A stretch of DNA of 64,000 bases from Candidatus Heimdallarchaeum endolithica. GTDB lineage: Archaea > Asgardarchaeota > Heimdallarchaeia > Heimdallarchaeales > Heimdallarchaeaceae. Below the pieces are notes generated by a model. The model ran no database searches. It had not been told where the DNA came from and worked only from the letters and a program-made list of their open reading frames with translations. Positions 1 to 64,000 of this stretch are shown here, one piece after another (within the stretch, counting starts at the first letter, position 1; each line of letters begins with the position of its first letter). The position numbers and the translations under genes are program-made. The stretch is taken from positions 1,984,001 through 2,048,000 of the forward strand of contig CP084167.1 of NCBI GenBank assembly GCA_021513715.1, written 5' to 3'.

Positions 1-469
1 AATACTGATTATTAGCATCAATTATTTTTCTTTGATTTTTTATTTCATCCCAATTAGAATGAAAAATTTTATCAAAAAGTACTATTTCTTGTTCAAGTTT
101 TTCTTGTTCTTTTTCTGTAAATTCTCTTCCAGTAAATAACAATTTAACTCCATTATATTCTGGTGGATTGTGAGAAGCTGTAATATAAATCCCTATTTTA
201 TGCTCTAATTTTTGCGACATATATGCCATAACAGGAAAAGTGCATAACCCAACATCATACACTTGTGCACCATTTATTGATATCGTTGCTAATGCATATT
301 GTGCTAATGATTCTGAACTAGTTCGAGCATCATGCCCTACAATAATTCCTTCATCAGGAAACATTTTAACTACAGCTTGACTTAATTTTATTATAAGATC
401 AGCTGTAACTTTCTTTCCTAATAATCCTCGTATCCCTGCAGTGCCAAATAATTTAGTAGAAGTATTCAT
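1..469 (-). CDS. Phosphohexomutase (phosphoglucosamine mutase/PMM family), N-terminal part; runs off the window edge
   Basis: Not in the ORF track. Manual translation from ATG at 469 gives MNTSTKLFGTAGIRG...GIYITASHNPPEYNGVK, with the LFGT-GIRG motif and the phosphoserine motif TASHNP. Confidence 0.9.
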   Translation of the reverse strand, partial: MNTSTKLFGTAGIRGLLGKKVTADLIIKLSQAVVKMFPDEGIIVGHDARTSSESLAQYALATISINGAQVYDVGLCTFPVMAYMSQKLEHKIGIYITASHNPPEYNGVKLLFTGREFTEKEQEKLEQEIVLFDKIFHSNWDEIKNQRKIIDANNQY

Positions 470-544
470 TAATTAAATAAAAGTATAGTTCTTAAAAAAA
501 TTACTAAAAAAGAAATAAGTGAAGAGGTTTATAATAAGATTGAA

Positions 545-949
545 TTACCTGTAAGATTTTTGGAATCTTGAGCGAGCACTTGGTCCTCCAAAGTGCTTAG
601 ATTCTGTTCTCCTTGGATCTCCAGAGATAATTGTTTTGTCATATGCAACAAATTTTTCTTTCAAAGTCTCATCTTCAAAGTAATTGACAAGACCACGGGC
701 AATTGCAGTTCTTACTGCTTCTGCTTGACCCATGTATCCCCCTCCACGAACATTAACTTTGATATCTATCTTATCACGAATATCTTGTCCTGCAAGTATG
801 AAAATTTCTTCAATTTTTATTCTTTGAAGTTCATTAGGTAGTACTTCAAGGGGGATACCATTAATTCTTACCCTACCTTTTCCTTCCTTTATTGTTGCAC
901 GAGCGATTGCTGTTTTTCTTTTTCCAGACATTACTACAACTTTAACCAT
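545..949 (-). CDS. rps9: 30S ribosomal protein uS9
   Basis: SGKRKTAIARA, GGGYMGQAEAVR and C-terminal RFQKSYR. Start moved to ATG 949, downstream of a GGTGA Shine-Dalgarno site. Confidence 0.97.
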   Translation of the reverse strand: MVKVVVMSGKRKTAIARATIKEGKGRVRINGIPLEVLPNELQRIKIEEIFILAGQDIRDKIDIKVNVRGGGYMGQAEAVRTAIARGLVNYFEDETLKEKFVAYDKTIISGDPRRTESKHFGGPSARSRFQKSYR

Positions 950-962
950 AATTATCACCAGT

Positions 963-1430
963 TTATTTTCCCCATCCAAACTCCTTACAAAGTTCACCTA
1001 CAGTTATATATTGACAAGTTAATTTATTCCCATCGGCATACTTTGGTTTAATAACTTCTTCAGTTTTAACAGTCTCTGGGATTCCAATATGTGTCAATAA
1101 TCGATGATAGGCAGATCTACCTTTTGGTTTCTTCATAGGCAACATCCCTCTTACCGTACGTCTTACGATTCTATCGGGTCTCTTTGGATGGAAAGGACCT
1201 CTACGAGGATTGGATAATGTGTGCTTTTTGTGCATATTTAATGTCTCTTTCAATATAGAAGCTTTCTTTCCTGAAATAATAGCTTTTTCGCAATTGATAA
1301 TGTCAACTTTATTTCCTTCTAAAAGCAATTTGGCAACTTCAGAACTCAGTCTACCAAGAATGGCATTCTCTGCATCTATTATTATTTTTTTCTGTGTAAA
1401 TTTTTTTATTTTTTCTGTCTGTTTCTGCAT
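963..1430 (-). CDS. rpl13: 50S ribosomal protein uL13
   Basis: IDAENAILGRL and RRTVRGMLP motifs; L18e-L13-S9 synteny. Start probably ATG 1430. Confidence 0.96.
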   Translation of the reverse strand: MQKQTEKIKKFTQKKIIIDAENAILGRLSSEVAKLLLEGNKVDIINCEKAIISGKKASILKETLNMHKKHTLSNPRRGPFHPKRPDRIVRRTVRGMLPMKKPKGRSAYHRLLTHIGIPETVKTEEVIKPKYADGNKLTCQYITVGELCKEFGWGK

Positions 1431-1440
1431 TTTGCACACC

Positions 1441-1806
1441 TTATACGATTATTTTCACCTTTTTTGGTTCAGGTGGATTCTTTATCAGTTCAGTTAGTGT
1501 CATCATTTTACTATTGGAATCAGCAATTTTAGCTTTTGCATTCTCTGAAAAGCGTAGTGCAGCAATAGTAACAGGATGGTCTAACACCCCAGATGATAAA
1601 ACAGAACCAGGAACAACTGCGATCTCGTCATTATTAACATAACGATTTATTTTACTTAAGTTCACAGTAGCCCTTTGTCTTCTGGGTTTCTCTAATTTTT
1701 CAGCAACTGTCTTCCAAATTTGAACGTCATGTTCAGAAGATAGTTTTTTTAACAAGTTGATTACTTCAATCAGATTTGAATCTGTTGGACCAGTTCTTTT
1801 TGGCAT
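1441..1806 (-). CDS. rpl18e: 50S ribosomal protein eL18
   Basis: VNLSKINR, VVPGSVLSSG and AALRFS motifs; synteny. Confidence 0.96.
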   Translation of the reverse strand: MPKRTGPTDSNLIEVINLLKKLSSEHDVQIWKTVAEKLEKPRRQRATVNLSKINRYVNNDEIAVVPGSVLSSGVLDHPVTIAALRFSENAKAKIADSNSKMMTLTELIKNPPEPKKVKIIV

Positions 1807-1824
1807 GATTATCTCACTTTATTT

Positions 1825-2649
1825 TTATTCTTCTTCGCTTGTAGTGATTACTTCTAATTTGTTTTTTAATTCGTCGATTCTAGAGAGAAGTATCTCTCCA
1901 GCTTTTTCCATTAACTTAGATGGTGGCATACCATTGTTAATTTCGAAAGAAAAGATAATTTTAGAAGAATCATATTTTATTTGAACCCCCCCAGGTTCGG
2001 CAAAGTCAGTACAATAACCGCATAAGTTGCAATTAAGTAGATTTTCAACAGCCAATTTCCCATTTTTTACAGAAAATACATTACGGTAGCATGCATCTGC
2101 AACTTTCTTTGGATCTTTAATTTTCTCATGATCAATCTCAATTACAGGATAAAACTGATAACCCATTGCAGATACAGGTTGCCATTTAGCATGCTCTTTT
2201 CCTATGCCAAGCTGAGCCATGCATTCCAACTCTAAAGCTTGATTTGGACCAAGTTTTACTATTGGAATTTTACTGTTAATAGGTTCTACTCCCTCTTGGG
2301 AGGAAATAAGATCACCACTATATACTATAGCGGGTTCTTGGCTTGTTTCTTTTGAAATCGTTAAAGTCACAGTACAGAGATTACACCCTATTCCATTACA
2401 GTCACATTCATCTCTAAAGTTCAGTTCTAGGGTGTCAGCATCATATTTTAAAGGAATCAACCCTAATCTTTGAGCTATAAATTCATCGAAAAGAGGAGAA
2501 GTATTCTTTAACACATACACATCCTCAATAACAAGGGTTGGAACTTCAGCTATTGCTATTCTACGTATAGCATTGGCAAAAGCGATGCTAGTGTCTTCTA
2601 ATATAAACTTCACAGAATTCGGTAGTAATTCAATTATATCAATGTCCAT
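1825..2649 (-). CDS. rpoD: RNA polymerase subunit D (Rpo3)
   Basis: ANAIRRIAIAEVP, QRLGLIPL and GKEHAKW motifs. Has both an RPB3-like Zn site (CDCNGIGCNLC) and a ferredoxin-like Cys cluster (CNLCGYC). Confidence 0.97.
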   Translation of the reverse strand: MDIDIIELLPNSVKFILEDTSIAFANAIRRIAIAEVPTLVIEDVYVLKNTSPLFDEFIAQRLGLIPLKYDADTLELNFRDECDCNGIGCNLCTVTLTISKETSQEPAIVYSGDLISSQEGVEPINSKIPIVKLGPNQALELECMAQLGIGKEHAKWQPVSAMGYQFYPVIEIDHEKIKDPKKVADACYRNVFSVKNGKLAVENLLNCNLCGYCTDFAEPGGVQIKYDSSKIIFSFEINNGMPPSKLMEKAGEILLSRIDELKNKLEVITTSEEE

Positions 2650-2820
2650 ATAGTGCCACCTAGTAAAGGTTCATCTATACGAACCCAATTATAATTATAA
2701 AAAAGGTTTTCCATCAACGTGTTTGTGTTCACTCACTGAAAATGGGTTATGCTTTCGGGAAATAGAGAAACGTAAGGGTGATTCATATTTTTTTCTTTAA
2801 CAATAAGAAAGTTTAGAGAT

Positions 2821-2924
2821 TGGTGAGGGGAGGGCGATTCGAACGCCCGAACCACTAAGGAACGGATGGCCCATCTTCTTTTAGATCTTGAGTCCGTCGC
2901 CGTTGACCTCTTGGCTATCCCCCC
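2821..2924 (-). tRNA. tRNA-Leu(CAA) with 19-nt intron at 37/38 (2868-2886); CCA encoded
   Basis: Acceptor GGGGGGA/TCCCCTC, anticodon stem ACGGA/TCCGT, long variable arm, TTCGAAT T-loop. Confidence 0.93.
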
Positions 2925-3069
2925 ACGTTGGATAAGGGACAAGTTCAAACAAACCTATTTTTCACTTATTTTAAATTTTTTTGTAAGATATATTTTAGAA
3001 TTTAAGTCTAGAATTAAAATAAAAGTTCAAAATAAAAGAAAATAAAAGAAAATAAGTAAACTTGTAGTT

Positions 3070-3513
3070 CTAACGTTGTGGTTTTTGTTTTCTTCCTTCT
3101 ACGAGCATTTTAATAGCAGCACCATTTACATGAGTTACTTGCCATTTAACTCCAGGAATATCTCCTTTTGCTCCTTTTTGTGCTCCACCTATAGAACAAA
3201 CCAAAACCTCATCATGTTCCTCTATATAGAGTAATCCTCCATCGTGAGGAACAAAAGCACCTATTTGTTTCCCATTCTTTGTTAATCTTACTCTCACACA
3301 TTTTCTTAAAGCAGAATTAGGTTGCTTACTTTCCACACCATATTTTTCAACCACTATTCCTCTTGCAGCTGGAGCACCTTCTAATGGATCTGCTTTTTTA
3401 TCTAATCTTAACATTTTTCGTTTGTAATAACTATCTTTCCAACGAAACTTCTTCCTTTTTTGAACCAATTTACGTGCCGCATATTCTCCTTTTGGACTTT
3501 TCGAACCAGTCAT
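3070..3513 (-). CDS. rps12: 30S ribosomal protein uS12
   Basis: [15 protein letters not shown] and GDIPGV motifs. Alternative start at 3525. Confidence 0.97.
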
Positions 3514-3697
3514 TTTATACACCATAGTTTTTATAAGTTCGACTCTACTACGTCTTCCTCTTATGTTTCTTCCTTTTACCTTTTATTAAAAAACTTTTGA
3601 TTTTATACATATTATTTTTCTTGTTCAAAGAAAAAAATATTTCCAGAATTTTAATTTCAGCATTTGGATAATAAATTAAAAAATAGTAATTGAAGCG

Positions 3698-5065
3698 TTA
3701 ATATGAAGTTATCGAAACATCTTTTTTTGCTTTTTCATGTTTTGGTTGTATTTTATCCCAAATTTCTTTTATTTTATGGACATCATCAGGATGAGCATAA
3801 ACTCGGACTAATGTATATCTCGAATTTCCACTTGCAATTGTGTATATATATTTAGTTTCTATTAATGCCTCACTAAGAGTAAAAGATTTCCGTCCTGGAT
3901 GTATACGATTATATGGATCATAAATGAAAACATTTGATGCTTGGAACTCATCAGCGCTAATTGTTGAAAGTTTATATGTAGAATCAATTATCATCTTACG
4001 TTTTATTTTGATATTATTTGCTTTGGCATACTCTTTAATTTTTTTAATAAATGATTCATTTGCAGTCATTTCACATAGTTCTTCCACAGAAACTCCTAAA
4101 GTTTCCGAAGTTGTTTCATCAATTATCTTTTCCCAGACTGCTTTGTGTAGACGTCGGTTTAGAAAGTCTTTCACATAGGCCTTAGCTTTTTTTAGCTCAG
4201 GAGCCTCACTAGAAAATATTTCCCCTATGAGTGTATATTCGTTGAGATAAGTAAATAACTCAAAATCTTTTGTACGTTCAATTAAATTAAGAGGTTCTAA
4301 TGATTCTCTTAAAAAGGATTGAATTAGGATATCAGCTGCTCTTGCTGCTTTGTGGAAATATACACTCTTATATTCGAAAAACCTTCCTATTAAAGAAGAA
4401 TAAATATCATCTAGAACTTTCCAATTATAGTGAATGGCTTCTGCGCCATTATGTTCATGAATTATCGTATTATTTATTATTCTATTAACATCAATTTCGC
4501 CAAAATGAGTAGTTCCTGCAAATAGAGAATCGCGCAACATGAAGTCTAGCCTATCAGCACCTAAAGCTCCTTGAATCAGGGGATGCAATAGATGACTACG
4601 TCCATCCCAGACTTTAATCAATTCTTCAGGATCACAAAATTCCTCAATTATAGGCTTAAGTAGATCTGATTGTATCAATTTATTACGGTGGACATCATGA
4701 CCGTGGGGATGGTCAGGGTATACTTCTTTGTAAACAACATCATCATATTGATGACTAAATGGCCCATGCCCTATATCATGGAGTAATCCGGCCAATCTAG
4801 CTAGTTGCACTCTATAAGTCACGTCATCATAATCTTTGAACACTTCAGCAGTATATTGACCAGCTAAATGCATAACACCAACACAGTGAGCAAAACGTGT
4901 GTGAACGGCAGAAGGATAGACATGACGAACTCCAGATAATTGACTTATCCAACGCAATCGCTGAAAAACTGGAGTATCAATTATTTTATTTTCTATTTCT
5001 GTTATTCTTATTTCATCATGAATAGCATCTTTAATGGTACGAGTATATTTTAAATTAGACTGCAT
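3698..5065 (-). CDS. HD-domain phosphohydrolase (SAMHD1/dNTP triphosphohydrolase-like)
   Basis: FQRLRWISQL, HTRFAHCVG, LLHDIGHGPFSH, ADRLDF, VYFHK motifs. Confidence 0.88.
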   Translation of the reverse strand: MQSNLKYTRTIKDAIHDEIRITEIENKIIDTPVFQRLRWISQLSGVRHVYPSAVHTRFAHCVGVMHLAGQYTAEVFKDYDDVTYRVQLARLAGLLHDIGHGPFSHQYDDVVYKEVYPDHPHGHDVHRNKLIQSDLLKPIIEEFCDPEELIKVWDGRSHLLHPLIQGALGADRLDFMLRDSLFAGTTHFGEIDVNRIINNTIIHEHNGAEAIHYNWKVLDDIYSSLIGRFFEYKSVYFHKAARAADILIQSFLRESLEPLNLIERTKDFELFTYLNEYTLIGEIFSSEAPELKKAKAYVKDFLNRRLHKAVWEKIIDETTSETLGVSVEELCEMTANESFIKKIKEYAKANNIKIKRKMIIDSTYKLSTISADEFQASNVFIYDPYNRIHPGRKSFTLSEALIETKYIYTIASGNSRYTLVRVYAHPDDVHKIKEIWDKIQPKHEKAKKDVSITSY

Positions 5066-5157
5066 ATCGATTCCTCTATACTTTACAATATTTTTTTAAT
5101 ATTAAATCCTTTTAATCTTTTTGATTTTAGACGATATTTCGACAAAAAAGGAGTGGT

Positions 5158-5265
5158 TGGTGGACTGGGCGAGATTTTCCGTTTTGGCGCCCACAACGCC
5201 CATAACTCTCGAACTCGCGGCCTCTTCACTGCGAATGAAGCGTTCTTCCTCTGAACTACCAGCCC
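5158..5265 (-). tRNA. tRNA-Ala(CGC) with 33-nt non-canonical T-loop intron (~59/60; ~5175-5207)
   Basis: Acceptor GGGCTGG/CCAGTCC with G3.U70, anticodon stem CTTCA/TGAAG around CGC, T stem GCGAG/CTCGC interrupted by an insert with relaxed bulge-helix-bulge geometry; ACCA end. Confidence 0.88.
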
Positions 5266-5444
5266 ACTCTTTTGTTTTTAAGAGCAAACTGTTCTAACAT
5301 CCAGAACTACAAATCTTAATTGAAATTATGTACAATTTTCAATATTTGTTATTGTTTCTTCTTTTATCAAATACTCGTAGTAATACCCTTATTTCATAGT
5401 GACATTTTAACTTCTCGCTTCAGTAATAAAAATAAAAGTATAAA

Positions 5445-5849
5445 TTATTTAACTCGCATTATTCTCATTTTACCTAACGCTTTCCAGTACTCAACTTCAC
5501 AGCCTTCTGTTAGGTTTCCTTCGATTTCTCCTTCTGGAGGAAGCCCTGCTTCAAAAGTTTCATAGGTTTCCATATCCATCAACTGTACACTATCTTGGCT
5601 TATTGCTAATACTTGAGCAGTTCTTTTATCTATTATAGGTGATTGTAGTTTTTGATCTCCAGGTATAGTTATCTCCGTTTTATTTCCTGTGAAAATATTT
5701 TCTATTTTCATTCTGCATTTTGCGTGCCCGTGTTTCCCAGATTTTGATTTTTCTACATCCCTTACTAGATATACATCGCCATCTTTTACTATATAATTTC
5801 CAGCTTTTACTTGTCCAGCTTTTATTGGTTCAACATCATATTCACTCAT
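5445..5849 (-). CDS. eif5a: Translation factor aIF5A/eIF5A
   Basis: Hypusination motif SKSGKHGHAK. Confidence 0.96.
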   Translation of the reverse strand: MSEYDVEPIKAGQVKAGNYIVKDGDVYLVRDVEKSKSGKHGHAKCRMKIENIFTGNKTEITIPGDQKLQSPIIDKRTAQVLAISQDSVQLMDMETYETFEAGLPPEGEIEGNLTEGCEVEYWKALGKMRIMRVK

Positions 5850-5981
5850 ATATACTCACATCTTATTTTTGTGTTATTATTAATTGACACTTTAAAAAGA
5901 TTTACTCATTATAGAGAATTAGATATTAAACTACGGCACTTTGTTCATTTTATGTTCTTTTTTTGAGTAGAAAGATAAAAA

Positions 5982-7445
5982 TTAGAAATCTAAAATATTA
6001 ATTATTTCTTTTCCTTCATCTAACAGCTGTTTACATTTGTCCACGAGTAAAAATACTTCTTCTTTAAATGAACTTGAGATCATACCTTTCTCTGCCAAAT
6101 CATTTATAATTTCTGTATCTTGAACTTCTATTTCATCTTCTTTCTTTATTAAAGAAACACCAAGATCGATATAACGAATATAACCTTCATTATATAATTC
6201 TACTGGAGTGACTATTTTTATGTATTCACCCATCAATTTTTCTTTTCTGTAAACTTTAGTGTGGATAGTCCAACAGCCCTCTTTAATATAAGTAACAACA
6301 TTATCCCCACTATTAATAGGCTCATCTATTGCAAAATGTAACCCTCTTGATGCTCTGAAACTCCGCTTAATAACCATCGTATCTTTGTCCCAGTTTAACT
6401 GCCCCAATATTCTATCTAATGGTGACGCAATTAAACTATATGATTGTTCTTTAATCAACGAATTTTCTGAAAAATCTTTCTCTAAGATAACTTCCTTAAG
6501 TATTTTAGACAATTTCTCAGGTTCAATATCTTGAGAGATTCTTTCTGCAAAGGTAGTTGTTATCTTTAAATTTTCAGAGTAAGACATAAACCAGTGATAT
6601 AAAGGAAACGTTGGGGTGATAACACTTCTTATCTCATCCATTTTTTGTTTTGCTCCTTGGACAAATAATATGTGGGCCACTGTTTGACCTGGCTGTAATA
6701 TTCCGGGTCCATAAGAAGAACCAGAAATCAACAAATCTAACTCTTCAGATTTTTGGATTAGTTTTTGTATTTCAGAAGTTAGATCCTTATCACTTACTGA
6801 TGCAGCACTAGTTCTCATAATTAAGCCATGACCATGAGGTCTAAGTTTTTTTCCACGTTCAAACAGATCATCTCTATCTTCTTTTGATAATTTTCTAGAA
6901 ACTCTAACAAAACGCGCATCTCTCTCTAGAATAACATGATGCCCTGGAAAATGAATAACATCCGAACATAAAGGAAGTTGATCTCCTAAAACATTCAACT
7001 CATTTACTTGAACAACAACTTTTTGTCCTTTCTTGTAATTTGCATTAAATAGAATCGCATTTATTTTTTCTCCGATATCAACAATAGAAAGATTTTTCTC
7101 AAAATTTACATGTATTATCTCTCCATTGTATATAGCATGTAGTTGTACTGGATGAAGTAAAACGATGGAATTAGGGATTTTATCAAAAATATTAGAAATA
7201 ATTTCTTCAACATACTCTTCATCACCTTCGATTTTTATCCCATAACCACCTAGAATATCTGTTATATCTATGTCATGAGCATTTAAATTTTCATTTATCC
7301 CGAAAATTTTACTCTGTTCAGCACTAGGTTGTACCAATTTATATCCTAAATCATCAGACAATAATTTAATAATTGCAACATCATAAATACTTCTAACACG
7401 AAAAGTTGGTACCATTAAATCACCACTTGAAATTTCTAACGACAC
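5982..7445 (-). CDS. FAU-1-like RNA-binding ribonuclease (RNase E/G-like region plus DUF402-like C-terminus)
   Basis: N-terminal RVRSIY, VRVSRKL...GLIMRT, C-terminal TPVELY...YIDLGV. Start may be a few codons downstream (MVPTF). Confidence 0.75.
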   Translation of the reverse strand: MSLEISSGDLMVPTFRVRSIYDVAIIKLLSDDLGYKLVQPSAEQSKIFGINENLNAHDIDITDILGGYGIKIEGDEEYVEEIISNIFDKIPNSIVLLHPVQLHAIYNGEIIHVNFEKNLSIVDIGEKINAILFNANYKKGQKVVVQVNELNVLGDQLPLCSDVIHFPGHHVILERDARFVRVSRKLSKEDRDDLFERGKKLRPHGHGLIMRTSAASVSDKDLTSEIQKLIQKSEELDLLISGSSYGPGILQPGQTVAHILFVQGAKQKMDEIRSVITPTFPLYHWFMSYSENLKITTTFAERISQDIEPEKLSKILKEVILEKDFSENSLIKEQSYSLIASPLDRILGQLNWDKDTMVIKRSFRASRGLHFAIDEPINSGDNVVTYIKEGCWTIHTKVYRKEKLMGEYIKIVTPVELYNEGYIRYIDLGVSLIKKEDEIEVQDTEIINDLAEKGMISSSFKEEVFLLVDKCKQLLDEGKEIINILDF

Positions 7446-7545
7446 AAACGGTTAAGCATGTCCGAATAAAAGTTTATGCTTTTGAAACAGTAGAAAACAA
7501 TTAGGTCTACTATAAGAACAGAGGATTGAGGATAAAAAATAATTA

Positions 7546-7641
7546 TGGAGCCAGGACGGGGATTTGAACCCCGGAGGCATAAGCCAGCGGTTATCTCTCT
7601 GACGTTTCGAGACCGCCTCCGTACCACTAGGATATCCTGGC
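7546..7641 (-). tRNA. tRNA-Ser(CGA) with 13-nt intron at 37/38 (7593-7605)
   Basis: Acceptor GCCAGGA/TCCTGGC, anticodon stem GCGGT/ACCGC, variable arm, TTCAAAT T-loop, CCA encoded. Confidence 0.9.
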
Positions 7642-7833
7642 AAAACAAAATTTCATTATTTTGAATTTCATAGAAGTTAATATTTTAAGATTTCTACTAA
7701 GTTCATTTTTCATATTAATATTAATCATTGTTGATTTCAAACCAACTCCCAACACAGTGATAAAATCACATCTCACGCGTGATTTCTTCAATAAGATATA
7801 ATTATAAATAACCAAAATAAGAAAAAAAAAGAG

Positions 7834-8448
7834 TTACAGCCTAATAAAAGTTCTACTCTTGCACTCGGGACAGCCATTTATTGTACACTCATCACAAAGA
7901 AAATTTCCACATTTTGAACATTTTTTTATTGCTTTATTTTTTCTACACTTTACACATGTTTTGATCATAAATCGTTTCCACAGTTTGTATATTAAATAAA
8001 ACAGTGAAAATGCTAATGCAATTCCTAAAATAACCTTTAGTATTATTAACAGTACATTCCCAGCAGTAGGCCCTATATGATCTGGAGTCGCATCTAACGT
8101 TATTTTTAGAATTTTCACGTTTTTATACTCAAAATAACTTACGGAACCATTTGTTTGAGTAACATACCATGAAATTGAAGGCTTTGTTTCTCCTACCTTC
8201 ATACCTACTAATTCACTAACAAAATTATAATTTGTAATATCTTCGTCAATTGCTACTTCTAGGGGGCTATTTTCAGTATATACAGTTTTTAATCTACCAT
8301 CTATATAACGCTCACAAGCAACTTCTACACGATCGCCCCACTCAACACCTAGTTTTTTGTCATAAGCAGTTACATTGATAATTGATGATAGGAATAAAAT
8401 AGTAAAAATAAATGTAAATGTTAGAATTCTGGTTCTAGTTTTACTCAT
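7834..8448 (-). CDS. Single-pass membrane protein: signal peptide, degenerate FKBP-like domain, TM helix, C-terminal 8-Cys zinc finger
   Basis: Hydrophobic N-terminus, LVGMKVGETK, TM helix, CVKC-x8-CSKC-x4-CDEC-x4-CPEC. Paralog of the next gene. Confidence 0.7.
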   Translation of the reverse strand: MSKTRTRILTFTFIFTILFLSSIINVTAYDKKLGVEWGDRVEVACERYIDGRLKTVYTENSPLEVAIDEDITNYNFVSELVGMKVGETKPSISWYVTQTNGSVSYFEYKNVKILKITLDATPDHIGPTAGNVLLIILKVILGIALAFSLFYLIYKLWKRFMIKTCVKCRKNKAIKKCSKCGNFLCDECTINGCPECKSRTFIRL

Positions 8449-8492
8449 CGGTTTTTTTTTATTAGGCTAATTTAAAAGAATTTCTAAGAGGT

Positions 8493-9119
8493 CTATTTTT
8501 TAAATCGAACTAAGGTTCTTCCATTACAACTTGGACAACCATTTTGGAAACAGTGAATACAATAATTTTTTCCACATTTACTACATTTACCTATTGCTTT
8601 CTTCTTACAGATAGAACATTTTTTGAAAAACAATTTTGGATATACTTTAACACCACCATAAATTAAAATTAAGGATCCACCAATACTAGATAATACTATA
8701 ATAAATTTAAAGAAGTCAAAATTTCCCGATGGAGGAGAAGTTGTTGAAGAAACACCTTGAACATCATAAACCTCAACATTCTGATAATGTAACAATTTCC
8801 CTGCTAAATAACCATAATCTGGATCTGAAGCATCAAAACCTTCTTCTGGTGGTATATCAAAATTTCTTTTTTCACCGATCTTCATCCCAAGCATCCTATT
8901 GTACAATCCAATAGGTTTAATATTATTTTCATTAAACAATGTTTTTTTTGGTATCGAACTATCATAATATTCGATTGTCTTTCCATCAACAAGCAAATGA
9001 TACCCAAAAGATACTAAATCGTTATCCTGAAGTCCATTATCATAACCTTGAATTGGTATTGCAACAATAGCAGAAAAGAACAGAATAGCAAATACAAAGA
9101 GTTTATTTAGATATCTCAT
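8493..9119 (-). CDS. Single-pass membrane protein: signal peptide, FKBP-type PPIase-like domain, TM helix, C-terminal 8-Cys zinc finger
   Basis: GYHLLVDGKTI...MLGMKIGEKRNFDIPPEEGF...LAGKLLHY is FKBP-like; TM helix; CSIC-x7-CSKC-x4-CIHC-x4-CPSC. Confidence 0.75.
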   Translation of the reverse strand: MRYLNKLFVFAILFFSAIVAIPIQGYDNGLQDNDLVSFGYHLLVDGKTIEYYDSSIPKKTLFNENNIKPIGLYNRMLGMKIGEKRNFDIPPEEGFDASDPDYGYLAGKLLHYQNVEVYDVQGVSSTTSPPSGNFDFFKFIIVLSSIGGSLILIYGGVKVYPKLFFKKCSICKKKAIGKCSKCGKNYCIHCFQNGCPSCNGRTLVRFKK

Positions 9120-9232
9120 TGTTTTTCAAAAATATAATTAAATTAAAAAGATATCGAAAATGGTTTATTGCTAATAAAATTTTAACTATTTGTAAATTCA
9201 AATATTTATTCTAAAAAGACATGAAATAATTT

Positions 9233-9572
9233 TTACGTAAAAAATATTTTTTCAACAAAGAAGATATTAGAGAGAGGTCAAAAATGCATTTCAAAAACAA
9301 AAACACAAAATAACATAATAAAAGCGTCACAATTTTTCAGAGATATTTATATACTAAAATCACTTATATAAAGTGTCTTGAGCTATATGCTTTAAGACGT
9401 AGGTTTCAGTCCTACGACAGCCGGACTTCCCTATGGGAGTGATGAGTGCCGGGATCAGGAGATGAACCAGTTAGAGAACTTATTGAGACTGTGTCTCTTG
9501 TTCTCTTAAACCAATCCTCACAATCAGATTGTGTTGCTTGGTTGGGTAGAGTCCTGAAGAAATTACGTAAAA
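9233..9572 (+). mobile_element. Putative non-autonomous cassette bounded by TTACGTAAAA direct repeats, carrying a promoter and an omegaRNA-like RNA
   Basis: TTACGTAAAA at 9233-9242 and 9563-9572. The same core flanks the TnpB element at 47524 and 49349. Confidence 0.5.
9346..9353 (+). promoter_or_regulatory. Putative TATA box (TTTATATA) for the structured RNA
   Basis: About 22 nt upstream of the first hairpin. A second candidate, TTATATAAA, lies at 9364-9372. Confidence 0.45.
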
Positions 9573-9590
9573 TTTCAACTCATGATGCTT
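9375..9590 (+). ncRNA. Structured ncRNA, candidate stand-alone omegaRNA (scaffold plus 3' guide)
   Basis: Locally GC-richer intergenic island with stems GTCTTGAGC/GCTTTAAGAC, CGTAGG/CCTACG, CCGG-ACTTCC/GGGAGT-CCGG, and TCAGGA/TCCTGA enclosing AGAGAAC/GTTCTCT and AACCAA/TTGGTT arms; ends in GAAGAAATTACGTAAA. Confidence 0.65.
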
Positions 9591-9692
9591 TAAGGAGACC
9601 TAAACAACAAGGTTTTTTAACTTGCAGAACACCCATCTAAAAATCTTATAAATATAAAATGTAAAAAAAAAATAAAAATGAAAGAAAGGAAA

Positions 9693-11603
9693 TTACCGTC
9701 TAGAGAGCAGAAAACCCACAATTCCAATTATAGCGACAAGAACTAATCCACCACCGACCCAAATCCAAACAGGAATTGGAGGTTTATACTCAATATTATT
9801 TTGGACTCTAGTTCCGCTAAAATCTGCAGTTTTTGCGTTAAAAGAAAATGAGTATAACCCCCCTTTCACGCTTTTTAACAGAATTTCACTTCCCCATCCG
9901 CCATATTTCTCCTCATTAAAAGTAAGATTATAGTAGTATATTCCTTTATCTCCAGTCAATATTAGTGTTACAAAATCAGCTCCATTAGCATTATAAATCT
10001 CAGTTTGATTATAAAATACAATATCTAAGTCACTTACCAGAAGTGTTCTTCCATCAAATGAGATCACTGGCTTATCTAATCTTAGTTTAAAATGTTCTAA
10101 GGTTTCTACTAGCACACTAGCTTGAGGACCTAAGCCAAATGGATCACCGTAAATAGTTGGATAATCCTCATCAACATATGCCAAGCAGAACAATATTTTC
10201 TTTACACTTTTTTCTGGTTCAACGTAAAATTTCTCTTCTGTTGTTTCATAAATTTCATAATCAACAAGTGTGTCATCTTTAGAAAAATATAAAGTTACAA
10301 CACCTAATCTTCTTTTTTCGTTATTAGTGATTCTAACATCCATAAATCTATTAAGTAGATTTATTTCAAATGTGTAAAAACCATAATATGGTACATCAAT
10401 CGTAGATGACAACTCAGTGTAAGTTTTTGATATTGGTTCGATGGTGAATGTAATATCTGTAAATCCAAACGTTCCATTAGCGAGGTCTGGTCTATCAATT
10501 AATAAAGCAACTTGCCAGTTATAAAAAAAGTCGTTAAAAGTTTCTCCTTTATCCTTTAATTCATCGTTTATTGATTCTTGTACAGGTCTAGTGTCATTAA
10601 CAAATTTTCTTATTATATCAGCTCCAAATTGCTCATAAATATAAAAAACAAAAAGATAAGCGCCACCATAATCAATTCGTACATCACGGTTTCCTTCAGA
10701 ATAATAGTTCCAATAAATCAAAGAATCATCAGATTGTTCTTTAAAGTAATTTTCACTCCAATAAGATACTCCATCATAATCTCCTGGCATTCGTCCAGTT
10801 ATATACTCTGAAAATACAGCACAACCTTCATCAAACCACCGCATTTCATCTTGATCATGATTGTAATGAATTAAATGTTGAAATTCGTGCGCTAAAGTGT
10901 CAGTGTAGTCAGCAATGCCACCAATAAATATCATTTCCCACTCATTAGACTTTAAATAAGAATAACCTTGTGCGTTTAGTTCTTCCTGTGTATGTTCATT
11001 AATTCCCCAGAAATATCCAGCATAGTCTGAGGGAAGGTAAGTATGAAGAATAATTAATCGACCATCTCCTATATTTCCTAAATTACCCTCCATATCTCCA
11101 AAAAAGTTATGTTCAATTGGATAAATTTTACTTTCAAATATGCTTTTTTCGCTGGTTATTAGATTATTTACACTATTTTTGCCATATTCATTAATCATAT
11201 CAACTTCTACAAAATAATATGCATGATCTGAAACAGCAATAACTTGTGCTTCTGCAATTCTAAAACTAATAGTATTACCCCCTTCGTCTACATAAAAATT
11301 CTTAGTGTCACCTACACTAAAAGAAGAAGTATAAGTTTTTGTTGCTTTTACCTCATGGCGAGAAATATGTTTGGTATTTTCAATGATTTCTTTTGGAACG
11401 CTATGAGTAATCACAAGTTCATTTTGAGATGAATCCTGAAAGTAATTTGTCACACTTTCTTCAAGCAGCTCATCAGTAATATCTTCTGTACTAGAATAAT
11501 AATTTGAATTCTCAAATAATGAATTTGACATAAAAAATTGTGAAAGAATAACAACAACAAATATTTTGGTTAACAAATAGTGTTTTTTAACAATTATTGC
11601 CAT
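9693..11603 (-). CDS. Secreted, C-terminally membrane-anchored zinc metallopeptidase (M30/hyicolysin-like)
   Basis: TLAHEFQHLIH followed by WFDEG; N-terminal hydrophobic segment and C-terminal TM helix ending in RR. Confidence 0.8.
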   Translation of the reverse strand: MAIIVKKHYLLTKIFVVVILSQFFMSNSLFENSNYYSSTEDITDELLEESVTNYFQDSSQNELVITHSVPKEIIENTKHISRHEVKATKTYTSSFSVGDTKNFYVDEGGNTISFRIAEAQVIAVSDHAYYFVEVDMINEYGKNSVNNLITSEKSIFESKIYPIEHNFFGDMEGNLGNIGDGRLIILHTYLPSDYAGYFWGINEHTQEELNAQGYSYLKSNEWEMIFIGGIADYTDTLAHEFQHLIHYNHDQDEMRWFDEGCAVFSEYITGRMPGDYDGVSYWSENYFKEQSDDSLIYWNYYSEGNRDVRIDYGGAYLFVFYIYEQFGADIIRKFVNDTRPVQESINDELKDKGETFNDFFYNWQVALLIDRPDLANGTFGFTDITFTIEPISKTYTELSSTIDVPYYGFYTFEINLLNRFMDVRITNNEKRRLGVVTLYFSKDDTLVDYEIYETTEEKFYVEPEKSVKKILFCLAYVDEDYPTIYGDPFGLGPQASVLVETLEHFKLRLDKPVISFDGRTLLVSDLDIVFYNQTEIYNANGADFVTLILTGDKGIYYYNLTFNEEKYGGWGSEILLKSVKGGLYSFSFNAKTADFSGTRVQNNIEYKPPIPVWIWVGGGLVLVAIIGIVGFLLSRR

Positions 11604-11794
11604 AACCCCTTTATCTTATTAAAATATATAAATTATTATATTTTTAAAATCAATCAGCATGCAGACAATAACCTAAAGGGACTAATTGATATTTTTATTG
11701 GTTAAAAATCAAAAGCTTTTTATCAATTAGTAAATCAAGACAATTAAAGTTATTACACTAGTGTAAAGATTCAAAGTTTTTTTGGAGAGTAGAA

Positions 11795-14482
<2,688 letters not shown>

Positions 14483-14492
14483 GGTGAAAAAA

Positions 14493-17261
14493 ATGGCAGA
14501 CTATCTTACAACAAGGCAAATTAGTAATAGATTAAGAAAATTGAGAGAAGAAGGGATTCCACAGACCATTGTTGATGAATTAAAAGAAGAATTGAAAGGA
14601 AAAAAAGTGACAAAAAAACAAATGGATCTTATAATAAAAGAAATAGGGAAAAGCTATGAATTTGCACAAATTGACCCCGGTAGCGCAGTAGGAACAGTGG
14701 CAGCCCAATCAATAGGGGAACCTGGAACGCAAATGAGCATTCCTGGTAACGAGAAAGTAGTTGTAAAAATTGGAAGTAAAACAAAAATTATAGAAATTGG
14801 GGAGTTTATTGATGAATTACTAGAGAAGAATGAAAGCTACTTAATAGAAAACGAAACACAGACTGTTGTTTATGATTTACCCAATAACAATAATATTTAT
14901 GTGCTAGGAATAAATAACAACGAGAAAATAATTTGGCAACGAATTTTACAAGTAAGTAGACATTTACCTAATGGAAACTTATTACGAATAAAAACAAGAA
15001 CTGGCAGAACAATTACTGCAACATTTTCTCACTCTTTTGTTATTAGAAAAAATAATGAAATTGTACCAATAAAAGGAAGAGAGTTGCAATTGGGAGACAG
15101 ATTACCTGTTGTTTTAACTATTCCAGCTATGTCTCCAATTACAGAGTTGGAAGTTAGTGAGTATTTGCCACAGGAAGTATTGCATAATTCAGATTTAACT
15201 ATAACAATACCAATGGGAGAAAAATGGGAAGGAGGTTCTGGTAATGATTATACTGTATCAGAAACACAAGAAGATTTGTGGAGACCTATAAAAACGGAGA
15301 AAATAGAAGATCTAGAAGAAAAGACTTTTTATCCTAGAATTTATCAGAATACTAAAATAGTTATCCCAGAGAAAATCCCTCTCACAAATGATTTTGGATG
15401 GTTTATTGGAGCATACTTAGCAGAAGGGAATAATACAGGTACAAGAATCTCCATTTCAAATATCAACCATAATTACCTTAAAAAAGTTGAAAAATTCGCT
15501 AATTGGCTAAATATTCCAACTGCAACAACAAGTAAAAATAGTGAATTTGGATCTATTTTTAGTGTCCACCTTAACTCAATGCTTCTTGCAAAATTAATGA
15601 AAAGAATGTGTGGAAAAACTCCAAAAAGCAAATTTGTTCCAGGATGGACAATAAATACAAAAACAGAATTTATTGAACAATTACTTCGAGGATATTTTGA
15701 TGGAAAGGGAAGCGTTAGTACAGAAAAAGGTGTAATTATAGCTCATTCTAAATCAAAAGAATTACGTGATGGGATATGTCTTTTACTATCAAGATTGGGA
15801 ATTTTTGCCAAAAAAAGTAATAAAGGAAATGAATACATACTATCCATTCCTAGAAAATATGCAAAAATATTCCATTCAAGAATTGGCTCAGACATTGATT
15901 ATAAGGAAAGATCTTTGCTTCAGCTTCTCGAAAGAGAGAAATCAAAAGAAAAGAGAGATGAGTCTACTGATTTGATACCTGGATTAGGATCCATCTTTGG
16001 AGATATAAAAGAAAAACTAGACTTACACTCAAAAGTAATTCCTAGAACAAGTAAAGGGAAAACTATCGAGAGACAAACATGTGGACAATATATCCAAATG
16101 TTTTCCGAAGTAGCTGAAAAGAAAGGAATTAACATAGATAATGAACTTTCAATCCTAAAACAAGCGTATAATAGCGACGTAATGTGGGATGAAATTGTAA
16201 GTTTAGAGAAAATCGATTCGCCTACACATTATGTTTATGATTTTGGTGTTTCAGAACTTGAAACATTTATGACTGCAGAGGGGATAATAACACATAATAC
16301 TCTACAAACTTTCCATTATTCTGGTGTTGCAGAAATGTCTGTTCTTCGAGGTTTACCTCGATTAATAGAAATTGTTGATGCTAGAAAAAATCCTAGTACA
16401 CCAACTATGAAAATTCACTTAGATAAAATCGGAGAAAAGGATGAACAAATAGCTAAACAAGTTGCAAGAAGAATTGAGCTAACCACAGTTAACAATGTTG
16501 CTACCAGTATAAAACACAGCTTTGCAGAAGGATGTATTAAGATTAAATTAGAACCAGTATTACTAGAGGATAAAGGTATTGAAACTGAAACTATTGTCAA
16601 AAAGATTCAGAAGAAGAGAAGACGTATTAAAGTAGAAACAGACCCTGACGATGAATATACCATCATTGTAACACCAACAAAAGAACTAAAGTTTAATGAA
16701 TTACCAAAACTAGCAGAAAAAGTAAAAGATATACCTATTAAGGGACTAAAAAATATTTCTAGAGTAGTGGTTCTTAAAAATAAACAAGGAGAGTATTATC
16801 TTCAAAGTGAAGGGAGCAATTTCAGCGAATTGTTAAGAATACCTGGAGTTGATCCAACCAGATGCTATAGCAGTGATATAAATCAGATTGCAGAAACTTT
16901 AGGGATTGAAGCAGCGAGAAATGCACTCATCCAAGAATCTTTAGCAGTTATGAAAGAACAAGGATTAGATGTAGATAAAAGGCATGTAATGCTTGTTGCA
17001 GATCTGATGACCTTGGTTGGAGAAGTACAACAAATAGGGCGACATGGTGTTTCAGGAAAGAAAAGTTCTGTTTTCGCTAGGGCAGCTTTTGAAGTAACTG
17101 TAAAACATTTGTTAGAAGCTGCAATTCATGGAGAACATGAACCTCTAGAGGGAATTACAGAAAATGTAATAATAGGACAAACAATTGCTTTAGGAACAGG
17201 AATCGTTGATCTTACCATGAGTCCAAATTATAGAGAATTCGCTAAAAAAGAGGAAAACTAA
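14493..17261 (+). CDS. rpoA2: RNA polymerase subunit A'' (Rpo1C) containing an intein
   Basis: AQSIGEPGTQM|...|TLQTFHYSG, GLPRLIEI, ARAAFE. Start at ATG 14493 after a GAGGTGA Shine-Dalgarno site. Confidence 0.97.
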   Translation: MADYLTTRQISNRLRKLREEGIPQTIVDELKEELKGKKVTKKQMDLIIKEIGKSYEFAQIDPGSAVGTVAAQSIGEPGTQMSIPGNEKVVVKIGSKTKIIEIGEFIDELLEKNESYLIENETQTVVYDLPNNNNIYVLGINNNEKIIWQRILQVSRHLPNGNLLRIKTRTGRTITATFSHSFVIRKNNEIVPIKGRELQLGDRLPVVLTIPAMSPITELEVSEYLPQEVLHNSDLTITIPMGEKWEGGSGNDYTVSETQEDLWRPIKTEKIEDLEEKTFYPRIYQNTKIVIPEKIPLTNDFGWFIGAYLAEGNNTGTRISISNINHNYLKKVEKFANWLNIPTATTSKNSEFGSIFSVHLNSMLLAKLMKRMCGKTPKSKFVPGWTINTKTEFIEQLLRGYFDGKGSVSTEKGVIIAHSKSKELRDGICLLLSRLGIFAKKSNKGNEYILSIPRKYAKIFHSRIGSDIDYKERSLLQLLEREKSKEKRDESTDLIPGLGSIFGDIKEKLDLHSKVIPRTSKGKTIERQTCGQYIQMFSEVAEKKGINIDNELSILKQAYNSDVMWDEIVSLEKIDSPTHYVYDFGVSELETFMTAEGIITHNTLQTFHYSGVAEMSVLRGLPRLIEIVDARKNPSTPTMKIHLDKIGEKDEQIAKQVARRIELTTVNNVATSIKHSFAEGCIKIKLEPVLLEDKGIETETIVKKIQKKRRRIKVETDPDDEYTIIVTPTKELKFNELPKLAEKVKDIPIKGLKNISRVVVLKNKQGEYYLQSEGSNFSELLRIPGVDPTRCYSSDINQIAETLGIEAARNALIQESLAVMKEQGLDVDKRHVMLVADLMTLVGEVQQIGRHGVSGKKSSVFARAAFEVTVKHLLEAAIHGEHEPLEGITENVIIGQTIALGTGIVDLTMSPNYREFAKKEEN
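14736..16298 (+). mobile_element. Intein (521 aa) with LAGLIDADG homing endonuclease domain in RpoA''
   Basis: Starts SIPGNE, block B TATFSHSF, ends VYDFGV...IITHN followed by +1 Thr. LAGLIDADG-like motifs FIGAYLAEG and LLRGYFDGKG. Confidence 0.95.
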
Positions 17262-17989
17262 TCCTTCCCTTTTTTTAAATTTTGAAAGTGAATATGTGTA
17301 GGAACATGAACAAGAATATAATCTTTAGCTAATTCACTCAACTTTTTTGCTTCAAACAGAGTTAAATGATAATCTTCTTTTTTTTCAATGAATGTTGCTT
17401 CTATTAGTGCAAGGTCAACACCTTTAACTAGGATTTTTAGTTGGTCAAAATAGCCTGTATCTCCAGTATATAAAATTGTTTCATCTTTTTTTGATATTTT
17501 ATATCCTACAGCACTCAGTTTTTTCCCTGGAGGGCTTAAAGAACTTCTATGCTGTACTAAGAAAGATGTTATAGTAAAAGGTTTAAATTTAAAAGATTTA
17601 TCTGTTGTTTCTACATAATTAATATCAAAGGTTTGATGCGCCGTATTATATTCTGTAAAAACATTAATCATATTTTTAAGGTTGGAGTTGTCAGGAGGAG
17701 AGATAATAGTTAGAGTTTCACTTCTGTTCACCAATCTAAAAATAGAAAGTAGTGAAAATATCCCTCCAACATGATCAAAATGGCCATGAGTTATCGCAAT
17801 AGTATTTATTTTCTCAAAAATACGCCCTGGTAATTCTAACAGATCTCTAACTATTCCATCACCAGCGTCAACTAAAAGAAAACTTTCTTCTTTCCTACTC
17901 TGTATAAGTATTTGTGATGCAACACCAGCAACAGAAAATAGAACCTTTACATTAAATTCTTTTCCAACCCAATCCCAATTAACACTCAT
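17258..17989 (-). CDS. Metallo-beta-lactamase-fold hydrolase (RNase Z-like)
   Basis: LVDAGDG, THGHFDH, YTGDT, IEATF, LVH motifs. Confidence 0.8.
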   Translation of the reverse strand: MSVNWDWVGKEFNVKVLFSVAGVASQILIQSRKEESFLLVDAGDGIVRDLLELPGRIFEKINTIAITHGHFDHVGGIFSLLSIFRLVNRSETLTIISPPDNSNLKNMINVFTEYNTAHQTFDINYVETTDKSFKFKPFTITSFLVQHRSSLSPPGKKLSAVGYKISKKDETILYTGDTGYFDQLKILVKGVDLALIEATFIEKKEDYHLTLFEAKKLSELAKDYILVHVPTHIHFQNLKKGKD

Positions 17990-18169
17990 AAAAAAAAGAA
18001 GACATTAATTCATATATACTTTTTTTATACTGTTTATTCAAAATATAATTACAATATCGATGTTTCACTTGCTATTACATTAAAAAAAGAGTATAATATT
18101 TAACAGTCTATATTTATCATAAAAGTTTTTTTAACAATATGTTTTTAAGAAGTATAAAATTAGTTTCTT

Positions 18170-18499
18170 GTGTCAATCTCTAATTTTCAAAAAAAGGTCG
18201 CATATATTGAAAAACAAATAGATGAAATTTCTACTATGGGAAACTACTGTATTGTAGGAGAAATAACAAAAATTGAAGACAATGGATTCCAATTATCTGA
18301 TGAAACAGGAGAAATTAAAGTAAAAGTTTCTGAAGGATCCGTCTATAAGGAGCTAGAAGAAGGAAATAAAGTTAGGATCTTTGGCAAAATAGAAAGTGAA
18401 CTGAAGATTATCAAAAGTGATATAATACAAAAACTTCATGATCTCGATTTAAATTTATACAGAAAAATGAGAATTATTGAAAAATCATTATTTGAGTAA
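18170..18499 (+). CDS. Small OB-fold protein (RPA small subunit-like)
   Basis: CIVGEI...FQLSDETGEIKV...VRIFGKI...LDLNLY resembles the RPA3/RPA14 pattern. Confidence 0.6.
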   Translation: MSISNFQKKVAYIEKQIDEISTMGNYCIVGEITKIEDNGFQLSDETGEIKVKVSEGSVYKELEEGNKVRIFGKIESELKIIKSDIIQKLHDLDLNLYRKMRIIEKSLFE

Positions 18500-18534
18500 A
18501 AAAGAAGTATGCTGAATTTCATACTAAACTTAAT

Positions 18535-19692
18535 TTAGAGATTATAATCAATATCTTCGTATTCGAGTTCTTCATTATCTATTTGTTCTAGATATTCCTC
18601 AGAAATTTCAATTTTAGATTGGTCTTTAAATTTACTATGTGTTTTCCATATATGAATGATAAGTTCGTCTAGCTCTTTTGTAAGCAAGTCAATATTTTTA
18701 TTTTCCTTTGTGGAAATTTCAAAAGATGTATTAAACTTAGATTTAGCATTTTCAATTTCTTCATCAGACAATAAATCAATTTTATTTAATACACAAATAA
18801 TTGGTACTTGTGGAAAATTAGTTTTAATGTCATTCAACAAATTGATCTGTTCATCTGGTTCAAGGCTAGCATTATATGACACATCAAAGAGAATAATAAT
18901 TATATCAGATATATATTTAATTGTGGAAATACTCTGAAGCTCGATAATATTTCTCTCACCAAATGGCCTATCTAATATTCCAGGAGTGTCAACGATCTGT
19001 GCCATTGTAAAGAATAGATTGCGATGCCCAAAAATGATTTTCTTTGTTGTAAACGGATATTCTCCAATTTCAGGTTTTCCTGTTGAGATAGATCTTACTA
19101 GTGAAGACTTACCAACATTTGGAGCTCCAGCGACTACAACTGATGGAATAGTCATATCAAAATCAGGAATTGTTTTAGCTTTTTTAGTAACACGAATCAA
19201 ATATCTAATATCTCCTTTAGCTTTTTTTACTAAAGATGCAAAACGTCCATAAGCAGATTGTCTAATTTTAGCTGTTTGCTGAGGGTGTGTTGTCTCTTTT
19301 AATTTTTTTAATTCTTCTTTTTCTATTTTCTTTATTTGTTCAGAAATACCTTTTAATCTCCCCAAAATTTGTTTTATTTTGGCAACATCTCCAAAAACAG
19401 CACAAAGTGAGATATAAAATGGATGCATATCTTCAATCCATGGAAATTGTGAAATAATCTTTTCTAATTGAGTACAAATATATAAAGATAAAGTAGAAAT
19501 ACGTTTAACCTCTAAAGCCGCTATTTTTTCTTCTCTAGATTTTTTTCTACTTCTCTTTTGTTTAAATTGAACAGCAGCTGCTTTATTAAAACCCATTTTT
19601 AAGATTTCATTAACTGGAGGGATATAACCTACACGTCGAAAGGGATTTCCTTGATAACGATCATATTGCTTTGTTCTTGACACTAAGTACAC
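18535..19692 (-). CDS. NOG1-family GTPase
   Basis: GAPNVGKSS, YPFTTK, DTPGILDRP, NKID; N-terminal HPFY. Confidence 0.92.
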   Translation of the reverse strand: MYLVSRTKQYDRYQGNPFRRVGYIPPVNEILKMGFNKAAAVQFKQKRSRKKSREEKIAALEVKRISTLSLYICTQLEKIISQFPWIEDMHPFYISLCAVFGDVAKIKQILGRLKGISEQIKKIEKEELKKLKETTHPQQTAKIRQSAYGRFASLVKKAKGDIRYLIRVTKKAKTIPDFDMTIPSVVVAGAPNVGKSSLVRSISTGKPEIGEYPFTTKKIIFGHRNLFFTMAQIVDTPGILDRPFGERNIIELQSISTIKYISDIIIILFDVSYNASLEPDEQINLLNDIKTNFPQVPIICVLNKIDLLSDEEIENAKSKFNTSFEISTKENKNIDLLTKELDELIIHIWKTHSKFKDQSKIEISEEYLEQIDNEELEYEDIDYNL

Positions 19693-20819
19693 CTTATTTG
19701 TTCTAAAATTTCTGGTTTGATAGGATGATCGAAGTATTTCTCCAGGTTTTTAATAACTTCTTTTCTCTTTAAAGTGAATTTATCTTGATATTCACAAACT
19801 AGGTTGTAAAGTTTTGGTTTACAGTCTTTTCCACATATTAATTTTCCATTTTTACATTGGGTTCTTATTTGCTCTAGCTCTTCATCATCCCTAATAAAGA
19901 AAGTTTCAAACCAGTTAAATACGGTACATTTTTCAGGAACCCCACCCAATTCTTTTTGCTCTTTTAATGTGTCTCGTCCACCAGTCAACGCACTCATAAT
20001 TTTCTTTTTTATTGTTTTCTTATCATCTCTTATGTATACACATGTTTCTGGAATTGATGATGACATTGGACCACCTGTTAGTCCTTTCAAATATTTTACA
20101 TAAATTGAGGCGGGAGCTGTAATTTTTCTTTTACCTGCAACATCCCTAGTTAGTCTCATATATACATCTTGATCTAGACCAATAGGTACAACTACAGGAA
20201 AATTGTAGTCAACGCTAGGTTGAAGGATATGAGCTGCTTGCACACAAGAATAGAAAACAGTTCCTGCATTTTCTTCTCCTGAAAAACCTAATGCGGCTTT
20301 AATTGAATTATAAGTAAGATTAACTGAAAAATCAAGGGCCAATCTGTATATTCTGGGGGTTTCACTTGATAAATAGCAATGAACATTGTCTGGTTCAAAA
20401 CCTAATGCAAAAATGTCTATTGCATTCTCAATTGCCAATTTATATGTTTCATTATTCAATGCTTTTAATTTCCTAAAAACATATTTTTCATCATCTGACA
20501 AAGGCATAAAAAACTTACATCCGAACTTTTTTTGCAATTCCAATATCAGCTCAAAAACAATAAGGTGGCCAATATGCAGATCATTTGACGGTCCACGACC
20601 ACTTATTATTGCCCAATCAAGACCATTTTTTGCACGTTCAAGAATTTTATTAAAATCTCTATGTGCAATTACAATTTTTCTTCTGAAAAAGAAAATATCT
20701 TGTTCTATTTCTGATTGAAGTTTATCTATTTCTTCAATCCCAAATTCTCGCATAATGTTTTCGTAATCAGTTCTTTTTCTAATATCATAGTTACTATTCT
20801 GTTTCACATTTATCACCAA
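19683..20819 (-). CDS. trpS: Tryptophanyl-tRNA synthetase
   Basis: GRGPS..LHIGH, SDDEK, GLDQD, PMSSS, ALTGG motifs. Confidence 0.95.
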   Translation of the reverse strand: MVINVKQNSNYDIRKRTDYENIMREFGIEEIDKLQSEIEQDIFFFRRKIVIAHRDFNKILERAKNGLDWAIISGRGPSNDLHIGHLIVFELILELQKKFGCKFFMPLSDDEKYVFRKLKALNNETYKLAIENAIDIFALGFEPDNVHCYLSSETPRIYRLALDFSVNLTYNSIKAALGFSGEENAGTVFYSCVQAAHILQPSVDYNFPVVVPIGLDQDVYMRLTRDVAGKRKITAPASIYVKYLKGLTGGPMSSSIPETCVYIRDDKKTIKKKIMSALTGGRDTLKEQKELGGVPEKCTVFNWFETFFIRDDEELEQIRTQCKNGKLICGKDCKPKLYNLVCEYQDKFTLKRKEVIKNLEKYFDHPIKPEILEQIRCT

Positions 20820-21051
20820 AAAACATCACTAAAAAACTTTGTTTTTTCATATAATGAAATAGATCACTGTTGTTCATAAACGCAAGTATGACTATTTGAA
20901 AAAAAATCGCCAACCCAAGTGACCACTCTCTTGTAGAAGGAAAAAAAACAATTATTTAAAAAGTTTATCTAGAATTTTTCATTCTTGAAAAAGGATTACT
21001 TAACACATAACTAAAAAAGAATATTTTTTTATGTAAAATGAATGTGATCAT

Positions 21052-22470
21052 ATGAAAAATTGGATTGAATTTTATATTTCTTCCCTTAAAGAACTTAAAC
21101 CAATAGTCCTTGAACAAGGTCATATTTTACTCGGTTTCAATGTTAATTTGGATAAAATAATAAAAATAAATCCAACTAATTTTCCCAACTATTTTTCCAA
21201 ATTTCAAGATTTAGAAAAAGGCACAAACAGCACTCTTAAAGAAAAAATAATTGAAAAAAAGGAAGATTTCTTCTACTCTATTGTAGATGCTATTGAAATG
21301 GGAAAAGCTGAGGAATATTTAATAAACAAAAAAATTCAGGAATGGATTGAAGCAAATTTTTATTTTGAAAAAACGTGTATTGGAGGACAAGCTGCAATTA
21401 TTGCAAATATATTAAGTGACTTTGGTTACAAAAACATTGTGTTAAATCTACCAGTAAAGGATGAACGCCTTAAGCATTTACTTAATGATGAGATAAGAAT
21501 TCCAATTAAAAACAATAGTAAAATTAAGATATTACCAACAACAAAAGTATCATTCAAAGGAAAATACAATATTGTTCACTATATTTTTGAATTTAGTTCA
21601 GGAAAGTATTCTCTAGGAAACAAAAAAATAATTTGCACTAGAGATAACAGATTCATAGCTTCTGCAGATACAATAAATTCGAGAATGATAACAGATAATG
21701 CATTTATAGAATGGAGTTACAAAAATGCAAAATCAGTTACAGCTGCGATTTTATCTGGTTTTCATCTACTACAAAGGAATGTTTTAAAAGAAAAAGGAAA
21801 TAAAAACAACTTGAATAATACAATAGAGCTAATAAATCAATTAAAAACAAATAATAAGCAAATAAAGATACACATAGAATTAGCATCATTTAACAATATT
21901 GAAACCTTAAATTTTGTAACTGAAAAAATATTTCCTATCATTGATTCTATTGGATTAAATGAACGAGAACTAATTATGCTTACAAAAATTTTTGATAACG
22001 AACTTTCTTCGAAAATGCAAAGTGGCAAAATAATTGACTATTACAAGGGATTATTTGAGATATTTAGGAGATTCCCGAATTTAAGAATCCATTTTCATTT
22101 TTTAGGTTATTACATTATTTTATCAAAACCTATTTCAGATAGGAAAATGATAATTAGGCGCTCTTCCCTAATTAAAGCGTCTATTAAAGCATTTCAGAAA
22201 GTTTCACCGTACCAAAATATACTACATATCAAAGAAAATATAAAAAATCTTATCTCACACAAAGGAATGAGTGAAATAAGATCATTAGAGGATTATATAG
22301 TTAAAAATTTTCAAGTTGAGAGAACACTTTTTGCCAAAGGATATTTAAACTCTAGAAAATTTACAATTGTTGCAGTACCTACTTTAATAGAAAAAAATCC
22401 TACACAACTTGTGGGATTGGGAGACACTATTTCATCCTTGTCATTTATTGAAGATCTTATTATCGACTGA
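21052..22470 (+). CDS. ADP-dependent glucokinase/phosphofructokinase family protein
   Basis: GFNVNLD, GGQAAI, NRFIAS, HIELAS, SIGLNEREL, VGLGDTISS motifs. Confidence 0.88.
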   Translation: MKNWIEFYISSLKELKPIVLEQGHILLGFNVNLDKIIKINPTNFPNYFSKFQDLEKGTNSTLKEKIIEKKEDFFYSIVDAIEMGKAEEYLINKKIQEWIEANFYFEKTCIGGQAAIIANILSDFGYKNIVLNLPVKDERLKHLLNDEIRIPIKNNSKIKILPTTKVSFKGKYNIVHYIFEFSSGKYSLGNKKIICTRDNRFIASADTINSRMITDNAFIEWSYKNAKSVTAAILSGFHLLQRNVLKEKGNKNNLNNTIELINQLKTNNKQIKIHIELASFNNIETLNFVTEKIFPIIDSIGLNERELIMLTKIFDNELSSKMQSGKIIDYYKGLFEIFRRFPNLRIHFHFLGYYIILSKPISDRKMIIRRSSLIKASIKAFQKVSPYQNILHIKENIKNLISHKGMSEIRSLEDYIVKNFQVERTLFAKGYLNSRKFTIVAVPTLIEKNPTQLVGLGDTISSLSFIEDLIID

Positions 22471-22479
22471 CATGACTTA

Positions 22480-22585
22480 TTTTTTGACGTAAATTCGTAA
22501 AAATTAAGGGAAAATTGAATGTAAAAAAGAGAAAGGAAAGAAGGAATAGGGAAGAAAGGAAATGAGGGTTTTTATAGGGAAAAAA
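22480..22585 (+). promoter_or_regulatory. Copy of the TnpB-element left end and promoter
   Basis: TTTTTTGACGTAAATT, a purine-rich tract, then GGGTTTTTATAGGGAAAAAA (22566-22585), identical over 20 bp to the reverse complement of 49277-49296. Confidence 0.6.
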
Positions 22586-22667
22586 CTATAAGTAAGATTA
22601 AGCAAATGCGAGACAACATGAAAGCCAGAAAATTTTTGCTCTTATATATATTACCAGAGTAGTATTA

Positions 22668-24041
22668 ATGAATATGCATTCCAAAATAATTACTTATGAC
22701 AATATTATTGAATTAAAGGATAAAAAAAATTTACAACTACGAGTTGAAATTTTTAAAATCAAAAACTTCAGTGTGGAAAATAAACATTTAATAAATGAGT
22801 TGACATCTAGAAAGCAAACTTACAGTCTTTATATTTCAAAGAAAGAGATTCTTTTGTTCATGTATTATTTTAAAGATGAGTTGGAGAAAATTGATTCAAA
22901 TGGAATATCAAGTAACAACTTTTTATCTTGCTATGTAGATAAATTTAACGAAAGTGATAATTATTTTCCATTACAAAAAATTAAAAAAATAAAAGAAAAA
23001 AAGGATTTAATTGAGATCACTAACGAAAACAATGAAAAAACATTTTATCGAATATATGTATGTAGATTAAAGAAGGGAGAGCAGTTACTAGAAAAAGATA
23101 TAGCCAAATACTTCATCGACATAGCAAATTTGGATTTCTTTGATGTTGTAATATCGCAAAAATTTGATAACAAAGATGGAAAAAAAGGTGAAAATTGGGG
23201 AATTTTTTTAGTTGCAAAACATAAAAAAGAGGAAGAACTTGAGTTAAAACACAAACATTTTCTGAATTTTATTAGTCGCAAAATAAAGTCATTTAACATA
23301 AATTTTGTAAAGGCAACTAAATCGGATATTGAGTGGAATAAAACAAAATTCCAGCTACTACTACCATGGATAAGACATTCTGGCAATTTGGCATTCAAAT
23401 TGAATTTCGATTCATTTTTTATTAACTTCAATACAGTAATAAAACTAAATTTAAAGGAAAAACAAACTAACTTAGACAAAGAAAATGGAGTTAGACTAGT
23501 CCAAAAAATTGAAAAAAAGCCATTACCATCAGTAAAGGAAATTGAGAATAAATTAAGAATATCAAATAACGATTTTAAACTAAAAAAAGATGAAATAAAA
23601 ACTAAAATTGAAGAACCGATAATTATTAAAACAATCCCAAAAACAACTGAAATATCGAAAAAATCCAATAAAAATTCAATAAGAAGAACAGTTTCAGGAA
23701 TTTTTAAAACAATAGGTTTTAAGGAAAGCTTAATTTTTAACAACAAATTTGATATTGTACTAAGAAGAGGGACTTCATATATTTTTGTTATTATTTCTCC
23801 TGACACATTTCTTGCTCATAACGCCTATGAACTTGTTGAAGAATTATCAGGCATTGCAGGCTTAAGAAATAATTTTCTAGCTTTGGTAATTGCTCCAGTT
23901 TTTGAAAAAAAAGCAGAAAAAGTATTACGAGATTACAACATTATAATGATCAACAAGTTTGAAAGCATGGATGAAGAAAGGTTAAAACAAGTTCTATATG
24001 AAAAATTTAGTGAATTATATTCATTCCTACCTGCTGTCTAA
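22668..24041 (+). CDS. Hypothetical protein with C-terminal degenerate Mrr/PD-(D/E)xK-like domain
   Basis: IFKTIGF...FDIVLRRG..YIFV...ALVIAPVF...AEKVLRDYNIIMI resembles the Mrr_cat fold; no ExK motif. Confidence 0.5.
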   Translation: MNMHSKIITYDNIIELKDKKNLQLRVEIFKIKNFSVENKHLINELTSRKQTYSLYISKKEILLFMYYFKDELEKIDSNGISSNNFLSCYVDKFNESDNYFPLQKIKKIKEKKDLIEITNENNEKTFYRIYVCRLKKGEQLLEKDIAKYFIDIANLDFFDVVISQKFDNKDGKKGENWGIFLVAKHKKEEELELKHKHFLNFISRKIKSFNINFVKATKSDIEWNKTKFQLLLPWIRHSGNLAFKLNFDSFFINFNTVIKLNLKEKQTNLDKENGVRLVQKIEKKPLPSVKEIENKLRISNNDFKLKKDEIKTKIEEPIIIKTIPKTTEISKKSNKNSIRRTVSGIFKTIGFKESLIFNNKFDIVLRRGTSYIFVIISPDTFLAHNAYELVEELSGIAGLRNNFLALVIAPVFEKKAEKVLRDYNIIMINKFESMDEERLKQVLYEKFSELYSFLPAV

Positions 24042-24223
24042 GATAATTTATATTAAACAGCATTGAGACTTAAATCTTAAATATCGTGGCGGAGGAGAGA
24101 ATAACCACTTCGTCTGGCTCAATGAGCATTTTGTTTTTTCTTTCAAAAAACTAACAAGGAAGTAAAATTTATTCAAAAAATGCCCAAAAATTGAGTTTTG
24201 ATGTATCAAAAAGATTATTCTAG

Positions 24224-24296
24224 CGGGCCAGGTAGGAATTGAACCTACGATAGCCTGCTCCGGAGGCAGGTGCCTTATCCACTAGACTACTGGCCC
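24224..24296 (-). tRNA. tRNA-Arg(CCG); no intron, CCA not encoded
   Basis: Acceptor GGGCCAG/CTGGCCC, anticodon stem CCTGC/GCAGG with CT-CCG-GA loop, TTCAATT T-loop. Confidence 0.95.
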
Positions 24297-24403
24297 AAGA
24301 TTTGATTGATTTTACAACTTAAAAAATCATCATCTTTAGATAAATAGTTTCGTTTTTATGAAGTGAGTTTAGATTTTTGGAGAAGAATAAAGATGGATAG
24401 TAA

Positions 24404-24748
24404 TCAATCATATTCTCTCCAAGTATGACCACATTCTACGCATCTGAAAAATCGGGTTGGAGATTCATCTGCACTTCTAGTTTGTTGTTGCCAATAAGTA
24501 ACCTTCTGCTTTTTCTCACATTTTGGGCAGTATAATTCTCTTGTTGGCAGAGTTTTATCGATTACAGACTCATCAATAACTTCTGACTTTAACAGTTCCT
24601 TTTCTATATCATGATTAATTTCCTCTGTAAATGAATCGTCTTGTTCATTAGTAATTTCCTTTGTAAAACCGCATTTTGTACAAATCAATTTACCATCTTC
24701 AGGTATCATTAATTTTCCACATTTAGGACAAAATTCCAATAATATCAC
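24404..24748 (-). CDS. tfs: Transcription factor S (TFS/RpoM family)
   Basis: Two zinc ribbons and the catalytic QTRSADE hairpin. Confidence 0.93.
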   Translation of the reverse strand: MILLEFCPKCGKLMIPEDGKLICTKCGFTKEITNEQDDSFTEEINHDIEKELLKSEVIDESVIDKTLPTRELYCPKCEKKQKVTYWQQQTRSADESPTRFFRCVECGHTWREYD

Positions 24749-24823
24749 CTATAAGCCTTGAATGATACAAAGAGTATTATTTCAAAAATATTTCCTTTAG
24801 AGCAAAATAGGAAAGAAGTAATT

Positions 24824-25564
24824 TCAGACAAACATTCCTTTATCTGAATCATCTTTTTCAGTTTGGGGCTTGTTAGCTTTTAATAAACTTTGAATTTCTT
24901 TTTCAATTTTCTCTGCTTGTTCAATTAATGCAGAAATGTCTACTGTAATACCAACCATCTTCTCGATCTCTTTAATCGCAATACTTGCTGCAATTGGATC
25001 AGGTCTCGATCTCTCTGCATAAGGTAATAAAGCCATAGCTGGAAAATCATGTAACTCAGAGAAGAGCATTACATAAGCTAAAGGTCCTGTTACATAAAGA
25101 CCTTCATCCAAAGTTGGAATTGAAATGGATTTTCCAAGGTCAATAAAAGCTTGGGTATAAATAGCTTTTAACTGGTTTTCATCTTTAAGTCTGTTGTCCA
25201 AACCCCCAACCAATATCGCTTGTTTAAAATCAGCATCGATACACCATTTTACTAGTGTTTTTGTAAATTTCAGGTGCTCACTTTTTATTGGTTCAAAAAT
25301 GGGCAATACAATAACTAGATCGTCCTTTTTATATATTTCAAAGGGAAAAGTAATGCGTTCATTTTTTATAGTTATAAATTGGGGTATATTTTCAGTAATT
25401 ATAAAACCTATTCTTTTAGCTCCAATTTTTTCAACAATGTGACTAACTGAGATATAACCGCACTCACCAATACCATGCCAACCATTTAGTAATGTACAAC
25501 CTTTAAAATTTTCTTTCTCCTTAAATACAAAACTAATTTCTTCATACTTTTTTATAAAAACCAT
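24824..25564 (-). CDS. PAC2-family proteasome assembly chaperone
   Basis: GWHGIGECGYI and RPDPIAA motifs, C-terminal HbYX-like GMFV. Confidence 0.85.
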   Translation of the reverse strand: MVFIKKYEEISFVFKEKENFKGCTLLNGWHGIGECGYISVSHIVEKIGAKRIGFIITENIPQFITIKNERITFPFEIYKKDDLVIVLPIFEPIKSEHLKFTKTLVKWCIDADFKQAILVGGLDNRLKDENQLKAIYTQAFIDLGKSISIPTLDEGLYVTGPLAYVMLFSELHDFPAMALLPYAERSRPDPIAASIAIKEIEKMVGITVDISALIEQAEKIEKEIQSLLKANKPQTEKDDSDKGMFV

Positions 25565-25608
25565 TTTTTTCCACCAATAAAGCTAAATAGAAAAGAAAAT
25601 ATAGAAGG

Positions 25609-26343
25609 TTATTTCCTTCCTTTCTTTCGACCACTTCGTTTAGCAGCTATCAAACCAACTTTCTTTCCTGGTTGAGAATGTCTAGATACTGTTGTAGATC
25701 TTGGTGGACCTTGATGTGAGCCACCACCATGTGGATGACTTACAGCATTCATGGCAACACCTCGAACACGTGGATAATAGTGTCCTTTTGCTTTCATCGC
25801 ATGATACTTATTTCCTGCTTTAACAAAAGGTTTCTCTGTTCGGCCTCCACCAGCTACAATACCGATAGTAGCTCTACATCTTTGAGGAATCTCTTTGATT
25901 TCACCACTAGGTAACTGAACTTTTACTTTACCTTTATCTCTTCCAAGAATTAGAGCATATCCTCCACTTGAGCGAATAATCCTGCCACCATCACCTGGAG
26001 TGAGTTCTATGTTAAAGACAGGAGTACCATCGGGTATAAATTGTAATGGAAGGGTATTATTTATTTGTATAGAAGCTGCTGCGCCATACTCAATCTGTTG
26101 ACCAACTCTAACACCTTCAGAGACTAAACTAACCTTTTTAAGATCATCTTCAAATAGAACTCTCGCAATAGGAGCTCCTCTTCCAGGATCATGGATAATA
26201 TCCTTAACTACACCAGTAATTTTTCCAGAGTATTCTATTTTGGAGAGTTTTCTATATTTTATGCTTCCTTTTCTTTTATGAGAAGCTGCGCGAAATTGTG
26301 ATGTTCCTCTTCCGCGTCTTTGTACTAAAATTTTCTTACCCAT
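25609..26343 (-). CDS. rpl2: 50S ribosomal protein uL2
   Basis: HDPGRGAP and RGVAMNAVSHPHGGG motifs. Confidence 0.98.
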   Translation of the reverse strand: MGKKILVQRRGRGTSQFRAASHKRKGSIKYRKLSKIEYSGKITGVVKDIIHDPGRGAPIARVLFEDDLKKVSLVSEGVRVGQQIEYGAAASIQINNTLPLQFIPDGTPVFNIELTPGDGGRIIRSSGGYALILGRDKGKVKVQLPSGEIKEIPQRCRATIGIVAGGGRTEKPFVKAGNKYHAMKAKGHYYPRVRGVAMNAVSHPHGGGSHQGPPRSTTVSRHSQPGKKVGLIAAKRSGRKKGRK

Positions 26344-26355
26344 ATTTTCACCACC

Positions 26356-26619
26356 TTAGAACAGACCCATCTTTGAAGCAATGTCTGCAGCATCATCAAA
26401 TTCGCTCAATTTTACATATGCCTTTTTCGTACCTCGTGGAGTAATTAAAGTATTAACTTTTTCTACTTTGACATTATACAACTTTTCTATTGCTTCCTTG
26501 ATTTGATGTTTCGTTGCTCTACGATCAACTAGGACGACAAGTTTATTTTCTCTTTCAATTAACTCAAAATCTTTCTCGCTAATTAAAGGTTTCTTGATTA
26601 TATTGTACAAATCCATCAT
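26356..26619 (-). CDS. rpl23: 50S ribosomal protein uL23
   Basis: KVNTL...KKAYVKL motif; synteny. Confidence 0.96.
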
Positions 26620-26621
26620 CC

Positions 26622-27407
26622 TCACCTATATTTTTCATTTAAATATGCAACAGCTTTTTCAGTCCAAATTGTTAGTCGACCTGGATCGGCTCCGGGAGCA
26701 AGTAACTCTGTTTTTAATTTATTAACTGGTTTCACATCAACACCCAAAACATTTCTAGCAGCTTTGAGAATGGGACTATCGTCACTACCCACAATAATTA
26801 ATGGTCCAACAGGCGTCTTATATCTTCTTCCGCGCATCTTTCCTTTTCCAGGACGGATACGACGACCATTTTTAACCCTCTCTAGGTCAGCTCCAACACC
26901 CAAATTGTTTAACAATTTAATTGCATCTTTTGTCTTTGATATTTCCTCTGCTTTTTCCTCTACAATTATTGGAAATTCTATAGCATCATTAAAGCGATGT
27001 CCTCTCTCTCGTACTGCATCTTTTAGCGCGGTAAAAGCGATAGAAGATTTTAAAGCGAGAAGGTGCTCTTTTTTGTTGATTTTCTCGATAATGTTTTTAG
27101 TACTTTTTGGGGGATGAGCTTTATGCCCACCTCTTGCTTGTGGTACAAAAGCTCCGCGTTGGGCGCTATGGGTTCGTGTTCCTTTTGTTCGAGGGACTCT
27201 TGCAGCTCCTCGTCCAGGGCCCCAATTTTCTACAGAAACCAGCCGACCAGCTAAAGGACTAACTCCTTTTGGTTGCCTATTCCAACTTTGTTCTGCAAGG
27301 ACAGCACGTTTGATTACATCTTTCCTTAATGGAGTTTCAAAAACAATAGGCAGTTCTATTTCAACATTTGTCTTTGTACCATTTACTGACATTATAATAG
27401 CTTTCAT
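26622..27407 (-). CDS. rpl4: 50S ribosomal protein uL4
   Basis: [34 protein letters not shown] motifs. Confidence 0.97.
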
Positions 27408-27412
27408 TCATT

Positions 27413-28414
27413 TCACCCTTGTTGACTTTTCCTTGATATATATGTTATCTGCGGCTCTTTTTCTTGCTGAGGAGTCTTTCTCATAGGTTTTCTCAAAAAA
27501 ACAGTACGCTTTTTGCTTCCAGGAATTGAACCTTTAAGTAAAACATAATTGTTTTTTACTTCCCCATAGTTAATAAAGCCTCCGTCAGGAATAATTTCCT
27601 TGCCATCAGAACCTATTTGCATAATTCGTTTGTTGTATTCTGTACGAGTATGAAAACCCATTTGCCCATGTCTGGGAACAGTCCACATTGTTCGTGCTGG
27701 GTGCCAAGGTCCTATTGAACCAACACCACGTTTTGTTCCTTTAGATTTATGTTGTAGTATTTTAATTCCATGTCTTTTAACTGGTCCTTGAAAACCTTTT
27801 CCCTTTGTAACTGCAATTACATCGGCAAATTCTCCGGCTTTGAACACATCTCGTATCATCACTTCTTTACCTAATAAAGACAGACCATATTCAAATCCTT
27901 CAGAAGGGCTATTACAACCGATTTTTATTTCACTAATAGAGGGGGTTTTCGTTCCAATTCCAGTCAAGTATGGTTGTGTATGTACTATAGCTCTGATCTC
28001 CACCATTTCGGGGAGTTTTGCTTCAAAGTTCTTTTTTGCTTTCTCAAAATCGTATTTTTTAGGAGTTTTAACACGCCGACGTAATTCTTCCTTATATTCA
28101 GAAGAGAAGAGATCAGCTGAAATACTAAGACCATAAGGAGTCTTAGCGTAGCCGCGGAGACCATAAACAACAATTGGCGGGGTCTCAATAACAGTGCAAG
28201 CTACTGTTACCTCGCGGTTCGCCAGATGACTTTGCCGGCGATCCTCTATATACGATAGTTGGCTCATTCCCGCTTTGATACCTAAGAAACCAAGCAACTT
28301 TGGCTGTCCATTATATGCTGGCCAAGCTCTTGGTTTAGGAGTAATCCTTGCGGCTCTATTCCTTCTGTATCCAAGCGATGAGCGACGAGGTGCATGGCTT
28401 GTTCTACTTCCCAT
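27413..28414 (-). CDS. rpl3: 50S ribosomal protein uL3
   Basis: TKGKGFQGPVKR, GPWHP, GQMGFHTRTE motifs. Confidence 0.98.
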   Translation of the reverse strand: MGSRTSHAPRRSSLGYRRNRAARITPKPRAWPAYNGQPKLLGFLGIKAGMSQLSYIEDRRQSHLANREVTVACTVIETPPIVVYGLRGYAKTPYGLSISADLFSSEYKEELRRRVKTPKKYDFEKAKKNFEAKLPEMVEIRAIVHTQPYLTGIGTKTPSISEIKIGCNSPSEGFEYGLSLLGKEVMIRDVFKAGEFADVIAVTKGKGFQGPVKRHGIKILQHKSKGTKRGVGSIGPWHPARTMWTVPRHGQMGFHTRTEYNKRIMQIGSDGKEIIPDGGFINYGEVKNNYVLLKGSIPGSKKRTVFLRKPMRKTPQQEKEPQITYISRKSQQG

Positions 28415-28559
28415 GTTATCACATCTTTATTTTTATTTTTTTATCATAAAACCAGTTTGTTATTTTAATATACAAACTGGTATCTTATGCTTGTATTCCG
28501 AAAATCATTTTGCTCATATAAAGATGTTGTTTTGCGTTTTTTATAAAACAACTAAAAAG

Positions 28560-29093
28560 CTACACTTTTCGAAAATAACGTTTTAAAGGACTCCCACAAT
28601 CTGCACAACAGTCTAGTTTTTTTGAGAACTGAGCTCCACATACAGTACATTTCCAGTAATATTTTTTTCTCTTTGTAATTTTAAAAAAGGAAGATAATAC
28701 TCTGATATTAAATATATTACAAAGATTCTGGATTGCATTGTCATCAGAAATAATAGTAAACTCTGGGTTTTCTATTGCAAGAGCTATAACATTAAGATCG
28801 TAACTCGACAATCGCTCATATTCACCAGCCTGTTTAGCTAGATTAACTGCATTAGAGAGCGAAAAAGAAGAAGGCATGAGAAAGATTATGTTTTTTTTAC
28901 TCTCAAGGAGGGTTAAAACTAAATTACTTTCAAATGATTTTAATTCCTCTTTAATATTAGCTGGAACAATAACAACACAATCATCTGTGAGAAACCAATC
29001 TTTTGCTAGAATCTGAATTATGACTGTAGAATCTAGAATTAGTTTTTTTGGAAAATTTTCGGGTAAACTTCGCTTTTGAACCAATTCATTCAC
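28560..29093 (-). CDS. NOB1-like PIN-domain endonuclease with zinc ribbon
   Basis: ILDST, LSSYD, ISDD..IQN, CTVC...CADCG motifs. Confidence 0.85.
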   Translation of the reverse strand: MNELVQKRSLPENFPKKLILDSTVIIQILAKDWFLTDDCVVIVPANIKEELKSFESNLVLTLLESKKNIIFLMPSSFSLSNAVNLAKQAGEYERLSSYDLNVIALAIENPEFTIISDDNAIQNLCNIFNIRVLSSFFKITKRKKYYWKCTVCGAQFSKKLDCCADCGSPLKRYFRKV

Positions 29094-29923
29094 CGAATAC
29101 GCTCCAGCAGTTTATTTCGAACACGTTTTATATAATTGTCAGAAAATCTAATAAACCTGATTTTTTCGCCAGATTTGTAGATTTTTACATTTTCATTGTA
29201 TCCTAATGTATAGTGCGCTTGTCCATCAACCACAACGATTCCTGTTCTAAATTTAGCCTCATTAGTAACTGTTACTACTGTATCAGTCGAAAAAACAATT
29301 GGTGAAACGTTTACAATAAAGGGGCAAATTGGAACAAGACAAAAAGCTTCTACATTAGGCATTATAAGGGGTCCTCCAGCAGATCTTGCATATGCACTCG
29401 AACCAGCACTTGTTGAAACAATTACACCATCGCCCTCAATAACATAAAACAATTTATTGTTAATTTCAACCTTTAACCTCATGATATTCCCATGATTCTT
29501 TGGAACGATGGTTATATCATTAACGGCAGAAATAGGCGGATAAGACTCTGATGAAACTGCTACTGTTGAAAACTCTTCTATAATAAATTCATCATTCAAA
29601 ATTTTATTAATTGCCCAATCTAACTTTTGAGGAATTATTTCAGTAAGAAACCCTACACGACCACAATTAACTCCCAAAATCGGAGATTCTTTCCATTGAG
29701 TAAAAGTTTTTAGTATAGTACCATCTCCCCCAAAAACAACAATTAGATCAGGTTGTTGTCCTTGTATTATAAAGTCAGATTTTCTCAAATTTTTGGCTAA
29801 TACTTGGCTTAAAGCGACCTTATAACCTTTTCCTAACAACATAGAAAGCGCTTCTGAAGCAGAAATCAAAGCACTTTCCTTTTCTGATGAAACTAGAAGT
29901 ATTAAAGAATCTTTTGTCAGCAA
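29090..29923 (-). CDS. nadK: NAD kinase
   Basis: GGDGTIL, GRVGFL, GDG, GSSAYARSAGGP motifs. Confidence 0.92.
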   Translation of the reverse strand: MLTKDSLILLVSSEKESALISASEALSMLLGKGYKVALSQVLAKNLRKSDFIIQGQQPDLIVVFGGDGTILKTFTQWKESPILGVNCGRVGFLTEIIPQKLDWAINKILNDEFIIEEFSTVAVSSESYPPISAVNDITIVPKNHGNIMRLKVEINNKLFYVIEGDGVIVSTSAGSSAYARSAGGPLIMPNVEAFCLVPICPFIVNVSPIVFSTDTVVTVTNEAKFRTGIVVVDGQAHYTLGYNENVKIYKSGEKIRFIRFSDNYIKRVRNKLLERIR

Positions 29924-30152
29924 TGCCCTTCTAAAGAAAATAAGAATAATCTAATAAAAATATTGGGTTGGACATAAATTATTATAATTAAGTATTAATA
30001 AGGTACCTAATCTCAGAAAATTCAAATAAAGTATCCTTTAATTTTTATTGAGTATTATAACAAACTTATACTGTTTATTCAAGACACATAATATAATTTT
30101 CTTCAACAAAATATAATTTTAAAAAGTATTAGTACTAAAACGAATTGATAGA

Positions 30153-30992
30153 ATGCGATATGCAGTAAAAGTTTTTTATTTGGGTGATTATTATTATGGT
30201 TACCAAAGACAACCTAATGTACCTACTGTAGAAGGTACAATTATCAATGCACTAAAGAAGGCAGGATACATTACTGATGTAAAAACAAGTAATTTTGCAA
30301 GTGCAACACGGACTGACCGTTATGTAAGTGCATTAGGAAATTGTTTCGCTTTTAATACAAAAAAGGATCTAATAATTACCCAATTAAATCATTTTTTACC
30401 ACACAATAACAGTATTATTTGTTGGGCAAAAAGTACCGTAGACGAAGATTTTTCTCCAAGGTTTGCAAAACTGAAAAAATATTGGTATTTTCTCTCAAGA
30501 AACTACATAAATGAAAAACAGTTATCAATTAATGACATAAAAAAAGTATGTAAAAAATTCGAGGGAACCCACGATTTTAGATTATTTTCAAAGTTTAATG
30601 AAAAAGATACTATACGATCAATTGACAAAATTAATTTAATTGAAAATCAAGATAGTTTAATTTTAGAATTCATCGGTCAATCATTTCTTTGGCAGCAAAT
30701 TAGAAGAATTATATCCTACACTTTATCATTTCCTTTTCTACCAGAACAGTTTCAAAACACAGAGGAATTATTAAGGGAAAATAGCATAAATCACCTTCCC
30801 CTTAAACCAGCAAGTCCACACCACCTTTTATTTGTTGAGCATTATTATGAAAATCTTAATTGGAAAGTAAACCAAACCACATTAAAAAAAATATTATCAT
30901 ATTCAATGTTTCAAACTTTTGAACTCGATTCAAAATATGCTAGATTCAAAAAGCAATGGTCCTTTTTTAAAGATATGATCGAAGAAAATTAA
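30153..30992 (+). CDS. truA: tRNA pseudouridine(38-40) synthase
   Basis: GYQRQP..TVEG, RTDRYVSA, GTHDF, FLWQQIRRI motifs. Confidence 0.92.
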   Translation: MRYAVKVFYLGDYYYGYQRQPNVPTVEGTIINALKKAGYITDVKTSNFASATRTDRYVSALGNCFAFNTKKDLIITQLNHFLPHNNSIICWAKSTVDEDFSPRFAKLKKYWYFLSRNYINEKQLSINDIKKVCKKFEGTHDFRLFSKFNEKDTIRSIDKINLIENQDSLILEFIGQSFLWQQIRRIISYTLSFPFLPEQFQNTEELLRENSINHLPLKPASPHHLLFVEHYYENLNWKVNQTTLKKILSYSMFQTFELDSKYARFKKQWSFFKDMIEEN

Positions 30993-31001
30993 AAAAGCAG
31001 T

Positions 31002-31178
31002 TGGCTCATTTTAGCATTTTCACTACTTGAGCGAATAGAGGTTATAGATGAAAAAAGACAGTTCTCTTTTTAGGCATCTATTGCATTATTACACACTTTA
31101 CTTGAAAGGAAAATCTTCAGCTACAGCTTCAGTGGAAAAACATTCAAAAACATTCAATCATCTTTTCTGACTCGTTAA
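31002..31178 (+). pseudogene. Decayed fragment of a transposase related to the one at 31540-32484
   Basis: In-frame translation WLILAFSLLERIEVI...*...RKIFSYS...FKNIQSSFLTR* aligns with transposase WVILALAIIARIEGI...KKIPSKS...WRATESKILEQW. Internal TAG at 31071. Confidence 0.6.
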
Positions 31179-31338
31179 ATACTCTATTCATCTGAATGAC
31201 AAAAAACAGGATTAGAAAAATGTATGAACTCAAGCTAATTATTTAACTCAAGCAGTCTTAAGAAAACGACAGAAAAGCAATATTTAAAAAATAAAAAAGA
31301 ACAAAAATCAAAAACAGAAGTAAGAATAAAAAAAGAGT

Positions 31339-31478
31339 GCCCTGATGGTGTAGCGCGGCCAATCATAATGGACTCTCACATGTTGAGGTCCGTGGGCCAA
31401 AACAGAAGAATCCATTGACCCGGGTTCAAAAAGATAAATGTTGAGGCATTTATTTTGTAACTCCCGGTCAGGGCACCA
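31339..31478 (+). tRNA. tRNA-Glu(CTC) with two 31-nt introns: 37/38 (31379-31409) and T-loop 59/60 (31431-31461)
   Basis: Acceptor GCCCTGA/TCAGGGC, anticodon stem ATGGA/TCCAT, T stem CCGGG/CCCGG. Removing the second intron restores a TTCAAAT loop; ACCA end. Confidence 0.9.
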
Positions 31479-31509
31479 ATTTCTTTTATAGTATAAATTT
31501 TATATTATA

Positions 31510-32513
31510 AAGCATGTCCAAAAATTAATTTTTATTAATGTGGGGGTTTATGTCGGAAGTATGAATTTCTTTCAGATCATAGACCCCCACAAAGCAAGAG
31601 AATTCATAATCATTAATGAACCTTTCCTTAAGAAACTGGTGAAAGAGGAACCGAGAGAAAGCAAGAGAGGGAGAAAGAGAATAGCAGAAAGATGGGTGAT
31701 ACTGGCTTTAGCAATCATTGCTAGAATAGAAGGGATAGCTTGGAGGAAGTTAGAGGAAAAGTTGTCTTTATGCGATTTTTTGATAGAAGAGGGGTGGATG
31801 AAGAAGATTCCTTCTAAATCTACTTTTCATGCAGTGTGGAGAGCGACAGAAAGTAAAATCTTAGAGCAGTGGATAATAGATTTAGGTAGGGAAATAGTGA
31901 GGAAAAAAGGCTTGAAAGCTATGGCAGTGGATAGTTCAGGGTTTAAAATCCGTCAAGCTTCTGTTTGGCGTTTTCTCAAATGGTCAAGAGGGACACTAAA
32001 GAAAACCTCTAAACTTTTCTGGAAGATACACCTTATAGTTGGTTTACCCTCTCGAGCTATAGTCTCTCTCGCTCATTCTGCTAGTAACACTCACGATAGT
32101 AAAGTCTTCGGTTTACTCTGGCAGAAACTTCCTTCTGCACTCTTGAGACCTTTCTTGCGATTTTATGGAGACTGTGCCTACTGGACAGAAAATATCGTTG
32201 GACTTCTTAGCCAACATTCCTTTTTCCCTGTTATTCCCCCAAAAAGTAATGCTCGTTATCCCTCTCCTCCTCCCCTCGGACCAATAGTTCAAGCTCATCG
32301 TCTCTACCCTGGTCTGTATCGTCGTAATCATCATCCCGAGTATCGTAGTAGTATTGAACACGTCTTTGGTCTCCTTAAACTCTCTCTTCCCCCAATCCTT
32401 GATCGTTTACCCTCCACCATTCTCTCTACCTTGTACAGTTCTCTTCTCTGTTACAACTACCTTTTACTCCTTCGGACCGTTTAGTTGGTGAAAAAGAATT
32501 TTTGGACATGCTT
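31510..32513 (+). mobile_element. IS5-like DDE insertion sequence with 17-bp terminal inverted repeats and TA target duplication
   Basis: AAGCATGTCCAAAAATT ... AATTTTTGGACATGCTT, flanked by TA on both sides. Confidence 0.9.
31540..32484 (+). CDS. DDE transposase (IS5/IS4-superfamily, DDE_Tnp_1-like)
   Basis: AVDSSG, YGDCAY and YRSSIEHVF supply the D, D and E; KIHL and HDS motifs. Confidence 0.9.
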   Translation: MGVYVGSMNFFQIIDPHKAREFIIINEPFLKKLVKEEPRESKRGRKRIAERWVILALAIIARIEGIAWRKLEEKLSLCDFLIEEGWMKKIPSKSTFHAVWRATESKILEQWIIDLGREIVRKKGLKAMAVDSSGFKIRQASVWRFLKWSRGTLKKTSKLFWKIHLIVGLPSRAIVSLAHSASNTHDSKVFGLLWQKLPSALLRPFLRFYGDCAYWTENIVGLLSQHSFFPVIPPKSNARYPSPPPLGPIVQAHRLYPGLYRRNHHPEYRSSIEHVFGLLKLSLPPILDRLPSTILSTLYSSLLCYNYLLLLRTV

Positions 32514-32587
32514 TAATTTTTAAAAATGCAATTAAAAAATTAGCTAGAAGAAATTTAAAATTGTCTTGAAGCAAAAAATACTAAATA

Positions 32588-33898
<1,311 letters not shown>

Positions 33899-34034
33899 TT
33901 AATTTCCACTCCACATGTAAGTTAAAACTAAAAACAAATAAGAATTAAAAAGTGCTATGATTGTTGTTTTTTTTTAGAAATTAGAAAAGAAAAGAGAACA
34001 ATAGAGGTAAAATTAAACGCCTCAGCATTTTTCC

Positions 34035-34625
34035 TTAATTGTTAAATTTTTTTACATTTTTAAGTAAATGTTTGAATCTATCACTTTTTGTAGTTTTTGT
34101 AACTAGATAACTAAATATTTCTGCAGTAAGGATAGGAATTTCAAATTGATTAAATAAGTTTACAGCTATTTTATAATCAGTTTCATTTCTCGATGAAGTA
34201 GCATCAGAAATGACTATAGGAATAAGGTTATGTTCAAGAGCTCCAAGAGCTGTTTGTAAAACACAAATGTGGGTCTCCACTCCAACAATTATAAAATATT
34301 TTAGAGAGAAATAGGAGTTAAGGTGTTTAACAAAATTTTCATTATCAAAACAATTAAATTCCATCTTTTGAATAACTGTTACCTTATCATCTACAATTGA
34401 ACTTAGAGATCCAATTGTAGATCCTAGTCCCTTTGGATATTGTTCAGTGAAAAAAACAGGAATATTAAAGGCTATGGCATTAGATAATAAAAACTCTATT
34501 TTATTAAGAACATCTTTCCAATTTTTTGTTGCAGACAAAATTGATTGTTGTGCATCAATAACGACAATAACTGAGTTTAAATGATCCATATCATTTAAAT
34601 TTACATTTTTCATAATTTGCTTCAA
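34035..34625 (-). CDS. Isochorismatase-family hydrolase
   Basis: VIDAQ, TEQYPKGLG, GVETHICVLQT motifs. Confidence 0.9.
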   Translation of the reverse strand: MKQIMKNVNLNDMDHLNSVIVVIDAQQSILSATKNWKDVLNKIEFLLSNAIAFNIPVFFTEQYPKGLGSTIGSLSSIVDDKVTVIQKMEFNCFDNENFVKHLNSYFSLKYFIIVGVETHICVLQTALGALEHNLIPIVISDATSSRNETDYKIAVNLFNQFEIPILTAEIFSYLVTKTTKSDRFKHLLKNVKKFNN

Positions 34626-34702
34626 ACTCCTGTGCTAAAAAGTATTTCGAATGGGTTTTGTTTCTTAAAAAGACTTTTATTGCATTGTTCGATAATATTC
34701 AT

Positions 34703-35383
34703 ATGCAAGTTTATCATGTAATTAAAAAAGAACTAAAAGAACTAAAATCTCCATACACTTTTTTAGATGGAGATGTTTATGTTGTTGAAACTGATAATAT
34801 TCTCTGGGTTTGGATTGGTAAAAGGAGCTATGCTGACGACAAAGCTGTAGGTGCGTGGGCAGCCAAGGTTATTGAAGAAAAAAACAAAAAACTAGAGATC
34901 AAAACAATAATGCAAGGTGATGAACCTCCAGAATTTCTAGATATAATAGAATTTGAAGTAAAGAGAGGAGATACACCTGGTTTTCTTAAGCACATAGATA
35001 TAAAGGTAAAGAAGGATTTTCGTCTATTACATATTGAACAAAATGAAAAAGGAGAGGTAATTACTAAAGAAATTCCTATTGAGTATAAATTATTTGAGTC
35101 CGATGATGCATTTGTTCTTGACTTTTATAATGAGATTTACATATGGATAGGTAAAGATTGTCAAGTTAAAGAAAAATATGAAGCAGGAAAAATAGCTAGA
35201 AAGCTAGAAGTTGAACGTAAGAGAACACCCATTGTATATGTTATTGAAGAAGGTGACGAACCAGAAGGATTCAGAGATATGATCACAAAAATGGCTTGGA
35301 GAGATGCTGCACTGGAACTAAGAAACGATGACAAGAAAGAAGATTCTTCTAAAAGAAAAAAATGGTGGCAATTCTGGAAGTAA
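34703..35383 (+). CDS. Two-domain gelsolin-like protein (eukaryotic signature protein) with C-terminal KKWWQFWK
   Basis: Two repeats: GDVYVVE..LWVWIG..QGDEP and DDAFVLD..IYIWIG..EGDEP. Start probably ATG 34703. Confidence 0.88.
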   Translation: MQVYHVIKKELKELKSPYTFLDGDVYVVETDNILWVWIGKRSYADDKAVGAWAAKVIEEKNKKLEIKTIMQGDEPPEFLDIIEFEVKRGDTPGFLKHIDIKVKKDFRLLHIEQNEKGEVITKEIPIEYKLFESDDAFVLDFYNEIYIWIGKDCQVKEKYEAGKIARKLEVERKRTPIVYVIEEGDEPEGFRDMITKMAWRDAALELRNDDKKEDSSKRKKWWQFWK

Positions 35384-35540
35384 CTCCTTTTATAATTCTT
35401 TATCCAAAACTTGCCAATATTTATTGCTGAGTTTATATACTATTTTCTCTTTTTTACTATTAGCTACGAATTTCATATTCAATATATGGATTCGTATGGA
35501 GTAAAAACATACTACCACCAAAATGTCATCACACATAGCT

Positions 35541-35597
35541 AGAAGTTCGCACAGCGGTCACAGAGGGTGGCTCTGTAGAGGGTGTGCAAACTCTTCT
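35541..35597. other. Long GC-rich hairpin upstream of the RHH regulator
   Basis: AGAAGTTCGCACA/TGTGCAAACTCTTCT plus ACAGAG/CTCTGT with a 6x6 internal loop, followed by a pyrimidine run. Confidence 0.45.
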
Positions 35598-35733
35598 CTT
35601 CTCTTTTCTTTTTTTATTTTATCTAAATTCTAAAAGATAATTCACAATAAATACAACTTATATTACCCACGTAAACCGAGAAGGACATATGAGTACATGT
35701 ATAGGTGTTTTTCAAGTATTACATGGAATTTAA

Positions 35734-35955
35734 ATGTCATCTACAGATGAAATATCAAAGGTGATTAGAATTAAACTTGTAACTGTTCATTTACCATCTG
35801 AATTTCTTAATAGTTTGGATGAACTTGTTCGCCAAAAGCGTTATCCAAATAGAAGTGAAATAATTAGGGTGGCTATTCGAGATTTACTTAAAGAAGAGTT
35901 TTGGGGACAACAAAAGAACGTATATAATGGAACCATCAAAGAAAATGCATATTAA
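35734..35955 (+). CDS. Ribbon-helix-helix transcription regulator (CopG/CdrS/aCcr1-like)
   Basis: LVTVHLP..LDELV...YPNRSEIIRVAIRDLL. Confidence 0.88.
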   Translation: MSSTDEISKVIRIKLVTVHLPSEFLNSLDELVRQKRYPNRSEIIRVAIRDLLKEEFWGQQKNVYNGTIKENAY

Positions 35956-36011
35956 ACACACGCTTTTTATTTTTCTCGAAAGCCACTTTTATTTTCTTCA
36001 AAAGAGAATGA

Positions 36012-36692
36012 TTAGAAGTGTATTTGAAATGATCTAATTATTTTCTCATATATAGATAAAATGGAACCTTCTCCTAGAGTCTTCTTCTTTCGAATTGATT
36101 CTAATACATCGTCAACTGTTTCTGCATCTTTTGGAACAAGAGTATAAGCTAAGCCTATATCTTTAACTCTATGGCTATCACTTCCTCCTGTTTGTGCTAA
36201 GGAATTTTTTTCTGCAAAATTTCTTGCTTTGTTATTAAAAACTTTAGTTATACATGATGCATTTACTGTTTCAATGGCGAGATTAGAAAAATTCACTTTT
36301 GTTATTTTTCGTCCTATTCCTTTTCTTAAAAAGTCAAATGGATGAGGAACAACAATTTCTCCCCCATAGTCAAATATTTGTTCTATTGTTTCTGCGATCG
36401 ATTTGTTTTTTTCTATTAGTTCAGATACCCCTAGTCCTATTAAATGCCCATTAGAAGTTGAAATCTCTATTCCAGGTATAATTAATAAATTTGTTTCCTC
36501 CCGAATACTTTTGTGAAAAGATACAGTATTATGGTCTGTTATTGCTAGACCAGATAAACCTATTTTTTCAGCTTGCTTGAAAATATCTTTTGGTTTACTT
36601 TTGCAATCATAGGAATAGAAACTGTGAACATGCAAATCAAAGAGACTATACTCCTCATTTGCTTTTTTAGAGTCAATGATCAACTTTTTCAC
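36012..36692 (-). CDS. PHP-domain phosphoesterase
   Basis: DLHVHS, ITDHN, GIEIST..GH, PHPF, GGSDSH motifs. Confidence 0.9.
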   Translation of the reverse strand: MKKLIIDSKKANEEYSLFDLHVHSFYSYDCKSKPKDIFKQAEKIGLSGLAITDHNTVSFHKSIREETNLLIIPGIEISTSNGHLIGLGVSELIEKNKSIAETIEQIFDYGGEIVVPHPFDFLRKGIGRKITKVNFSNLAIETVNASCITKVFNNKARNFAEKNSLAQTGGSDSHRVKDIGLAYTLVPKDAETVDDVLESIRKKKTLGEGSILSIYEKIIRSFQIHF

Positions 36693-36694
36693 CG

Positions 36695-37369
36695 TTAGCT
36701 ACTTTCTTCTTTCTTTTTCTTTTCTTCTTCGAATATGATACGTTCAAGCTCATCTAAATCAGTAATTTGAGCATAATCACCAATACTTTGAGACGACCAA
36801 AATGCTGCTTTTTTTTCACTTAATTCTCTCATCTGACGTTCTATAAAATTATAAACTGTACTGTGTTTTGCACCGTGTATAAGTCTTATCACCGCAGTCC
36901 TTGCTATTTCCACATACCTTAACTCTCCAATTATTCCTACTGTGTTGTGATATACTGAGATATATGTCCGTGTCGCTTGTTCAATAAAATTTCTTGTACT
37001 ACCTTTTCTTCCAATTACACGCGAACGGACATTCCTCAATGCATTTGAAGATGTCCCTACTATTTCTCTCAAACTGATAATTTCAAAAATATAATTTGGT
37101 TGCATAATTGTATATGCTCTTTGTGGACTAAAACCACGTCCAATAGCTTTAACGATATCTCTAGCTTTCCATAAATTAATTGGATCATCAAGTTCTTCCT
37201 CAGCAAGGATGACAACATCACCATTATTACTATCAATTTTCAAAATACAACCGGTTAAATCTTCAATATGTTTTTTTGTAGAACCTTTTGGTCCAATAAG
37301 AACGGCAATACGTTCAAGAGGCAATCTAACTAAAAATTCTCCTGACATTTTTTTCACTTCATAACTCAA
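36695..37369 (-). CDS. KH-domain pre-rRNA processing protein (Dim2/PNO1-like)
   Basis: LIGPKG, AIGRGFSP, RVIGRKG, GAKHSTVY; adjacent to RIO1. Confidence 0.9.
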   Translation of the reverse strand: MSYEVKKMSGEFLVRLPLERIAVLIGPKGSTKKHIEDLTGCILKIDSNNGDVVILAEEELDDPINLWKARDIVKAIGRGFSPQRAYTIMQPNYIFEIISLREIVGTSSNALRNVRSRVIGRKGSTRNFIEQATRTYISVYHNTVGIIGELRYVEIARTAVIRLIHGAKHSTVYNFIERQMRELSEKKAAFWSSQSIGDYAQITDLDELERIIFEEEKKKKEESS

Positions 37370-38219
37370 TTTTTATTTTTGGATCAGGTTTAAATCCTGT
37401 CACATGTTCAAACAATTCATCATTTTCGAGAACATCTACACCTATGGAACCAAAAAAACGATTGATATTTGAAATATCACGATATAAGAAAAAGTAAGCA
37501 TTAGGATGATCAAGAAGTACTGCCTGTGATACATCAATTATCACAGGTTCTTTATTATAATAGAGAATATTGTATTCACTCAAATCTGCGTGAACCATTT
37601 TTCCTTCGTTATATAATCTAGAAATATAATCTACCATTTTACTATATATTTTTCCTTTTCTTTTGCTTCTTATTTTTACATCCTTTAATAACGGGGCAGC
37701 TTCTCTTTTTTTTCCTATAAAATCCATAACTAGGACATTCTTTCTAACAATTATTGGAGACGGAACAGCTATTTTTATTGAACTCATTCTTTGGAGATTC
37801 TTAAATTCTTTTTTTGCCCAAAGATAAATGAAAGAATAAGTTCCCTTTTTATACCTTTTAAAACGGGGATCTCCTTCTAAATATCTCCAATTTTGCTTAA
37901 AAATATTTGTAGTTGTTCGATATATCTTAATCGCTAATTCTTTTCCATTTTCTCCATAAGCGTGATAAACATTTGCTTCTTTGCCAGTAGAAACAACGTG
38001 GCTTATTTCTTTAATAATACCTTTATTCATTAGAGAAACAATAAGTAAAGCAGTTTGTTCGTCAAAAACACTTTCAATTACTTGTAGTGCTTTTTCATCT
38101 TTAGTGCGAATACGAGACTTGTCTATTTTCGCATCTAAATGACGAACATCATACTTTTCTGTTTTATTCATATTTATCATCCCTTTTTCATTATTTTTAC
38201 TGACAGGTTTTGTTGACAA
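37359..38219 (-). CDS. rio1: RIO1 serine/threonine kinase
   Basis: STGKEANVY, HADLSEYNIL, IIDVSQAV motifs. True start probably slightly downstream. Confidence 0.94.
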   Translation of the reverse strand: MSTKPVSKNNEKGMINMNKTEKYDVRHLDAKIDKSRIRTKDEKALQVIESVFDEQTALLIVSLMNKGIIKEISHVVSTGKEANVYHAYGENGKELAIKIYRTTTNIFKQNWRYLEGDPRFKRYKKGTYSFIYLWAKKEFKNLQRMSSIKIAVPSPIIVRKNVLVMDFIGKKREAAPLLKDVKIRSKRKGKIYSKMVDYISRLYNEGKMVHADLSEYNILYYNKEPVIIDVSQAVLLDHPNAYFFLYRDISNINRFFGSIGVDVLENDELFEHVTGFKPDPKIKIEL

Positions 38220-38368
38220 TGGAAGTGATTTTCACTGATTTATTAGCTATAATTCAAGGAGATTTTAAAGCTAAATAAAATTGTTGTTTAGCGTTTATCT
38301 CAGTTTTGTTAAACAAAATTTCATTTTATTATCTTAAAATAGTATTAAAATATTTATTATAACGTCAT

Positions 38369-38710
38369 CTAACTCACAAAATCTTCAGGAACATACCCAT
38401 TTTTTATTAACCATGATACTTCATTGTTTTTGTATCGATAGACCAACTCACCTTTTTCATCAGGATTCATTCCATATAAAGGCATTACAACTATAAGATC
38501 TCCAATTCTACACCACATTCTTTTTCTATATTTTCCAGGTATTCTTACTTGACGAGTATTACCATCTAAACAACGAACCAATAAAATACCTGCTCCGAGT
38601 ATTTGAACAACTACTCCAAACACTTCTCCTTCTTCTGGTAGTCTTGCTCTAATTGCATCAGACGATTCTACTTCCCAAGCCCCACTTTTACTTTTACTTT
38701 TTTTATTCAC
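38369..38710 (-). CDS. eif1a: Translation initiation factor aIF1A
   Basis: RLPEEGEVFGVV..LG..RIPGKYRKRMW; aIF1A-RIO1-Dim2 synteny. Confidence 0.93.
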   Translation of the reverse strand: MNKKSKSKSGAWEVESSDAIRARLPEEGEVFGVVVQILGAGILLVRCLDGNTRQVRIPGKYRKRMWCRIGDLIVVMPLYGMNPDEKGELVYRYKNNEVSWLIKNGYVPEDFVS

Positions 38711-38855
38711 TTTTATTTCCTCTGAAAGTTTTCAGTGATATAATATTTAACATTCAATTTAAATTGTTTTTGTTTCATCTAGATTTAAAATTATTATAAA
38801 CAATTAACGAAACAGAAAAAAAGGCAAATGTAATCTTCTTTTTAAGGAGATTATA

Positions 38856-39266
38856 ATGAGTTATGACGAATTATTGAAAAGAGCACGAAAACAACTACCA
38901 GAAAAAGTATTCGAAGAAGATCGTTTCAAGATACCAAAAGTGCAAGCTGTTATTGAAGGGAACAAAACTATTGTTACTAATTTCAAGCAAATAGCTACTT
39001 TAATTAACAGAGAAGAAAATCACTTGTTAAAGTATTTAGCAGGAGAACTTGCTACATCAGCAGCAATTGAAGGAAGTAGAGCTGTTTTTGCAGGAAAACA
39101 TTCAAGATACAATTTACAAAAATTGTTAGAAAAGTATCTAGAAGAATATGTTCGATGTGGAGAATGTCACAAGTATGACACACATTTCGAGACTATCTCA
39201 AGAATCCTTTACAAACGATGTGAAGCATGCGGAGCAACAACAGCAGTAAAACCATTAAGAAAATAA
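38856..39266 (+). CDS. eif2b: Translation initiation factor aIF2 beta subunit
   Basis: YDELLKRA, EGNKT, ELAT and a C-terminal zinc ribbon. Confidence 0.94.
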   Translation: MSYDELLKRARKQLPEKVFEEDRFKIPKVQAVIEGNKTIVTNFKQIATLINREENHLLKYLAGELATSAAIEGSRAVFAGKHSRYNLQKLLEKYLEEYVRCGECHKYDTHFETISRILYKRCEACGATTAVKPLRK

Positions 39267-39293
39267 TTCCATTTTTTTCAAGGATTTGTTTTT

Positions 39294-39617
39294 ATGGGTT
39301 CTAGAAATTATTACATCAAGATTTATTCTCATCAAACTGAGAGACTTGTTGCAATTTGTGATGAGGATATAATGGAGCTATCCTTAGAATCCAGAGGAGT
39401 AAAAATAAAACCTACTAAAAAGTTCTATGGCGAACAATTAGTAACTGAAGCAGAGGTTCTTACAGCATTAAAAGAATGTACATCAGCAAATGTTATTGGA
39501 AGAAGAATCATTGATCTCCTTATTAAACACAACATTATTCACAAGGAAGCAATCTTATGGATTGACCATCCAGATAAATCAGAAAAGAGAATAGGTCATG
39601 CTATATTAATCAAATAA
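39294..39617 (+). CDS. DUF424-family protein
   Basis: LVAICDEDI...FYG...ANVIG; typical neighbour of aIF2 beta and NMD3. Confidence 0.8.
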   Translation: MGSRNYYIKIYSHQTERLVAICDEDIMELSLESRGVKIKPTKKFYGEQLVTEAEVLTALKECTSANVIGRRIIDLLIKHNIIHKEAILWIDHPDKSEKRIGHAILIK

Positions 39618-39655
39618 AGTAGAGTAAATATATTAAAAGAGTATAGTGACCTTAG

Positions 39656-40774
39656 ATGACTAAAGGAAGATTTTGCGCTATTTGTGGGACTACAAAAGGA
39701 CCTTTTGTTAAAAATTTATGCGAAGAATGTTATTTTAAGGAGTATACTATCGACGTTAAACTACCAAAACAGCTTATTTTTAAGCTATGTCCCTCTTGTG
39801 GTACAATTAGTATCACAGGAATGAGTGTAAACCCCTTTTTAGTCGAACAAGATTTTGATATTGTTCTTCGCGAATTAGCTAGAAGTAAGATTACAGAAAA
39901 TATTAAGAGCGATATTCCTTTTCGATACGAGTTCAAGGAAGACGATATTTCCTTAGAAAAAATAAATCAAGGATACAAAAAATTCAAAATAATTATAATT
40001 TTTTATTTTAAACCAGAAATTCAATTTAGAGAAATAGAAAAAGAGTTTGAAGTTGAAATTAAAATTAGAAAAGCTACTTGTGAGCAGTGTATAAGATATA
40101 AAACAGGATATCATGAAGCTGTTCTTCAAGTTAGGGGGACAAATAGAAAACTTCATGAAACAGAAGAAAAAGAAGTTGAGGATCTCCTACAGCAAGAGTT
40201 AGAAAACAGCTCATCTAATTCAAATTACCTCACAGATATTCAAATTAATAAGGATGGTGTTACAGCTAACGTGAGCACAAAACTCTTTGCGGAAGAACTA
40301 GCAAAAAAAATAAAAGAAAAAATGGCTGCAAGATACTCTGTTGCGTATACTTTAGTTACACAAACGCGAGACAAACAAGACGTATATAGAAACACCTACC
40401 TTGTAAAACTTCCTGAATTCATAAAGGGAGACATTGTTAACTTTGCAGATAAAACATGGATTGTAATCAACACAAAAGCAGAAGAAGTAATATTACTCTC
40501 ACTTGAAGAACATAAAGAAAAAAAAATCAATAGAAAAAAGTTCGAGAAAACTGCAAAAAAAAGAAATGATGAAATATTCGAGAGAGAATACATGTATTTA
40601 TCTGATGAGGGAGATAGTATCCTTGTAATGACAATGGATACATATGAAAATTTCGAGGAACCTAAAGATAAAATTCCAAAAGAGATGCAAATAGGAGAAA
40701 CACTGAAAGGATTTATCCTTGATGAGAAAAATTACTACTTCCCAAAAAAAGTGAAACCAAACAAAAAATCGTAA
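39656..40774 (+). CDS. NMD3-family ribosome maturation protein
   Basis: Four CxxC pairs, YHEAVLQVRG, C-terminal eIF5A-like OB region. Confidence 0.88.
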   Translation: MTKGRFCAICGTTKGPFVKNLCEECYFKEYTIDVKLPKQLIFKLCPSCGTISITGMSVNPFLVEQDFDIVLRELARSKITENIKSDIPFRYEFKEDDISLEKINQGYKKFKIIIIFYFKPEIQFREIEKEFEVEIKIRKATCEQCIRYKTGYHEAVLQVRGTNRKLHETEEKEVEDLLQQELENSSSNSNYLTDIQINKDGVTANVSTKLFAEELAKKIKEKMAARYSVAYTLVTQTRDKQDVYRNTYLVKLPEFIKGDIVNFADKTWIVINTKAEEVILLSLEEHKEKKINRKKFEKTAKKRNDEIFEREYMYLSDEGDSILVMTMDTYENFEEPKDKIPKEMQIGETLKGFILDEKNYYFPKKVKPNKKS

Positions 40775-40805
40775 TATTTTTAACAAAAAGAAAGAATGAA
40801 GAAGA

Positions 40806-42596
40806 TTATTCAACCAATTTTTCTAATTCATTGACAAAATGTTCATATTGCTTCATACCTAAATCCCAAAACTCAGGTTTTGTAATATCAACACCCATTA
40901 TTTCTCCAAGTTCTTTTGGAGATTTACTTCCTCCTAAAGATAATAATTGTTTGAATTTAGGAATGAATTCTTTTCCTTCTTTAATATATTTTTGATAAAG
41001 GCTGTAGACGAAAAGTTGTGCAAAAACATAAGGATAATTATAGAATCTGAAATTAGCCATAAAGTAATGAGGTTTCATACACCATTCCCACTTCATTTCA
41101 TCGAACCATTCCATCGCGTCACCATATATTTTATCTCGTCCTTTTACCCAGTATTTCGCTATTGTCTCACCATTCAAGAACTCCCCTCTTTCTACAGCTT
41201 CATAAAGGTCTTTCTCGAAGAAAACTCTTGCACTCACTTGAAATATTGCCATTCCAGCTCCATCTAATACTCGTGCCAAGATTTCCTTTTTCATTTCTTT
41301 ATCTTCTATCTCATTTAGTAACATGTCAGTTAAAAGTAACTCTCCAAATATTGATGCTGTTTCTGCTGTAACCATCGGAGCTCTTGAATTGAGTATTGTT
41401 TGATTTCTGAAAGCGTAGTAATTATGCGTAGCATGCCCCAATTCATGAGCTAGAGTATATATGTCCCTTAACGATTTACTGAATGTTTGTAAGATGTAGG
41501 AATTCTTTTTCTTATATACCCCACTGCAAAATGCTCCATTTCTTTTTCCGAATCTGGGACTAGCATCAATATGATTTTTTTCAAACATCTCTTTTGTTGA
41601 TGTTGCATACTCCTCATCAAATTGTTGATAAGCTTTGATTACTAAATCACGAGCTTCTTCCCAATTATATTCTTTAACCATTGTAGAAATAGGGGCAACA
41701 ACGTCCCAATTTTTTAGAGGAGCTTCTTGTCCCATAATTTTAGCTTTTAGTTTTAGATATCGTTGATAAAGTGAAGAGTTTTTTTCTATTGCTATCATTA
41801 AATTATCTATAATTTCCTGATCTACGTCATTTACGATTAGACTTTGATGCATTGGCGAATCATATTTACGCATTTTTGACACTTGTACCCAATCTGCACA
41901 GATATTTCTCAGTGCACTAGAAAAAATAATTTCATCTTTTCCTAATCCACCATAGATAGCTCTATAAGCTGATTCTCTTGTTTTTTGATCTGGGTGAGCT
42001 AACAATCCATTTGCTTCTCCATAAGTAAGTTTCTTTTTTTCGCCCAAGACTTCTACTTCAAAGAAACGAGTGTTCAGCCATTGAGATTGAAGTTGAGACC
42101 AACCACTTACACCATATTTATCTTTTTCAATAATGATCTTTTCTTCTGCTTCAGAGAGCATATGAGGTGCATGACGTTTTACCTTTTCTAAATAGTGTGA
42201 GTATTCTTTTAATACAGGAGAATCAATTAAACTTTCATTTGCTAAGAGAAGTTTACCTAGTTCGATGTCCACAAAAGCAAGTTTTTTTTCTATTTCAGAG
42301 GTTATTTCTCTCATTTCATTAAACAATTTTTGATTTTCAATGGTGGTCATATTTGCAGAGAAAGTTAAACCTGCAAATTGAGCATATTCACTTAGATTCA
42401 TCATTAATTCTTCTATGTCACGTAATAACTCTAAGAGTTGATTTTCTGTGAAATCAGATGAATTTATTTTTCCTTTATATTTTTGTTTAATTTCATCCAC
42501 TGTCTTGTGTAACCATTCAACTCTCTCCTTGAGAGTCGGATCTTCTGCAGAATCAAATAATTCTGTTAAATCCCAAGCTATTTCATTTTGATTCAT
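40806..42596 (-). CDS. pepF: Oligoendopeptidase F (M3B)
   Basis: WDLTEL, GKRNGAFC, TLAHELGHATH, AETAS, FYNYPY motifs. Confidence 0.92.
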   Translation of the reverse strand: MNQNEIAWDLTELFDSAEDPTLKERVEWLHKTVDEIKQKYKGKINSSDFTENQLLELLRDIEELMMNLSEYAQFAGLTFSANMTTIENQKLFNEMREITSEIEKKLAFVDIELGKLLLANESLIDSPVLKEYSHYLEKVKRHAPHMLSEAEEKIIIEKDKYGVSGWSQLQSQWLNTRFFEVEVLGEKKKLTYGEANGLLAHPDQKTRESAYRAIYGGLGKDEIIFSSALRNICADWVQVSKMRKYDSPMHQSLIVNDVDQEIIDNLMIAIEKNSSLYQRYLKLKAKIMGQEAPLKNWDVVAPISTMVKEYNWEEARDLVIKAYQQFDEEYATSTKEMFEKNHIDASPRFGKRNGAFCSGVYKKKNSYILQTFSKSLRDIYTLAHELGHATHNYYAFRNQTILNSRAPMVTAETASIFGELLLTDMLLNEIEDKEMKKEILARVLDGAGMAIFQVSARVFFEKDLYEAVERGEFLNGETIAKYWVKGRDKIYGDAMEWFDEMKWEWCMKPHYFMANFRFYNYPYVFAQLFVYSLYQKYIKEGKEFIPKFKQLLSLGGSKSPKELGEIMGVDITKPEFWDLGMKQYEHFVNELEKLVE

Positions 42597-42706
42597 TGGT
42601 ATCAGAAACTAAAGAAATTAAGCACTATAAAAGATTATTGTCGGACAAAAAAAAATTTGAACGGAACTAATTCATAAAAATAAAAGAAGAAAGATAAATA
42701 ATTAAT

Positions 42707-43609
42707 CTACCTTTTTCGCTTCTTATTGGCTAACAACAAACCTGCAACGATAATTGGGGACATAATAGCAATTCCCCAAGGATATGGAGTTTCAGTTAGA
42801 GTTGGAGTTGATGTGGAGGTTGGTGTAGGTGTTACTTCACTAGGTTTATCCCATGCATATTTGATATCAACGTTAAACGGACTTTGATAGCCAAAATCAT
42901 CTGTAGCTATTGAGCGTATTTTTAAGATTAAGGCATTAAATATACCTACCTCTGCATCAAATGATAATGTAAGATTTAATTTAAAGTCAGTAAGGTTCGT
43001 TGGTAATTGCATTGGAAATCCCATTCCACTTCCAAGTGAACCAGTAAGTTGCGTTATTAGTTCTTCTTCTACTTTAGGAGTATATAGGTCGATTTTTAGA
43101 GAGAGAAGTTCGGTATCTAAAAGTGAATAAATAGCAATAATTGTATCATTGCTCATAGAGGTTGTATTCAAGAGTTCATCAAAGTCACCAAACATTGTAG
43201 AAGTTTGATTTACCAATTCACCTAGATAATTTAGATAGTCCGTTGAATCAAATTGAAGAGGTAAAGCAACAGGTAATCCAACAGGAAGAATAAATGTACC
43301 ATTTTCATTAGTCGTTACCTCGAAATTTGTCGAGTTTGTGGATAATAATTCATCGTTTGTAGCATTATAAACATTGTAAGTGTAGCCAGTATCATTCAAT
43401 TCCGTGAATTTTACGTAGATATTAAATTGTGCTTTTACAAATTTGGTATAATCTGTATCAGCGATACTGAAATTTAAGAGTTCGAAATTATATTCTTTAT
43501 CTACTTCTACACCCCAAGTTGCTGCTGCACTTGCAGGATTAATAACTAGCGGACTTAAAGTAAGAATAAATAGAACCATAAATAGATATTTTTTTTCCAT
43601 TCTAATCAC
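42707..43609 (-). CDS. Exported cell-surface glycoprotein-like protein with PT-rich linker and C-terminal sorting-signal-like tail
   Basis: Signal peptide, many NxS/T sequons, TPTPTSTSTPT linker, TPYPW followed by a TM helix and KKRKR (PGF-CTERM-like architecture). Confidence 0.7.
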   Translation of the reverse strand: MIRMEKKYLFMVLFILTLSPLVINPASAAATWGVEVDKEYNFELLNFSIADTDYTKFVKAQFNIYVKFTELNDTGYTYNVYNATNDELLSTNSTNFEVTTNENGTFILPVGLPVALPLQFDSTDYLNYLGELVNQTSTMFGDFDELLNTTSMSNDTIIAIYSLLDTELLSLKIDLYTPKVEEELITQLTGSLGSGMGFPMQLPTNLTDFKLNLTLSFDAEVGIFNALILKIRSIATDDFGYQSPFNVDIKYAWDKPSEVTPTPTSTSTPTLTETPYPWGIAIMSPIIVAGLLLANKKRKR

Positions 43610-43647
43610 TGTTTAATATTTATGTAAAAAACTAATTAAAAAGGTAT

Positions 43648-45459
43648 TTATTCAAAAGAAATTGAATTTGTCAAGTTTTTTGCTAAATTTAAAACTTGAA
43701 CCGCTGTTTGCTCATCTACTTTAAGTAATTTCATTATTTCATCAATAGATGCAGCCCCTATATCCTGTAAATTATCGAAATAGGTGTTTAACAATACAGC
43801 TTTTTTTGGTCCTATTCCCTTTATTTGTTCAAACACAGAACGACCTAATTTTCTTGTTCTCAGTTGTTTTGAGTATTGAATGGCAAAACGGTGAGCTTCA
43901 TCTCTTATTCGTTGAAGAAGTTTCAACACTTCAGATTCTCTTGGAAGAACTACAGGATTTGTATCCCATGGAACAAAAAGTTCTTCCTCTTTCTTTGCTA
44001 TTGAAACCAAGGGTAAGTCCAACTTTAATTCTTTTAATACTTTAACTGCAACATTAAGTTGGCCTTTTCCTCCATCAAGTAAAATTAGATCAGGTTGTGG
44101 TTCTTCAAAATCATTATAATTTGAATAATGTCTTTTTAACACTTCATGCATCATAGCATAGTCATTTGGGTCAGTATATTCTTTTCTTATTTTAAATCGT
44201 TTATAAAATCTTTTTTCAGGTTTCCCATTCTTGAACACAACACATGAGCCGGTTGAGTGTTTTCCTCCAAGAGTAGAAATGTCATATCCGTGTATAATTA
44301 TTGGGAGTTTAGGAAGTTTTAGAATTACTTTCATATCTTCCAATACGTTTTTGATGTTTTTCTCACGAGTTTTTGAGGTAAAATAACGTGCAATCTCGTT
44401 AAAAGCGTTTCTTTTTGCTATAGTATATACATCTTTCAATATTTTACTATCAGGAGTAATTAGTTTTATCTTTAGATCATTTTGGGTTTTTTTAATGAAA
44501 ACCTCATCTACAACTAAACGGTCTATCTCAGAAGGATCAGTACCTATTAAAGACAATAAATTAGAGAGAGAAAAATTTTTACTTCTTGCTTCAAGAACAA
44601 TAGAATCTGAGATTATGCGATTAATTCTTTTATTTTTAATTTCAATTTTACAGAAGGATAACACTTCTTGCTCTTCTCTGGTTGCTATTACAACCATATC
44701 ATCCACGTCAAAATTGTTTTCTTTCTGAATCGAAACTATTTTTCTAACAGAATTTATTAAATCACGTAGAACTGCAGCACGTTCAAAATTTTCTTTTTTT
44801 CCTTCTTCCCACATCTCCTTTTCCAAAGAATCTAGAAGTGCGCCCACATTTCCTTCTAGAAAGTTTATCACATTTTCAACTATCTGATTATATTTCTCTG
44901 AGCTCACACTCTTATCACAAGCAATACATTGACCTAGTCTTTTACGCATACATCGGTTTACACTTTTCTTTTCTCTATACTTGTATAATTTTTCACCACA
45001 ATTAGCTATAGGAAATAGTTTCAAAACTAGTTTTACTGTATCCCTTAGTTTCCTGTCGTATCCATAAGGACCAAAATAGATGCTCCCTTCTACGTGAGGG
45101 TCTGTTTCTCTTACTACATATAATTGAGGAAATGGTTCCTCTTTACTAATACGGATAAGGAGAGAGGATTTATCATCCTTACTTCTAACATTTAGTTTAG
45201 GTTTAATATCTTTAATCAATCTCCTTTCAAGCAATATAGCTTCTGTTTCTGTTCTTGTTTCCAAAAAATCTATATTGTAAGCTTGTTCTTGAATCGCTCG
45301 TTCTTTCTTTATTTCTAAAGATGTTTCAGAAAAATGTTGTTTAACTCTATCTTTTAGATTTTTAGCTTTTCCGATATAGATCACATTTCCCTCTGAATCT
45401 TTGATCAAATATACACCAGGACCAGTAGGTAATCTTTCTATATCAGAAACAATATTCAT
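43648..45459 (-). CDS. uvrC: Excinuclease ABC subunit C
   Basis: GIY-YIG (PGVY..IYIGKAKNL), YDIS, DGGKGQL, RDEAHRFA, HhH motif. Confidence 0.96.
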   Translation of the reverse strand: MNIVSDIERLPTGPGVYLIKDSEGNVIYIGKAKNLKDRVKQHFSETSLEIKKERAIQEQAYNIDFLETRTETEAILLERRLIKDIKPKLNVRSKDDKSSLLIRISKEEPFPQLYVVRETDPHVEGSIYFGPYGYDRKLRDTVKLVLKLFPIANCGEKLYKYREKKSVNRCMRKRLGQCIACDKSVSSEKYNQIVENVINFLEGNVGALLDSLEKEMWEEGKKENFERAAVLRDLINSVRKIVSIQKENNFDVDDMVVIATREEQEVLSFCKIEIKNKRINRIISDSIVLEARSKNFSLSNLLSLIGTDPSEIDRLVVDEVFIKKTQNDLKIKLITPDSKILKDVYTIAKRNAFNEIARYFTSKTREKNIKNVLEDMKVILKLPKLPIIIHGYDISTLGGKHSTGSCVVFKNGKPEKRFYKRFKIRKEYTDPNDYAMMHEVLKRHYSNYNDFEEPQPDLILLDGGKGQLNVAVKVLKELKLDLPLVSIAKKEEELFVPWDTNPVVLPRESEVLKLLQRIRDEAHRFAIQYSKQLRTRKLGRSVFEQIKGIGPKKAVLLNTYFDNLQDIGAASIDEIMKLLKVDEQTAVQVLNLAKNLTNSISFE

Positions 45460-47438
45460 ATTCTATCAACCTGCTTCTCAATTTCACGTATCTTATCTCG
45501 GTAAATAGCAGCTTTTTCAAATTCTAAGTTAGCAGCAGCTTCTGCCATTTTCTCTTTTAGTTCATTGATAATAACCATTATCTCTTCTACTGTAAGTTCA
45601 CTTCTATCAATAGTTATCTCTTCTTCTTCCTCCTTTTGAGACACTTGCATTAAAGTTTCTACTATGGATTTCACTTCTTTCTTTATTGTTTGAGGGTTAA
45701 TTCCATGTTTTCGATTATATTCTATCTGTATTCTTCTTCGTCTGTTATTCTCAAATATAGCTTCTTTCATAGAATCTGTAATTTTATCAGCATACAAAAT
45801 AACACTCCCGCTAACGTTTCTACTTGCTCTACCCATTAATTGAATTAGAGAGCTTTTAGATCTTAGAAAACCTTCTTTATCTGCATCAAGAATAGCGACT
45901 AACCCTACTTCCGGAAGGTCTAGTCCTTCACGAAGAAGATTAATCCCAACTATGACATCATACTTTCCGATTCTTAAGTCCCTTAATATGTTTATTCTGT
46001 CTAATGTATCTACTTCATGATGTAAATAGACAGAGTTGATTCCGTTATCAATTAAATAATCCGAAAGCATCTCAGCGTTGTCTTTTGTTAATGTGGTAAC
46101 AAGTACTCTATCGCCCTTCCTAACTTGTTTTTTTATTTCTCCTAATAGGTCATCTATTTGCCCTTCTGTTTTTCTTACTTCAATTTTAGGATCTACAAGC
46201 CCCGTGGGTCTAATAATCTGCTCCACTATCTGTTCAGAGTGCTCAATTTCATAAGGCCCGGGAGTTGCACTAGTAAAGATGACTTTTTTCATATATTTCT
46301 TAAATTCATCAAATTTTAAAGGTCTATTATCAAAAGCGCTAGGTAATCTAAAACCATAATCCACTAGATTCTTCTTTCGAGAATAGTCTCCACCAAACAT
46401 TCCTTTTATTTGTGGAATAGTAAGATGACTCTCATCAATTACCAAAAGAAAATCATCAGGCATATGATCCATCAGAGTATAAGGAGGTTCTCCTTTTTTT
46501 CTTCTGTCTAAATGACGAGAATAATTTTCAATTCCAGGACAATATTTTGTCTCTCTTAGTAATTCTAGATCATATTTCGTCCGTTGTTTGAGCCTTTGGT
46601 ATTCAACAAGTTTACCTTGACTTTTTAATTCAGCCAATCGTTCTTCCAGCTCTTGTTCTATATCAGCTAAAGCTTGGTCAAATAAATTATCACGAGTAAG
46701 ATAATGTGTGCCAGGATAAAAAGTGAGTTCTTGGAATTCACGAACTTGGTTATATGTAACAGGATCTCTGGAAGTTAATCTTTCTATTTCATCTCCGAAA
46801 AATTCTACACGATAAATATAATCTCCATACTGAGGAAAAATGTCGATAGTGTCTCCCCGAACCCTAAATTTTCCTCTAGTTAGATTAATATCGTTACGTT
46901 CATATCGGTTATTGATGAGTTGTGACATTAACTTTTCTCTATCAAATTCTTGTCCAACAACAAGCTCTAAACGCTTTGCTCGATAGATTGCAGGGTCTCC
47001 AATACCATAAATACAACTAACAGAAGCAACAACTATCACGTCATCGCGAGTAGCTAATGCTTCGGTGGCAGAATGGCGTAAGCGTTCAATTTCTTCGTTA
47101 ATATCAAAATCTTTCTCAATAAGAAGATCCTTGGAAGGAAGATAAGCTTCAGGTTGATAATAATCATAAAAACTAACAAAATACTCAACACGAGCTGAAG
47201 GAAAAAGAACTTTAAACTCACCATAAAGTTGAGCAGCGAGAGTTTTGTTAGGGGCAATAACCAAAGTGGGAAGTTTAAGACGGTCAATGACCCATGCTAT
47301 GCTGTCAGTCTTGCCACTGCCTGTGGTACCTAAAAGTGTCTGTAGTTTGTACCCTTTTTTTATTCCTTCTACTAATTGCTCAATTGCTTTTGGTTGGTCT
47401 CCTTTAGGAGTAAAAGGAGTTTCGATATTTAATGGCAT
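45456..47438 (-). CDS. uvrB: Excinuclease ABC subunit B
   Basis: GDQP, GSGKT, YDYYQPEAY, DESH, INLLREGLD motifs; C-terminal UVR domain. Confidence 0.97.
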   Translation of the reverse strand: MPLNIETPFTPKGDQPKAIEQLVEGIKKGYKLQTLLGTTGSGKTDSIAWVIDRLKLPTLVIAPNKTLAAQLYGEFKVLFPSARVEYFVSFYDYYQPEAYLPSKDLLIEKDFDINEEIERLRHSATEALATRDDVIVVASVSCIYGIGDPAIYRAKRLELVVGQEFDREKLMSQLINNRYERNDINLTRGKFRVRGDTIDIFPQYGDYIYRVEFFGDEIERLTSRDPVTYNQVREFQELTFYPGTHYLTRDNLFDQALADIEQELEERLAELKSQGKLVEYQRLKQRTKYDLELLRETKYCPGIENYSRHLDRRKKGEPPYTLMDHMPDDFLLVIDESHLTIPQIKGMFGGDYSRKKNLVDYGFRLPSAFDNRPLKFDEFKKYMKKVIFTSATPGPYEIEHSEQIVEQIIRPTGLVDPKIEVRKTEGQIDDLLGEIKKQVRKGDRVLVTTLTKDNAEMLSDYLIDNGINSVYLHHEVDTLDRINILRDLRIGKYDVIVGINLLREGLDLPEVGLVAILDADKEGFLRSKSSLIQLMGRASRNVSGSVILYADKITDSMKEAIFENNRRRRIQIEYNRKHGINPQTIKKEVKSIVETLMQVSQKEEEEEITIDRSELTVEEIMVIINELKEKMAEAAANLEFEKAAIYRDKIREIEKQVDRI

Positions 47439-47523
47439 CTATATTATCATCCCTTTTTATTTGAAAAATATATTTATTGATTCAGAATTATTTACATTAT
47501 AAACTAATTTATGATTTACTTTT

Positions 47524-47770
47524 TTACGTAAAGTTTTTCGCACTCTGTCTTGCAAGAGAGGAAACAAGTAAAAGTTTAATCTCTTGAACTCAACCAAGCC
47601 ATACAATGCTATGAAGGGGTTGAGACAGACATCATACACGAAGCGTGGGAATCATAAAGAAGAAAAGAAAGTTTTTCTTTCTTTTCTTCACTCCACGAGA
47701 GACAAAAAAGAAAGAGAGAAAACTAACTCTAACACAAGAGGAGAGAATTAGTCCTTTCCTTTTTTGTCTA
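47524..47770 (-). ncRNA. Putative omegaRNA scaffold downstream of tnpB
   Basis: Stems AGACAAAAAAG/CTTTTTTGTCT, CGTGG/CCACG with a 13-bp GAAGAAAAGAAAG hairpin, and TTCGTG/TGCGAA enclosing TCTGTCT/AGACAGA, CTCAACC/GGTTGAG and CAAGAGA/TCTCTTG; ends at the element boundary. Confidence 0.7.
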
Positions 47771-49219
47771 CTGGGGCTGCAACCAATGGCTGAGTCCTAG
47801 GCAAACAGTGAAATGAGTAGAACTGTATCGCTGACCAGTGAGGTAATCAGTAATAGTTGTTCCTCGAGGACGAAAAAGAGCACCAAGGAACTTAAGAGCG
47901 ATATTTATTGCTCCTGTGAGGTCAGAGTGGAAAGTGTAGTTGCAAGAGGGGCAATGGACTAAACCTCTAACGGGACGGATAACTTTCCTCCCACAACGAG
48001 CACAGTGAGAAGATGTTCCTCTTTCCTCCACAGTTAATATTCGGTGAGGTTCAAAACCTCGAAGTATCAATGCCCGACGGAGAAGAGTAAGAACAAGGTA
48101 AAAATTCCATTGATGAAGTTTCCTGCGAAAATTACGAGTACTTTTACCTTTTCCTTTCTCCTCACGAACATGTTTAGGGTAACCTACAACGACGAAAAGG
48201 TCATACACTTGTGCATAAGTTTCTATCGTATGCACAACTTCACTTATAAATTGGTGAATATAGGCTCGTTTAACGTTTTTATATCTTCTTCGGAGAAGAC
48301 CGAGAAAACGGTAAAGTTGGTGTTTTTTACCCGACTGGTCGTTTAAAGCTGCTTTCCTCTGAAGACGGGAAAGTTTGAGTTTATATCTATGATTGACTCT
48401 ATTCCACTGTTTGGTATACCAGAACTTTATCTCTTTGTTTGTTAATTTCTTTTTAGGGGTCAGTAACACTCCTGCAGCAGGAATGTTTATCCCTAGATCT
48501 ATTCCCAGCACAGCTGGAGGAAGAGAAGAAGAATTATCTTCTTTAGTAGGATAAAAGGAAGAAGGAAGAACTCTTAGTTGGAAATACACCCACCACTCAC
48601 GTGTAGAACGTTTATATCTTAGTTCTAAACTTTTTATTCTTCCTTTCTTTAACTCTTTCTGGTGGAAAGTGCTCATCTCTAAAGGTAACCATAGTTTCTG
48701 GTGGTAAGGGGTGTTTCTTTTCCACGTATCCAACGAGTCTCTTATCCCCACCCACCAACGAGTGAGAGTGTTATTCTTCTCTTTAGGTAAATGAACGAGA
48801 ATGAACCTCTTTGCATTAATTAGTTGTCTTCTCGCTCTCTTTATTGGAGGACGAGTAGGACTGGGTCTATACCCTTGCTCATATAGTTGAACAGCTATAT
48901 CTCTACATTCTTGGAATTCATTGTGAGAACAATAAGGGAACATTTTCTTAAGATCGTGAGGAACAGTCTTTCTTCTCTCTTTTTCTTTAACTTTTGAAGT
49001 CGTTAGCGTCAGTTCATCTAATTTTCCTCTATGTACTCTTATTTTCCCTTTTTTAGTTTTAGCACATATTTTTCTTCTATTGTGGTGTATTATTCTCACA
49101 TACTTTTCTATTATCCTCGTGTCTCTCCCCGTTATTCTCCTTAACCTTTCCTTCTTCCTCGTCGTCAATACCTCCTTCTTTATTCTCACTTTCAAGGTTT
49201 TGACGACGTCCTCCACCAT
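47768..49219 (-). CDS. tnpB: TnpB/Cas12f-like RNA-guided endonuclease with rearranged RuvC-II
   Basis: N-terminal KTLKVRI, RuvC-I LGIDLG, VVVGYP in place of VxEDL, VEERGTS, CARC/CPSC zinc ribbon, RuvC-III HSDLTGAINI. Confidence 0.88.
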   Translation of the reverse strand: MVEDVVKTLKVRIKKEVLTTRKKERLRRITGRDTRIIEKYVRIIHHNRRKICAKTKKGKIRVHRGKLDELTLTTSKVKEKERRKTVPHDLKKMFPYCSHNEFQECRDIAVQLYEQGYRPSPTRPPIKRARRQLINAKRFILVHLPKEKNNTLTRWWVGIRDSLDTWKRNTPYHQKLWLPLEMSTFHQKELKKGRIKSLELRYKRSTREWWVYFQLRVLPSSFYPTKEDNSSSLPPAVLGIDLGINIPAAGVLLTPKKKLTNKEIKFWYTKQWNRVNHRYKLKLSRLQRKAALNDQSGKKHQLYRFLGLLRRRYKNVKRAYIHQFISEVVHTIETYAQVYDLFVVVGYPKHVREEKGKGKSTRNFRRKLHQWNFYLVLTLLRRALILRGFEPHRILTVEERGTSSHCARCGRKVIRPVRGLVHCPSCNYTFHSDLTGAINIALKFLGALFRPRGTTITDYLTGQRYSSTHFTVCLGLSHWLQPQ

Positions 49220-49421
49220 CTTTCTCTTTTCTCCTTCTTTCCTCTTTTTTGTTTCTTCTTCTCTTTTTATTTTACTTTTTTTCCCTATAAAAACCCCTCT
49301 CCTTCCTCTCTTCTCTTTTTCCTCTCCTTCTTCCTCAACAACTGTAAATTACGTAAAAAATAGAAGCATGTTAGCCCAAAAGATAATAAAATTAATATAA
49401 ATTAGAGTACATGTCTAAAAT

Positions 49422-49868
49422 GTGAGTTTGGGTAATAACAATCAGGATGAAACGATTTTTCTTTCTCTTGAGGGGATTTTGACAATTACCTTAATTGGAT
49501 TATATTTGTTTTTGTACATCAGATATACTCCCACTGTATTATGCATTATATACCCAATAGAAATAACTTATATCTTGTTCTTTTCTATTACAACACTATT
49601 AGCTCTGTCTAATACCTATAATATCACTATCTACCTTTGGAAATTTAGTAAAATCGTATCAAACATGTTCATCCTAAGAATAATTAATTTTGTTATTAGT
49701 CTAACTTTAACATTAATTTATCTTATTTGGCATAGTAAAGGATGTGGAAATTTAAGAACAATACAGCTATTACTCGTTAAATTGATACCTTTCTGTATTG
49801 GTTCTCTGTTTCCTATTCTACTTTTACTGCTAATTAAAGAGATCCTTGCACATAAAAATAAGACATGA
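49422..49868 (+). CDS. Hypothetical membrane protein (about 4 TM helices)
   Basis: Hydrophobic ORF with GTG start; no recognisable motif. Confidence 0.4.
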   Translation: MSLGNNNQDETIFLSLEGILTITLIGLYLFLYIRYTPTVLCIIYPIEITYILFFSITTLLALSNTYNITIYLWKFSKIVSNMFILRIINFVISLTLTLIYLIWHSKGCGNLRTIQLLLVKLIPFCIGSLFPILLLLLIKEILAHKNKT

Positions 49869-50200
49869 AAATATTATTACATTCAAGCTAGGAGAACATT
49901 TTTGAGCAATTAGAAAAAAACTAATACAAACATTCTATTTAAGTTAGTGAAAGTGCTAGAAAGAGAAAGTGCCTATAAACACTCATTTCAGGGTATAGTT
50001 GCAGTTTTAACCATTCAGCTTAATAACTCGTTCCAGTGGAAATAAAACAATCACCATCTAATAAGGGGTTCTTTACAATAAGAAAGTAACAAATAATAAT
50101 ATACCACCTTTCAATAACGTATATTAGACATCCATAATAAAATTAGGAGTTATAAGCTATATTATTCAAGAATATAACATTTTATAAAATAAATTCAAAC

Positions 50201-50345
50201 ATTGCAGTAAAATTGCAGTGGAAATTGCAGTAAATCTGCAGAGAAATTGCAGTAAAAAAGAAATAATGCAAGAATAAAGGTCAAAAGTATAAATGCACAT
50301 CATGATTTATAAAATATCAAAAAAAGTTGCAGTGAAATTGCAGTA
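50201..50345 (+). repeat. Array of seven ~11-bp (A)ATTGCAGT(A/G) repeats (5+2)
   Basis: TGCAG cores start at 50203, 50214, 50226, 50237, 50248, 50328 and 50339. Confidence 0.85.
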
Positions 50346-50377
50346 GACAAGAAGTAAAAAATAGATGGTGATTAAAT

Positions 50378-51127
50378 TCAACTATTTAAAGGAAAATAAA
50401 GAGGATAAATTATTTTTGCAAAGTTCTTATAGACTGGAACTCGATAATCGTATTGTTCAATTAATGAAGTTAATCTGATTATCTCAAATTCTGAATACGG
50501 TTTCATTCCTGGAAATTGCTCTGGATCTCCGTAATCTAGGATTTTATAGATTACCTCGTCCAATTCATTTAACTCTAAATAAACTTGAATTAATAAGTGG
50601 ATGTGAGGAGTTAGGAGTTCAACTTTCTTTTCTTCTTCAACTGAATTAACTATTCGCAATATTGAAAAGATCACTGCTCTTCGTGTGATGTAATCTTTTG
50701 AGTAAACCACTTCTTTCAAAGAAGATAAAATGTCAACGTCATCAAGATAACCTATTGCTCTAATAGCTGCATATTGTAAATCATAATCACTTTCTTCAAT
50801 AATTTTTTTGATAAAATCTTTCGAGGAATAGTCTCTTAACTGTCCCAGGATTTCTAATACAGACAGTTTTGTAGCTAAGGATCTCTTTTCAAGTAATTGA
50901 TGAAGCTTTAGTAGGATTTCCTCTTTTTTTTCTGGATAAAGATTAACGAGTTTAATTATAGTCAATGCTGTAGCGTTTCTTACATTCCAATCCTTGTCAC
51001 TTAAAAGTGGCAAAAGATTATTGATGTCCTTGTCTTTCCCCTTCTTTCTTAAAAAAAGAACAGCTTTTAGTCTATCTAAGTCTATTTCGCTTCCTAATTT
51101 TTTTATCATTAACCATCTTTTAAACAT
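50378..51127 (-). CDS. HEAT-repeat protein
   Basis: LLPLLSDKDWNVRNATA, IIEESDYDLQYAAIRAIG, VVYSKDYITRRAVI. Confidence 0.85.
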   Translation of the reverse strand: MFKRWLMIKKLGSEIDLDRLKAVLFLRKKGKDKDINNLLPLLSDKDWNVRNATALTIIKLVNLYPEKKEEILLKLHQLLEKRSLATKLSVLEILGQLRDYSSKDFIKKIIEESDYDLQYAAIRAIGYLDDVDILSSLKEVVYSKDYITRRAVIFSILRIVNSVEEEKKVELLTPHIHLLIQVYLELNELDEVIYKILDYGDPEQFPGMKPYSEFEIIRLTSLIEQYDYRVPVYKNFAKIIYPLYFPLNS

Positions 51128-52745
51128 AGTACATTCCTTCCTTTATTAGATAACTTATAGCGTTTCTTTGAGGTTGAGAGAGTTTCTTCAAATGTGTATA
51201 GTCTACTCGTTCAACTTCCATTTTCTCTTTTTCTTCATCGAGTTCAGTTTTGTATGCATCCTTTCTTTTCGTTACTTGAACAGCTCTAGTCACAATAGGC
51301 AAGTTATAGGGACTAATTGGTTGTTTTCTACTAATTTTATGGACAGCAAACAAAGTTGCAACGTGCATACCTCTGATTTTTTTGAAAGCGATAATGTCTG
51401 CAAAAGCAGGAAGTATGGTAGCAAAATCTTCACGATATAAAGCCATGTGATTATGCAAAATAACCAATTGATCTAGTCCCACACCTTCGTTATTGATTTC
51501 AAAGACATAAACTTTCTTTTCATCAACAGTTAAATATCCCTTGAATTCTATTTTTGGGTTATCATCCATCAATTGTCCAAAAGTACTGTATTTCTTTCTA
51601 TATATCTTTTTGATGTAATTTTCCAGTTGTGTCCAACCATAAGCATAAACAGACCAAATATCAGTGAAATTGGTAGTTGTTACATGCCAATCCTTTAACA
51701 CTTTTTCTGAATGAGCTCTTTTTTGTTCAGACACCCAATTTTTTAGCTCTTGCCAATCGAAAGTCTCAAGAAATTCTAAATCAGTCCTAAAGCTAAACAG
51801 TTTATCAAACAATCTTTTTTCAATTTCTTCTGACGAAAGGCTCTCCTTTTTCTCTTTTTCTATTTGTTCGCTTATAGCCAATTTTAGTTTATCAACTAAG
51901 AACAAACTTATTTTTCCAACAGGGGGAGCCATAAAGGGTTTAAGTTCTTTAGGAAGATTCTTGGGGACCTGTTTATTTTTATTCAAATAATCTAAATGCA
52001 TCCTTTGAATATAGAATGCAAATCCTTCATCGATTAAATCGTGGAGATGTTTCTTTCTTGATTCTTTTGCTCTTTCCTTTAGAACCTTAATAACCTCAAT
52101 TGAAAAGTTGTTGAATAAAGTGTATTTTCTTGCTTCTTCAGGAGGAGAATAAAAGTCTTGTACTCCAGCCTCAACAAACAATCGTATAACGCTTATTAGA
52201 TCCTGATAGTACTGCCAAGTCCACATCAACTGTTTGTTTGTTTCTTCGTTAATTTTGTAAGCATTATTTTGGAATAATTCTTTCAAAATTACATCTAATT
52301 GGTATATACGAGATAATTGTCTAGGATTATTGGATTCTGTTTTTTCATTCATATAGGCATGAGCAAAAGCATGAACTAGCATTATTCTCAAAGTTAATTT
52401 CTCTTCCTCTGTCAATTCATAACGAGGTGTTGAAAGATAAATTAAAGTAGGTATGCTGTTAAAAACTGTTTCTTTTCCTAACGGCATATATTCATTATTT
52501 CTTGCAGATTGTAGATGAACAACTTCTTCAGCAGTTAAGATTGCTTGGGGAGTTCCTGCACTTTCAATCACCCGATTAACAGAAATATGTAGGTCAGGGT
52601 TAAGAAATATTAGTATTCTATAATTCTCTGGTGTTTCTCCTACCAGTTCTAAGAAATCTTTTCTTGCTTTTAGATACACATTAATGATATCAGCTAATTC
52701 GTCTTTATGCATGGTAAATACTCTCCCGTAGTACTTGCTCTCCAA
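51120..52745 (-). CDS. Hypothetical protein with zincin/SpoVR-like metal-binding motifs
   Basis: LVHAFAH (HxxxH lacking the catalytic E) and downstream LIDEGFA. Start probably ATG 52712. Confidence 0.55.
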   Translation of the reverse strand: MESKYYGRVFTMHKDELADIINVYLKARKDFLELVGETPENYRILIFLNPDLHISVNRVIESAGTPQAILTAEEVVHLQSARNNEYMPLGKETVFNSIPTLIYLSTPRYELTEEEKLTLRIMLVHAFAHAYMNEKTESNNPRQLSRIYQLDVILKELFQNNAYKINEETNKQLMWTWQYYQDLISVIRLFVEAGVQDFYSPPEEARKYTLFNNFSIEVIKVLKERAKESRKKHLHDLIDEGFAFYIQRMHLDYLNKNKQVPKNLPKELKPFMAPPVGKISLFLVDKLKLAISEQIEKEKKESLSSEEIEKRLFDKLFSFRTDLEFLETFDWQELKNWVSEQKRAHSEKVLKDWHVTTTNFTDIWSVYAYGWTQLENYIKKIYRKKYSTFGQLMDDNPKIEFKGYLTVDEKKVYVFEINNEGVGLDQLVILHNHMALYREDFATILPAFADIIAFKKIRGMHVATLFAVHKISRKQPISPYNLPIVTRAVQVTKRKDAYKTELDEEKEKMEVERVDYTHLKKLSQPQRNAISYLIKEGMYYV

Positions 52746-54090
52746 GTTTGTTAATTTGTGCAGGATCTACTAAAATAGGTTTAGTTATACCTTTCAACAT
52801 TTGATACGTATGACTATAAATTTCCTTTTTTCTCAAAGCTTCTGTACCCATCAAAAAGTAACTTATGTTCCAATTTCTATTAGGATCTGATTTTAAGTGT
52901 TTAAATATTGCATTTAGTTGTAATAAGCATTCTATTGTCTCTGGACTGGTTTTAGTATCGATTGAATTGAAATAATTCTTTAATGAAGAACTAATTTTGT
53001 AATTAAATGGATAAACAGGTATGTTTGGCATACCATCTGTTACAATTGTAAGCTGAACATCGATATTTTTATGTTTATACTGTGCTTTAGCATGCTCAAT
53101 AGCTTTCAAAACACTGCTTACAGTATGTGTCTTTCCTTTTGCTTTAGCATTCAATAAAAGATCTTCCATTTTTGTATCATCATCTACTACAAATGGGTTT
53201 CTAACAATAGGAACTACTGCAAGTTGAAACATATCGTATCTTTTTCTTTTTCTCCTGTTGGCAGTCTTAAAGTAGTAATATAAACTTAGAGCAGTTAACA
53301 GAGCTCCATCTAACCTTGTCATTCCCCCCTCAAACACTTCTTTTTGCATTGATTGGCTCAAATCCACTAAGAAATATACTAAACTTCTTCTATCCTTTTT
53401 CACACGAATAATATCTTCTTGTTTTACGCGCGTTGGAGGAATTGATTGGGAACTAAGCACTGCACTTTTATAGGTTTCTCGAAGTCTAATTGTTCCTCTT
53501 GGGCGTTTTTGAACTTCATCAATAGGAAGAACATTGATTTGCTTTAATAGGTAATGCCCAAGGATGTTACCTAAAACATCCATCACTTCTTCTCGTTTTA
53601 TCCTCTTCTTTCTTCCATATGCATCTGTAATTTCCAAATCAACAATATCTTTAAGAGAGTTCAACTTATCTGCAAGAAGATTAAGATCAACTGTTCCCTC
53701 ATACTTCAGTTCTCGAAGTAAATTCTGGATGTATCGGATAATATCGTCCACTGTTTGAAGTTCATTCTTGTTTACGCGTTCTAGGACATCAGGGAGGACT
53801 CTATCTCCAATAAACTGTAATATTTTTAGTTCATTAATTAGTCTCTCTTCTTCTGCTTCAGTAAGATATGTTGTCATTATTTTTTGGAGTATGTTTTGGA
53901 TTGCAACAGCGTTTTTTGCACCTAAAGATAGTACAGCTCCTTCTCTAGAGCTCCTACCTAGGTGAGGATTACGCCAAAGTTTTAATAATTCAGCAGCACC
54001 TTCAAAGTCTAATATAAACTCAGCATCGCCGTAATTTTGTAGGGGGTCTCTAAACTCTGATTCCGTAAGTAAAAAAATTCGATGGGGCAT
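52705..54090 (-). CDS. von Willebrand factor A domain protein
   Basis: MIDAS motif FLVDLSQSM, GKT, IVTDGMPN; upstream IRLRET motif as seen in AAA-partner vWA proteins. Confidence 0.88.
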   Translation of the reverse strand: MPHRIFLLTESEFRDPLQNYGDAEFILDFEGAAELLKLWRNPHLGRSSREGAVLSLGAKNAVAIQNILQKIMTTYLTEAEEERLINELKILQFIGDRVLPDVLERVNKNELQTVDDIIRYIQNLLRELKYEGTVDLNLLADKLNSLKDIVDLEITDAYGRKKRIKREEVMDVLGNILGHYLLKQINVLPIDEVQKRPRGTIRLRETYKSAVLSSQSIPPTRVKQEDIIRVKKDRRSLVYFLVDLSQSMQKEVFEGGMTRLDGALLTALSLYYYFKTANRRKRKRYDMFQLAVVPIVRNPFVVDDDTKMEDLLLNAKAKGKTHTVSSVLKAIEHAKAQYKHKNIDVQLTIVTDGMPNIPVYPFNYKISSSLKNYFNSIDTKTSPETIECLLQLNAIFKHLKSDPNRNWNISYFLMGTEALRKKEIYSHTYQMLKGITKPILVDPAQINKLGEQVLRESIYHA

Positions 54091-54115
54091 TAGTTTTTGC
54101 CACCTTCACCAAATT

Positions 54116-55669
54116 TTAGATATAGTCTACCTTCAATAGAGCTTCATAACTCGGTTTGAGTTGTTCAACGATTTTAGGTAAAACATCTGATTCATAGTAT
54201 CGTTCTAGTTTTTCGTAATTGATAATCAATTCTGATAATTCTTCGTCACTTAATGCCTTCATCTTTGATATATCTTCACTTATATCTTCTGCTTTAACAG
54301 CCATTCCTGCGCTTTTAAGGTTGGACCTGAGTTTTATTTTTATTTCTTGTAGTGCATCATTTACCATTGCTAAAGGAATATCATAATCGTCTAATACTTT
54401 TCTTACATGTTCTATTGTAACAACATTATATTCTTCATCTTGGAGCTCTCGTTCTCTATTGAGCAACACGCTACCTACAATGTTTGATGTTGTACGTAAA
54501 TCTATATGTGGATTTCTTTGAGGATCATGAATTTCATCTAATCCTGCATAAAAGTCTAATCTTTGAACCCTGCTTTCAGAACGAATTCGTCCTTTTTTAA
54601 GAGCTTCTGGTAAAGAGTTGTTTCCAATGAATGCTAGGAAATCTATGGCTAATTTACTCACATAATCCTTCGAGCTTTTTTCTCGATCATATAATTGAAC
54701 AATACTTGGGTTTGCAGTTATTTTTTGTCTAGAGAGCGTAACTTGTTCTCTGAACATATCCCGAACAATTTGACTCCTACTTTCCACAGATCTTGCTGGC
54801 CAAAGAACTTCTGGAATACGATTGATAATAGGTTGTGATTCTTCTCCAAATACTGTTAAGGGAGCATTAGAAGTGAATATCATTGCTCCATCAATATAAA
54901 CAGGTTCACCTTGAAGATTATACTTTATTGAAGTTGTGTCTTCAAGAAATCCCATCAGTGCTTCAAGCAATGATAGGGGAAGACGCTGAATTTCGTTAAC
55001 TACAATAAAACCTTTACTAAGCACACCTACTTTATGTGATGTTGGAGTATAAGTTGTTGAAGTTTCCTTTCCAAACAGTTCTTCTAGATTCTCTACACCA
55101 GCTAATAGCATATAGAGGCTTTCAGGGTCTGTTCTTGGGTCAAGTTGTGCTTTCCGTACAACAGTTTTTTCCACACCGATTTTCAATAATTTTTCTTTGA
55201 ATTCAGCAGGTTTAATTTTAAGTATACTAGATGTATTATCTAATTTTACATCTCCTTTTCCATCACTCAAAGCATTTTCTATTTTAGTTCGACAGAAAGG
55301 ACAAAGAGATTGTAAGACCCTTATCCCATTAAAAGGATCAACTTCAAATTGCTCTACAACATCAATAATGTATCCTGCATCCTCAAGGAAAGGACAGGAA
55401 TCAATATGATACTTATGATCATTAATTTCTCGAACAATGTGATCTAGGAGAATACGACTGAATAGCGTTTTAGCTTCTCCTGTAGGACCTGTAATAAGCA
55501 CTTTTCCTCCGACAGCAAGCTTATCCATGACTAAATTCTTTGCGTCTTCATTTCCTCTAACACTTGGATCATTGATTACACGTTTTCTAAATTCGTTATT
55601 CATTAATATATGCCTAACTGAATACCCTTTATAGCCAGTTTTTATTAATTCCTCAACTGTATTGACCAT
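54116..55669 (-). CDS. AAA+ ATPase (MoxR/Mg-chelatase-like, Rv0958-type)
   Basis: N-terminal TVEELIKTGY..SVR, Walker A GPTGEAKT, Walker B IVVNE, sensor FTSN, arginine finger IINRI. Confidence 0.8.
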   Translation of the reverse strand: MVNTVEELIKTGYKGYSVRHILMNNEFRKRVINDPSVRGNEDAKNLVMDKLAVGGKVLITGPTGEAKTLFSRILLDHIVREINDHKYHIDSCPFLEDAGYIIDVVEQFEVDPFNGIRVLQSLCPFCRTKIENALSDGKGDVKLDNTSSILKIKPAEFKEKLLKIGVEKTVVRKAQLDPRTDPESLYMLLAGVENLEELFGKETSTTYTPTSHKVGVLSKGFIVVNEIQRLPLSLLEALMGFLEDTTSIKYNLQGEPVYIDGAMIFTSNAPLTVFGEESQPIINRIPEVLWPARSVESRSQIVRDMFREQVTLSRQKITANPSIVQLYDREKSSKDYVSKLAIDFLAFIGNNSLPEALKKGRIRSESRVQRLDFYAGLDEIHDPQRNPHIDLRTTSNIVGSVLLNRERELQDEEYNVVTIEHVRKVLDDYDIPLAMVNDALQEIKIKLRSNLKSAGMAVKAEDISEDISKMKALSDEELSELIINYEKLERYYESDVLPKIVEQLKPSYEALLKVDYI

Positions 55670-55705
55670 TTAAATGCACCATTTATCATTCTTTCAAGTA
55701 AAGAT

Positions 55706-56305
55706 TTAAGATTCATTATCATTTTTCTTATCTACAATAACAATCTTTTTTTGAGAAAGTTTAGTTTTAAGACTTTCTTTTCTTTCCCAATCTAATGTCC
55801 AACCCATCCATATCGCTTCCTTAAGCCAGTTTAATGCGCTTAATAAGTCGTTAACGTCTCCAACCTCAAATAGCTTCCAAACCCTATCTGTTAATCTAAC
55901 AAGCGACAGATTCTCTATCAGTTCTCCACTTGTTAAAGAGCCTTGTAAATTACTATTATAAGCACAAATTGCTATTGGTTTTTCTCTTAGATCCTCGTTC
56001 CAAATGATTCTTTCCCAAAAGAAAGCTCGCTCATGCTTAATCATATCTTCTTTTGTAGCATCGATAAGATATAAAATCCCCTCAAATGTTTCGAAAAGTT
56101 TAGGCTTAAACTTAAACTTGTCTTCAACTGGAAGCTTAGAAAGATAGTCATCTAAAAGAAAATCATCAATTGAGATTTCTGCATTTAACAGTTTTACTCT
56201 ATTTCTAGCTGCTGGAGTATCATTTCCCATAATCAATATTGAAACTTCTGGCTTTCCCAATCGTCTTCGAATTGAGAGCAATAGTTGATTTATTTTGTTG
56301 GACAT
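55706..56305 (-). CDS. Arf-like small GTPase homolog with degenerate G motifs (pseudo-GTPase)
   Basis: EVSILIMG, GILYLIDAT and DLREKPIAICAYNSNL...LSLVRLTDRVW follow Arf spacing, but GKT, DxxG and NKxD are absent. Confidence 0.7.
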   Translation of the reverse strand: MSNKINQLLLSIRRRLGKPEVSILIMGNDTPAARNRVKLLNAEISIDDFLLDDYLSKLPVEDKFKFKPKLFETFEGILYLIDATKEDMIKHERAFFWERIIWNEDLREKPIAICAYNSNLQGSLTSGELIENLSLVRLTDRVWKLFEVGDVNDLLSALNWLKEAIWMGWTLDWERKESLKTKLSQKKIVIVDKKNDNES

Positions 56306-56393
56306 TGTCTCTTGATTTCGAGAAATAATAAATGTTTATAAGGATTTCATTTCGAAGGAAAAATAATTAATGATATAAACATACTAGAAAAAT

Positions 56394-56915
56394 ATGAACG
56401 AAACTAAACGTAGAATTTTAAACGTTGTAGTAGCAGGAATACGTGACACAGCAGAAAATAAATGGTTATTAATTCGTCGAGAGAGAGGAGATTATATTGG
56501 AAAATGGGCCTTGGTAGGAGGAAAGTTAGAATTTGGAGAAACAATTAAAGAAGCATGTTTAAGGGAAGTTTTAGAAGAGACTAATCTAAAAGTAAAATGG
56601 AAAAAACAGACAGCTGTAATAAACGAACGTTTAATTGAACATAACACAAAAAAACAACTAAAACAATTTCTTATTTTCTTGGCTGAGACAACAGTAAAAT
56701 CTGGAAATGTAAAAGAAACAGACGAGGGGACTCTTTCATGGTTTTCAGAAGAAGAAATTAGAAATATGAAAAGAGATATCATACCAAGTGACTTTTTTAT
56801 GTTAACAAATATTTTGATTCCTAACAATCAGTTTCCCGAAACAATAGAGATTGATATGATACAAAATGGCAATGAGTTATATATCGCTAAAATAGTAAAT
56901 CAAAATGAGACTTAA
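56394..56915 (+). CDS. NUDIX hydrolase
   Basis: GGKLEFGETIKEACLREVLEETNL Nudix box. Confidence 0.92.
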   Translation: MNETKRRILNVVVAGIRDTAENKWLLIRRERGDYIGKWALVGGKLEFGETIKEACLREVLEETNLKVKWKKQTAVINERLIEHNTKKQLKQFLIFLAETTVKSGNVKETDEGTLSWFSEEEIRNMKRDIIPSDFFMLTNILIPNNQFPETIEIDMIQNGNELYIAKIVNQNET

Positions 56916-57938
56916 GTGAAAAAAATGGATGTATTAAAAGAAGTTATTAAAGCAGAATGGAGAATTAAACAACATATAAGAAAAACACCCCTTGAATTTT
57001 CTCCTTATCTTAGCAGAATAACTGATTCAAGGGTTTTCTTAAAATTAGAAAATATTCAAGTTACAAACTCATTCAAAGTAAGGGGAGCTTTTAACAAACT
57101 AATTTACTTAAAAAATCAAGGTATTCATTCTAACATTATTACTGCGTCCACGGGAAATCATGGTCTTGCTGTAGCTTACGCACTAGATAAACTTGGTTTA
57201 GGTGGTACAATTTATCTTCCATTAACTGTAAAAACAAACAAAGTAGAATCTCTTAAAGAATATAATGTAAATATAGAATTTTATGGACATGATTGTCTTC
57301 AAACAGAACTTTATGCCAAAAAAAAAGCAAAAGAAAAAAAGGCACATTATGTTAGTCCATACAACGATATTCATATTATTGCTGGTCAAGGAACTATTGC
57401 CCGTGAAATTGAAACACAAGAAACTAATATAGATTGTGTTTTTGTTCCTGTAGGAGGTGGGGGGTTAATTTCAGGTATTGCAGGATATTTAAAAGAAAAT
57501 AAAAAAACAAAGAATACATCTATCTTCGGTTGTCAACCTAAAAATTCTCCTGTGATGAGCAAGTCAGTTGAAGCTGGTAAGATAATAGATTATGATGTCA
57601 GCCCCACCATCTCTGATGCGAGTGCCGGGGGAATAGAAAAAGGATCAATCACTTTCGATTTTTGTTCCAAGTACGTCGACGATTTTATTATAGTATCAGA
57701 AGAAGAGATAAAAGAAGCAATAGAAATAATATATAATAAACATTTCATGATAGCAGAAGGAGCAGGGGTCTTATCACTTGCGTCTTTTTTGAAAGAACAA
57801 GAAAAATTTGCCAATAAAACAGTGGTTTTGGTTATTTCTGGAGGAAAGTTACCAAAAGAGGTACTAGCAGAAATTATCTGTAAAAAAGAAAAAGAAAAAA
57901 TATTCGTTAACCCATTAGATTCTTTAAGACAGCCATAG
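56916..57938 (+). CDS. Threonine/serine dehydratase-family PLP enzyme
   Basis: SFKVRGA, STGNHG, GQGT, VGGGGL motifs. Confidence 0.88.
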   Translation: MKKMDVLKEVIKAEWRIKQHIRKTPLEFSPYLSRITDSRVFLKLENIQVTNSFKVRGAFNKLIYLKNQGIHSNIITASTGNHGLAVAYALDKLGLGGTIYLPLTVKTNKVESLKEYNVNIEFYGHDCLQTELYAKKKAKEKKAHYVSPYNDIHIIAGQGTIAREIETQETNIDCVFVPVGGGGLISGIAGYLKENKKTKNTSIFGCQPKNSPVMSKSVEAGKIIDYDVSPTISDASAGGIEKGSITFDFCSKYVDDFIIVSEEEIKEAIEIIYNKHFMIAEGAGVLSLASFLKEQEKFANKTVVLVISGGKLPKEVLAEIICKKEKEKIFVNPLDSLRQP

Positions 57939-58833
57939 TTGTGTGTAGCCTATTTTCTGCTTCATCAAAAACTACAGAATTTTCTGACTCGAATACACTT
58001 TCTTCTGCTTCTTTGTGTTTATATGGAAGGCAGTGCATAAATATGTAATCAGGCTTTGCATTTGCGACTAATTCTTCTGTAACAACGTAATGCTTGAATG
58101 CTTCGAGTTTTTTCTTAGCTTCAGCTTCTTCACCCATAGAAACAAAAGTATCTGTTACTACAACATCGGCATCCTTTACAGCTTCAACAGGGTCATGTGT
58201 CATAACTAATTTTGCGCCACTTTCTTCTGCAAATTCCTCGCACATTTGAACTACATCCTCAGGGATTTCATAACCTTTTGGAGTAGCAACATACATATCG
58301 ATACCCATTTTAGAACAACCAATTAGTAAAGAGTTAGCAACATTATTACCATCTCCAACCCAGGCTAATTTTAATCCTTTTAGCTTTCCTTTGTGTTCTT
58401 CAATAGTTAATAGGTCAGCTAATATCTGTAAAGGATGGAATTTATCTGAGAGAGCATTTATCACTGGAATACTTGCATATTCTGCTAGTTTTTCTACATC
58501 AGAATGAGCATACACGCGAGCTAAAATACCATCATTAAAACGGGATAAAACACGAGCAGTATCTTGTATGGTTTCACCAGCTCCTAACTGAATATCATCA
58601 GCACTTAGGAATATGGCATGACCACCTAAAAAGTACATAGCTGTTTCTGTTGAAACACGAGTACGAGTGGAACGTTTCTGGAAAATCATTGCAAGTGTTA
58701 AACCTTTCAAAGGTTTAGTTCGCTCATAAGCCTTAAATTGCTTTTTCAATTTCTTTGATTCATCTAAAAGAAATCGGATCTCTTCAGGAGTGAAATCAGC
58801 TAAAGTTAACAAATTACGTTCTTTGAGGTCCAT
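57907..58833 (-). CDS. argF: Ornithine carbamoyltransferase
   Basis: STRTR, HPLQ, SMG, HCLP, AENR motifs. Start probably ATG 58833. Confidence 0.94.
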   Translation of the reverse strand: MDLKERNLLTLADFTPEEIRFLLDESKKLKKQFKAYERTKPLKGLTLAMIFQKRSTRTRVSTETAMYFLGGHAIFLSADDIQLGAGETIQDTARVLSRFNDGILARVYAHSDVEKLAEYASIPVINALSDKFHPLQILADLLTIEEHKGKLKGLKLAWVGDGNNVANSLLIGCSKMGIDMYVATPKGYEIPEDVVQMCEEFAEESGAKLVMTHDPVEAVKDADVVVTDTFVSMGEEAEAKKKLEAFKHYVVTEELVANAKPDYIFMHCLPYKHKEAEESVFESENSVVFDEAENRLHTTMAVLKNLMG

Positions 58834-58947
58834 AAGACTCACCAATTCTCTTGAAATCATATAACCTTAAAAAATGTTCGATTTCACTGTTTGAATACTA
58901 TAGCTAATAAAAAATTTAAGAAAAAAAGAGAAAACAAGTTTAACCAT

Positions 58948-60171
58948 TTAGATGACTTTAATCTTTTTCCCGACTTTAGTTATAATCTCTAAAGCTTCAT
59001 CTATAAGATCAGCGTTCATTGAAGCCATATAAGAAGTACGTAACAATTCACGACCTTTAGGGGTAGCTGGAAAACGCACAGGATTAGTGAAAACACCCTT
59101 AGGTTCATGTTTATAAAGTTCATGAAAGAACTTTAACATCTTTTTCTCTGATCCTATAATTAGAGGAATAATTGCTGTATGGCTATCTGTTACCTCAAAA
59201 CCAGCATCACTTAAACCAGTCTTCATTTTTAGAGCCATATCCAAGAGGTTTCTCTGATAGGAATCATCTTTTTCAATAATGTCAAGAATAGCAAGAACAG
59301 TTGCACAAGTAGAAGGTGGAGGGCTCGCGGTGAAAATAAATGGACGAGACTTATGACGAATCCAGTTACAGACCTCCTTACTGGCTGCGATATATCCTCC
59401 AACAGAAGCAAAACTCTTAGAAAATGTTCCCATAATTAAATCAATCTTATCTGTGACACCGAAATAGTCTGATGTTCCTCTACCATGAGAACCTAAAACA
59501 CCAACTCCATGAGCATCATCGATATAGACAAAAGCATCATAGTCTTCAGCTAAATCCACGAGATGACCTAAAGGAGCAATATCTCCCTCCATTGAAAAAA
59601 CACCATCGGTAATAATCATACCTTTACCTTTAGGTACGGAACGTAAACCTTTTTCCAAATCATCCATATCATTATGTTTGAAAATATACTTGTTTTCTTG
59701 ATTAAAACGCCCCAACCTAATACCATCAATTATTGAAGCATGATTATATTGATCTGATATAACCCATTCATCCTCCTCTGACAATAAAGCAGAAATAGAG
59801 CCAAAGTTTGCAAGTAAGCCAGTTGAGAAAACAACACAATCTTCCATACCCAGAAAATTAGCTAAACGTTGCTCTAACTCCACATGAAGTTCCATTGTCC
59901 CATTTAGCAGTCGAGAACCAGTAGTACCCACACCAAATTCGTTAATTGTTTCAATAGCTTTTTCCTTTACTCTTGGGTGACTAGTCATTCCGAGGTAGTT
60001 ATTACTACCTAGCATAATAGTAGGTTTTCCATCCATTTCAACAACAGGATTTTGTTCAGAATTAATATGCATAAAATAAGGATAAACACCAACTTTCTTA
60101 GCCATAGTAGGAGCGCCAAATTTATAATAGCGATTACATTTTTTCCTGAATTTAGACATCGAATAAATCAC
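58948..60171 (-). CDS. Alpha-oxoamine synthase family PLP enzyme, serine palmitoyltransferase-like
   Basis: GVYPYF, GSNNYLG, GSRLLNGT, NHASIIDG, DDAH, MGTFSKS motifs. Confidence 0.8.
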   Translation of the reverse strand: MIYSMSKFRKKCNRYYKFGAPTMAKKVGVYPYFMHINSEQNPVVEMDGKPTIMLGSNNYLGMTSHPRVKEKAIETINEFGVGTTGSRLLNGTMELHVELEQRLANFLGMEDCVVFSTGLLANFGSISALLSEEDEWVISDQYNHASIIDGIRLGRFNQENKYIFKHNDMDDLEKGLRSVPKGKGMIITDGVFSMEGDIAPLGHLVDLAEDYDAFVYIDDAHGVGVLGSHGRGTSDYFGVTDKIDLIMGTFSKSFASVGGYIAASKEVCNWIRHKSRPFIFTASPPPSTCATVLAILDIIEKDDSYQRNLLDMALKMKTGLSDAGFEVTDSHTAIIPLIIGSEKKMLKFFHELYKHEPKGVFTNPVRFPATPKGRELLRTSYMASMNADLIDEALEIITKVGKKIKVI

Positions 60172-60350
60172 TCTTAGATACGCTAGTCTTAATCTTTTTA
60201 GGTTGTTTATATTTTTAATTATTAATTGCTACAAGCAAAGTAAGTAAAAAAACCTATATTAAAAAAAATTAACAGTTCAAGACAAAAAATAAAGTTTGAT
60301 GTTTATAAAAATTACAAAAAAAACGAGGAATAAGAAAAATGGATAATATT

Positions 60351-60665
60351 CTAGGAACTATCTGCTGTTACAATTTCCATTAAAGAAAGAATTTCCTCCA
60401 ATTTAGATTCTAAATCAATTCCAACAAGCCCAGCTAAAGCTAAAGTGCTTAATAAACTCTCAACTAATTCATCCTCAATATACGGATCAGATTCTAATCC
60501 CTCAATGTCACTCTGAATTTGATTTGCAAAAGCATCAAGCATCCTCTCCCCTATTATCCTACTAGGAAGTTTGGGAATACGAACTGTGTCTGTTTGCTTT
60601 ATACTATTTCTACTATGAATAAGTTCAAGTAATTTCTCTTGGGCTTGTGCTATTGTTGTCATCAT
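60351..60665 (-). CDS. Small all-alpha protein, possibly degenerate MazG-like
   Basis: IEDELVESLLSTLALAGLVGIDLE resembles the MazG C-terminal helix pair. Confidence 0.45.
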   Translation of the reverse strand: MMTTIAQAQEKLLELIHSRNSIKQTDTVRIPKLPSRIIGERMLDAFANQIQSDIEGLESDPYIEDELVESLLSTLALAGLVGIDLESKLEEILSLMEIVTADSS

Positions 60666-61080
60666 ACCACCAGTTTTTGCTTTCACTATATTAACTGAGA
60701 TGTTATTATTTAAAAAGTAACCTAATATAATATTAAACTTTCTCATTGTTTCAGTGGAAATCTATAACAAAAGGTTCTTTCTTTAGTGTTTATTAGAAAG
60801 AGACATTAGAGGCGCCAAAAATGATAAAAATGGAATACTCCATTGGAAATGAAGGGGAGGGGGCTTTAACATGAGACCAAGTATAAAAAAACGAACAAGA
60901 AGTTTTATGTCGGAAAGTCTAAAAAGCTGAATTAAAAAGAAAATGTAATACCCGGATAATTATTAGAAAAATATAGGTGAAAAAGGAAGAAAAGAGAAAA
61001 GAAAATTTGTAACTAATAAAAAAATTTTTTAGCACAAAGAAAAAGAAAAACAAAAAAACAAAACATGCAGAAAAAAGGAT

Positions 61081-61157
61081 GCCTCGGTGGCTTAGCTCGG
61101 TAGAGCGTTTGACTTGTAATCAAATGGTCGGGGGTTCAAGTCCCCCTCGAGGCTCCA
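61081..61157 (+). tRNA. tRNA-Thr(TGT)
   Basis: Acceptor GCCTCGG/TCGAGGC, anticodon stem TTTGA/TCAAA, loop CT-TGT-AA, CCA encoded. Confidence 0.96.
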
Positions 61158-61243
61158 ATTAAGTTTTTATACTTTTAAATAAACAAAAACAAATTACAAA
61201 TATAATTAAAAAAAGAAAATAAATCAAAAATAGAAAAAGTATT

Positions 61244-62182
61244 TCACACTGTAATAACCTTAACTTTATCTTGGTCTTTGATGTTTAACACATTTAGTAT
61301 TCCTTTTATGAGTTCATCTTTTGTTCTAGCTTTTTTCTTTTCAAGATATTCATATACTTGTTCAATGTATCTTTGTGCCTCTACATGAGACTCTTCTGGA
61401 TTTATGATCATGGTTATTATCACGTCACTTCTTTCGTGGCATACAAGTTTTATATTTTCGTTTGAGGTAGTCGATAATTTTTCTTCTTTAAGTGTAGCTG
61501 ATTCATATTTAAATATTTGAGCTAATAATTCTCTGATTTGTGATATTTGCTGCGATAATCCTTCAAAATCTAAGAATAATTGTACCCTTCCGAGTGTTGT
61601 ACTGATTATCAAGCCTTTTGGGTGGACTATCTTTTCTTGTCCTATTTGTTTTAGTTTATTTGTAAACCAATTTAAAGCATCATTTATTCCTTCTCCTGTT
61701 TTGTTACTGGTCTTAAATATCTGGAAACTGATCTTTGAGTAGTTACTCAGTCTTGGAAGTTCGAGCGTTTCAATGATTTCTTCTATTGACATACATTCTA
61801 AATCTGCTTTATTGGCAAAAAAGGCAACTACTATTCTGTCCTCAATTTCAATATTTTTAATAAGGTACCAGAACCACTCCTTACCTTCGGCAGTTTTTTC
61901 TTTATCAGAAGCGTCAAAGACAAAAATAATACCATAGCTATTTGATGCGTAATTCACCCAAAACTGTTTACGATAAACAAATTGTCCCCCAACATCAAAT
62001 ATCTTGAATAAGGTGTCGCCCACTTTAAAAGATTCAAAACTTACTCCTAGTGTGGGAGTAGTATCTTCCACAAAGGAGCCTGTTTTTAATCTTTCAACTA
62101 AAGTGGTTTTTCCAGCATTTTCTAACCCTAGTATAGTTACTGGTACTGATTCTTTTCCTACCTTTAGTACTTTATCATTCAC
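61244..62182 (-). CDS. Arf/Sar-family small GTPase fused to a C-terminal longin/roadblock-like domain
   Basis: GLENAGKTT, PTLG, DVGGQ, NKAD, TSNK; C-terminal alpha/beta domain (GLIISTTLGR...VIITMII). Confidence 0.85.
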   Translation of the reverse strand: MNDKVLKVGKESVPVTILGLENAGKTTLVERLKTGSFVEDTTPTLGVSFESFKVGDTLFKIFDVGGQFVYRKQFWVNYASNSYGIIFVFDASDKEKTAEGKEWFWYLIKNIEIEDRIVVAFFANKADLECMSIEEIIETLELPRLSNYSKISFQIFKTSNKTGEGINDALNWFTNKLKQIGQEKIVHPKGLIISTTLGRVQLFLDFEGLSQQISQIRELLAQIFKYESATLKEEKLSTTSNENIKLVCHERSDVIITMIINPEESHVEAQRYIEQVYEYLEKKKARTKDELIKGILNVLNIKDQDKVKVITV

Positions 62183-62314
62183 AATCTATCAATGATAAGT
62201 TAATGTTTATCATTTTTAATTTTAGCGGTAGTATAAACAATATTAAATTATTTTAAAAAAAAATAGAACATAACTTAAAAATATAAAAAAGAGAAAATAT
62301 TTATTTTTATTATT

Positions 62315-63367
62315 TTATATCTCAGGGAACCAGCAGCTAACGTAATGATTAGGTCTAATTTCCTCCAAAGGAGGTTGCTTCTGAGAGCAAACCTCTTTAG
62401 CTTTCCAGCATCGAGGATGAAAAGGACAACCACTTGGAGTGTTAATAGGACTTGGGGGGTCTCCTTCTAAGATTATTCTATCCATTTTTATTCTTGGATC
62501 TGGTCTTGGTATTGCAGACAATAAAGCTATTGTATAGGGGTGAGCTGTATTTCTGAACAATTCGCCCGTTGGTGCCATTTCCATTATTTTTCCTAGATAC
62601 ATTACTGCTACCCTGTCCGACACATGTTTAATTACGCTTAAATCATGTGCTATGAACATATATGTTAATTTGAAATCTATTTGTAAGTCATGTAGTAGAT
62701 TTAATATTTGAGCTTGAACTGATACATCTAATGCAGATACTGGTTCATCTAACAGGATAACTTCTGGATTCATGGCTAAAGCGCGAGCTATTCCTATTCT
62801 TTGCCTTTGTCCGCCAGAGAACTCATGAGGATATCTTAATGCATGATAATCTTCAAGACCAACTTTACTTAGAATTTCTAGTACTCTTGCCTCCTTTTCT
62901 TCATAAGGCATATCGGCGAAATGTATGTCAAATGGTTCTTTTATAATATCTAAAACCATTCTTCTTGGGTTTAAGCTTGCATATGGGTCTTGGAAAACCA
63001 TTTGTATCTGTCTTTTTATTGCTAGTTCTTCAACTCTTGTCATAGGTTGAAACATATCTATTCCTTTAAAATAGACAGACCCCTCTGTTGGTTCTTCTAA
63101 TTTAATAATTGTTTTTGACGTTGTACTCTTTCCACACCCACTTTCTCCTACTAACCCAAGTGTTTCACCTTTATGCAAAAAGAGATTTACTCCATCTACT
63201 GCTTTAATGAAATTTACTGTTTTTGAATAGAGTAGTGATTGCTCAGCTACAGGGAACCATTTCTTAAGATTTTTTGTTTCAAGAATAGGAAATTTATCAG
63301 GGTCCCATGCTGAAAATAGGTCTGTATCTAGTACTTCATATTCTTCAAATGATCTCATGCTTGCCAC
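62315..63367 (-). CDS. Oligopeptide ABC transporter ATPase (OppF/DppF-like)
   Basis: GESGCGKST, FSGGQRQR, HPYT, GCPFHPRC motifs. Confidence 0.93.
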   Translation of the reverse strand: MASMRSFEEYEVLDTDLFSAWDPDKFPILETKNLKKWFPVAEQSLLYSKTVNFIKAVDGVNLFLHKGETLGLVGESGCGKSTTSKTIIKLEEPTEGSVYFKGIDMFQPMTRVEELAIKRQIQMVFQDPYASLNPRRMVLDIIKEPFDIHFADMPYEEKEARVLEILSKVGLEDYHALRYPHEFSGGQRQRIGIARALAMNPEVILLDEPVSALDVSVQAQILNLLHDLQIDFKLTYMFIAHDLSVIKHVSDRVAVMYLGKIMEMAPTGELFRNTAHPYTIALLSAIPRPDPRIKMDRIILEGDPPSPINTPSGCPFHPRCWKAKEVCSQKQPPLEEIRPNHYVSCWFPEI

Positions 63368-63369
63368 TT

Positions 63370-64000
63370 TTATACACCTTCCACAGAAACAGTTGATCTT
63401 CTCACTTCTTTCACTTTCTCTTTATCGATTGTTAAATCCAATTCTTCCCAATGATGGCATTGTACACGTCTTGTTTCTGTCACCCACACATCAGGAGGAC
63501 GAGCCATTCTGCATATTTCTGTTGCATATTTGCATCTTGGATGAAATCTACAACCTTGTGGTGGGTTGATAAGCTGAGGTACTGTCCCGGGTATTGTTTC
63601 CAATCTTGTCTTATCTTGTTCTAGTGATGGGATACTATCGAACAATGCTCTTGTATATGGATGAAAAGGATTAACGAATATTTCCTCTGTTGGCCCTGAT
63701 TCCACTACTCGTCCACCATAGAATATATGCACTCTTTTTGTTATTTCAGCCACTACACCTAAATTATGAGTGATTAACATCAAAGCTAAACCAAATTGTT
63801 TTTGCATTTCTTTAATTATTTCCAGAACTTGAGCTTGAATGGTTACATCTAATGCGGTTGTAGGCTCATCAGCAATCAACAAACTTGGTTGTAATGCCAA
63901 TGCTCTAGCGATTAGAATTCTTTGTCTCATTCCGCCACTAAATTGATGAGGATAATTGTCAATTCTTTCTGCTGAATCAGGGATGCCCACGGCTTCCATC
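63370..64000 (-). CDS. Oligopeptide ABC transporter ATPase (OppD/DppD-like), 5' end outside the window
   Basis: YPHQFSGGMRQR, DEPTTALD, GCRFHPRC motifs. Confidence 0.92.
   Translation of the reverse strand, partial: MEAVGIPDSAERIDNYPHQFSGGMRQRILIARALALQPSLLIADEPTTALDVTIQAQVLEIIKEMQKQFGLALMLITHNLGVVAEITKRVHIFYGGRVVESGPTEEIFVNPFHPYTRALFDSIPSLEQDKTRLETIPGTVPQLINPPQGCRFHPRCKYATEICRMARPPDVWVTETRRVQCHHWEELDLTIDKEKVKEVRRSTVSVEGV

Follow-up and report, generated by a model that had tools for sequence, protein, structure and literature searches.

A tandem pair of predicted membrane-tethered FKBP-fold proteins with a cytoplasmic eight-cysteine finger in Candidatus Heimdallarchaeum endolithica

Two adjacent genes of Candidatus Heimdallarchaeum endolithica encode paralogous proteins, pB and pA, each of which consists, from the N-terminus, of a signal or anchor helix, an FKBP ectodomain, one transmembrane helix and a basic C-terminal finger with eight cysteines. 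We interpret the pair as membrane-tethered folding helpers and propose that the finger serves for docking or assembly in the cytoplasm, by analogy with human FKBP11; we give this reading a probability of about 0.5. The genes lie at approximately 1.992 Mb in the 3.33-Mb genome (contig CP084167.1, assembly GCA_021513715.1), and the window that was analyzed was a stretch of 64,000 nucleotides (positions 1,984,001-2,048,000 of the contig). The features of the pair are listed in Table 1.

Table 1. Features of the pB-pA locus (positions are those of the window).
Feature	Positions	Strand	Description
pB gene	8493..9119	minus	ORF, 208 aa; upstream paralog, canonical-type FKBP ectodomain
pB signal peptide or N-terminal anchor helix	9045..9119	minus	residues 1-25; basic n-region then hydrophobic stretch
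pB extracytoplasmic FKBP domain (predicted)	8745..9044	minus	residues 26-125; Pfam FKBP_C matches 31-100
pB transmembrane helix (predicted)	8649..8705	minus	residues 139-157; best 19-residue hydropathy window, KD 2.09
pB basic cytoplasmic 8-Cys binuclear finger (predicted)	8496..8624	minus	residues 166-208; spacing from sequence
pB-pA spacer	8449..8492	minus	44 nt
pA gene	7834..8448	minus	ORF, 204 aa; downstream paralog, degenerate FKBP ectodomain
pA extracytoplasmic FKBP-fold domain (predicted)	8074..8364	minus	residues 29-125; structural match to FKBP13
pA transmembrane helix (predicted)	7987..8055	minus	residues 132-154; KD 2.81 (window 132-150); model helix 129-161 continuous
pA basic cytoplasmic 8-Cys binuclear finger (predicted)	7837..7962	minus	residues 163-204; spacing from sequence

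Gene pair, topology and FKBP ectodomains

The two proteins are paralogs (28% identity from end to end; BLASTP E 1e-25), and the pB ortholog in a sister genome (86% identity) is named 'FKBP-type peptidyl-prolyl cis-trans isomerase [Ca. Heimdallarchaeum aukensis]'. The genes are likely co-transcribed. Among the seven sequencing runs considered for expression there was no RNA; all were metagenomic DNA with small shares. No terminator-like site was detected on the minus strand of the spacer, and promoter and terminator counts did not exceed those of shuffled sequences; the scan used a bacterial consensus and is uninformative for an archaeal host. Rfam searches at gathering thresholds gave no match between positions 7000 and 10000 of the window.

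Both proteins begin with a hydrophobic helix preceded by two to three basic residues, and hydropathy and charge predict one transmembrane helix after the FKBP domain in each. The flank that precedes the transmembrane helix of pB contains one K/R and one D/E residue and the flank that follows it contains five K/R and no D/E residues. The C-terminal tails of the two proteins have 14 K/R vs. 0-3 D/E residues, which by the positive-inside rule assigns the finger to the cytoplasm. As judged by charge, pA and pB are predicted to be type-I-like membrane proteins with the FKBP-fold domain outside and the finger inside. The first-pass annotation, made from the DNA sequence, had described the same anatomy for both paralogs, and the open reading frames, hydropathy, charge, Pfam matches and the structural model of pA all agree with it. 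Strong purifying selection acts on both genes, with dN/dS values near 0.10 (pB, 0.103; pA, 0.099). Values were lower for the ectodomains (pA, 0.044; pB, 0.046) and the fingers (0.084-0.088), and selection was relaxed over residues 1-25 of pB (0.63).

The Pfam family FKBP_C (PF00254; gathering cut-off, 21.1 bits) matched pB above the cut-off (26.1 bits, E 1.1e-5, residues 31-100), whereas pA scored below it (12.6 bits, E 0.18). The AlphaFold2 model of pA (pLDDT 91.1) shows the hallmark by which we recognized the fold, a half-barrel of five strands that encloses a short helix and superposes on FKBPs of known structure. In the VIA structure search the model matched FKBP13 with a Z score of 11.0 (rmsd 2.5 Å over 89 residues); 216 chains had a Z score of at least 8, and all 50 among the matches listed were FKBPs. 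Foldseek likewise gave a probability of 1.00 to FKBPs. The model indicates that the pA ectodomain has an FKBP fold despite its low sequence score, which upholds the earlier description of one clear and one degenerate FKBP domain and speaks against the possibility, raised with that description, that the ectodomain has another fold.

The substrate pocket of FKBPs is formed by Tyr26, Phe36, Asp37, Phe46, Val55/Ile56, Trp59, Tyr82 and Phe99 (FKBP12 numbering). A canonical relative of the pair (P0024; FKBP_C score, 74.5 bits) keeps Tyr26, Phe36, Asp37, Phe46, Ile56, Tyr82 and Phe99. At pocket positions pB has Tyr26, Gly58, Leu59, Phe82 and Tyr99, with an insecure alignment of the 30s loop (Phe36, Asp37). 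The pA protein has Cys26, Asn56 and Asn58 and lacks the active-site residue set. Cys and Asn thus replace Tyr26 and Gly58, and the 80s loop with Tyr82 is deleted in all ten members of the A clade. Relatives such as P0024 appear to carry the ancestral catalytic set, of which pB retains some residues and pA has lost most. Because Tyr26, Gly58 and the 80s loop are absent, pA is probably not a prolyl isomerase. The best sequence match of the B-clade profile among solved structures was an archaeal, SlyD-type cytosolic FKBP, the FKBP26 of M. jannaschii (3pr9/3prb; E 1.2e-4 for 3pr9). The Leu of pB at the Trp59 position is as in SlyD-type FKBPs. Those proteins, however, are cytosolic and have a chaperone domain inserted in the flap, whereas pB has a short flap and adds the signal or anchor helix, the transmembrane helix and the finger.

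Family range and reuse of the tail

We found no paper describing an FKBP-transmembrane-zinc-finger architecture in the literature searched. Word-indexed protein searches gave only three to seven relatives each, and it was an exhaustive profile search that revealed the family. The full layout occurs in about 55 clusters at 50% identity, and full-length matches among the 400 Asgard genomes searched were confined to the class Heimdallarchaeia. By family within the class, the tail profile was detected in 29/30 (f1), 1/1 (f2), 12/12 (f4) and 16/22 (f5) cases and in 0/17 for f3, f6 and f7; the architecture is limited to four families. Matches to a 'stand-alone 54-aa finger' in two f5 genomes were set aside, the copy in G057 being a frameshifted FKBP-transmembrane-finger gene.

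In the phylogenetic tree the A clade is sister to the B clade (supports 100/100, 100/96 and 99/90), and a basal duplication in the family of the host gave rise to the pA and pB lineages, with a conserved B-then-A order. Six loci keep this order; in the relatives the spacer is at most 57 nt long, and in the tightest case the genes overlap by 4 nt. The order is compatible with a functional pair. The two proteins may form a complex, for which the first-pass annotation had suggested an active/inactive heterodimer; a co-fold of pB residues 26-208 with pA residues 28-204, run with their own clade alignments and without controls, scored 0.00 and carries no weight for or against it.

The tail is not restricted to FKBPs. 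In other genera the same transmembrane helix and finger follow a signal peptide and an AhpC/TSA-Redoxin domain (E 1e-17 to 1e-21). Tethering of isomerase or thioredoxin domains at the outer membrane face, where exported proteins emerge, is familiar from bacterial PpiD, PrsA and FkpA, from TlpA/ResA thioredoxins and from eukaryotic TMX-type proteins, and the family with the Heimdall tail likewise includes both FKBP and AhpC/TSA-Redoxin ectodomains. To our knowledge, the bacterial tethered catalysts have an N-terminal anchor or lipid and no structured cytoplasmic domain. A tandem double finger was detected on a protein with two transmembrane helices and almost no ectodomain, and a soluble protein of 447 aa may also carry the finger N-terminally; because of these two occurrences, the finger is not exclusive to folding catalysts.

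The eight-cysteine finger

The cysteines of the finger are spaced as CSIC-x7-CSKC-x4-CIHC-x4-CPSC in pB and as CVKC-x8-CSKC-x4-CDEC-x4-CPEC in pA. When the motif was searched for as a regular expression in the six-frame translation of the genome (3.33 Mb), the only matches were pA, pB and junk in low-complexity frames, so the pattern is not due to chance. The tail of pB was modeled with a pLDDT of 86.7 (about 93 over the finger) and the finger of pA with about 97 in the full-length model. The best Pfam match of the pB finger was ANCHR-like_BBOX (PF22586; 21.6 bits vs. a cut-off of 27) and the pA finger matched zf-B_box (PF00643; 14.7 bits vs. 24.1), both below the cut-off. Behind trigger factor, a leading PDB sequence match was a B-box (2d8v, E 0.012).

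The best fold match of the finger model was B-box1 of PML (6imq_B, from the PML B1-box multimer; Z 4.8, rmsd 2.7 Å, 45/50 residues), tied with RING, U-box and ZZ domains. The matches also included the RINGs of BIRC7, XIAP and IDOL (Z 3.8-4.5, with BIRC7 at 4.5), 3lrq (Foldseek E 0.033) and the DNA-binding cross-brace zinc finger of piggyBac (5lme, Foldseek probability 0.89). These scores are low (Z no higher than 4.8, Foldseek E at least 0.03) and do not separate the B-box from RING, U-box and ZZ domains. A Foldseek search with the 51-residue tail gave no match at E <= 0.001, and a search of the ESM Atlas with the tail gave no usable match. The top rows of a wide VIA search with the finger were tied at Z 4.0-4.3; one of them was a small 30S ribosomal protein chain of Saccharolobus (9fhl_a), to which we attach no meaning.

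Alignment of the family tails showed that Cys is invariant at ligands 1, 3, 4, 5, 7 and 8. Ligand 6 is Cys in 49 tails, Ser in 18, His in 5 and Asp in 4, and 17 of the 18 tails with Ser have a His inside the first knuckle (C-x-H-C). Only if the wiring is cross-brace would ligand 6 and the first knuckle share a zinc site, and the covariation therefore fits a cross-brace. The modeled finger is a binuclear cross-brace fold that comes nearest to B-box1, although RING, U-box and ZZ domains score equally well, and it probably binds zinc with cross-brace ligation. This agrees with the resemblance to B-box/RING-type binuclear fingers that had been noticed in the cysteine spacing. Two sequential zinc ribbons, the arrangement that would have counted against the first-pass annotation, are unlikely, given that the modeled fold matches are all cross-brace and that ligand 6 covaries with the first knuckle. 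We also rejected a role of the finger as a rubredoxin-like or Fe-S relay of electrons to the ectodomain, because FKBPs do not require electrons and one transmembrane helix offers no path for cofactors.

The first six ligands follow the pattern of B-box1 and ANCHR-like B-boxes (C-x2-C-x7-12-C-x2-C-x4-C-x2-C), as found in PML/TRIM19 B1 and ZFYVE19. Ligands 7 and 8, in contrast, are Cys-x2-Cys in pA and pB vs. His...His in the B-box, and the archaeal finger is membrane-proximal and outside any TRIM-like protein. B-box fingers of TRIM and PML proteins self-associate, and the fingers of pA, pB and the thioredoxin-like protein could do no more than cluster these proteins into a membrane patch, with no other cytoplasmic partner. 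The identity of the best structural match, a PML B1-box multimer, the tight and conserved tandem arrangement of the paralogs and the two tandem fingers of one relative are in keeping with such clustering. However, the net charge lies between +2 and +10 in all 76 tails, which disfavors simple self-association unless a counter-charged partner is present, and we consider clustering as the sole function to be unlikely.

The first-pass annotation went further and proposed a sensor or an E3-like pair, by analogy with eukaryotic ectodomain-transmembrane-RING ligases; in an E3-like pair an Asgard E2 would dock on the finger, and ubiquitylation would depend on the state of the ectodomain. The finger shares the cross-brace fold class with RING and U-box domains, true RING and U-box E3 domains were among its fold matches (BIRC7 and 3lrq), and the genome encodes three E2-like (UQ_con) proteins and one ubiquitin. 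The RING consensus, however, is C-x2-C-x9-39-C-x1-3-H-x2-3-C-x2-C-x4-48-C-x2-C, and the finger departs from it in its first loop (7-8 residues vs. at least 9), in the distance between ligands 4 and 5 (4 vs. 2-3) and in ligand 4, which is Cys and not His. The central helix that RINGs have between ligands 6 and 7 is absent from the model, and neither protein matched a RING family of Pfam at E <= 1. The genes of the ubiquitin system are not linked to the locus either; the E2 candidates lie at 1.711, 1.820 and 1.876 Mb (the last at genome positions 1876056-1876424) and the ubiquitin gene at 1707443-1707637, the nearest ubiquitin-system gene is more than 115 kb away, and the E2 and ubiquitin genes together are 115-285 kb from the pair. 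Moreover, exported thioredoxin-like proteins carry the same tail, which is easier to explain by a docking module common to these proteins than by a ligase with its own substrates. The ligase proposal is not supported by these comparisons and is very improbable.

Docking at the translocon and alternative roles

The layout of pA and pB resembles that of human FKBP11 (FKBP19) more closely than that of a ubiquitin ligase. FKBP11 consists of a signal peptide, a non-cytosolic FKBP domain, a single transmembrane helix and, in the cytosol, a short tail with positive charge, and pA and pB share this layout of an FKBP11-like translocon accessory factor. A Foldseek search with the pA model ranked FKBP11 in a translocon structure (9n9j_A) first, with 152 aligned columns that include the transmembrane helix. 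FKBP11 binds to the ribosome-translocon complex in a tail-dependent manner and has been termed a ribosome-binding adaptor; its positively charged C-terminal helix adjoins uL22 and H24 of the 28S rRNA (PMC12804085). The tail of FKBP11, in contrast to the eight-cysteine, predicted two-zinc finger of pA and pB, is a basic helix without cysteines, and identity to the archaeal proteins is only 12-16%. The resemblance may therefore be convergent.

By analogy with FKBP11, whose basic cytosolic tail tethers it at the ribosome-bound ER translocon, the FKBP ectodomains of the pair would act on newly exported, still unfolded proteins. The pB protein is probably still a weak prolyl isomerase or a chaperone, and pA would be a non-catalytic binding subunit. 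The finger would neither signal nor ligate ubiquitin but would anchor or assemble pA and pB at a partner in the cytoplasm or the membrane, most likely the translating ribosome and the Sec translocon, or other copies of the finger. A more specific and less probable possibility is that the finger is a docking tag for the ribosome or the Sec translocon, which stations the FKBP pair, and the thioredoxin-like oxidoreductase of sister genera, at the exit of the archaeal translocon.

The receptor-like layout also suggests a sensor, as the first-pass annotation had proposed, or a transducer, in which the ectodomains detect unfolded or proline-rich ligands and the finger recruits a partner or, once freed by intramembrane proteolysis, binds DNA or RNA. 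The ectodomain of pA is strongly conserved although its catalytic residues are gone, as expected for a binding domain; the transmembrane helices have Gly/Ser-rich stretches, as read from their sequences; and the DNA-binding finger of piggyBac was among the fold matches. In contrast, the gene neighborhoods at 15 loci contained no conserved signaling domain, site-2 protease or regulator and offered no functional clue. A HExxH metalloprotease (positions 9693-11603) is a neighbor in this genus only, and a link to it was rejected. Canonical relatives retain the full PPIase active site, and it is hard to see what signal, other than location, thioredoxin-like enzymes with the same tail would have in common with FKBPs. 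A sensory role is thus rather unlikely.

Among the archaea known so far, the Heimdallarchaeia are most closely related to eukaryotes, and the pA/pB family touches on the open question of how the co-translational folding machinery of the ER originated. The membrane-proximal, all-cysteine, B-box-like finger joins the few known cross-brace fingers of prokaryotes. If the finger is merely an oligomerization tag, the family would be a modest note on domain architecture. If the finger docks the proteins at the translocon, pA and pB would represent an Asgard counterpart, and perhaps even a forerunner, of the ER translocon factors FKBP11 and TMX thioredoxins. The FKBP11-like layout, together with the recurrence of the tail in a thioredoxin-like enzyme, makes the family a testable candidate for translocon-coupled folding before eukaryotes.

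Architecture and distribution of the gene pair

The paralogous genes pB and, downstream of it, pA are minus-strand open reading frames separated by 44 nt, with positions that agree exactly with those of the first-pass annotation. The arrangement it described, an N-terminal helix, an ectodomain, a transmembrane (TM) helix and an eight-cysteine tail, was recovered from the reading frames, hydropathy and the full-length paralogy of the two products (28% identity, E 1e-25). Each protein begins with a short basic stretch and a hydrophobic helix, continues with a middle domain of about 100 residues and a second hydrophobic helix, and ends in a tail with 14 Lys/Arg vs. 0-3 acidic residues and the motif C-x2-C-x7(8)-C-x2-C-x4-C-x2-C-x4-C-x2-C. 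A six-frame regular-expression search of the 3.33-Mb genome found the motif in pB and pA only and, judged as a sequence pattern, it is not due to chance. The tail is predicted to be cytoplasmic and the middle domain outside: the charges follow the positive-inside rule, and eight free cysteines call for reducing conditions. The dN/dS of the first helix was relaxed (0.63-0.77) compared to that of the ectodomain (0.04-0.05), as a signal peptide would show.

Features of the gene pair, its neighbors and other finger proteins (L, loci in related genomes; P0040, a relative from the searches)
Feature	Position	Strand	Description
pB gene	8493..9119	minus	ORF, 208 aa, upstream member of pair
pA gene	7834..8448	minus	ORF, 204 aa, downstream member of pair
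Second hydrophobic helix	pB residues 139-157; pA residues 132-154		
RNase E/G-like gene	5982-7445	minus	Pfam RNase_E_G, 41 bits
HExxH metalloprotease-like gene	9693-11603	minus	636 aa, upstream of pair
Ras-family small GTPase	L013:7546-8151; L019:4925-5536	minus	E 7e-40
AhpC/TSA-Redoxin-TM-finger protein	L024:6028-6840	minus	Pfam E 1e-17 to 1e-21 across examples
AhpC/TSA-Redoxin-TM-finger protein	L025:5817-6761	plus	As L024
AhpC/TSA-Redoxin-TM-finger protein	P0040		As L024
Two-TM protein with two tandem fingers	L033:1950-2726	plus	258 aa, f5 genome, long basic tail

Word-indexed searches recovered near relatives only, all within Heimdallarchaeaceae; the sister genome, named Ca. Heimdallarchaeum aukensis at NCBI, was 83-86% identical. 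An exhaustive profile search (E <= 1e-3) gave 100 clusters, about 55 of which had the whole layout in about 200 aa, followed by FKBP-TM proteins without the finger and then by ordinary FKBPs. Among 400 Asgard genomes, full-length matches were confined to the class Heimdallarchaeia and the FKBP part alone matched outside it. Within the class, a profile of the tail alone was positive in families f1 (29/30), f2 (1/1), f4 (12/12) and f5 (16/22), with none in f3, f6, and f7 (0/17).

In the maximum-likelihood tree, the Heimdallarchaeaceae copies split into clade A, which includes pA (100/100), and clade B, which includes pB (100/96). The two clades are sisters (99/90 at their common node), which means that the genes were duplicated at the base of this family. 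Clade A was duplicated again in one genus. All six of the loci examined that hold several copies share the gene order B, A (and A'); the longest spacer measures 57 nt and, at the other extreme, adjacent genes overlap by 4 nt. One copy in a genome of the same class (L030:2444-2745, minus strand) spans two reading frames, so it contains a frameshift or an assembly error; it mimicked a stand-alone, 54-aa finger in the genome search.

FKBP ectodomains

The first-pass annotation saw one clear and one degenerate FKBP domain. The pB protein exceeded the Pfam FKBP_C cut-off (26.1 vs. 21.1 bits) and pA did not (12.6 bits), yet the ectodomain of pA, as modeled, is an FKBP fold. Structure models covered full-length pA and the pB tail. 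The pA model (pLDDT 91.1) had dozens of FKBP matches in Foldseek at a probability of 1.00, and VIA detected 216 chains at a Z of at least 8, with FKBPs being 50 of the 50 listed. The match to FKBP13 spanned 89 residues, with a Z of 11.0 and an rmsd of 2.5 A.

P0024, a canonical family member from the searches, scored 74.5 bits with FKBP_C, aligned with wheat FKBP73 and retained Tyr26, Phe36, Asp37, Phe46, Ile56, Tyr82, and Phe99 (FKBP12 numbering). Because these catalytic residues are retained, the family would have begun as a real prolyl isomerase. The pB clade has Tyr26 in 8/9 sequences, Gly58 in 9/9, aromatic residues at 82 and 99 and Arg/Lys at 56; its 30s loop alignment is not secure. In the pA clade, residue 26 is Cys or Phe, residue 56 is Asn in 10/10, residue 58 is mostly Asn, and the entire 80s loop is missing (10/10), changes that make it very probable that pA is not a catalyst. 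Even so, few parts of the two genes are as constrained as the pA ectodomain (dN/dS 0.044), suggesting that it still serves in binding.

The eight-cysteine finger

Ligands 1, 3, 4, 5, 7, and 8 were invariant cysteines in 53 aligned full-length members and ligand 2 was cysteine in >90%. Ligand 6 was Cys in 49, Ser in 18, His in 5, and Asp in 4 of 76 distinct tails; both His and Asp can coordinate zinc. Seventeen of the 18 Ser forms had a His in the first knuckle (C-x-H-C), 16 of them with a longer first loop too, and this His was absent from all Cys, His, and Asp forms among the 76 tails. If the His stands in for ligand 6, ligands 1, 2, and 6 would share one zinc site, implying cross-brace wiring rather than two sequential ribbons. 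This covariation may have arisen only once in evolution.

The tail model (pLDDT about 93 over the finger) matched cross-brace domains only. The top Foldseek match was the U-box 3lrq (E 0.033). A wide VIA search reached a maximum Z of 4.3, and a second VIA comparison gave PML B-box1 (Z 4.8, rmsd 2.7 A, 45/50 residues), BIRC7 RING (4.5), TRIM39 B-box (4.1), and p62 ZZ (4.0). Because the VIA rows are tied, the modeled fold does not allow the finger to be assigned to a sub-type. The closest sequence matches were an ANCHR-like B-box (21.6 bits, below the cut-off of 27) and the ZFYVE19 B-box (E 0.012). The B-box1 spacing was matched at six ligands and, like the exclusively cross-brace matches, is in keeping with the B-box/RING-type resemblance noted earlier.

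Sister genera encode proteins of ~270-315 aa in which a signal peptide and an AhpC/TSA-Redoxin (thioredoxin-like) ectodomain are followed by a TM helix and this finger; none was found in the single-contig genome of Ca. H. endolithica, which has the two FKBP copies only. The two-TM, tandem-finger protein matches Prok-RING_4 weakly and below its cut-off (E 0.0018), and a single finger may be present at the N-terminal end of a soluble protein of 447 aa (E 8.5e-6). The finger is thus attached mostly, though not exclusively, to exported folding catalysts. The domain contexts indicate that the tail is a movable module.

Gene neighborhood and the role of the finger

The neighboring genes are housekeeping genes. 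Downstream of the pair, 7/7 Heimdallarchaeaceae loci examined have the RNase E/G-like gene, a conserved order with no obvious functional link, and in two families RpoA' is close by. A tRNA-Phe(GAA) gene just downstream of pA (7546-7641, minus strand) probably contains an intron because its 96 nt are too long for an intron-less tRNA. In two Heimdallarchaeaceae genera, a Ras-family GTPase gene lies immediately upstream of the array, and in a sister family the single copy adjoins the gene for a ~200-aa protein that weakly matches Arf-like proteins (E 0.006). Asgard genomes have many small GTPases of such kinds, so the adjacency may be chance. The HExxH gene adjoins the pair in the genus Heimdallarchaeum only; its product has an N-terminal hydrophobic helix, a C-terminal TM helix and a weak match to the NCBIfam MXAN_6640 metalloprotease (E 6e-9, far below cut-off). 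A ~356-nt stretch of higher G+C (9225-9580), located 105 nt 5' of the start codon of pB, has 24 blastn matches in its own genome and is missing from the otherwise colinear sister genome, where locus L018 is continuous; the stretch may have separated pB from the original upstream region.

The first-pass annotation proposed a sensor or an E3-like pair. The genome encodes three UQ_con proteins and one ubiquitin at 1.707-1.876 Mb, with the FKBP-finger locus at 1.992 Mb. The E3 reading found little favor, as the finger missed the RING consensus at three points and ubiquitin-system genes were absent beside the family in the 15 loci examined.

Human FKBP11 is the closest overall analogue of pB and pA; in the Foldseek search with the pA model it ranked first, aligned across both the FKBP domain and the TM helix. 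Its positively charged, cytosolic C-terminal helix adjoins ribosomal uL22 and 28S rRNA H24 at the secretory translocon, and it was termed a ribosome-binding adaptor (PMC12804085). The layout of pB and pA is the same, but a basic zinc finger takes the place of the basic helix. Because of this layout, together with the charge of the tail and a finger common to Heimdall FKBP proteins and an exported thioredoxin, we favor docking or assembly over the rival roles of sensor, pure oligomerization tag or E3. The finger would dock or assemble these proteins, placing folding helpers where exported chains emerge.

Follow-up and report, generated by a model that had tools for sequence, protein, structure and literature searches.

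Protein-less elements that accompany an RNA-guided nuclease are known from the fungus Spizellomyces punctatus, where the ghost Spu-1 elements belong to Fanzor1 (Bao and Jurka, 2013, PMC3627910; Saito et al., 2023, PMC10432273) and the ghost RNAs work with their nuclease (PMC10432273). Stand-alone omegaRNAs acting in trans were reported by Altae-Tran et al., as cited in the passage on them in PMC10691335. Other described systems with comparable features are the IS607 family (Chen et al., 2018, PMC6188088), including CboIStron (10.1101/2023.11.20.567912), and the Cas1H-Asgard aCas1-TnpB loci (PMC10691335). The homing role of TnpB and the pseudoknot of its RNA scaffold have been published as well.

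The window analyzed here is a stretch of 64,000 nucleotides from the closed archaeal genome of Candidatus Heimdallarchaeum endolithica (3,326,783 bp, 30.8% G + C). It contains a protein-less cassette that is located between two minus-strand genes according to the gene calls of the window, which agrees with the intergenic placement in a first-pass annotation of this DNA. The following features were assigned to the cassette.

9221-9583, + strand: protein-less cassette, true ends from AT to AT, diverged copy of a family termed M1
9221-9222, + strand: left junction AT (2-bp core or duplication), preceded by the target C at 9220
9221-9243, + strand: left end, imperfect inverted repeat with the palindromic TTACGTAA (9233-9240), from the comparison of ends
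9244-9325, + strand: AT-rich, poorly conserved spacer (58% identity to the other copies)
9326-9373, + strand: putative archaeal promoter region with a TATA box (9346-9353)
9374-9583, + strand: predicted omegaRNA scaffold of 210 nt, from folding and covariance model
9374-9398, + strand: 5' hairpin, relic of the last tnpB codons (LSQWL motif), whose counterpart in related Heimdall elements is the 3' end of tnpB
9442-9447, + strand: 5' strand of the pseudoknot, ATGAGT, pairing with 9578-9583 (99.4% of cells paired in 27 RNAs)
9559-9583, + strand: right end, inverted repeat with TTACGTAA (9563-9570), 3' strand of the pseudoknot, ACTCAT (9578-9583), and AT core (9582-9583)
9584-9603, + strand: predicted guide, host flank matching the empty insertion site, with a length taken from TnpB biology

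The cassette had been regarded as a single stand-alone locus. Instead, 18 full M1 copies of 363-381 bp, including that of the window, could be identified in the genome together with fragments, all of the full copies being short and non-coding with terminal inverted repeats. The copies of the main group share a mean identity of 94%, and such high identity among M1 copies could be the result of a recent spread and not of selection. The window copy is a member of a diverged subgroup, with 88% identity to the other copies in the RNA and 58% in the spacer. Homology begins at the AT after the target C and stops at CAT, and the DNA outside differs for every copy; likewise, each of the 24 right ends in the genome is followed by unlike DNA. 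In H. aukensis, a species of the same genus with 11 M1 matches, the ortholog of the cassette site is empty: the flanks are joined with a single junction word, which reads CACG and not CATG and is followed by the same flank as found from 9584 onwards. This is the empty site between the flanking genes that the first-pass annotation had suggested looking for in relatives. Furthermore, 3 of the 18 copies split reading frames (324-441 codons). The cassette is almost certainly a mobile ghost element.

One M1 copy (genome positions 925509-925883) lies directly upstream of the sole Y1 transposase of the genome, which is part of an IS605 element, and in H. aukensis one copy abuts the left end of a family-D element (L193). 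In the window itself, two tandem minus-strand genes are located at 7834-9119, of which the one adjoining the cassette matches FKBP and a B-box-like zinc finger. Two tRNA genes of about 100 nt (2824-2924 and 7546-7641) were each called by just one of two programs and are probably intron-containing or long-armed.

As ends of the cassette, boxes with the sequence TTACGTAAAA had been named. These are present at 9233 and 9563, but the real ends lie 12-13 nt further out, at the AT of 9221-9222 and of 9582-9583. In the window, TTACGTAA was observed four times compared to 0.63 expected occurrences; two of these lie in the cassette as the inner part of the imperfect inverted repeats and the other two bound a tnpB element. 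Both M1 ends, read from the outside inwards, consist of ATG, about ten bases and then TTACGTAA, with 16 of 21 positions matching between the two ends of a typical copy, and joining the right end to the left end results in a symmetric site around AT. At the left end of the window copy, the gap between CATG and the palindrome is 9 nt instead of 10, and due to this missing base the copy may no longer move.

The M1 left ends are preceded by CAT in 19 of 19 cases, and a C at position -1 was found for all 34 left flanks or ends of the families M1, B and C. The first base of the right flanks is a G in 28 and an A in 12 of 44 cases. The target is C-AT-G/A, and the search for a wider symmetry revealed nothing past (C)C-AT-G; CAT is the predicted TAM. 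For family B, a filled and an empty site could be compared (L098): the empty site reads CATA, the left junction of the filled site CAT followed by G and the right junction CAT followed by A, i.e., the base after AT is not duplicated. Since GAT is read at some left junctions, the C is not duplicated either. Based on this pair and on the GAT junctions, AT is the word found at both junctions, compatible with a duplication of 2 bp as well as with the core of a recombination site. A duplication of 8 bp comprising TTACGTAA was ruled out by the empty site, which lacks it, and a 4-bp duplication of CATG by the fourth base, which is unequal between the junctions in 5 of 18 copies as well as in the family-B pair. 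A dif/Xer-like site was rejected because of its unsuitable spacing and because XerA is single and unlinked.

With Spu-1, M1 and family B have in common the combination of nuclease-only elements bounded by inverted repeats and protein-less omegaRNA ghosts, a junction dinucleotide with a conserved upstream base, a rearranged RuvC-II and the lack of a detectable transposase, and in both cases the repeats and RNAs of ghost and parent are similar yet distinct. However, M1 is archaeal, its dinucleotide is AT in C-AT-G instead of TA in CA-TA, and its scaffold comprises 210 nt with a K-turn-like helix compared to about 75 nt in Spu-1. The likeness is probably one of architecture, because the best structural matches of the family-B TnpB are Cas12f/TnpB and no Fanzor1 chain is found among the PDB sequence matches listed or among the best 50 fold matches. 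Like the stand-alone omegaRNAs of OMEGA systems, which are used in trans according to the corresponding passage of PMC10691335, M1 is a mobilized omegaRNA without effector or transposase, with effector loci elsewhere in the genome. The RNA of the M1 locus shares homology with omegaRNAs linked to nucleases, the locus itself encodes neither an effector nor a transposase, and a variable predicted guide lies just past the right end; unlike the stand-alone omegaRNAs described in that passage, the locus has true inverted repeats, an AT core and a putative promoter at the 5' end of the RNA.

IS607 elements share with M1 and family B a 2-bp word that occurs at each end and once in the target, a pseudoknot that ends the scaffold on this word, and TnpB. 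The core is AT in M1 and GG in IS607, terminal inverted repeats are present in M1 and absent from IS607, and the IS607 transposase TnpA, a MerR-type serine transposase with an N-terminal HTH, is missing from the M1 and B elements and from the genome. IS200/IS605 elements have asymmetric hairpin ends, a Y1 transposase and no duplicated junction word, whereas the M1 ends are symmetric. The closest relatives of the family-B TnpB come from Thorarchaeota and one other Heimdall family (31-36% identity; the tree backbone is unresolved). These relatives, those of the Thorarchaeota among them, are arranged head to head with a large gene (about 1550 aa) whose similarity to Cas1 is weak (E 0.003, probability 11%), and the loci carry the published GTTCACTCA motif of the aCas1-TnpB groups, which resembles the TTCAACTCA end found here. 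The large gene recurs in 14 loci; in two Thorarchaeota loci (L159 and L162), a TnpB of about 550 aa and the large gene, there of about 1530 aa, are oriented head to head, and the GTTCACTCA motif and then a tRNA-like sequence come next. An aCas1 gene of the Cas1H-Asgard type was found neither beside tnpB in about 45 Heimdallarchaeaceae loci nor in the genome, which has only an ordinary CRISPR cas1 and no homolog of the large gene. Judged from the sequence by their defining features, M1 is outside the IS607, IS605 and aCas1 groups. Ghost elements are already known elsewhere, but M1 has unusual inverted ends, and no mover was found for it.

The proposed multi-stem RNA of about 200 nt was recovered at 9374-9583 (z -2.5). 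The predicted scaffold is composed of hairpins at 9374-9398 and 9399-9415, a stem at 9421-9452, two arms at 9473-9506 and 9509-9543, and a terminal hairpin; a K-turn-like helix, predicted between 9457-9468 and 9544-9555, is kept in the families compared. Rfam gave no match for the cassette RNA at both thresholds, which argues against a known housekeeping RNA, the outcome that the first-pass annotation had regarded as fatal to its reading. A covariance model was built from 11 aligned M1 copies alone, without tnpB RNAs. With this model, the tnpB RNA of the window (47511-47706) scores 39 bits at E 1.3e-9, and among the tnpB RNAs from other Heimdall genera that were matched the best reaches 50 bits (E 7e-13), whereas no match was obtained for the Thorarchaeota tnpB loci. 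The claimed similarity to the RNA downstream of tnpB was thereby confirmed.

A motif described as an ATGA bulge is indeed present, but instead of a bulge it forms the 5' side of a pseudoknot, the other strand of which is the terminal ACTCAT. RNAalifold pairs the two strands unprompted, and the helix covaries with TnpB-associated RNAs, a G-C pair being replaced by U-A in family B (ATGATT/AATCAT). A pseudoknot at the scaffold end is of the type known for TnpB RNAs. In a structure-free alignment of M1, 6 pairs have two-sided changes compared to 1.5 in shuffles, kinship being uncontrolled, and pair counts on the model-fitted alignment are circular for every helix but the anchored pseudoknot. As the 3' end is the end of both the DNA element and the RNA, its conservation is expected either way. 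A swapped arm order was not borne out: the arms are colinear, and the conserved loop (ACTGTGT / ATTGTAT) lies in the first junction arm of the cassette, of the tnpB RNA of the window and of the relatives. The shared 9-mer does exist (9536-9544, reverse complement of 47591-47599), but is probably due to chance, because among the 11 aligned copies it is present in the window copy only.

The first hairpin, as a remnant of the last tnpB codons, shows that M1 descends by deletion from a tnpB element. The TATA box that had been noted in the cassette was found 28 nt ahead of this hairpin, a spacing that is equal in 15 of the 18 M1 copies. A second TATA-like box (9363-9372) occurs in the window copy only. 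The model search also recovered protein-less ghosts from four further Heimdall genomes. Here, the same 5' hairpin directly adjoins a tnpB promoter, with 26-28 nt from the TATA box to the hairpin; the deletion in these ghosts appears to span the region from the tnpB transcription start to the first RNA hairpin. Promoter-fused ghosts of other Heimdall genera were recorded at L203, L206, L208, L217, L221, L224, L226, and L229. In addition, a second ghost family, M2, was detected with seven copies of about 355 bp, a left flank TCAT and a right end GAT, whose RNA matches the unrelated TnpB family D. The M2 copies are located at the following genome positions.

238536-238875: M2 copy
396405-396759: M2 copy
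699974-700327: M2 copy
2204201-2204555: M2 copy
2657961-2658315: M2 copy
2845703-2846057: M2 copy
2939793-2940144: M2 copy

Together with the ghosts of other genera, M2 indicates that ghost formation with a promoter-to-RNA fusion is recurrent.

A potential nuclease partner is encoded in the window as well.

47511-49369, - strand: family-B TnpB element, from AT to AT, 1859 bp, same end type, without transposase, from the comparison of ends and loci
47768-49219, - strand: tnpB, 483 aa, probable trans-acting partner
47511-47790, - strand: family-B omegaRNA, 5' limit approximate (model match 47511-47706)

In the family-B TnpB, RuvC-I and RuvC-III are intact (D241 and D433), and RuvC-II is rearranged (VVVGYP) with an invariant E399 before the zinc finger. 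For this rearranged layout, activity has been demonstrated with Fanzors and TnpB2, and by its sequence the protein is not of the catalytically dead type. About 12 near-full copies of family B are present in the genome and the family occurs in both Heimdallarchaeum species; its ends also carry TTACGTAA, and a left end of the M1 type was found on one truncated family-B element. The site orthologous to 47511/49369 in H. aukensis lacks the element. That site (L190:324-345) is not clean and contains 14 additional bases, which may have been left behind by excision or repair.

The families B and C represent the effectors of this clade in the genome. The M1 RNA scores 40-50 bits against the RNAs of TnpBs from other genera and 33-41 bits against family B, and the family-C RNA has a pseudoknot mismatch. 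None of the loci examined from the genome, from H. aukensis and from the metagenomes contained a tnpB gene with an RNA of the M1 type. Due to this and to the higher scores against other genera, the pairing of M1 with the family-B TnpB is a putative one. The family-B TnpB would be the likeliest partner of the M1 RNA, and the native partner of M1 may be extinct in this genome.

Taken together, M1 is a non-autonomous ghost of an Asgard TnpB element that would probably borrow TnpB in trans to cut the emptied site; a live guide function with the family-B TnpB is favored on balance. M1 originated from a tnpB element that lost nearly the whole gene, and it spreads in one piece, delimited by its imperfect inverted repeats, with CAT(G) as target. 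Transcription from the TATA promoter would run into the 3' flank, so that each copy would make an omegaRNA with its own 3' flank as guide. The TnpB of a full-length element, most likely of family B, would bind this RNA in trans, and both would cut the element-free site (TAM CAT and flank) after excision or on the sister chromosome, whereupon repair from the occupied copy would restore the element. With a borrowed TnpB, the ghost would keep the retention or homing benefit without a protein of its own. Its movement would depend on a recombinase or transposase that is likewise supplied in trans.

An unlikely alternative is that M1 is an orphaned MITE, which still jumps or recently jumped via its ends, and that the scaffold is a relic without a compatible nuclease in the genome. 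This would be consistent with the lack of a tnpB with M1-type RNA in the genome and in the H. aukensis and metagenome loci, with the differences of the family-B RNA in sequence and in the pseudoknot pair, and with the family-C mismatch. However, the scaffold is far better conserved than the spacer and is kept in two species at 88% ANI, and the TATA-to-RNA spacing equals that of the ghosts from other genera, although the M1 promoter region is unlike that of family B.

The predicted guides bear on a further alternative, a domesticated array of trans-acting guides serving the host in defense or gene regulation, as had been considered for the single cassette. For the window guide, the genome contains no other CAT-adjacent match of at least 10 nt, and for all M1 guides no second CAT-adjacent match of 12 nt was found. 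Each guide, an ordinary flank, would therefore target only its own empty site, and this fits the published retention or homing role and not a service to the host. The start of the window guide (9584-9594) shares 10 bases with the first hairpin of the cassette (9388-9397), probably by chance, because most other copies differ there at one base. An own promoter, many unlike guides and a conserved scaffold speak for such an array, but the site is empty in H. aukensis, M1 copies interrupt genes, the family-B TnpB is not of the dead type, and neither a TnpB relative nor a cassette end (the right end was searched) was found in viral contigs, which makes domestication very improbable. A housekeeping archaeal ncRNA (SRP, RNase P or box C/D type) with a merely coincidental likeness to the tnpB RNA can practically be dismissed despite the K-turn-like motif and the TATA box, given the missing Rfam match, the multiple mobile copies, the absence at the orthologous site and a homology to tnpB RNAs for which E values as low as 7e-13 were obtained.

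Thus, the multiple copies, the empty sister site and the homology with covariation support the first-pass view of an omegaRNA-like, MITE-like and possibly trans-acting derivative, whereas the term "undescribed system" was too strong, as stand-alone omegaRNAs working in trans (PMC10691335) and Spu-1 ghosts (PMC10432273) have been published.

Concerning the mobilizing enzyme, the ends follow a common layout, from AT and G via five or six bases to a T run, in the families B, C, D, and E as well as in related elements throughout the Heimdallarchaeaceae. The elements of these families carry tnpB alone, and D and E are barely related to B. In about 80 genome loci and the inspected metagenome loci, neither a recurring gene within the elements nor a transposase in any element was found. 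IS630 and ISL2/Harbinger-type transposases are absent from the genome, and the other IS types present have ends unlike those of M1. Y1 was rejected as mover, since the M1 ends are symmetric and the single Y1 element goes with an unrelated TnpB. A genome scan with an end-motif matrix was too unspecific. Two solo serine recombinases, in which the DNA-binding part is C-terminal, are encoded in the genome.

L023:1201-1950, - strand: serine recombinase, resolvase domain and short recombinase-type DNA-binding part, kept like a housekeeping gene
L022:1213-1935, - strand: serine recombinase, resolvase domain and short recombinase-type DNA-binding part, kept like a housekeeping gene

Homologs are found in 28 of 30 Heimdallarchaeaceae genomes and in none of 16 other genomes of the order, and one of the two has about 75% identity across the family. 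Serine chemistry would be suited because of the 2-bp core inside a symmetric joint. Against this idea, related genomes share genes anyway and are not independent, and no recombinase copy was found inside element ends. In three genomes of another Heimdall family (G034, G032, and G038; L406-L425), AT-ended right ends occur together with MerR-type IS607 transposases, and the solo serine recombinase was not found with this query; up to 32 such right ends were counted, many on short decayed elements. The pair is a tentative candidate for the mover, suggested by sequence and distribution. It is conceivable, if rather doubtful, that the Heimdallarchaeaceae share a host-supplied transposition, in which the serine recombinase pair acts on symmetric AT-core ends that at least three unrelated TnpB clades and promoter-fused ghosts have adopted.

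The role of stand-alone omegaRNAs has been stated as unknown (PMC10691335), and so is the enzyme that moves transposase-less elements like Spu-1 (PMC10432273). M1 offers a compact prokaryotic test case near the root of the eukaryotes: its ends are defined, the TAM can be predicted (CAT, or TCAT in family D), empty alleles exist in the sister genome, promoter-fused ghosts have arisen repeatedly, and there is a recombinase as candidate for the mover. It also provides an uncharacterized clade of RNA-guided nucleases, for which a short TAM is predicted, and an RNA family that Rfam does not contain. If host-supplied transposition holds true, nuclease, guide and recombinase would be distributed over three loci, and archaea would have an equivalent of the fungal arrangement of Spu-1 and its ghosts, which lacks a transposase.

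Follow-up and report, generated by a model that had tools for sequence, protein, structure and literature searches.

Introduction

Several groups of prokaryotic TnpB proteins with a rearranged RuvC site have been described: TnpB2, which includes TvTnpB (Jiang 2023, PMC10530073), RIIr-5 (Altae-Tran 2023, PMC10691335) and a D-phi-G/Ealt clade (Yoon 2023, PMC10711439). They carry Gly at the RuvC-II position, an alternative Glu (Ealt) six residues before the zinc finger, D-phi-G at RuvC-I and an RNA at the right end of the element. Activity of the rearranged site has already been demonstrated in Thermoplasma TvTnpB (PMC10530073). In ApmFz2, a mimivirus Fanzor2, the alternative Glu E467 has been demonstrated to be catalytic (PMC10530073). 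The fingerprint of Fanzors and pro-Fanzors is DPG together with the alternative Glu, and D-phi-G with that Glu marks another clade (Yoon 2023, PMC10711439).

Here we describe a TnpB element of Candidatus Heimdallarchaeum endolithica, located in a stretch of 64,000 nucleotides (positions 1,984,001 to 2,048,000 of contig CP084167.1) that we call the window; positions refer to it unless they are given as genome positions. The element shares the abovementioned features of the rearranged prokaryotic TnpBs, but its protein is longer (483 aa), it has no Y1 TnpA, its ends are inverted with an AT core and not IS605 hairpins, and its predicted TAM is VCAT instead of the NTGAC of TvTnpB. Like the IS1341-type tnpB-only elements and the omegaRNA-bearing PATEs (Meers 2023), it is non-autonomous and multi-copy, and its gene-less relatives resemble PATEs in being RNA-carrying miniatures that share ends. 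In contrast to both, it is bounded by true inverted repeats, in which the inner sequence co-varies between left and right across lineages, not by sub-terminal hairpins. With IS607 tnpB elements (CboIStron) it has in common a 2-bp core within the TAM and a right end with a single-base difference from the TAM, whereas the core is AT and not GG, the ends are symmetric and the genome is without IS607 TnpA.

The nearest relatives are the aCas1-associated TnpBs of Cas1H-Asgard-1 and -2 (PMC10691335), at 30-35% identity, which have a Cas1-fold gene alongside; the element studied here has neither aCas1 nor the GTTCACTCA motif. Fanzor2 (ApmFz2, PDB 9b0l) and the cyanobacterial pro-Fanzors resemble our protein in the alternative Glu, in Gly or Pro at RuvC-II, in length and fold, and in an RNA reaching past the ORF. 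They differ from it in DPG, in their link to IS607 TnpA and in forming a separate clade, and identity is about 17-19%.

Extent of the element and its target site

The genome is a single contig of 3,326,783 bp. The element measures 1,859 bp (47511-49369) and holds tnpB only, with no transposase (Table 1). The initial annotation had placed it at 47524-49357, and the true element proved to be 12-13 nt longer at each end. Palindromes of the type TTACGTAA were rejected as boundaries because conservation runs 12-13 nt beyond them. The genome has twelve full-length copies with 80-92% nucleotide identity, eight of them with whole ORFs, together with two 504-aa TnpB relatives and many fragments.

Table 1. 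Features of the tnpB element and its flanks, with positions in the window
Feature	Position	Strand	Remark
Predicted guide, from read-through of the right end into the host flank	47491-47510	minus	at 14 nt, occurs once in the genome; prediction from the TnpB model
Right-end inverted repeat; the element strand finishes T-CAT	47511-47536	plus
Candidate omegaRNA scaffold, through the right-end inverted repeat	47511-47767	minus	fold and conservation
tnpB gene, 483 aa, RuvC-II-rearranged (D-phi-G and alternative Glu), Asgard-specific family	47768-49219	minus
RuvC-III catalytic Asp433, HSDLTGA	47921-47923	minus	invariant
C4 zinc finger C406, C409, C423, C426 (CxxC pairs 406/409 and 423/426)	47942-48004	minus	invariant; PF07282
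Glu399, predicted alternative catalytic Glu, VEERGTS, E-x6-C before the zinc finger	48023-48025	minus	invariant; Fanzor2 alignment
Gly346 at the canonical RuvC-II Glu position, VVVGYP	48182-48184	minus	invariant; ends strand 340-347 (DSSP on the model)
RuvC-I catalytic Asp241, GIDLG, D-phi-G and not the Fanzor DPG	48497-48499	minus	invariant, 93/93
TATA-like box, some 70 nt before the start codon, kept in related elements	49285-49293	minus	putative promoter
Left-end inverted repeat, 18/26 bases equal to the right end	49344-49369	minus
Target motif and predicted TAM: ACAT here, V-CAT consensus; AT is the duplicated core	49368-49371	minus

The inverted ends are about 25 bp long, and in other element types they agree at 17-21 bases. 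The inner end sequence co-varies in another genus, where the left end of the L026 type matches its own right end at 21 positions and the right end of the window element at 9.

All copies read flank-C-AT-G... at the left and ...T-C-AT-flank at the right. C stands before AT in 22 of 23 left flanks (background 15%, p=2e-17), and T is found at position -4 in only one of the 23 (background 37%, p=3e-4), whereas the right ends of this TnpB element family read TCAT. Insertion sites of V-CAT against a T-CAT right end predict a VCAT TAM with self-avoidance. In this genome, type A favours a purine at -4 and type B favours C, but this subfamily-specific preference fails in H. aukensis, and therefore we retained only "not T".

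Two insertions in H. aukensis (L133, L137) correspond to empty sites in our genome, each with a single CAT. At 7 of 14 sites, long reading frames of the host are restored when the element is taken out together with one AT, and there other frames do not restore them. A 4-bp CATG duplication was rejected because the fourth base is not the same at both ends. Unrelated TnpB types with ends of a similar style retain just AT, which makes AT the core that is duplicated or crossed over. Movement of the elements took place after H. aukensis had split off.

At the H. aukensis ortholog of the window junction 47511/49370 (L157) the element is absent, and 14 extra bases including ATG and GTAAATC are present; these are possibly a scar left by imprecise loss, excision or repair. 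The copy at genome 3321690-3323548 is a mosaic that combines a type-A left end with a type-B right end, which suggests that copies have recombined. A solo left-end remnant of the element family lies in the window at 22472-22600 (plus strand), between genes for proteins of 472 aa and 457 aa without Pfam match. The full element is adjoined on one side by a cluster of HEAT-repeat, unknown, vWA, AAA-ATPase and Arf-like GTPase genes (50378-56305, minus strand) and has uvrB-uvrC on the opposite side. A bacterial promoter scan was uninformative.

The TnpB protein

The 483-aa ORF matches the TnpB/Cas12f zinc-finger domain PF07282; the match to NF040570 is below the cut-off. Identity as Cas12f (CRISPR type V-F) was rejected, with NF049972 at 60 versus 450 bits and neither a CRISPR array nor cas genes adjoining tnpB, which lies among uvrB and host genes. 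The family to which the protein belongs is Asgard, occurring in Heimdallarchaeia and Thorarchaeota, and the closest matches to the protein belong to Ca. Heimdallarchaeum aukensis (89%) and Heimdallarchaeaceae, in line with the Asgard host that had been proposed from the letters of the window.

Residue conservation was scored over 93 homologues with 33-91% identity to the 483-aa TnpB. In the alignment, 93 of 93 keep D241, G243, G346, E399, D433 and the four Cys, which confirms the RuvC motifs GIDLG, VVVGYP and HSDLTGA of the initial annotation. The latter had also proposed a relocated Glu just before the zinc ribbon. E398, the first Glu of EERGTS, varies among the homologues and E399 is invariant, so the relocated Glu is E399, located 53 residues past G346 and separated from the first zinc-finger Cys by six residues. 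By profile alignment it corresponds to E500 of a giant-virus Fanzor2, which in turn aligns with ApmFz2 E467. The position after D241 is occupied by L, I or M in 93/93 homologues and by Pro in 0/93. In this sub-lineage, the usual Asn of the DxN motif is replaced by T435.

In the AF2 model (pLDDT 85), G346 and E399 lie at the ends of two RuvC strands adjacent in number, 340-347 and 394-398. The same strand-end layout of Gly and alternative Glu has been described for RIIr-5 TnpBs (PMC10691335). The best fold matches of the model are AsCas12f (Z 19.8), ISDra2 TnpB (17.9) and ApmFz2 (PDB 9b0l, 16.0). Comparison of the other copies with the window copy gave dN/dS of 0.13-0.20, about 0.15 as a rough estimate; the protein is under purifying selection. 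This TnpB is probably an active RNA-guided nuclease, in which E399 would stand in for the lost RuvC-II Glu, as residue invariance and tested relatives suggest.

The omegaRNA and the guide

The 257 nt from the stop codon to the right end fold far more stably than shuffled sequences (z = -5.9). A variable hairpin directly follows the stop codon, and the conserved core of the scaffold extends over 47699-47511; conservation among copies stops exactly after CAT. A few compensatory pairs were seen among 24 copies, and hairpin loops expand and contract. A search of the scaffold against Rfam gave nothing near gathering scores. An earlier reading had a long omegaRNA lying entirely downstream of the ORF, which stands for the conserved structured scaffold and applies to the scaffold only.

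No second CAT-adjacent target for the guides was found in the genome. A structured right-end RNA with a flank-derived guide is an OMEGA feature, and computationally it is present in this element. What is useful here is a predicted, probably active RNA-guided nuclease with a computed guide boundary, a scaffold and a short predicted TAM, VCAT.

A K-turn-like internal loop at 47650-47699 (minus strand), with GUGA opposite UAUGAU, closes a long purine/pyrimidine hairpin of the omegaRNA and is a possible L7Ae site. About 20 gene-less elements of 360-380 bp, with the same ends and a homologous RNA, occur in the genome. One of them, 363 bp long, lies in the window at 9221-9583 (plus strand) and has AT-core inverted ends and an omegaRNA-like region, which is closest to related elements of another genus (L024 type). 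It has about 20 relatives in the genome and 11 matches in H. aukensis, and is a candidate trans-acting guide cassette.

Proposed mode of action

We consider it likely that the element is a non-autonomous tnpB-only transposon that functions in the manner of other TnpB transposons. Transcription across its right end would yield the omegaRNA, with the neighbouring host DNA serving as the guide. TnpB would bind this RNA and cut double-stranded DNA that carries the guide sequence beside a 5'-VCAT TAM, using D241, E399 and D433, with E399 replacing the RuvC-II Glu. VCAT and the guide match would come together only at an empty allele, either excised or on the sister chromosome. At the occupied site the guide match would be preceded by T-CAT, and TCAT at the right end would thus spare the donor. 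The element would be regained by repair templated on the occupied copy, so the nuclease would be a retention or homing device, and movement would need an integrase in trans.

Such a relation between TAM and right end has been demonstrated for IS607 TnpB (TGGG versus TCGG; 10.1101/2023.11.20.567912), and the retention role for IS605 (Meers 2023, 10.1101/2023.03.14.532601). Self-avoidance is weakened as an explanation in that the bias at -4 could stem from the integrase alone. A further point against the proposed mode of action is that a transposase with matching ends was not found in the genome.

Activity and relation to Fanzors

For the phylogeny, DPG/Ealt proteins were collected from giant-virus contigs and supplemented with a Nostoc pro-Fanzor-like protein. 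The tree covered 127 rows and 214 columns of the RuvC/zinc-finger region and was a quick LG+G4 analysis with SH-aLRT supports only, without Fanzor1 and TvTnpB and with 23 of 47 DPG rows dropped at random; its being quick, short and free of Fanzor1 also counts against our preferred explanation. Giant-virus Fanzor2 and the Nostoc protein formed one group (SH-aLRT 99). Our TnpB was placed several supported branches away, inside the prokaryotic D-phi-G/Ealt TnpBs, and the closest outside relatives of its family are likewise D-phi-G/Gly/Ealt. Constraining the Heimdall family and Fanzor2 together was 65 log units worse (AU p=0.008, with the junk row L223 removed and two non-DPG rows nested in Fanzor2 added to that group post hoc).

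The protein thus has Gly at RuvC-II, the alternative Glu six residues before the zinc finger (E399-x6-C406), D-phi-G, intact RuvC-I and RuvC-III and a C4 finger, and it nests among prokaryotic TnpBs of the same kind. It has DLG where Fanzors have DPG, and it does not group with the Fanzor2/pro-Fanzor clade. The initial annotation had regarded Gly plus a relocated Glu as the Fanzor hallmark and the locus as relevant to Fanzor origins, and had stated that grouping with ordinary TnpBs would remove the link. The arrangement is indeed shared with Fanzors, but it is common in prokaryotic TnpBs and the fingerprint also needs DPG. The special relevance to Fanzor origins was not borne out: with Fanzor2 and pro-Fanzors sampled and Fanzor1 outside the sample, the query groups with prokaryotic TnpBs, and therefore, by the annotation's own criterion, the link is removed. 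Two unrelated TnpBs of this genome, one accompanied by Y1 TnpA, have the same rearrangement. The rearranged RuvC site is established and widespread and does not tie our protein to Fanzors; the catalytic layout is shared with them only through a broad radiation of rearranged TnpBs, without a close Asgard-eukaryote link. It is worth stressing that Fanzor ancestry cannot be deduced from Gly plus a relocated Glu in an Asgard genome.

An Asgard TnpB near the origin of Fanzors, acquired by eukaryotes through the archaeal host lineage, would agree with the Asgard host, the Gly and alternative Glu, a Fanzor-like layout (inverted ends, a short duplication, RNA past the ORF) and the presence of ApmFz2 among the top folds, and archaeal inheritance is allowed by Jiang et al. 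(PMC10530073). We regard such an origin as highly improbable in view of DLG instead of DPG, the tree placement with its AU result, and the better fold matches to AsCas12f and ISDra2 TnpB. Sequence searches speak the same way: a giant-virus Fanzor2 query matches Nostoc/Trichormus proteins over the full length at 1e-35, reaches 3e-13 at best in 331 Asgard genomes, and in our genome prefers the IS605 TnpB. Binding without cutting, which would make the protein an RNA-guided repressor or a degenerate passenger, would be in keeping with T435 in place of the DxN Asn and with the element missing from the orthologous H. aukensis site. It seems quite improbable to us, as the three acidic residues are all invariant, dN/dS is about 0.15 and relatives with the same arrangement cut DNA (PMC10530073).

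Relation to aCas1-associated TnpBs

At 20 of 53 more distant loci, mostly from Thorarchaeota, a gene for a protein of 1,400-1,900 aa stands head-to-head with tnpB. The N-terminal domain of this protein (aCas1) has the Cas1 catalytic fold: the top 12 matches are Cas1 or casposase (Z 8.9-13.1), and the first unrelated fold follows at Z 6.4. The likeness comes from the fold search only, the search of the aCas1 profile against PDB by sequence having returned nothing. This TnpB family is found alongside at 26 of 30 aCas1 loci, and the loci bear GTTCACTCA, the motif reported for the Cas1H-Asgard groups (PMC10691335). The aCas1-TnpB pair is also present in another family of the host's order.

The TnpB under study lies inside the aCas1-linked clade (SH-aLRT 97). 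Its family either derives from the Asgard aCas1-linked TnpBs or is their sister. Unfiltered profile searches of the complete genome did not find aCas1 (best E 0.06-0.14), and in 30 further genomes from the host family profile searches yielded 0/30. The element is an offshoot of the Asgard aCas1-TnpB lineage, solo, bounded by inverted repeats and recently mobile.

In L140 (1091-6211) and L142 (817-5400), the aCas1 of 1,400-1,900 aa has an N-terminal Cas1 helical domain followed by a PD-(D/E)xK-like motif; up to 7 aCas1 copies occur per Thorarchaeota genome. At the Thorarchaeota loci L069, L071-L076 and L081, a short hairpin unit lies about 110 nt upstream of tnpB, between aCas1 and tnpB. It is flanked by two TATA-like boxes and holds GAGTGAAC, complementary to a downstream GTTCACTC motif; this is possibly a split, tracr-like two-RNA guide. 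In L072 (5871-7994), a second TnpB of the same family, with 708 codons, lies directly downstream of the first.

Search for the mobilising enzyme

A genome-wide scan between such ends revealed no gene other than tnpB. The single Y1 TnpA gene of the genome has its own IS605 right end, while the ends of our element are inverted repeats and not asymmetric hairpins. Two stand-alone serine recombinase genes (PF00239) fall under the IS607 TnpA cut-off (42 and 25 versus 110 bits), an IS607 serine TnpA with cognate ends was not found in the genome, and true IS607 elements in relatives have left ends that are unrelated to these. The four multi-copy DDE families likewise end in unrelated sequences and make longer duplications, and the four CRISPR Cas1 matches lie outside such ends. 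The HerA-like neighbour seen in some relatives was also rejected, being an ATPase at an apparently fixed locus: in one genus (L031, L036, L041, L078), TnpB sits at an apparently fixed spot downstream of the HerA-like ATPase gene and has a longer left region.

The family is a recently mobile one with inverted AT-core ends, whose mobiliser was not found in the complete genome and whose sister proteins stand beside Asgard aCas1. A serine recombinase could act by IS607-style crossover at AT, with no true duplication and scarless excision, perhaps through a stand-alone resolvase in trans. The invariant 2-bp core common to different TnpB types in the genome, the directional target bias, the repeated sub-terminal motifs and the close IS607 parallel (10.1101/2023.11.20.567912) agree with it, as does the presence of the two PF00239 genes. 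Both genes, however, are single-copy, under the cut-off and outside such ends, the left ends of true IS607 elements in relatives are unrelated to those studied here, and IS607 ends are reported to be asymmetric (PMC10691335); we find this route possible, if doubtful. A Cas1-type integrase (aCas1), either too diverged to detect or recently lost, could instead move the elements in trans, and the inverted ends and AT duplication would then be products of Cas1-like integration. It is a predicted transposase (PNAS 2023, PMC10691335), it accompanies the sister TnpBs head-to-head and in the host's order, and the end motifs are alike, with ACTCA at right ends. Its absence from the searches of this genome and of the host family, although elements moved after the H. 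aukensis split, makes it unlikely. An undetected DDE enzyme is a further candidate.

On the origin of the family we offer only a tentative suggestion, which we would not expect to hold in full: the recently active Heimdallarchaeia family of inverted-repeat, AT-core TnpB transposons would have come from Asgard aCas1-TnpB modules and be moved in trans by a Cas1-type or otherwise undescribed integrase, with several unrelated TnpBs and gene-less omegaRNA cassettes sharing ends. If true, it would offer a testable mobile system of Cas1 plus TnpB and an independent prokaryotic arrival at a Fanzor-like layout.

Ends of the same AT-core style enclose unrelated TnpBs at genome 597977-599492, 2688068-2689554, 3216736-3218223, 2833334-2834680, 709115-710903 and 1464618-1466406. 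The types found there are a 414-aa rearranged TnpB, a 445-aa TnpB with the canonical Glu and the 504-aa relative, suggesting one shared mobiliser and repeated exchange of the nuclease. An IS605 element at genome 923909-925890 holds Y1 TnpA and a D-phi-G/Ealt TnpB, and its tnpA carries an inserted 380-bp miniature at the 5' end.

Follow-up and report, generated by a model that had tools for sequence, protein, structure and literature searches.

The window, by which we mean the whole 64-kb stretch of DNA that was analysed, carries a presumed operon of five open reading frames that all lie on the minus strand. Counted from the pseudo-Arf gene, the first two intervals measure 36 and 25 bp, and the remaining neighbours overlap. 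These genes and the intergenic stretch beside them are as follows:

56306..56393, no strand assigned: AT-rich intergenic stretch of 88 bp that separates the operon from a divergent NUDIX-like gene, the presumed promoter region
55706..56305, minus strand: pseudo-Arf, 199 aa (Pfam Arf, E 9e-7)
54116..55669, minus strand: AAA+ ATPase, PrkA/Rv0958 branch, 517 aa (Walker and sensor motifs, HHalign against PrkA)
52705..54090, minus strand: vWA protein with a helical N-terminal half and a MIDAS, 461 aa (MIDAS residues, HHalign)
51120..52712, minus strand: SpoVR-like zincin-fold protein X (gene 4), 530 aa from the probable ATG
50378..51127, minus strand: HEAT-repeat protein, 249 aa (Pfam HEAT_2, E 1e-12; complex prediction)

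The ORF coordinates and the domain searches confirm the layout and domain calls given in an earlier note on this DNA, with one correction, to the start of gene 4. Here the ORF call (51120-52745) yields 541 aa from a TTG; the start is most likely the ATG at 52712, giving 530 aa, since the 8-bp overlap then matches that of the homologues. A scan for promoters and terminators, based on the bacterial consensus alone, gave matches at chance level. The Pfam scan returned a weak VWA_2 match for the vWA protein and a weak Sigma54/AAA_5 match for the ATPase, and neither Pfam nor NCBIfam assigned gene 4 or the ATPase to a named family.

By scoring homologues at E≤1e-12 we identified the ATPase in 55, X in 53 and the pseudo-Arf in 54 of 58 genomes from five Heimdallarchaeia families. 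The ATPase and X were found in none of about 340 other Asgard genomes; for a sixth family the count is 0 of 22. The five genes, single-copy and near-universal in the clade, stay together in most Heimdall-group Asgard archaea. The host is a Heimdallarchaeum, its ATPase being 98% identical to the H. aukensis counterpart. The same gene order was seen again at 40 or more loci, with ATPase identity falling as low as about 53%, so that the arrangement is not one of chance, and the order AAA-vWA-X-HEAT holds at every intact species-genome locus of sufficient length. The neighbourhood survey supports conserved synteny. The pseudo-Arf gene is relocated in some genomes; loss of the gene where it is absent from the operon was considered and rejected, as it has moved elsewhere in the genome. 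A 509-aa gene in L091 was likewise rejected as a second ATPase.

The ATPase contains a Walker A motif at residues 61–68 (K67), a Walker B Asn225-Glu226, a sensor-1 N268, a putative Arg finger (R284) and a putative sensor-2 (R392); K67, N225, E226, N268, R284 and R392 are invariant in all 31 homologues. Since HHalign with single sequences against E. coli YeaG, YeaH and YcgB was too weak, profiles were built. These aligned the ATPase with PrkA at 97% (E 7e-11, 246 columns), and still at 96–97% over 220–246 columns when the PrkA profiles held four sequences. The homology covers the AAA core including the PrkA-type Cys-Pro insertion (C92, C123, C126) and the alignment stops near ATPase residue 308; the C-terminal 'kinase' region of PrkA has no detectable match in the 517-aa protein. 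The MoxR match spans 71 columns confined to the Walker A region, and the Rv0958-type match reaches 34% (E 4e-4). When the ATPase HMM was run on a control set of 3,624 ORFs, which takes in host MoxR, RavA, YehL, ChlI-type and one Rv0958-type gene, the six best non-self matches were all PrkA. The Pfam scores stay below the cut-offs: the best to PF08298 (AAA_PrkA) is 18.2 bits (E 0.0013) against a cut-off of 25, with matches in 2 of 31 members, and AAA_5 gives 14 bits against a cut-off of 22, the Walker B residue being Asn225 and not the Asp of MoxR in 31 of 31. A zinc-ribbon reading of the insertion was not established, as it has three conserved Cys only, replaced in 3/31. The ATPase model (pLDDT 78.8) finds RavA, BchI and MCM as its best solved folds, with a VIA Z of 11 to the first two. 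The solved PrkA-family structure 9xip was not in the top Foldseek or VIA rows, and the entry may be absent from these libraries; a Foldseek match to HslU (TM <0.2) was uninformative. The nearest ESM features are those of AAA_5/Mg-chelatase clusters, with no PrkA cluster among those shown. Short PrkA-like proteins of 466–497 aa occur on Bacillaceae megaplasmids.

The MIDAS of the vWA protein is intact (D243, S245, S247, T321, D352) and invariant in 28 of 28 homologues. This protein is closer to the Rv0959/ChlD type (HHalign 90%, E 1.6e-6 against the Rv0959 type) than to YeaH (E 0.01–0.016, collinear over 173 columns), and it matches neither PF04285 (DUF444) in Pfam nor Sec23/24. Searching the PDB by sequence yielded nothing useful for X, the ATPase or the vWA protein.

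The AF2 model of X (pLDDT 84.6, pTM 0.86) has a zincin fold, with VIA Z scores of 9–11 to DUF885, M1 and M32 zincins. Its sole Atlas match is SpoVR, over 362 aligned positions (residues 6–523, including the C-terminal domain) at a TM of 0.52, which is barely above threshold and compares predicted models on both sides. The SpoVR profile matches in the right register (E 7e-4), and PF04293 (SpoVR) itself matches none of 30 X members and nothing in the genome. Together with the PrkA alignment, the shape match supports the triad of YeaG/YeaH/SpoVR type that had been proposed. A Foldseek search of X against the PDB gave no match at E <0.001; the top one, anthrax lethal factor (E 0.05, TM 0.1), reflects the generic zincin fold, and the ESM feature search led to unnamed bacterial clusters only. 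X has 20 matches in all among 1.84 billion proteins, with no eukaryotic one evident. The zincin ligands His114, His118 and Glu229 are present in X of the window and the triad is intact in 29 of 44 homologues; the other 15 have lost at least one ligand, including whole lineages in which the gene is otherwise conserved. None of the 44 has an HExxH with the catalytic Glu, which canonical SpoVR likewise lacks. The description of gene 4 as zincin/SpoVR-like stands for fold and shape; conserved peptidase activity is unlikely for X.

The pseudo-Arf scores 28.9 bits against the Pfam Arf cut-off of 22.3, matches the profiles of Arl1 (PDB; E 2e-11) and of the 'Arf GTPase' entries 8oul/8ouk (E 2e-8), and has intact Arf-type GTPases as its best matches in the host genome. 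The P-loop (G1) and the DxxG motif (G3) are each found in 0 of 23 homologues, in keeping with the suggestion of an Arf-derived pseudo-GTPase; as judged by its motifs, the protein cannot switch with GTP. Structure prediction places it in a complex with the HEAT protein (score 0.68, best control 0.01), in line with the candidate complex of the earlier note; the mark used was reached by 58 of 80 solved pairs and by 2 of 110 mismatched ones. Contact agreement is at least 81% and partner pLDDT at least 74. The predicted interface joins a conserved C-terminal patch of the pseudo-Arf (residues 134–144) to a conserved face of the HEAT protein (R50, E92, D116, Y119, R150), with conservation higher at the interface than over the remaining residues (0.71 vs 0.46 and 0.58 vs 0.48), suggesting that the pseudo-Arf binds its partner via its most conserved residues.

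On balance, we think it somewhat more probable than not that the operon is a Heimdallarchaeia-specific, strongly diverged relative of PrkA(YeaG)-YeaH-SpoVR(YcgB), encoding an ATP-driven complex for protein remodelling or turnover. The ATPase, whose motifs are conserved, would form a ring that binds and hydrolyses ATP. By comparison with MoxR and chelatase pairs, the vWA protein may be its adaptor, whose MIDAS metal would hold an acidic residue of the partner or client protein. X, given its predicted fold and the loss of ligands, would mostly be a non-catalytic peptide-binding or scaffold subunit, and the pseudo-Arf and HEAT protein a predicted nucleotide-independent heterodimer that may serve as an accessory unit for localisation or client selection. 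The YeaG-YeaH-YcgB trio itself is not known to have been characterised biochemically. YeaG drives global starvation-induced protein degradation in E. coli (PMC13684143), yeaG, yeaH and ycgB show cofitness in six bacteria (bioRxiv 10.1101/072470), and accounts differ on whether PrkA itself has protease activity (PMC9512850 vs PMC13001217). If YeaG/SpdA and PrkA are taken as the guide, the likeliest physiological role would be in turning over proteins under stress or starvation; that nearly all genomes of the clade keep the genes in single copy would suit a housekeeping role equally well.

Rather doubtful in our view is that the ATPase and the vWA protein are a dedicated chaperone pair for maturation, akin to Rv0958/Rv0959, MoxR or the chelatases, with an operon product or one housekeeping enzyme as client. 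Such a pair might, for example, insert metal into X or remove it, the likeness to SpoVR then being that of a shared zincin fold only. The ATPase shares its N-terminal start, the Walker A Ala and the Asn-Glu Walker B with the Rv0958 type, and the Rv0959-type vWA match, the RavA and BchI folds and the ESM neighbours all point the same way. However, the ATPase matches PrkA over a greater length and more strongly, the PrkA-type insertion included; no SpoVR-like gene was a neighbour in the fetched Rv0958-type loci, the X-SpoVR match also spans the C-terminal domain, and 15 of 44 homologues of X do without one or more of the metal ligands.

Unlikely, and compatible with the diverged PrkA-YeaH-SpoVR reading as an addition to it, is a membrane-tethered remodelling or quality-control machine in which the pseudo-Arf, with a permanently exposed amphipathic helix, anchors the HEAT scaffold and the AAA/vWA/SpoVR core, replacing a transmembrane anchor of deep-lineage HEAT proteins. 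None of the five proteins of the window has a transmembrane segment, and any membrane association of the complex is putative. Deep-lineage HEAT homologues carry hydrophobic N-terminal segments (19-residue hydropathy 2.2–2.4), which the HEAT protein of the window does not (0.85), and have no Arf-like gene nearby, as far as their neighbourhoods go; but they are weakly similar (E 0.01–0.3) and were assigned mainly by position. Genes of 177–178 aa adjoining them were rejected as Arf, being membrane proteins, and a word-based search of the deep lineages for the pseudo-Arf missed even known members. The N-terminus of the pseudo-Arf looks basic and amphipathic in the family of the window (family 1), with hydrophobic moments of 0.53–0.98 (0.61 in the window); several members keep the helix (0.74–0.98), whereas most homologues outside family 1 have a poor helix or none (about 0.4). 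The authors of bioRxiv 10.1101/2024.02.28.582541 describe Asgard ArfR as binding membranes through an N-terminal amphipathic helix, yet GerdArfR1 as needing GTP to do so.

It is distinctly improbable that the ATPase feeds substrates to X as an active zinc protease, the two making up a self-contained FtsH/Lon-like ATP-dependent protease: the zincin fold, the intact triads and the ties of PrkA/YeaG to proteolysis (PMC9512850, PMC13684143) speak for it, and the missing catalytic Glu in 44 of 44 homologues and the ligands lost from whole lineages against it. Finally, a proto-coat, with Arf, solenoid and vWA as precursors of Sar1/Arf, adaptin/COP and Sec23/24-type parts, recalls the Arf fold and HEAT repeats of archaea near eukaryotes, the predicted Arf-HEAT contact and a marginal Adaptin_N match (E 0.01, far under the cut-off), but the link to eukaryotic coats once drawn for this locus can hardly be upheld when the pseudo-Arf has no GTP switch, its predicted interface lies on the C-terminal face and not on the switch regions recognised by coats, the HEAT protein has only about 250 aa, the vWA protein is of the MIDAS chaperone-adaptor type with affinities to AAA adaptors and no Sec23/24 match, and X has no evident eukaryotic relative.

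If the operon is a diverged archaeal version of the PrkA module, it has kept the ATPase motifs, the MIDAS and the SpoVR fold, whereas the 'kinase' tail can be dispensed with and so, in some lineages, can the zinc ligands. This speaks against a universal core function in kinase signalling or in proteolysis by SpoVR. The operon also places in archaea near eukaryotes a conserved pseudo-Arf for which one specific HEAT partner is predicted, both proteins being small and soluble; we take it as no evidence for a proto-coat. Should the membrane-anchor reading be true, it would show, in a prokaryote, an AAA+ remodelling machine being brought to membranes by an Arf-family protein together with a solenoid.

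Our literature search, in which subscription journals were thinly covered, found no paper on the operon in Asgard archaea. Asgard ArfR (bioRxiv 10.1101/2024.02.28.582541; PDB 8ouk/8oul) shares the Arf-type C-terminal half and the size with the pseudo-Arf, a family not found in the passages searched of that preprint; unlike it, the pseudo-Arf has lost G1 and G3 in 23 of 23 cases, keeps the amphipathic helix in part and has as its conserved surface the predicted HEAT-binding patch. MoxR/vWA pairs (RavA-ViaA, NorQ-NorD, CbbQ-CbbO) and the Mg-chelatase BchI/BchD likewise set an ATPase of the same broad AAA+ clade beside a MIDAS vWA adaptor. The operon ATPase departs from them in the Asn for the Walker B Asp and in the Cys-Pro insertion, and the host's own MoxR genes sit elsewhere in its genome. 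Rv0958-type proteins, annotated as 'sigma 54-interacting transcriptional regulator', are alike in the motifs noted above; their vWA partner has 660–700 aa against 461 aa here, and the loci fetched are without Arf or HEAT neighbours also. The PrkA/YeaG(SpdA)-YeaH/YhbH (DUF444, PF04285)-SpoVR/YcgB (PF04293) module, which occurs in bacteria, haloarchaea and some phages, has the same AAA-vWA-SpoVR-like gene order (prkA-yeaH-spoVR). PrkA and the operon ATPase share the insertion after Walker A, and in both the first acidic position of Walker B is not Asp. Like SpoVR, X of the window has a His-x3-His helix that lacks the catalytic Glu, followed downstream by an EG (NEG-type) motif, but 15 of 44 X homologues have lost one or more of these ligands. 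The differences are that PrkA has 620–690 aa (the operon ATPase is about 130 aa shorter than YeaG) and another N-terminus, that the pseudo-Arf and HEAT genes are added, that the vWA protein is weakly YeaH-like, and that all three core proteins stay below the Pfam cut-offs of PrkA, DUF444 and SpoVR. From profiles and models, the core resembles PrkA(YeaG)-YeaH-SpoVR more than MoxR, as a mosaic with Rv0958-like ATPase motifs and an Rv0959/ChlD-like vWA protein.

The five minus-strand genes at 50378-56305 encode, in transcription order, a pseudo-Arf (199 aa), an AAA+ ATPase, a vWA protein, a SpoVR-like zincin-fold protein (X) and a HEAT protein (249 aa). The window sequence bears out the five-ORF layout, the strands and the spacing (gaps of 36 and 25 bp, then overlaps) described in the earlier note; the likely start of gene 4 is at 52712, not at the TTG at 52745, since its 8-bp overlap is then the same as in homologues. 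The genome is a single 3.33-Mb contig of 31% GC, and a genome search found no close paralogues of the Arf, AAA, vWA or X genes in it. The ATPase is 98% identical to its counterpart in Ca. Heimdallarchaeum aukensis PM71, which puts the host in Heimdallarchaeum, possibly H. endolithica. A search of mainly open-access literature found no paper describing the operon. Two further genes lie nearby:

61244-62182, minus strand: intact Arf-type GTPase extended at its C-terminus by ~130 aa (Pfam Arf, E 4e-35)
47768-49219, minus strand: 483-aa basic protein with C-terminal CxxC...CxxC, IS200/IS605 TnpB-like by appearance

The GTPase is located 5 kb upstream, and we left it out of the operon because this position is matched in H. 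aukensis only. The TnpB-like gene sits between uvrB and the operon and is missing from the corresponding H. aukensis site. Directly past the HEAT gene, the 3' intergenic region carries the 7-mer TTGCAGT six times (50200-50345), the sole cluster of such size in the genome and possibly a protein-binding or terminator-associated repeat.

In a survey of 400 Asgard species genomes, the ATPase was present in 55/58 genomes from five families of the class (one match being a contig-edge fragment), in none of two further families of the class (0/22 and 0/2) and, apart from one marginal match, was not found in the remaining survey genomes. X follows the same pattern (53/58), and a search of 1.84 billion cluster representatives brought up only 20 relatives. 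Synteny is conserved, as the earlier note's reading of these genes as one module implied: the order AAA-vWA-X-HEAT recurs in all species-genome loci long enough to show it, with the pseudo-Arf gene directly upstream in most. In one genus belonging to a third family, as in two small families, the pseudo-Arf gene is located elsewhere, still encoded (E 1e-31 to 1e-52) and more degenerate in family 4. Homologues with named hosts come from Heimdallarchaeaceae and Kariarchaeaceae. At the loci of deeper homologues (35-44% identity), which their submitters filed under Hodarchaeota, Hermodarchaeota or Promethearchaeota, vWA-X-HEAT stays clustered and the ATPase gene is either divergently adjacent or ~45 kb off; one 2.85-Mb metagenome contig has an X-HEAT pair with the ATPase far away. 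Such relocated and split loci show that the operon can be broken and its genes are nevertheless retained as a set.

In genus g7 a protein of ~193 aa with an N-terminal CxxC...CxxC is encoded upstream of the ATPase, in the place of the pseudo-Arf (loci L070:8606-9187 and L074:8614-9198). Three deep-lineage loci carry a 178-aa gene 3' of the ATPase:

L157:2707-3243, 178-aa gene
L158:3906-4442, 178-aa gene
L093:1693-2229, 178-aa gene, product a hydrophobic membrane protein

A RuBisCO-large-subunit family gene comes next in 2/3 of these loci.

An Asn replaces the Walker B Asp of the ATPase; despite this the enzyme looks catalytically intact, because K67, N225-E226, N268, R284 and R392 are invariant in 31/31 sequences. 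Its best tblastn matches in plasmids are PrkA-like proteins. Profile comparison with PrkA gave 97% (E 7e-11, 246 columns), in an alignment that takes in the Cys-Pro insertion after Walker A and persists with 4-sequence PrkA profiles, compared to a match over 71 columns only for MoxR and 34% for Rv0958-type proteins. When scored with the ATPase HMM, six PrkA sequences ranked above every host AAA+ and above the RavA, YehL, ChlI-type and Rv0958-type controls. Evidence against a PrkA assignment comes from the structure search, where the model resembles RavA, BchI and MCM, and from the ESM features, which lead to AAA_5/chelatase clusters. Since the N-terminal start and Walker variants are common to the Heimdall ATPase and Rv0958-type proteins, and since profile comparison also links PrkA to Rv0958 (98%), the ATPase is best placed in the PrkA/Rv0958 group as its third branch.

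Bacillaceae megaplasmids encode short stand-alone PrkA-like ATPases (466-497 aa; L101:6782-8182, L102:6623-8116) without most of the C-terminal region, and one such protein is the best non-self match of the Heimdall ATPase profile. PrkA/YeaH/SpoVR sets also occur in Thermus phages, a Ralstonia jumbo phage and uncultured huge phages (L105-L109); some phage PrkAs, like the Heimdall ATPase, have Ala in Walker A.

The vWA protein, with a MIDAS invariant in 28/28, is by its sequence of the AAA-adaptor type. Its profile match to YeaH is collinear and weak (E about 0.01), that to Rv0959-type proteins being better (E 1.6e-6). Sequence searches of domain and structure databases returned no Sec23/24 match.

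X is confidently modelled (pLDDT 84.6, pTM 0.86). The N-terminal two thirds of the model compare to a gluzincin fold (Z 9-11), and its sole Atlas match is a SpoVR cluster (TM 0.52, residues 6-523). HHalign with SpoVR (E 7e-4) is in register of the third zinc ligand, and a SpoVR fold is predicted. The ligands His114, His118 and Glu229 are present in the window protein and 29/44 homologues. The catalytic Glu of HExxH is missing from 44/44; canonical SpoVR also lacks it, so its absence does not discriminate X from SpoVR. Loss of one or more ligands in 15/44 homologues argues against catalysis as the role conserved in X. In other Asgard families (L095-L098), weak SpoVR-profile matches under the cut-off fall inside ORFs of ~1300 aa, which are probably other zincin-domain proteins.

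Gene 1 resembles Arf/Arl proteins chiefly in its C-terminal half, and the GTP-binding motifs G1 and G3 are lost in 23/23 homologues. The earlier note had envisaged interactions between the operon's products, and one is indeed predicted, between pseudo-Arf and HEAT: the complex scored 0.68 (best control 0.01), a mark attained by 58/80 solved complexes and 2/110 mismatched pairs, with contact agreement of at least 81% between runs and partner pLDDT of at least 74. This score could be raised artificially by any resemblance to solved Arf-solenoid complexes. This concern is countered by the predicted pseudo-Arf interface (residues 93-108 and 134-144), which avoids the switch regions and draws on the residues best conserved in the family (0.71 vs 0.46 for the rest). 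Conservation of the HEAT interface is 0.58 vs 0.48 (p 0.017 by resampling, among kin that are not independent). In a single case, one family 4 genome, the pseudo-Arf patch and matching HEAT residues are both altered.

Hydropathy revealed no transmembrane segments in any operon protein of the window; deep HEAT homologues do have them. ArfR proteins are described in a preprint as binding membranes via an N-terminal amphipathic helix (bioRxiv 10.1101/2024.02.28.582541). Such a helix is retained in several family-1 pseudo-Arfs and not clearly in others. An anchor swap, from deep transmembrane HEAT to pseudo-Arf helix, is possible.

A putative ATPase ring, a vWA adaptor and the SpoVR-like subunit may together act in protein remodelling or turnover, and the predicted Arf-HEAT dimer may be their targeting unit. 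The bacterial trio YeaG/YeaH/YcgB functions as a single unit (bioRxiv 10.1101/072470), and proteolysis during starvation is driven by YeaG (PMC13684143). Reports conflict on whether PrkA is itself directly active as a protease (PMC9512850, PMC13001217). By analogy we infer that the five-gene operon would work like the PrkA-YeaH-SpoVR module, from which it differs in that the Heimdall core fails formal membership of all three Pfam families and in the addition of two genes, those for the pseudo-Arf and the HEAT protein.
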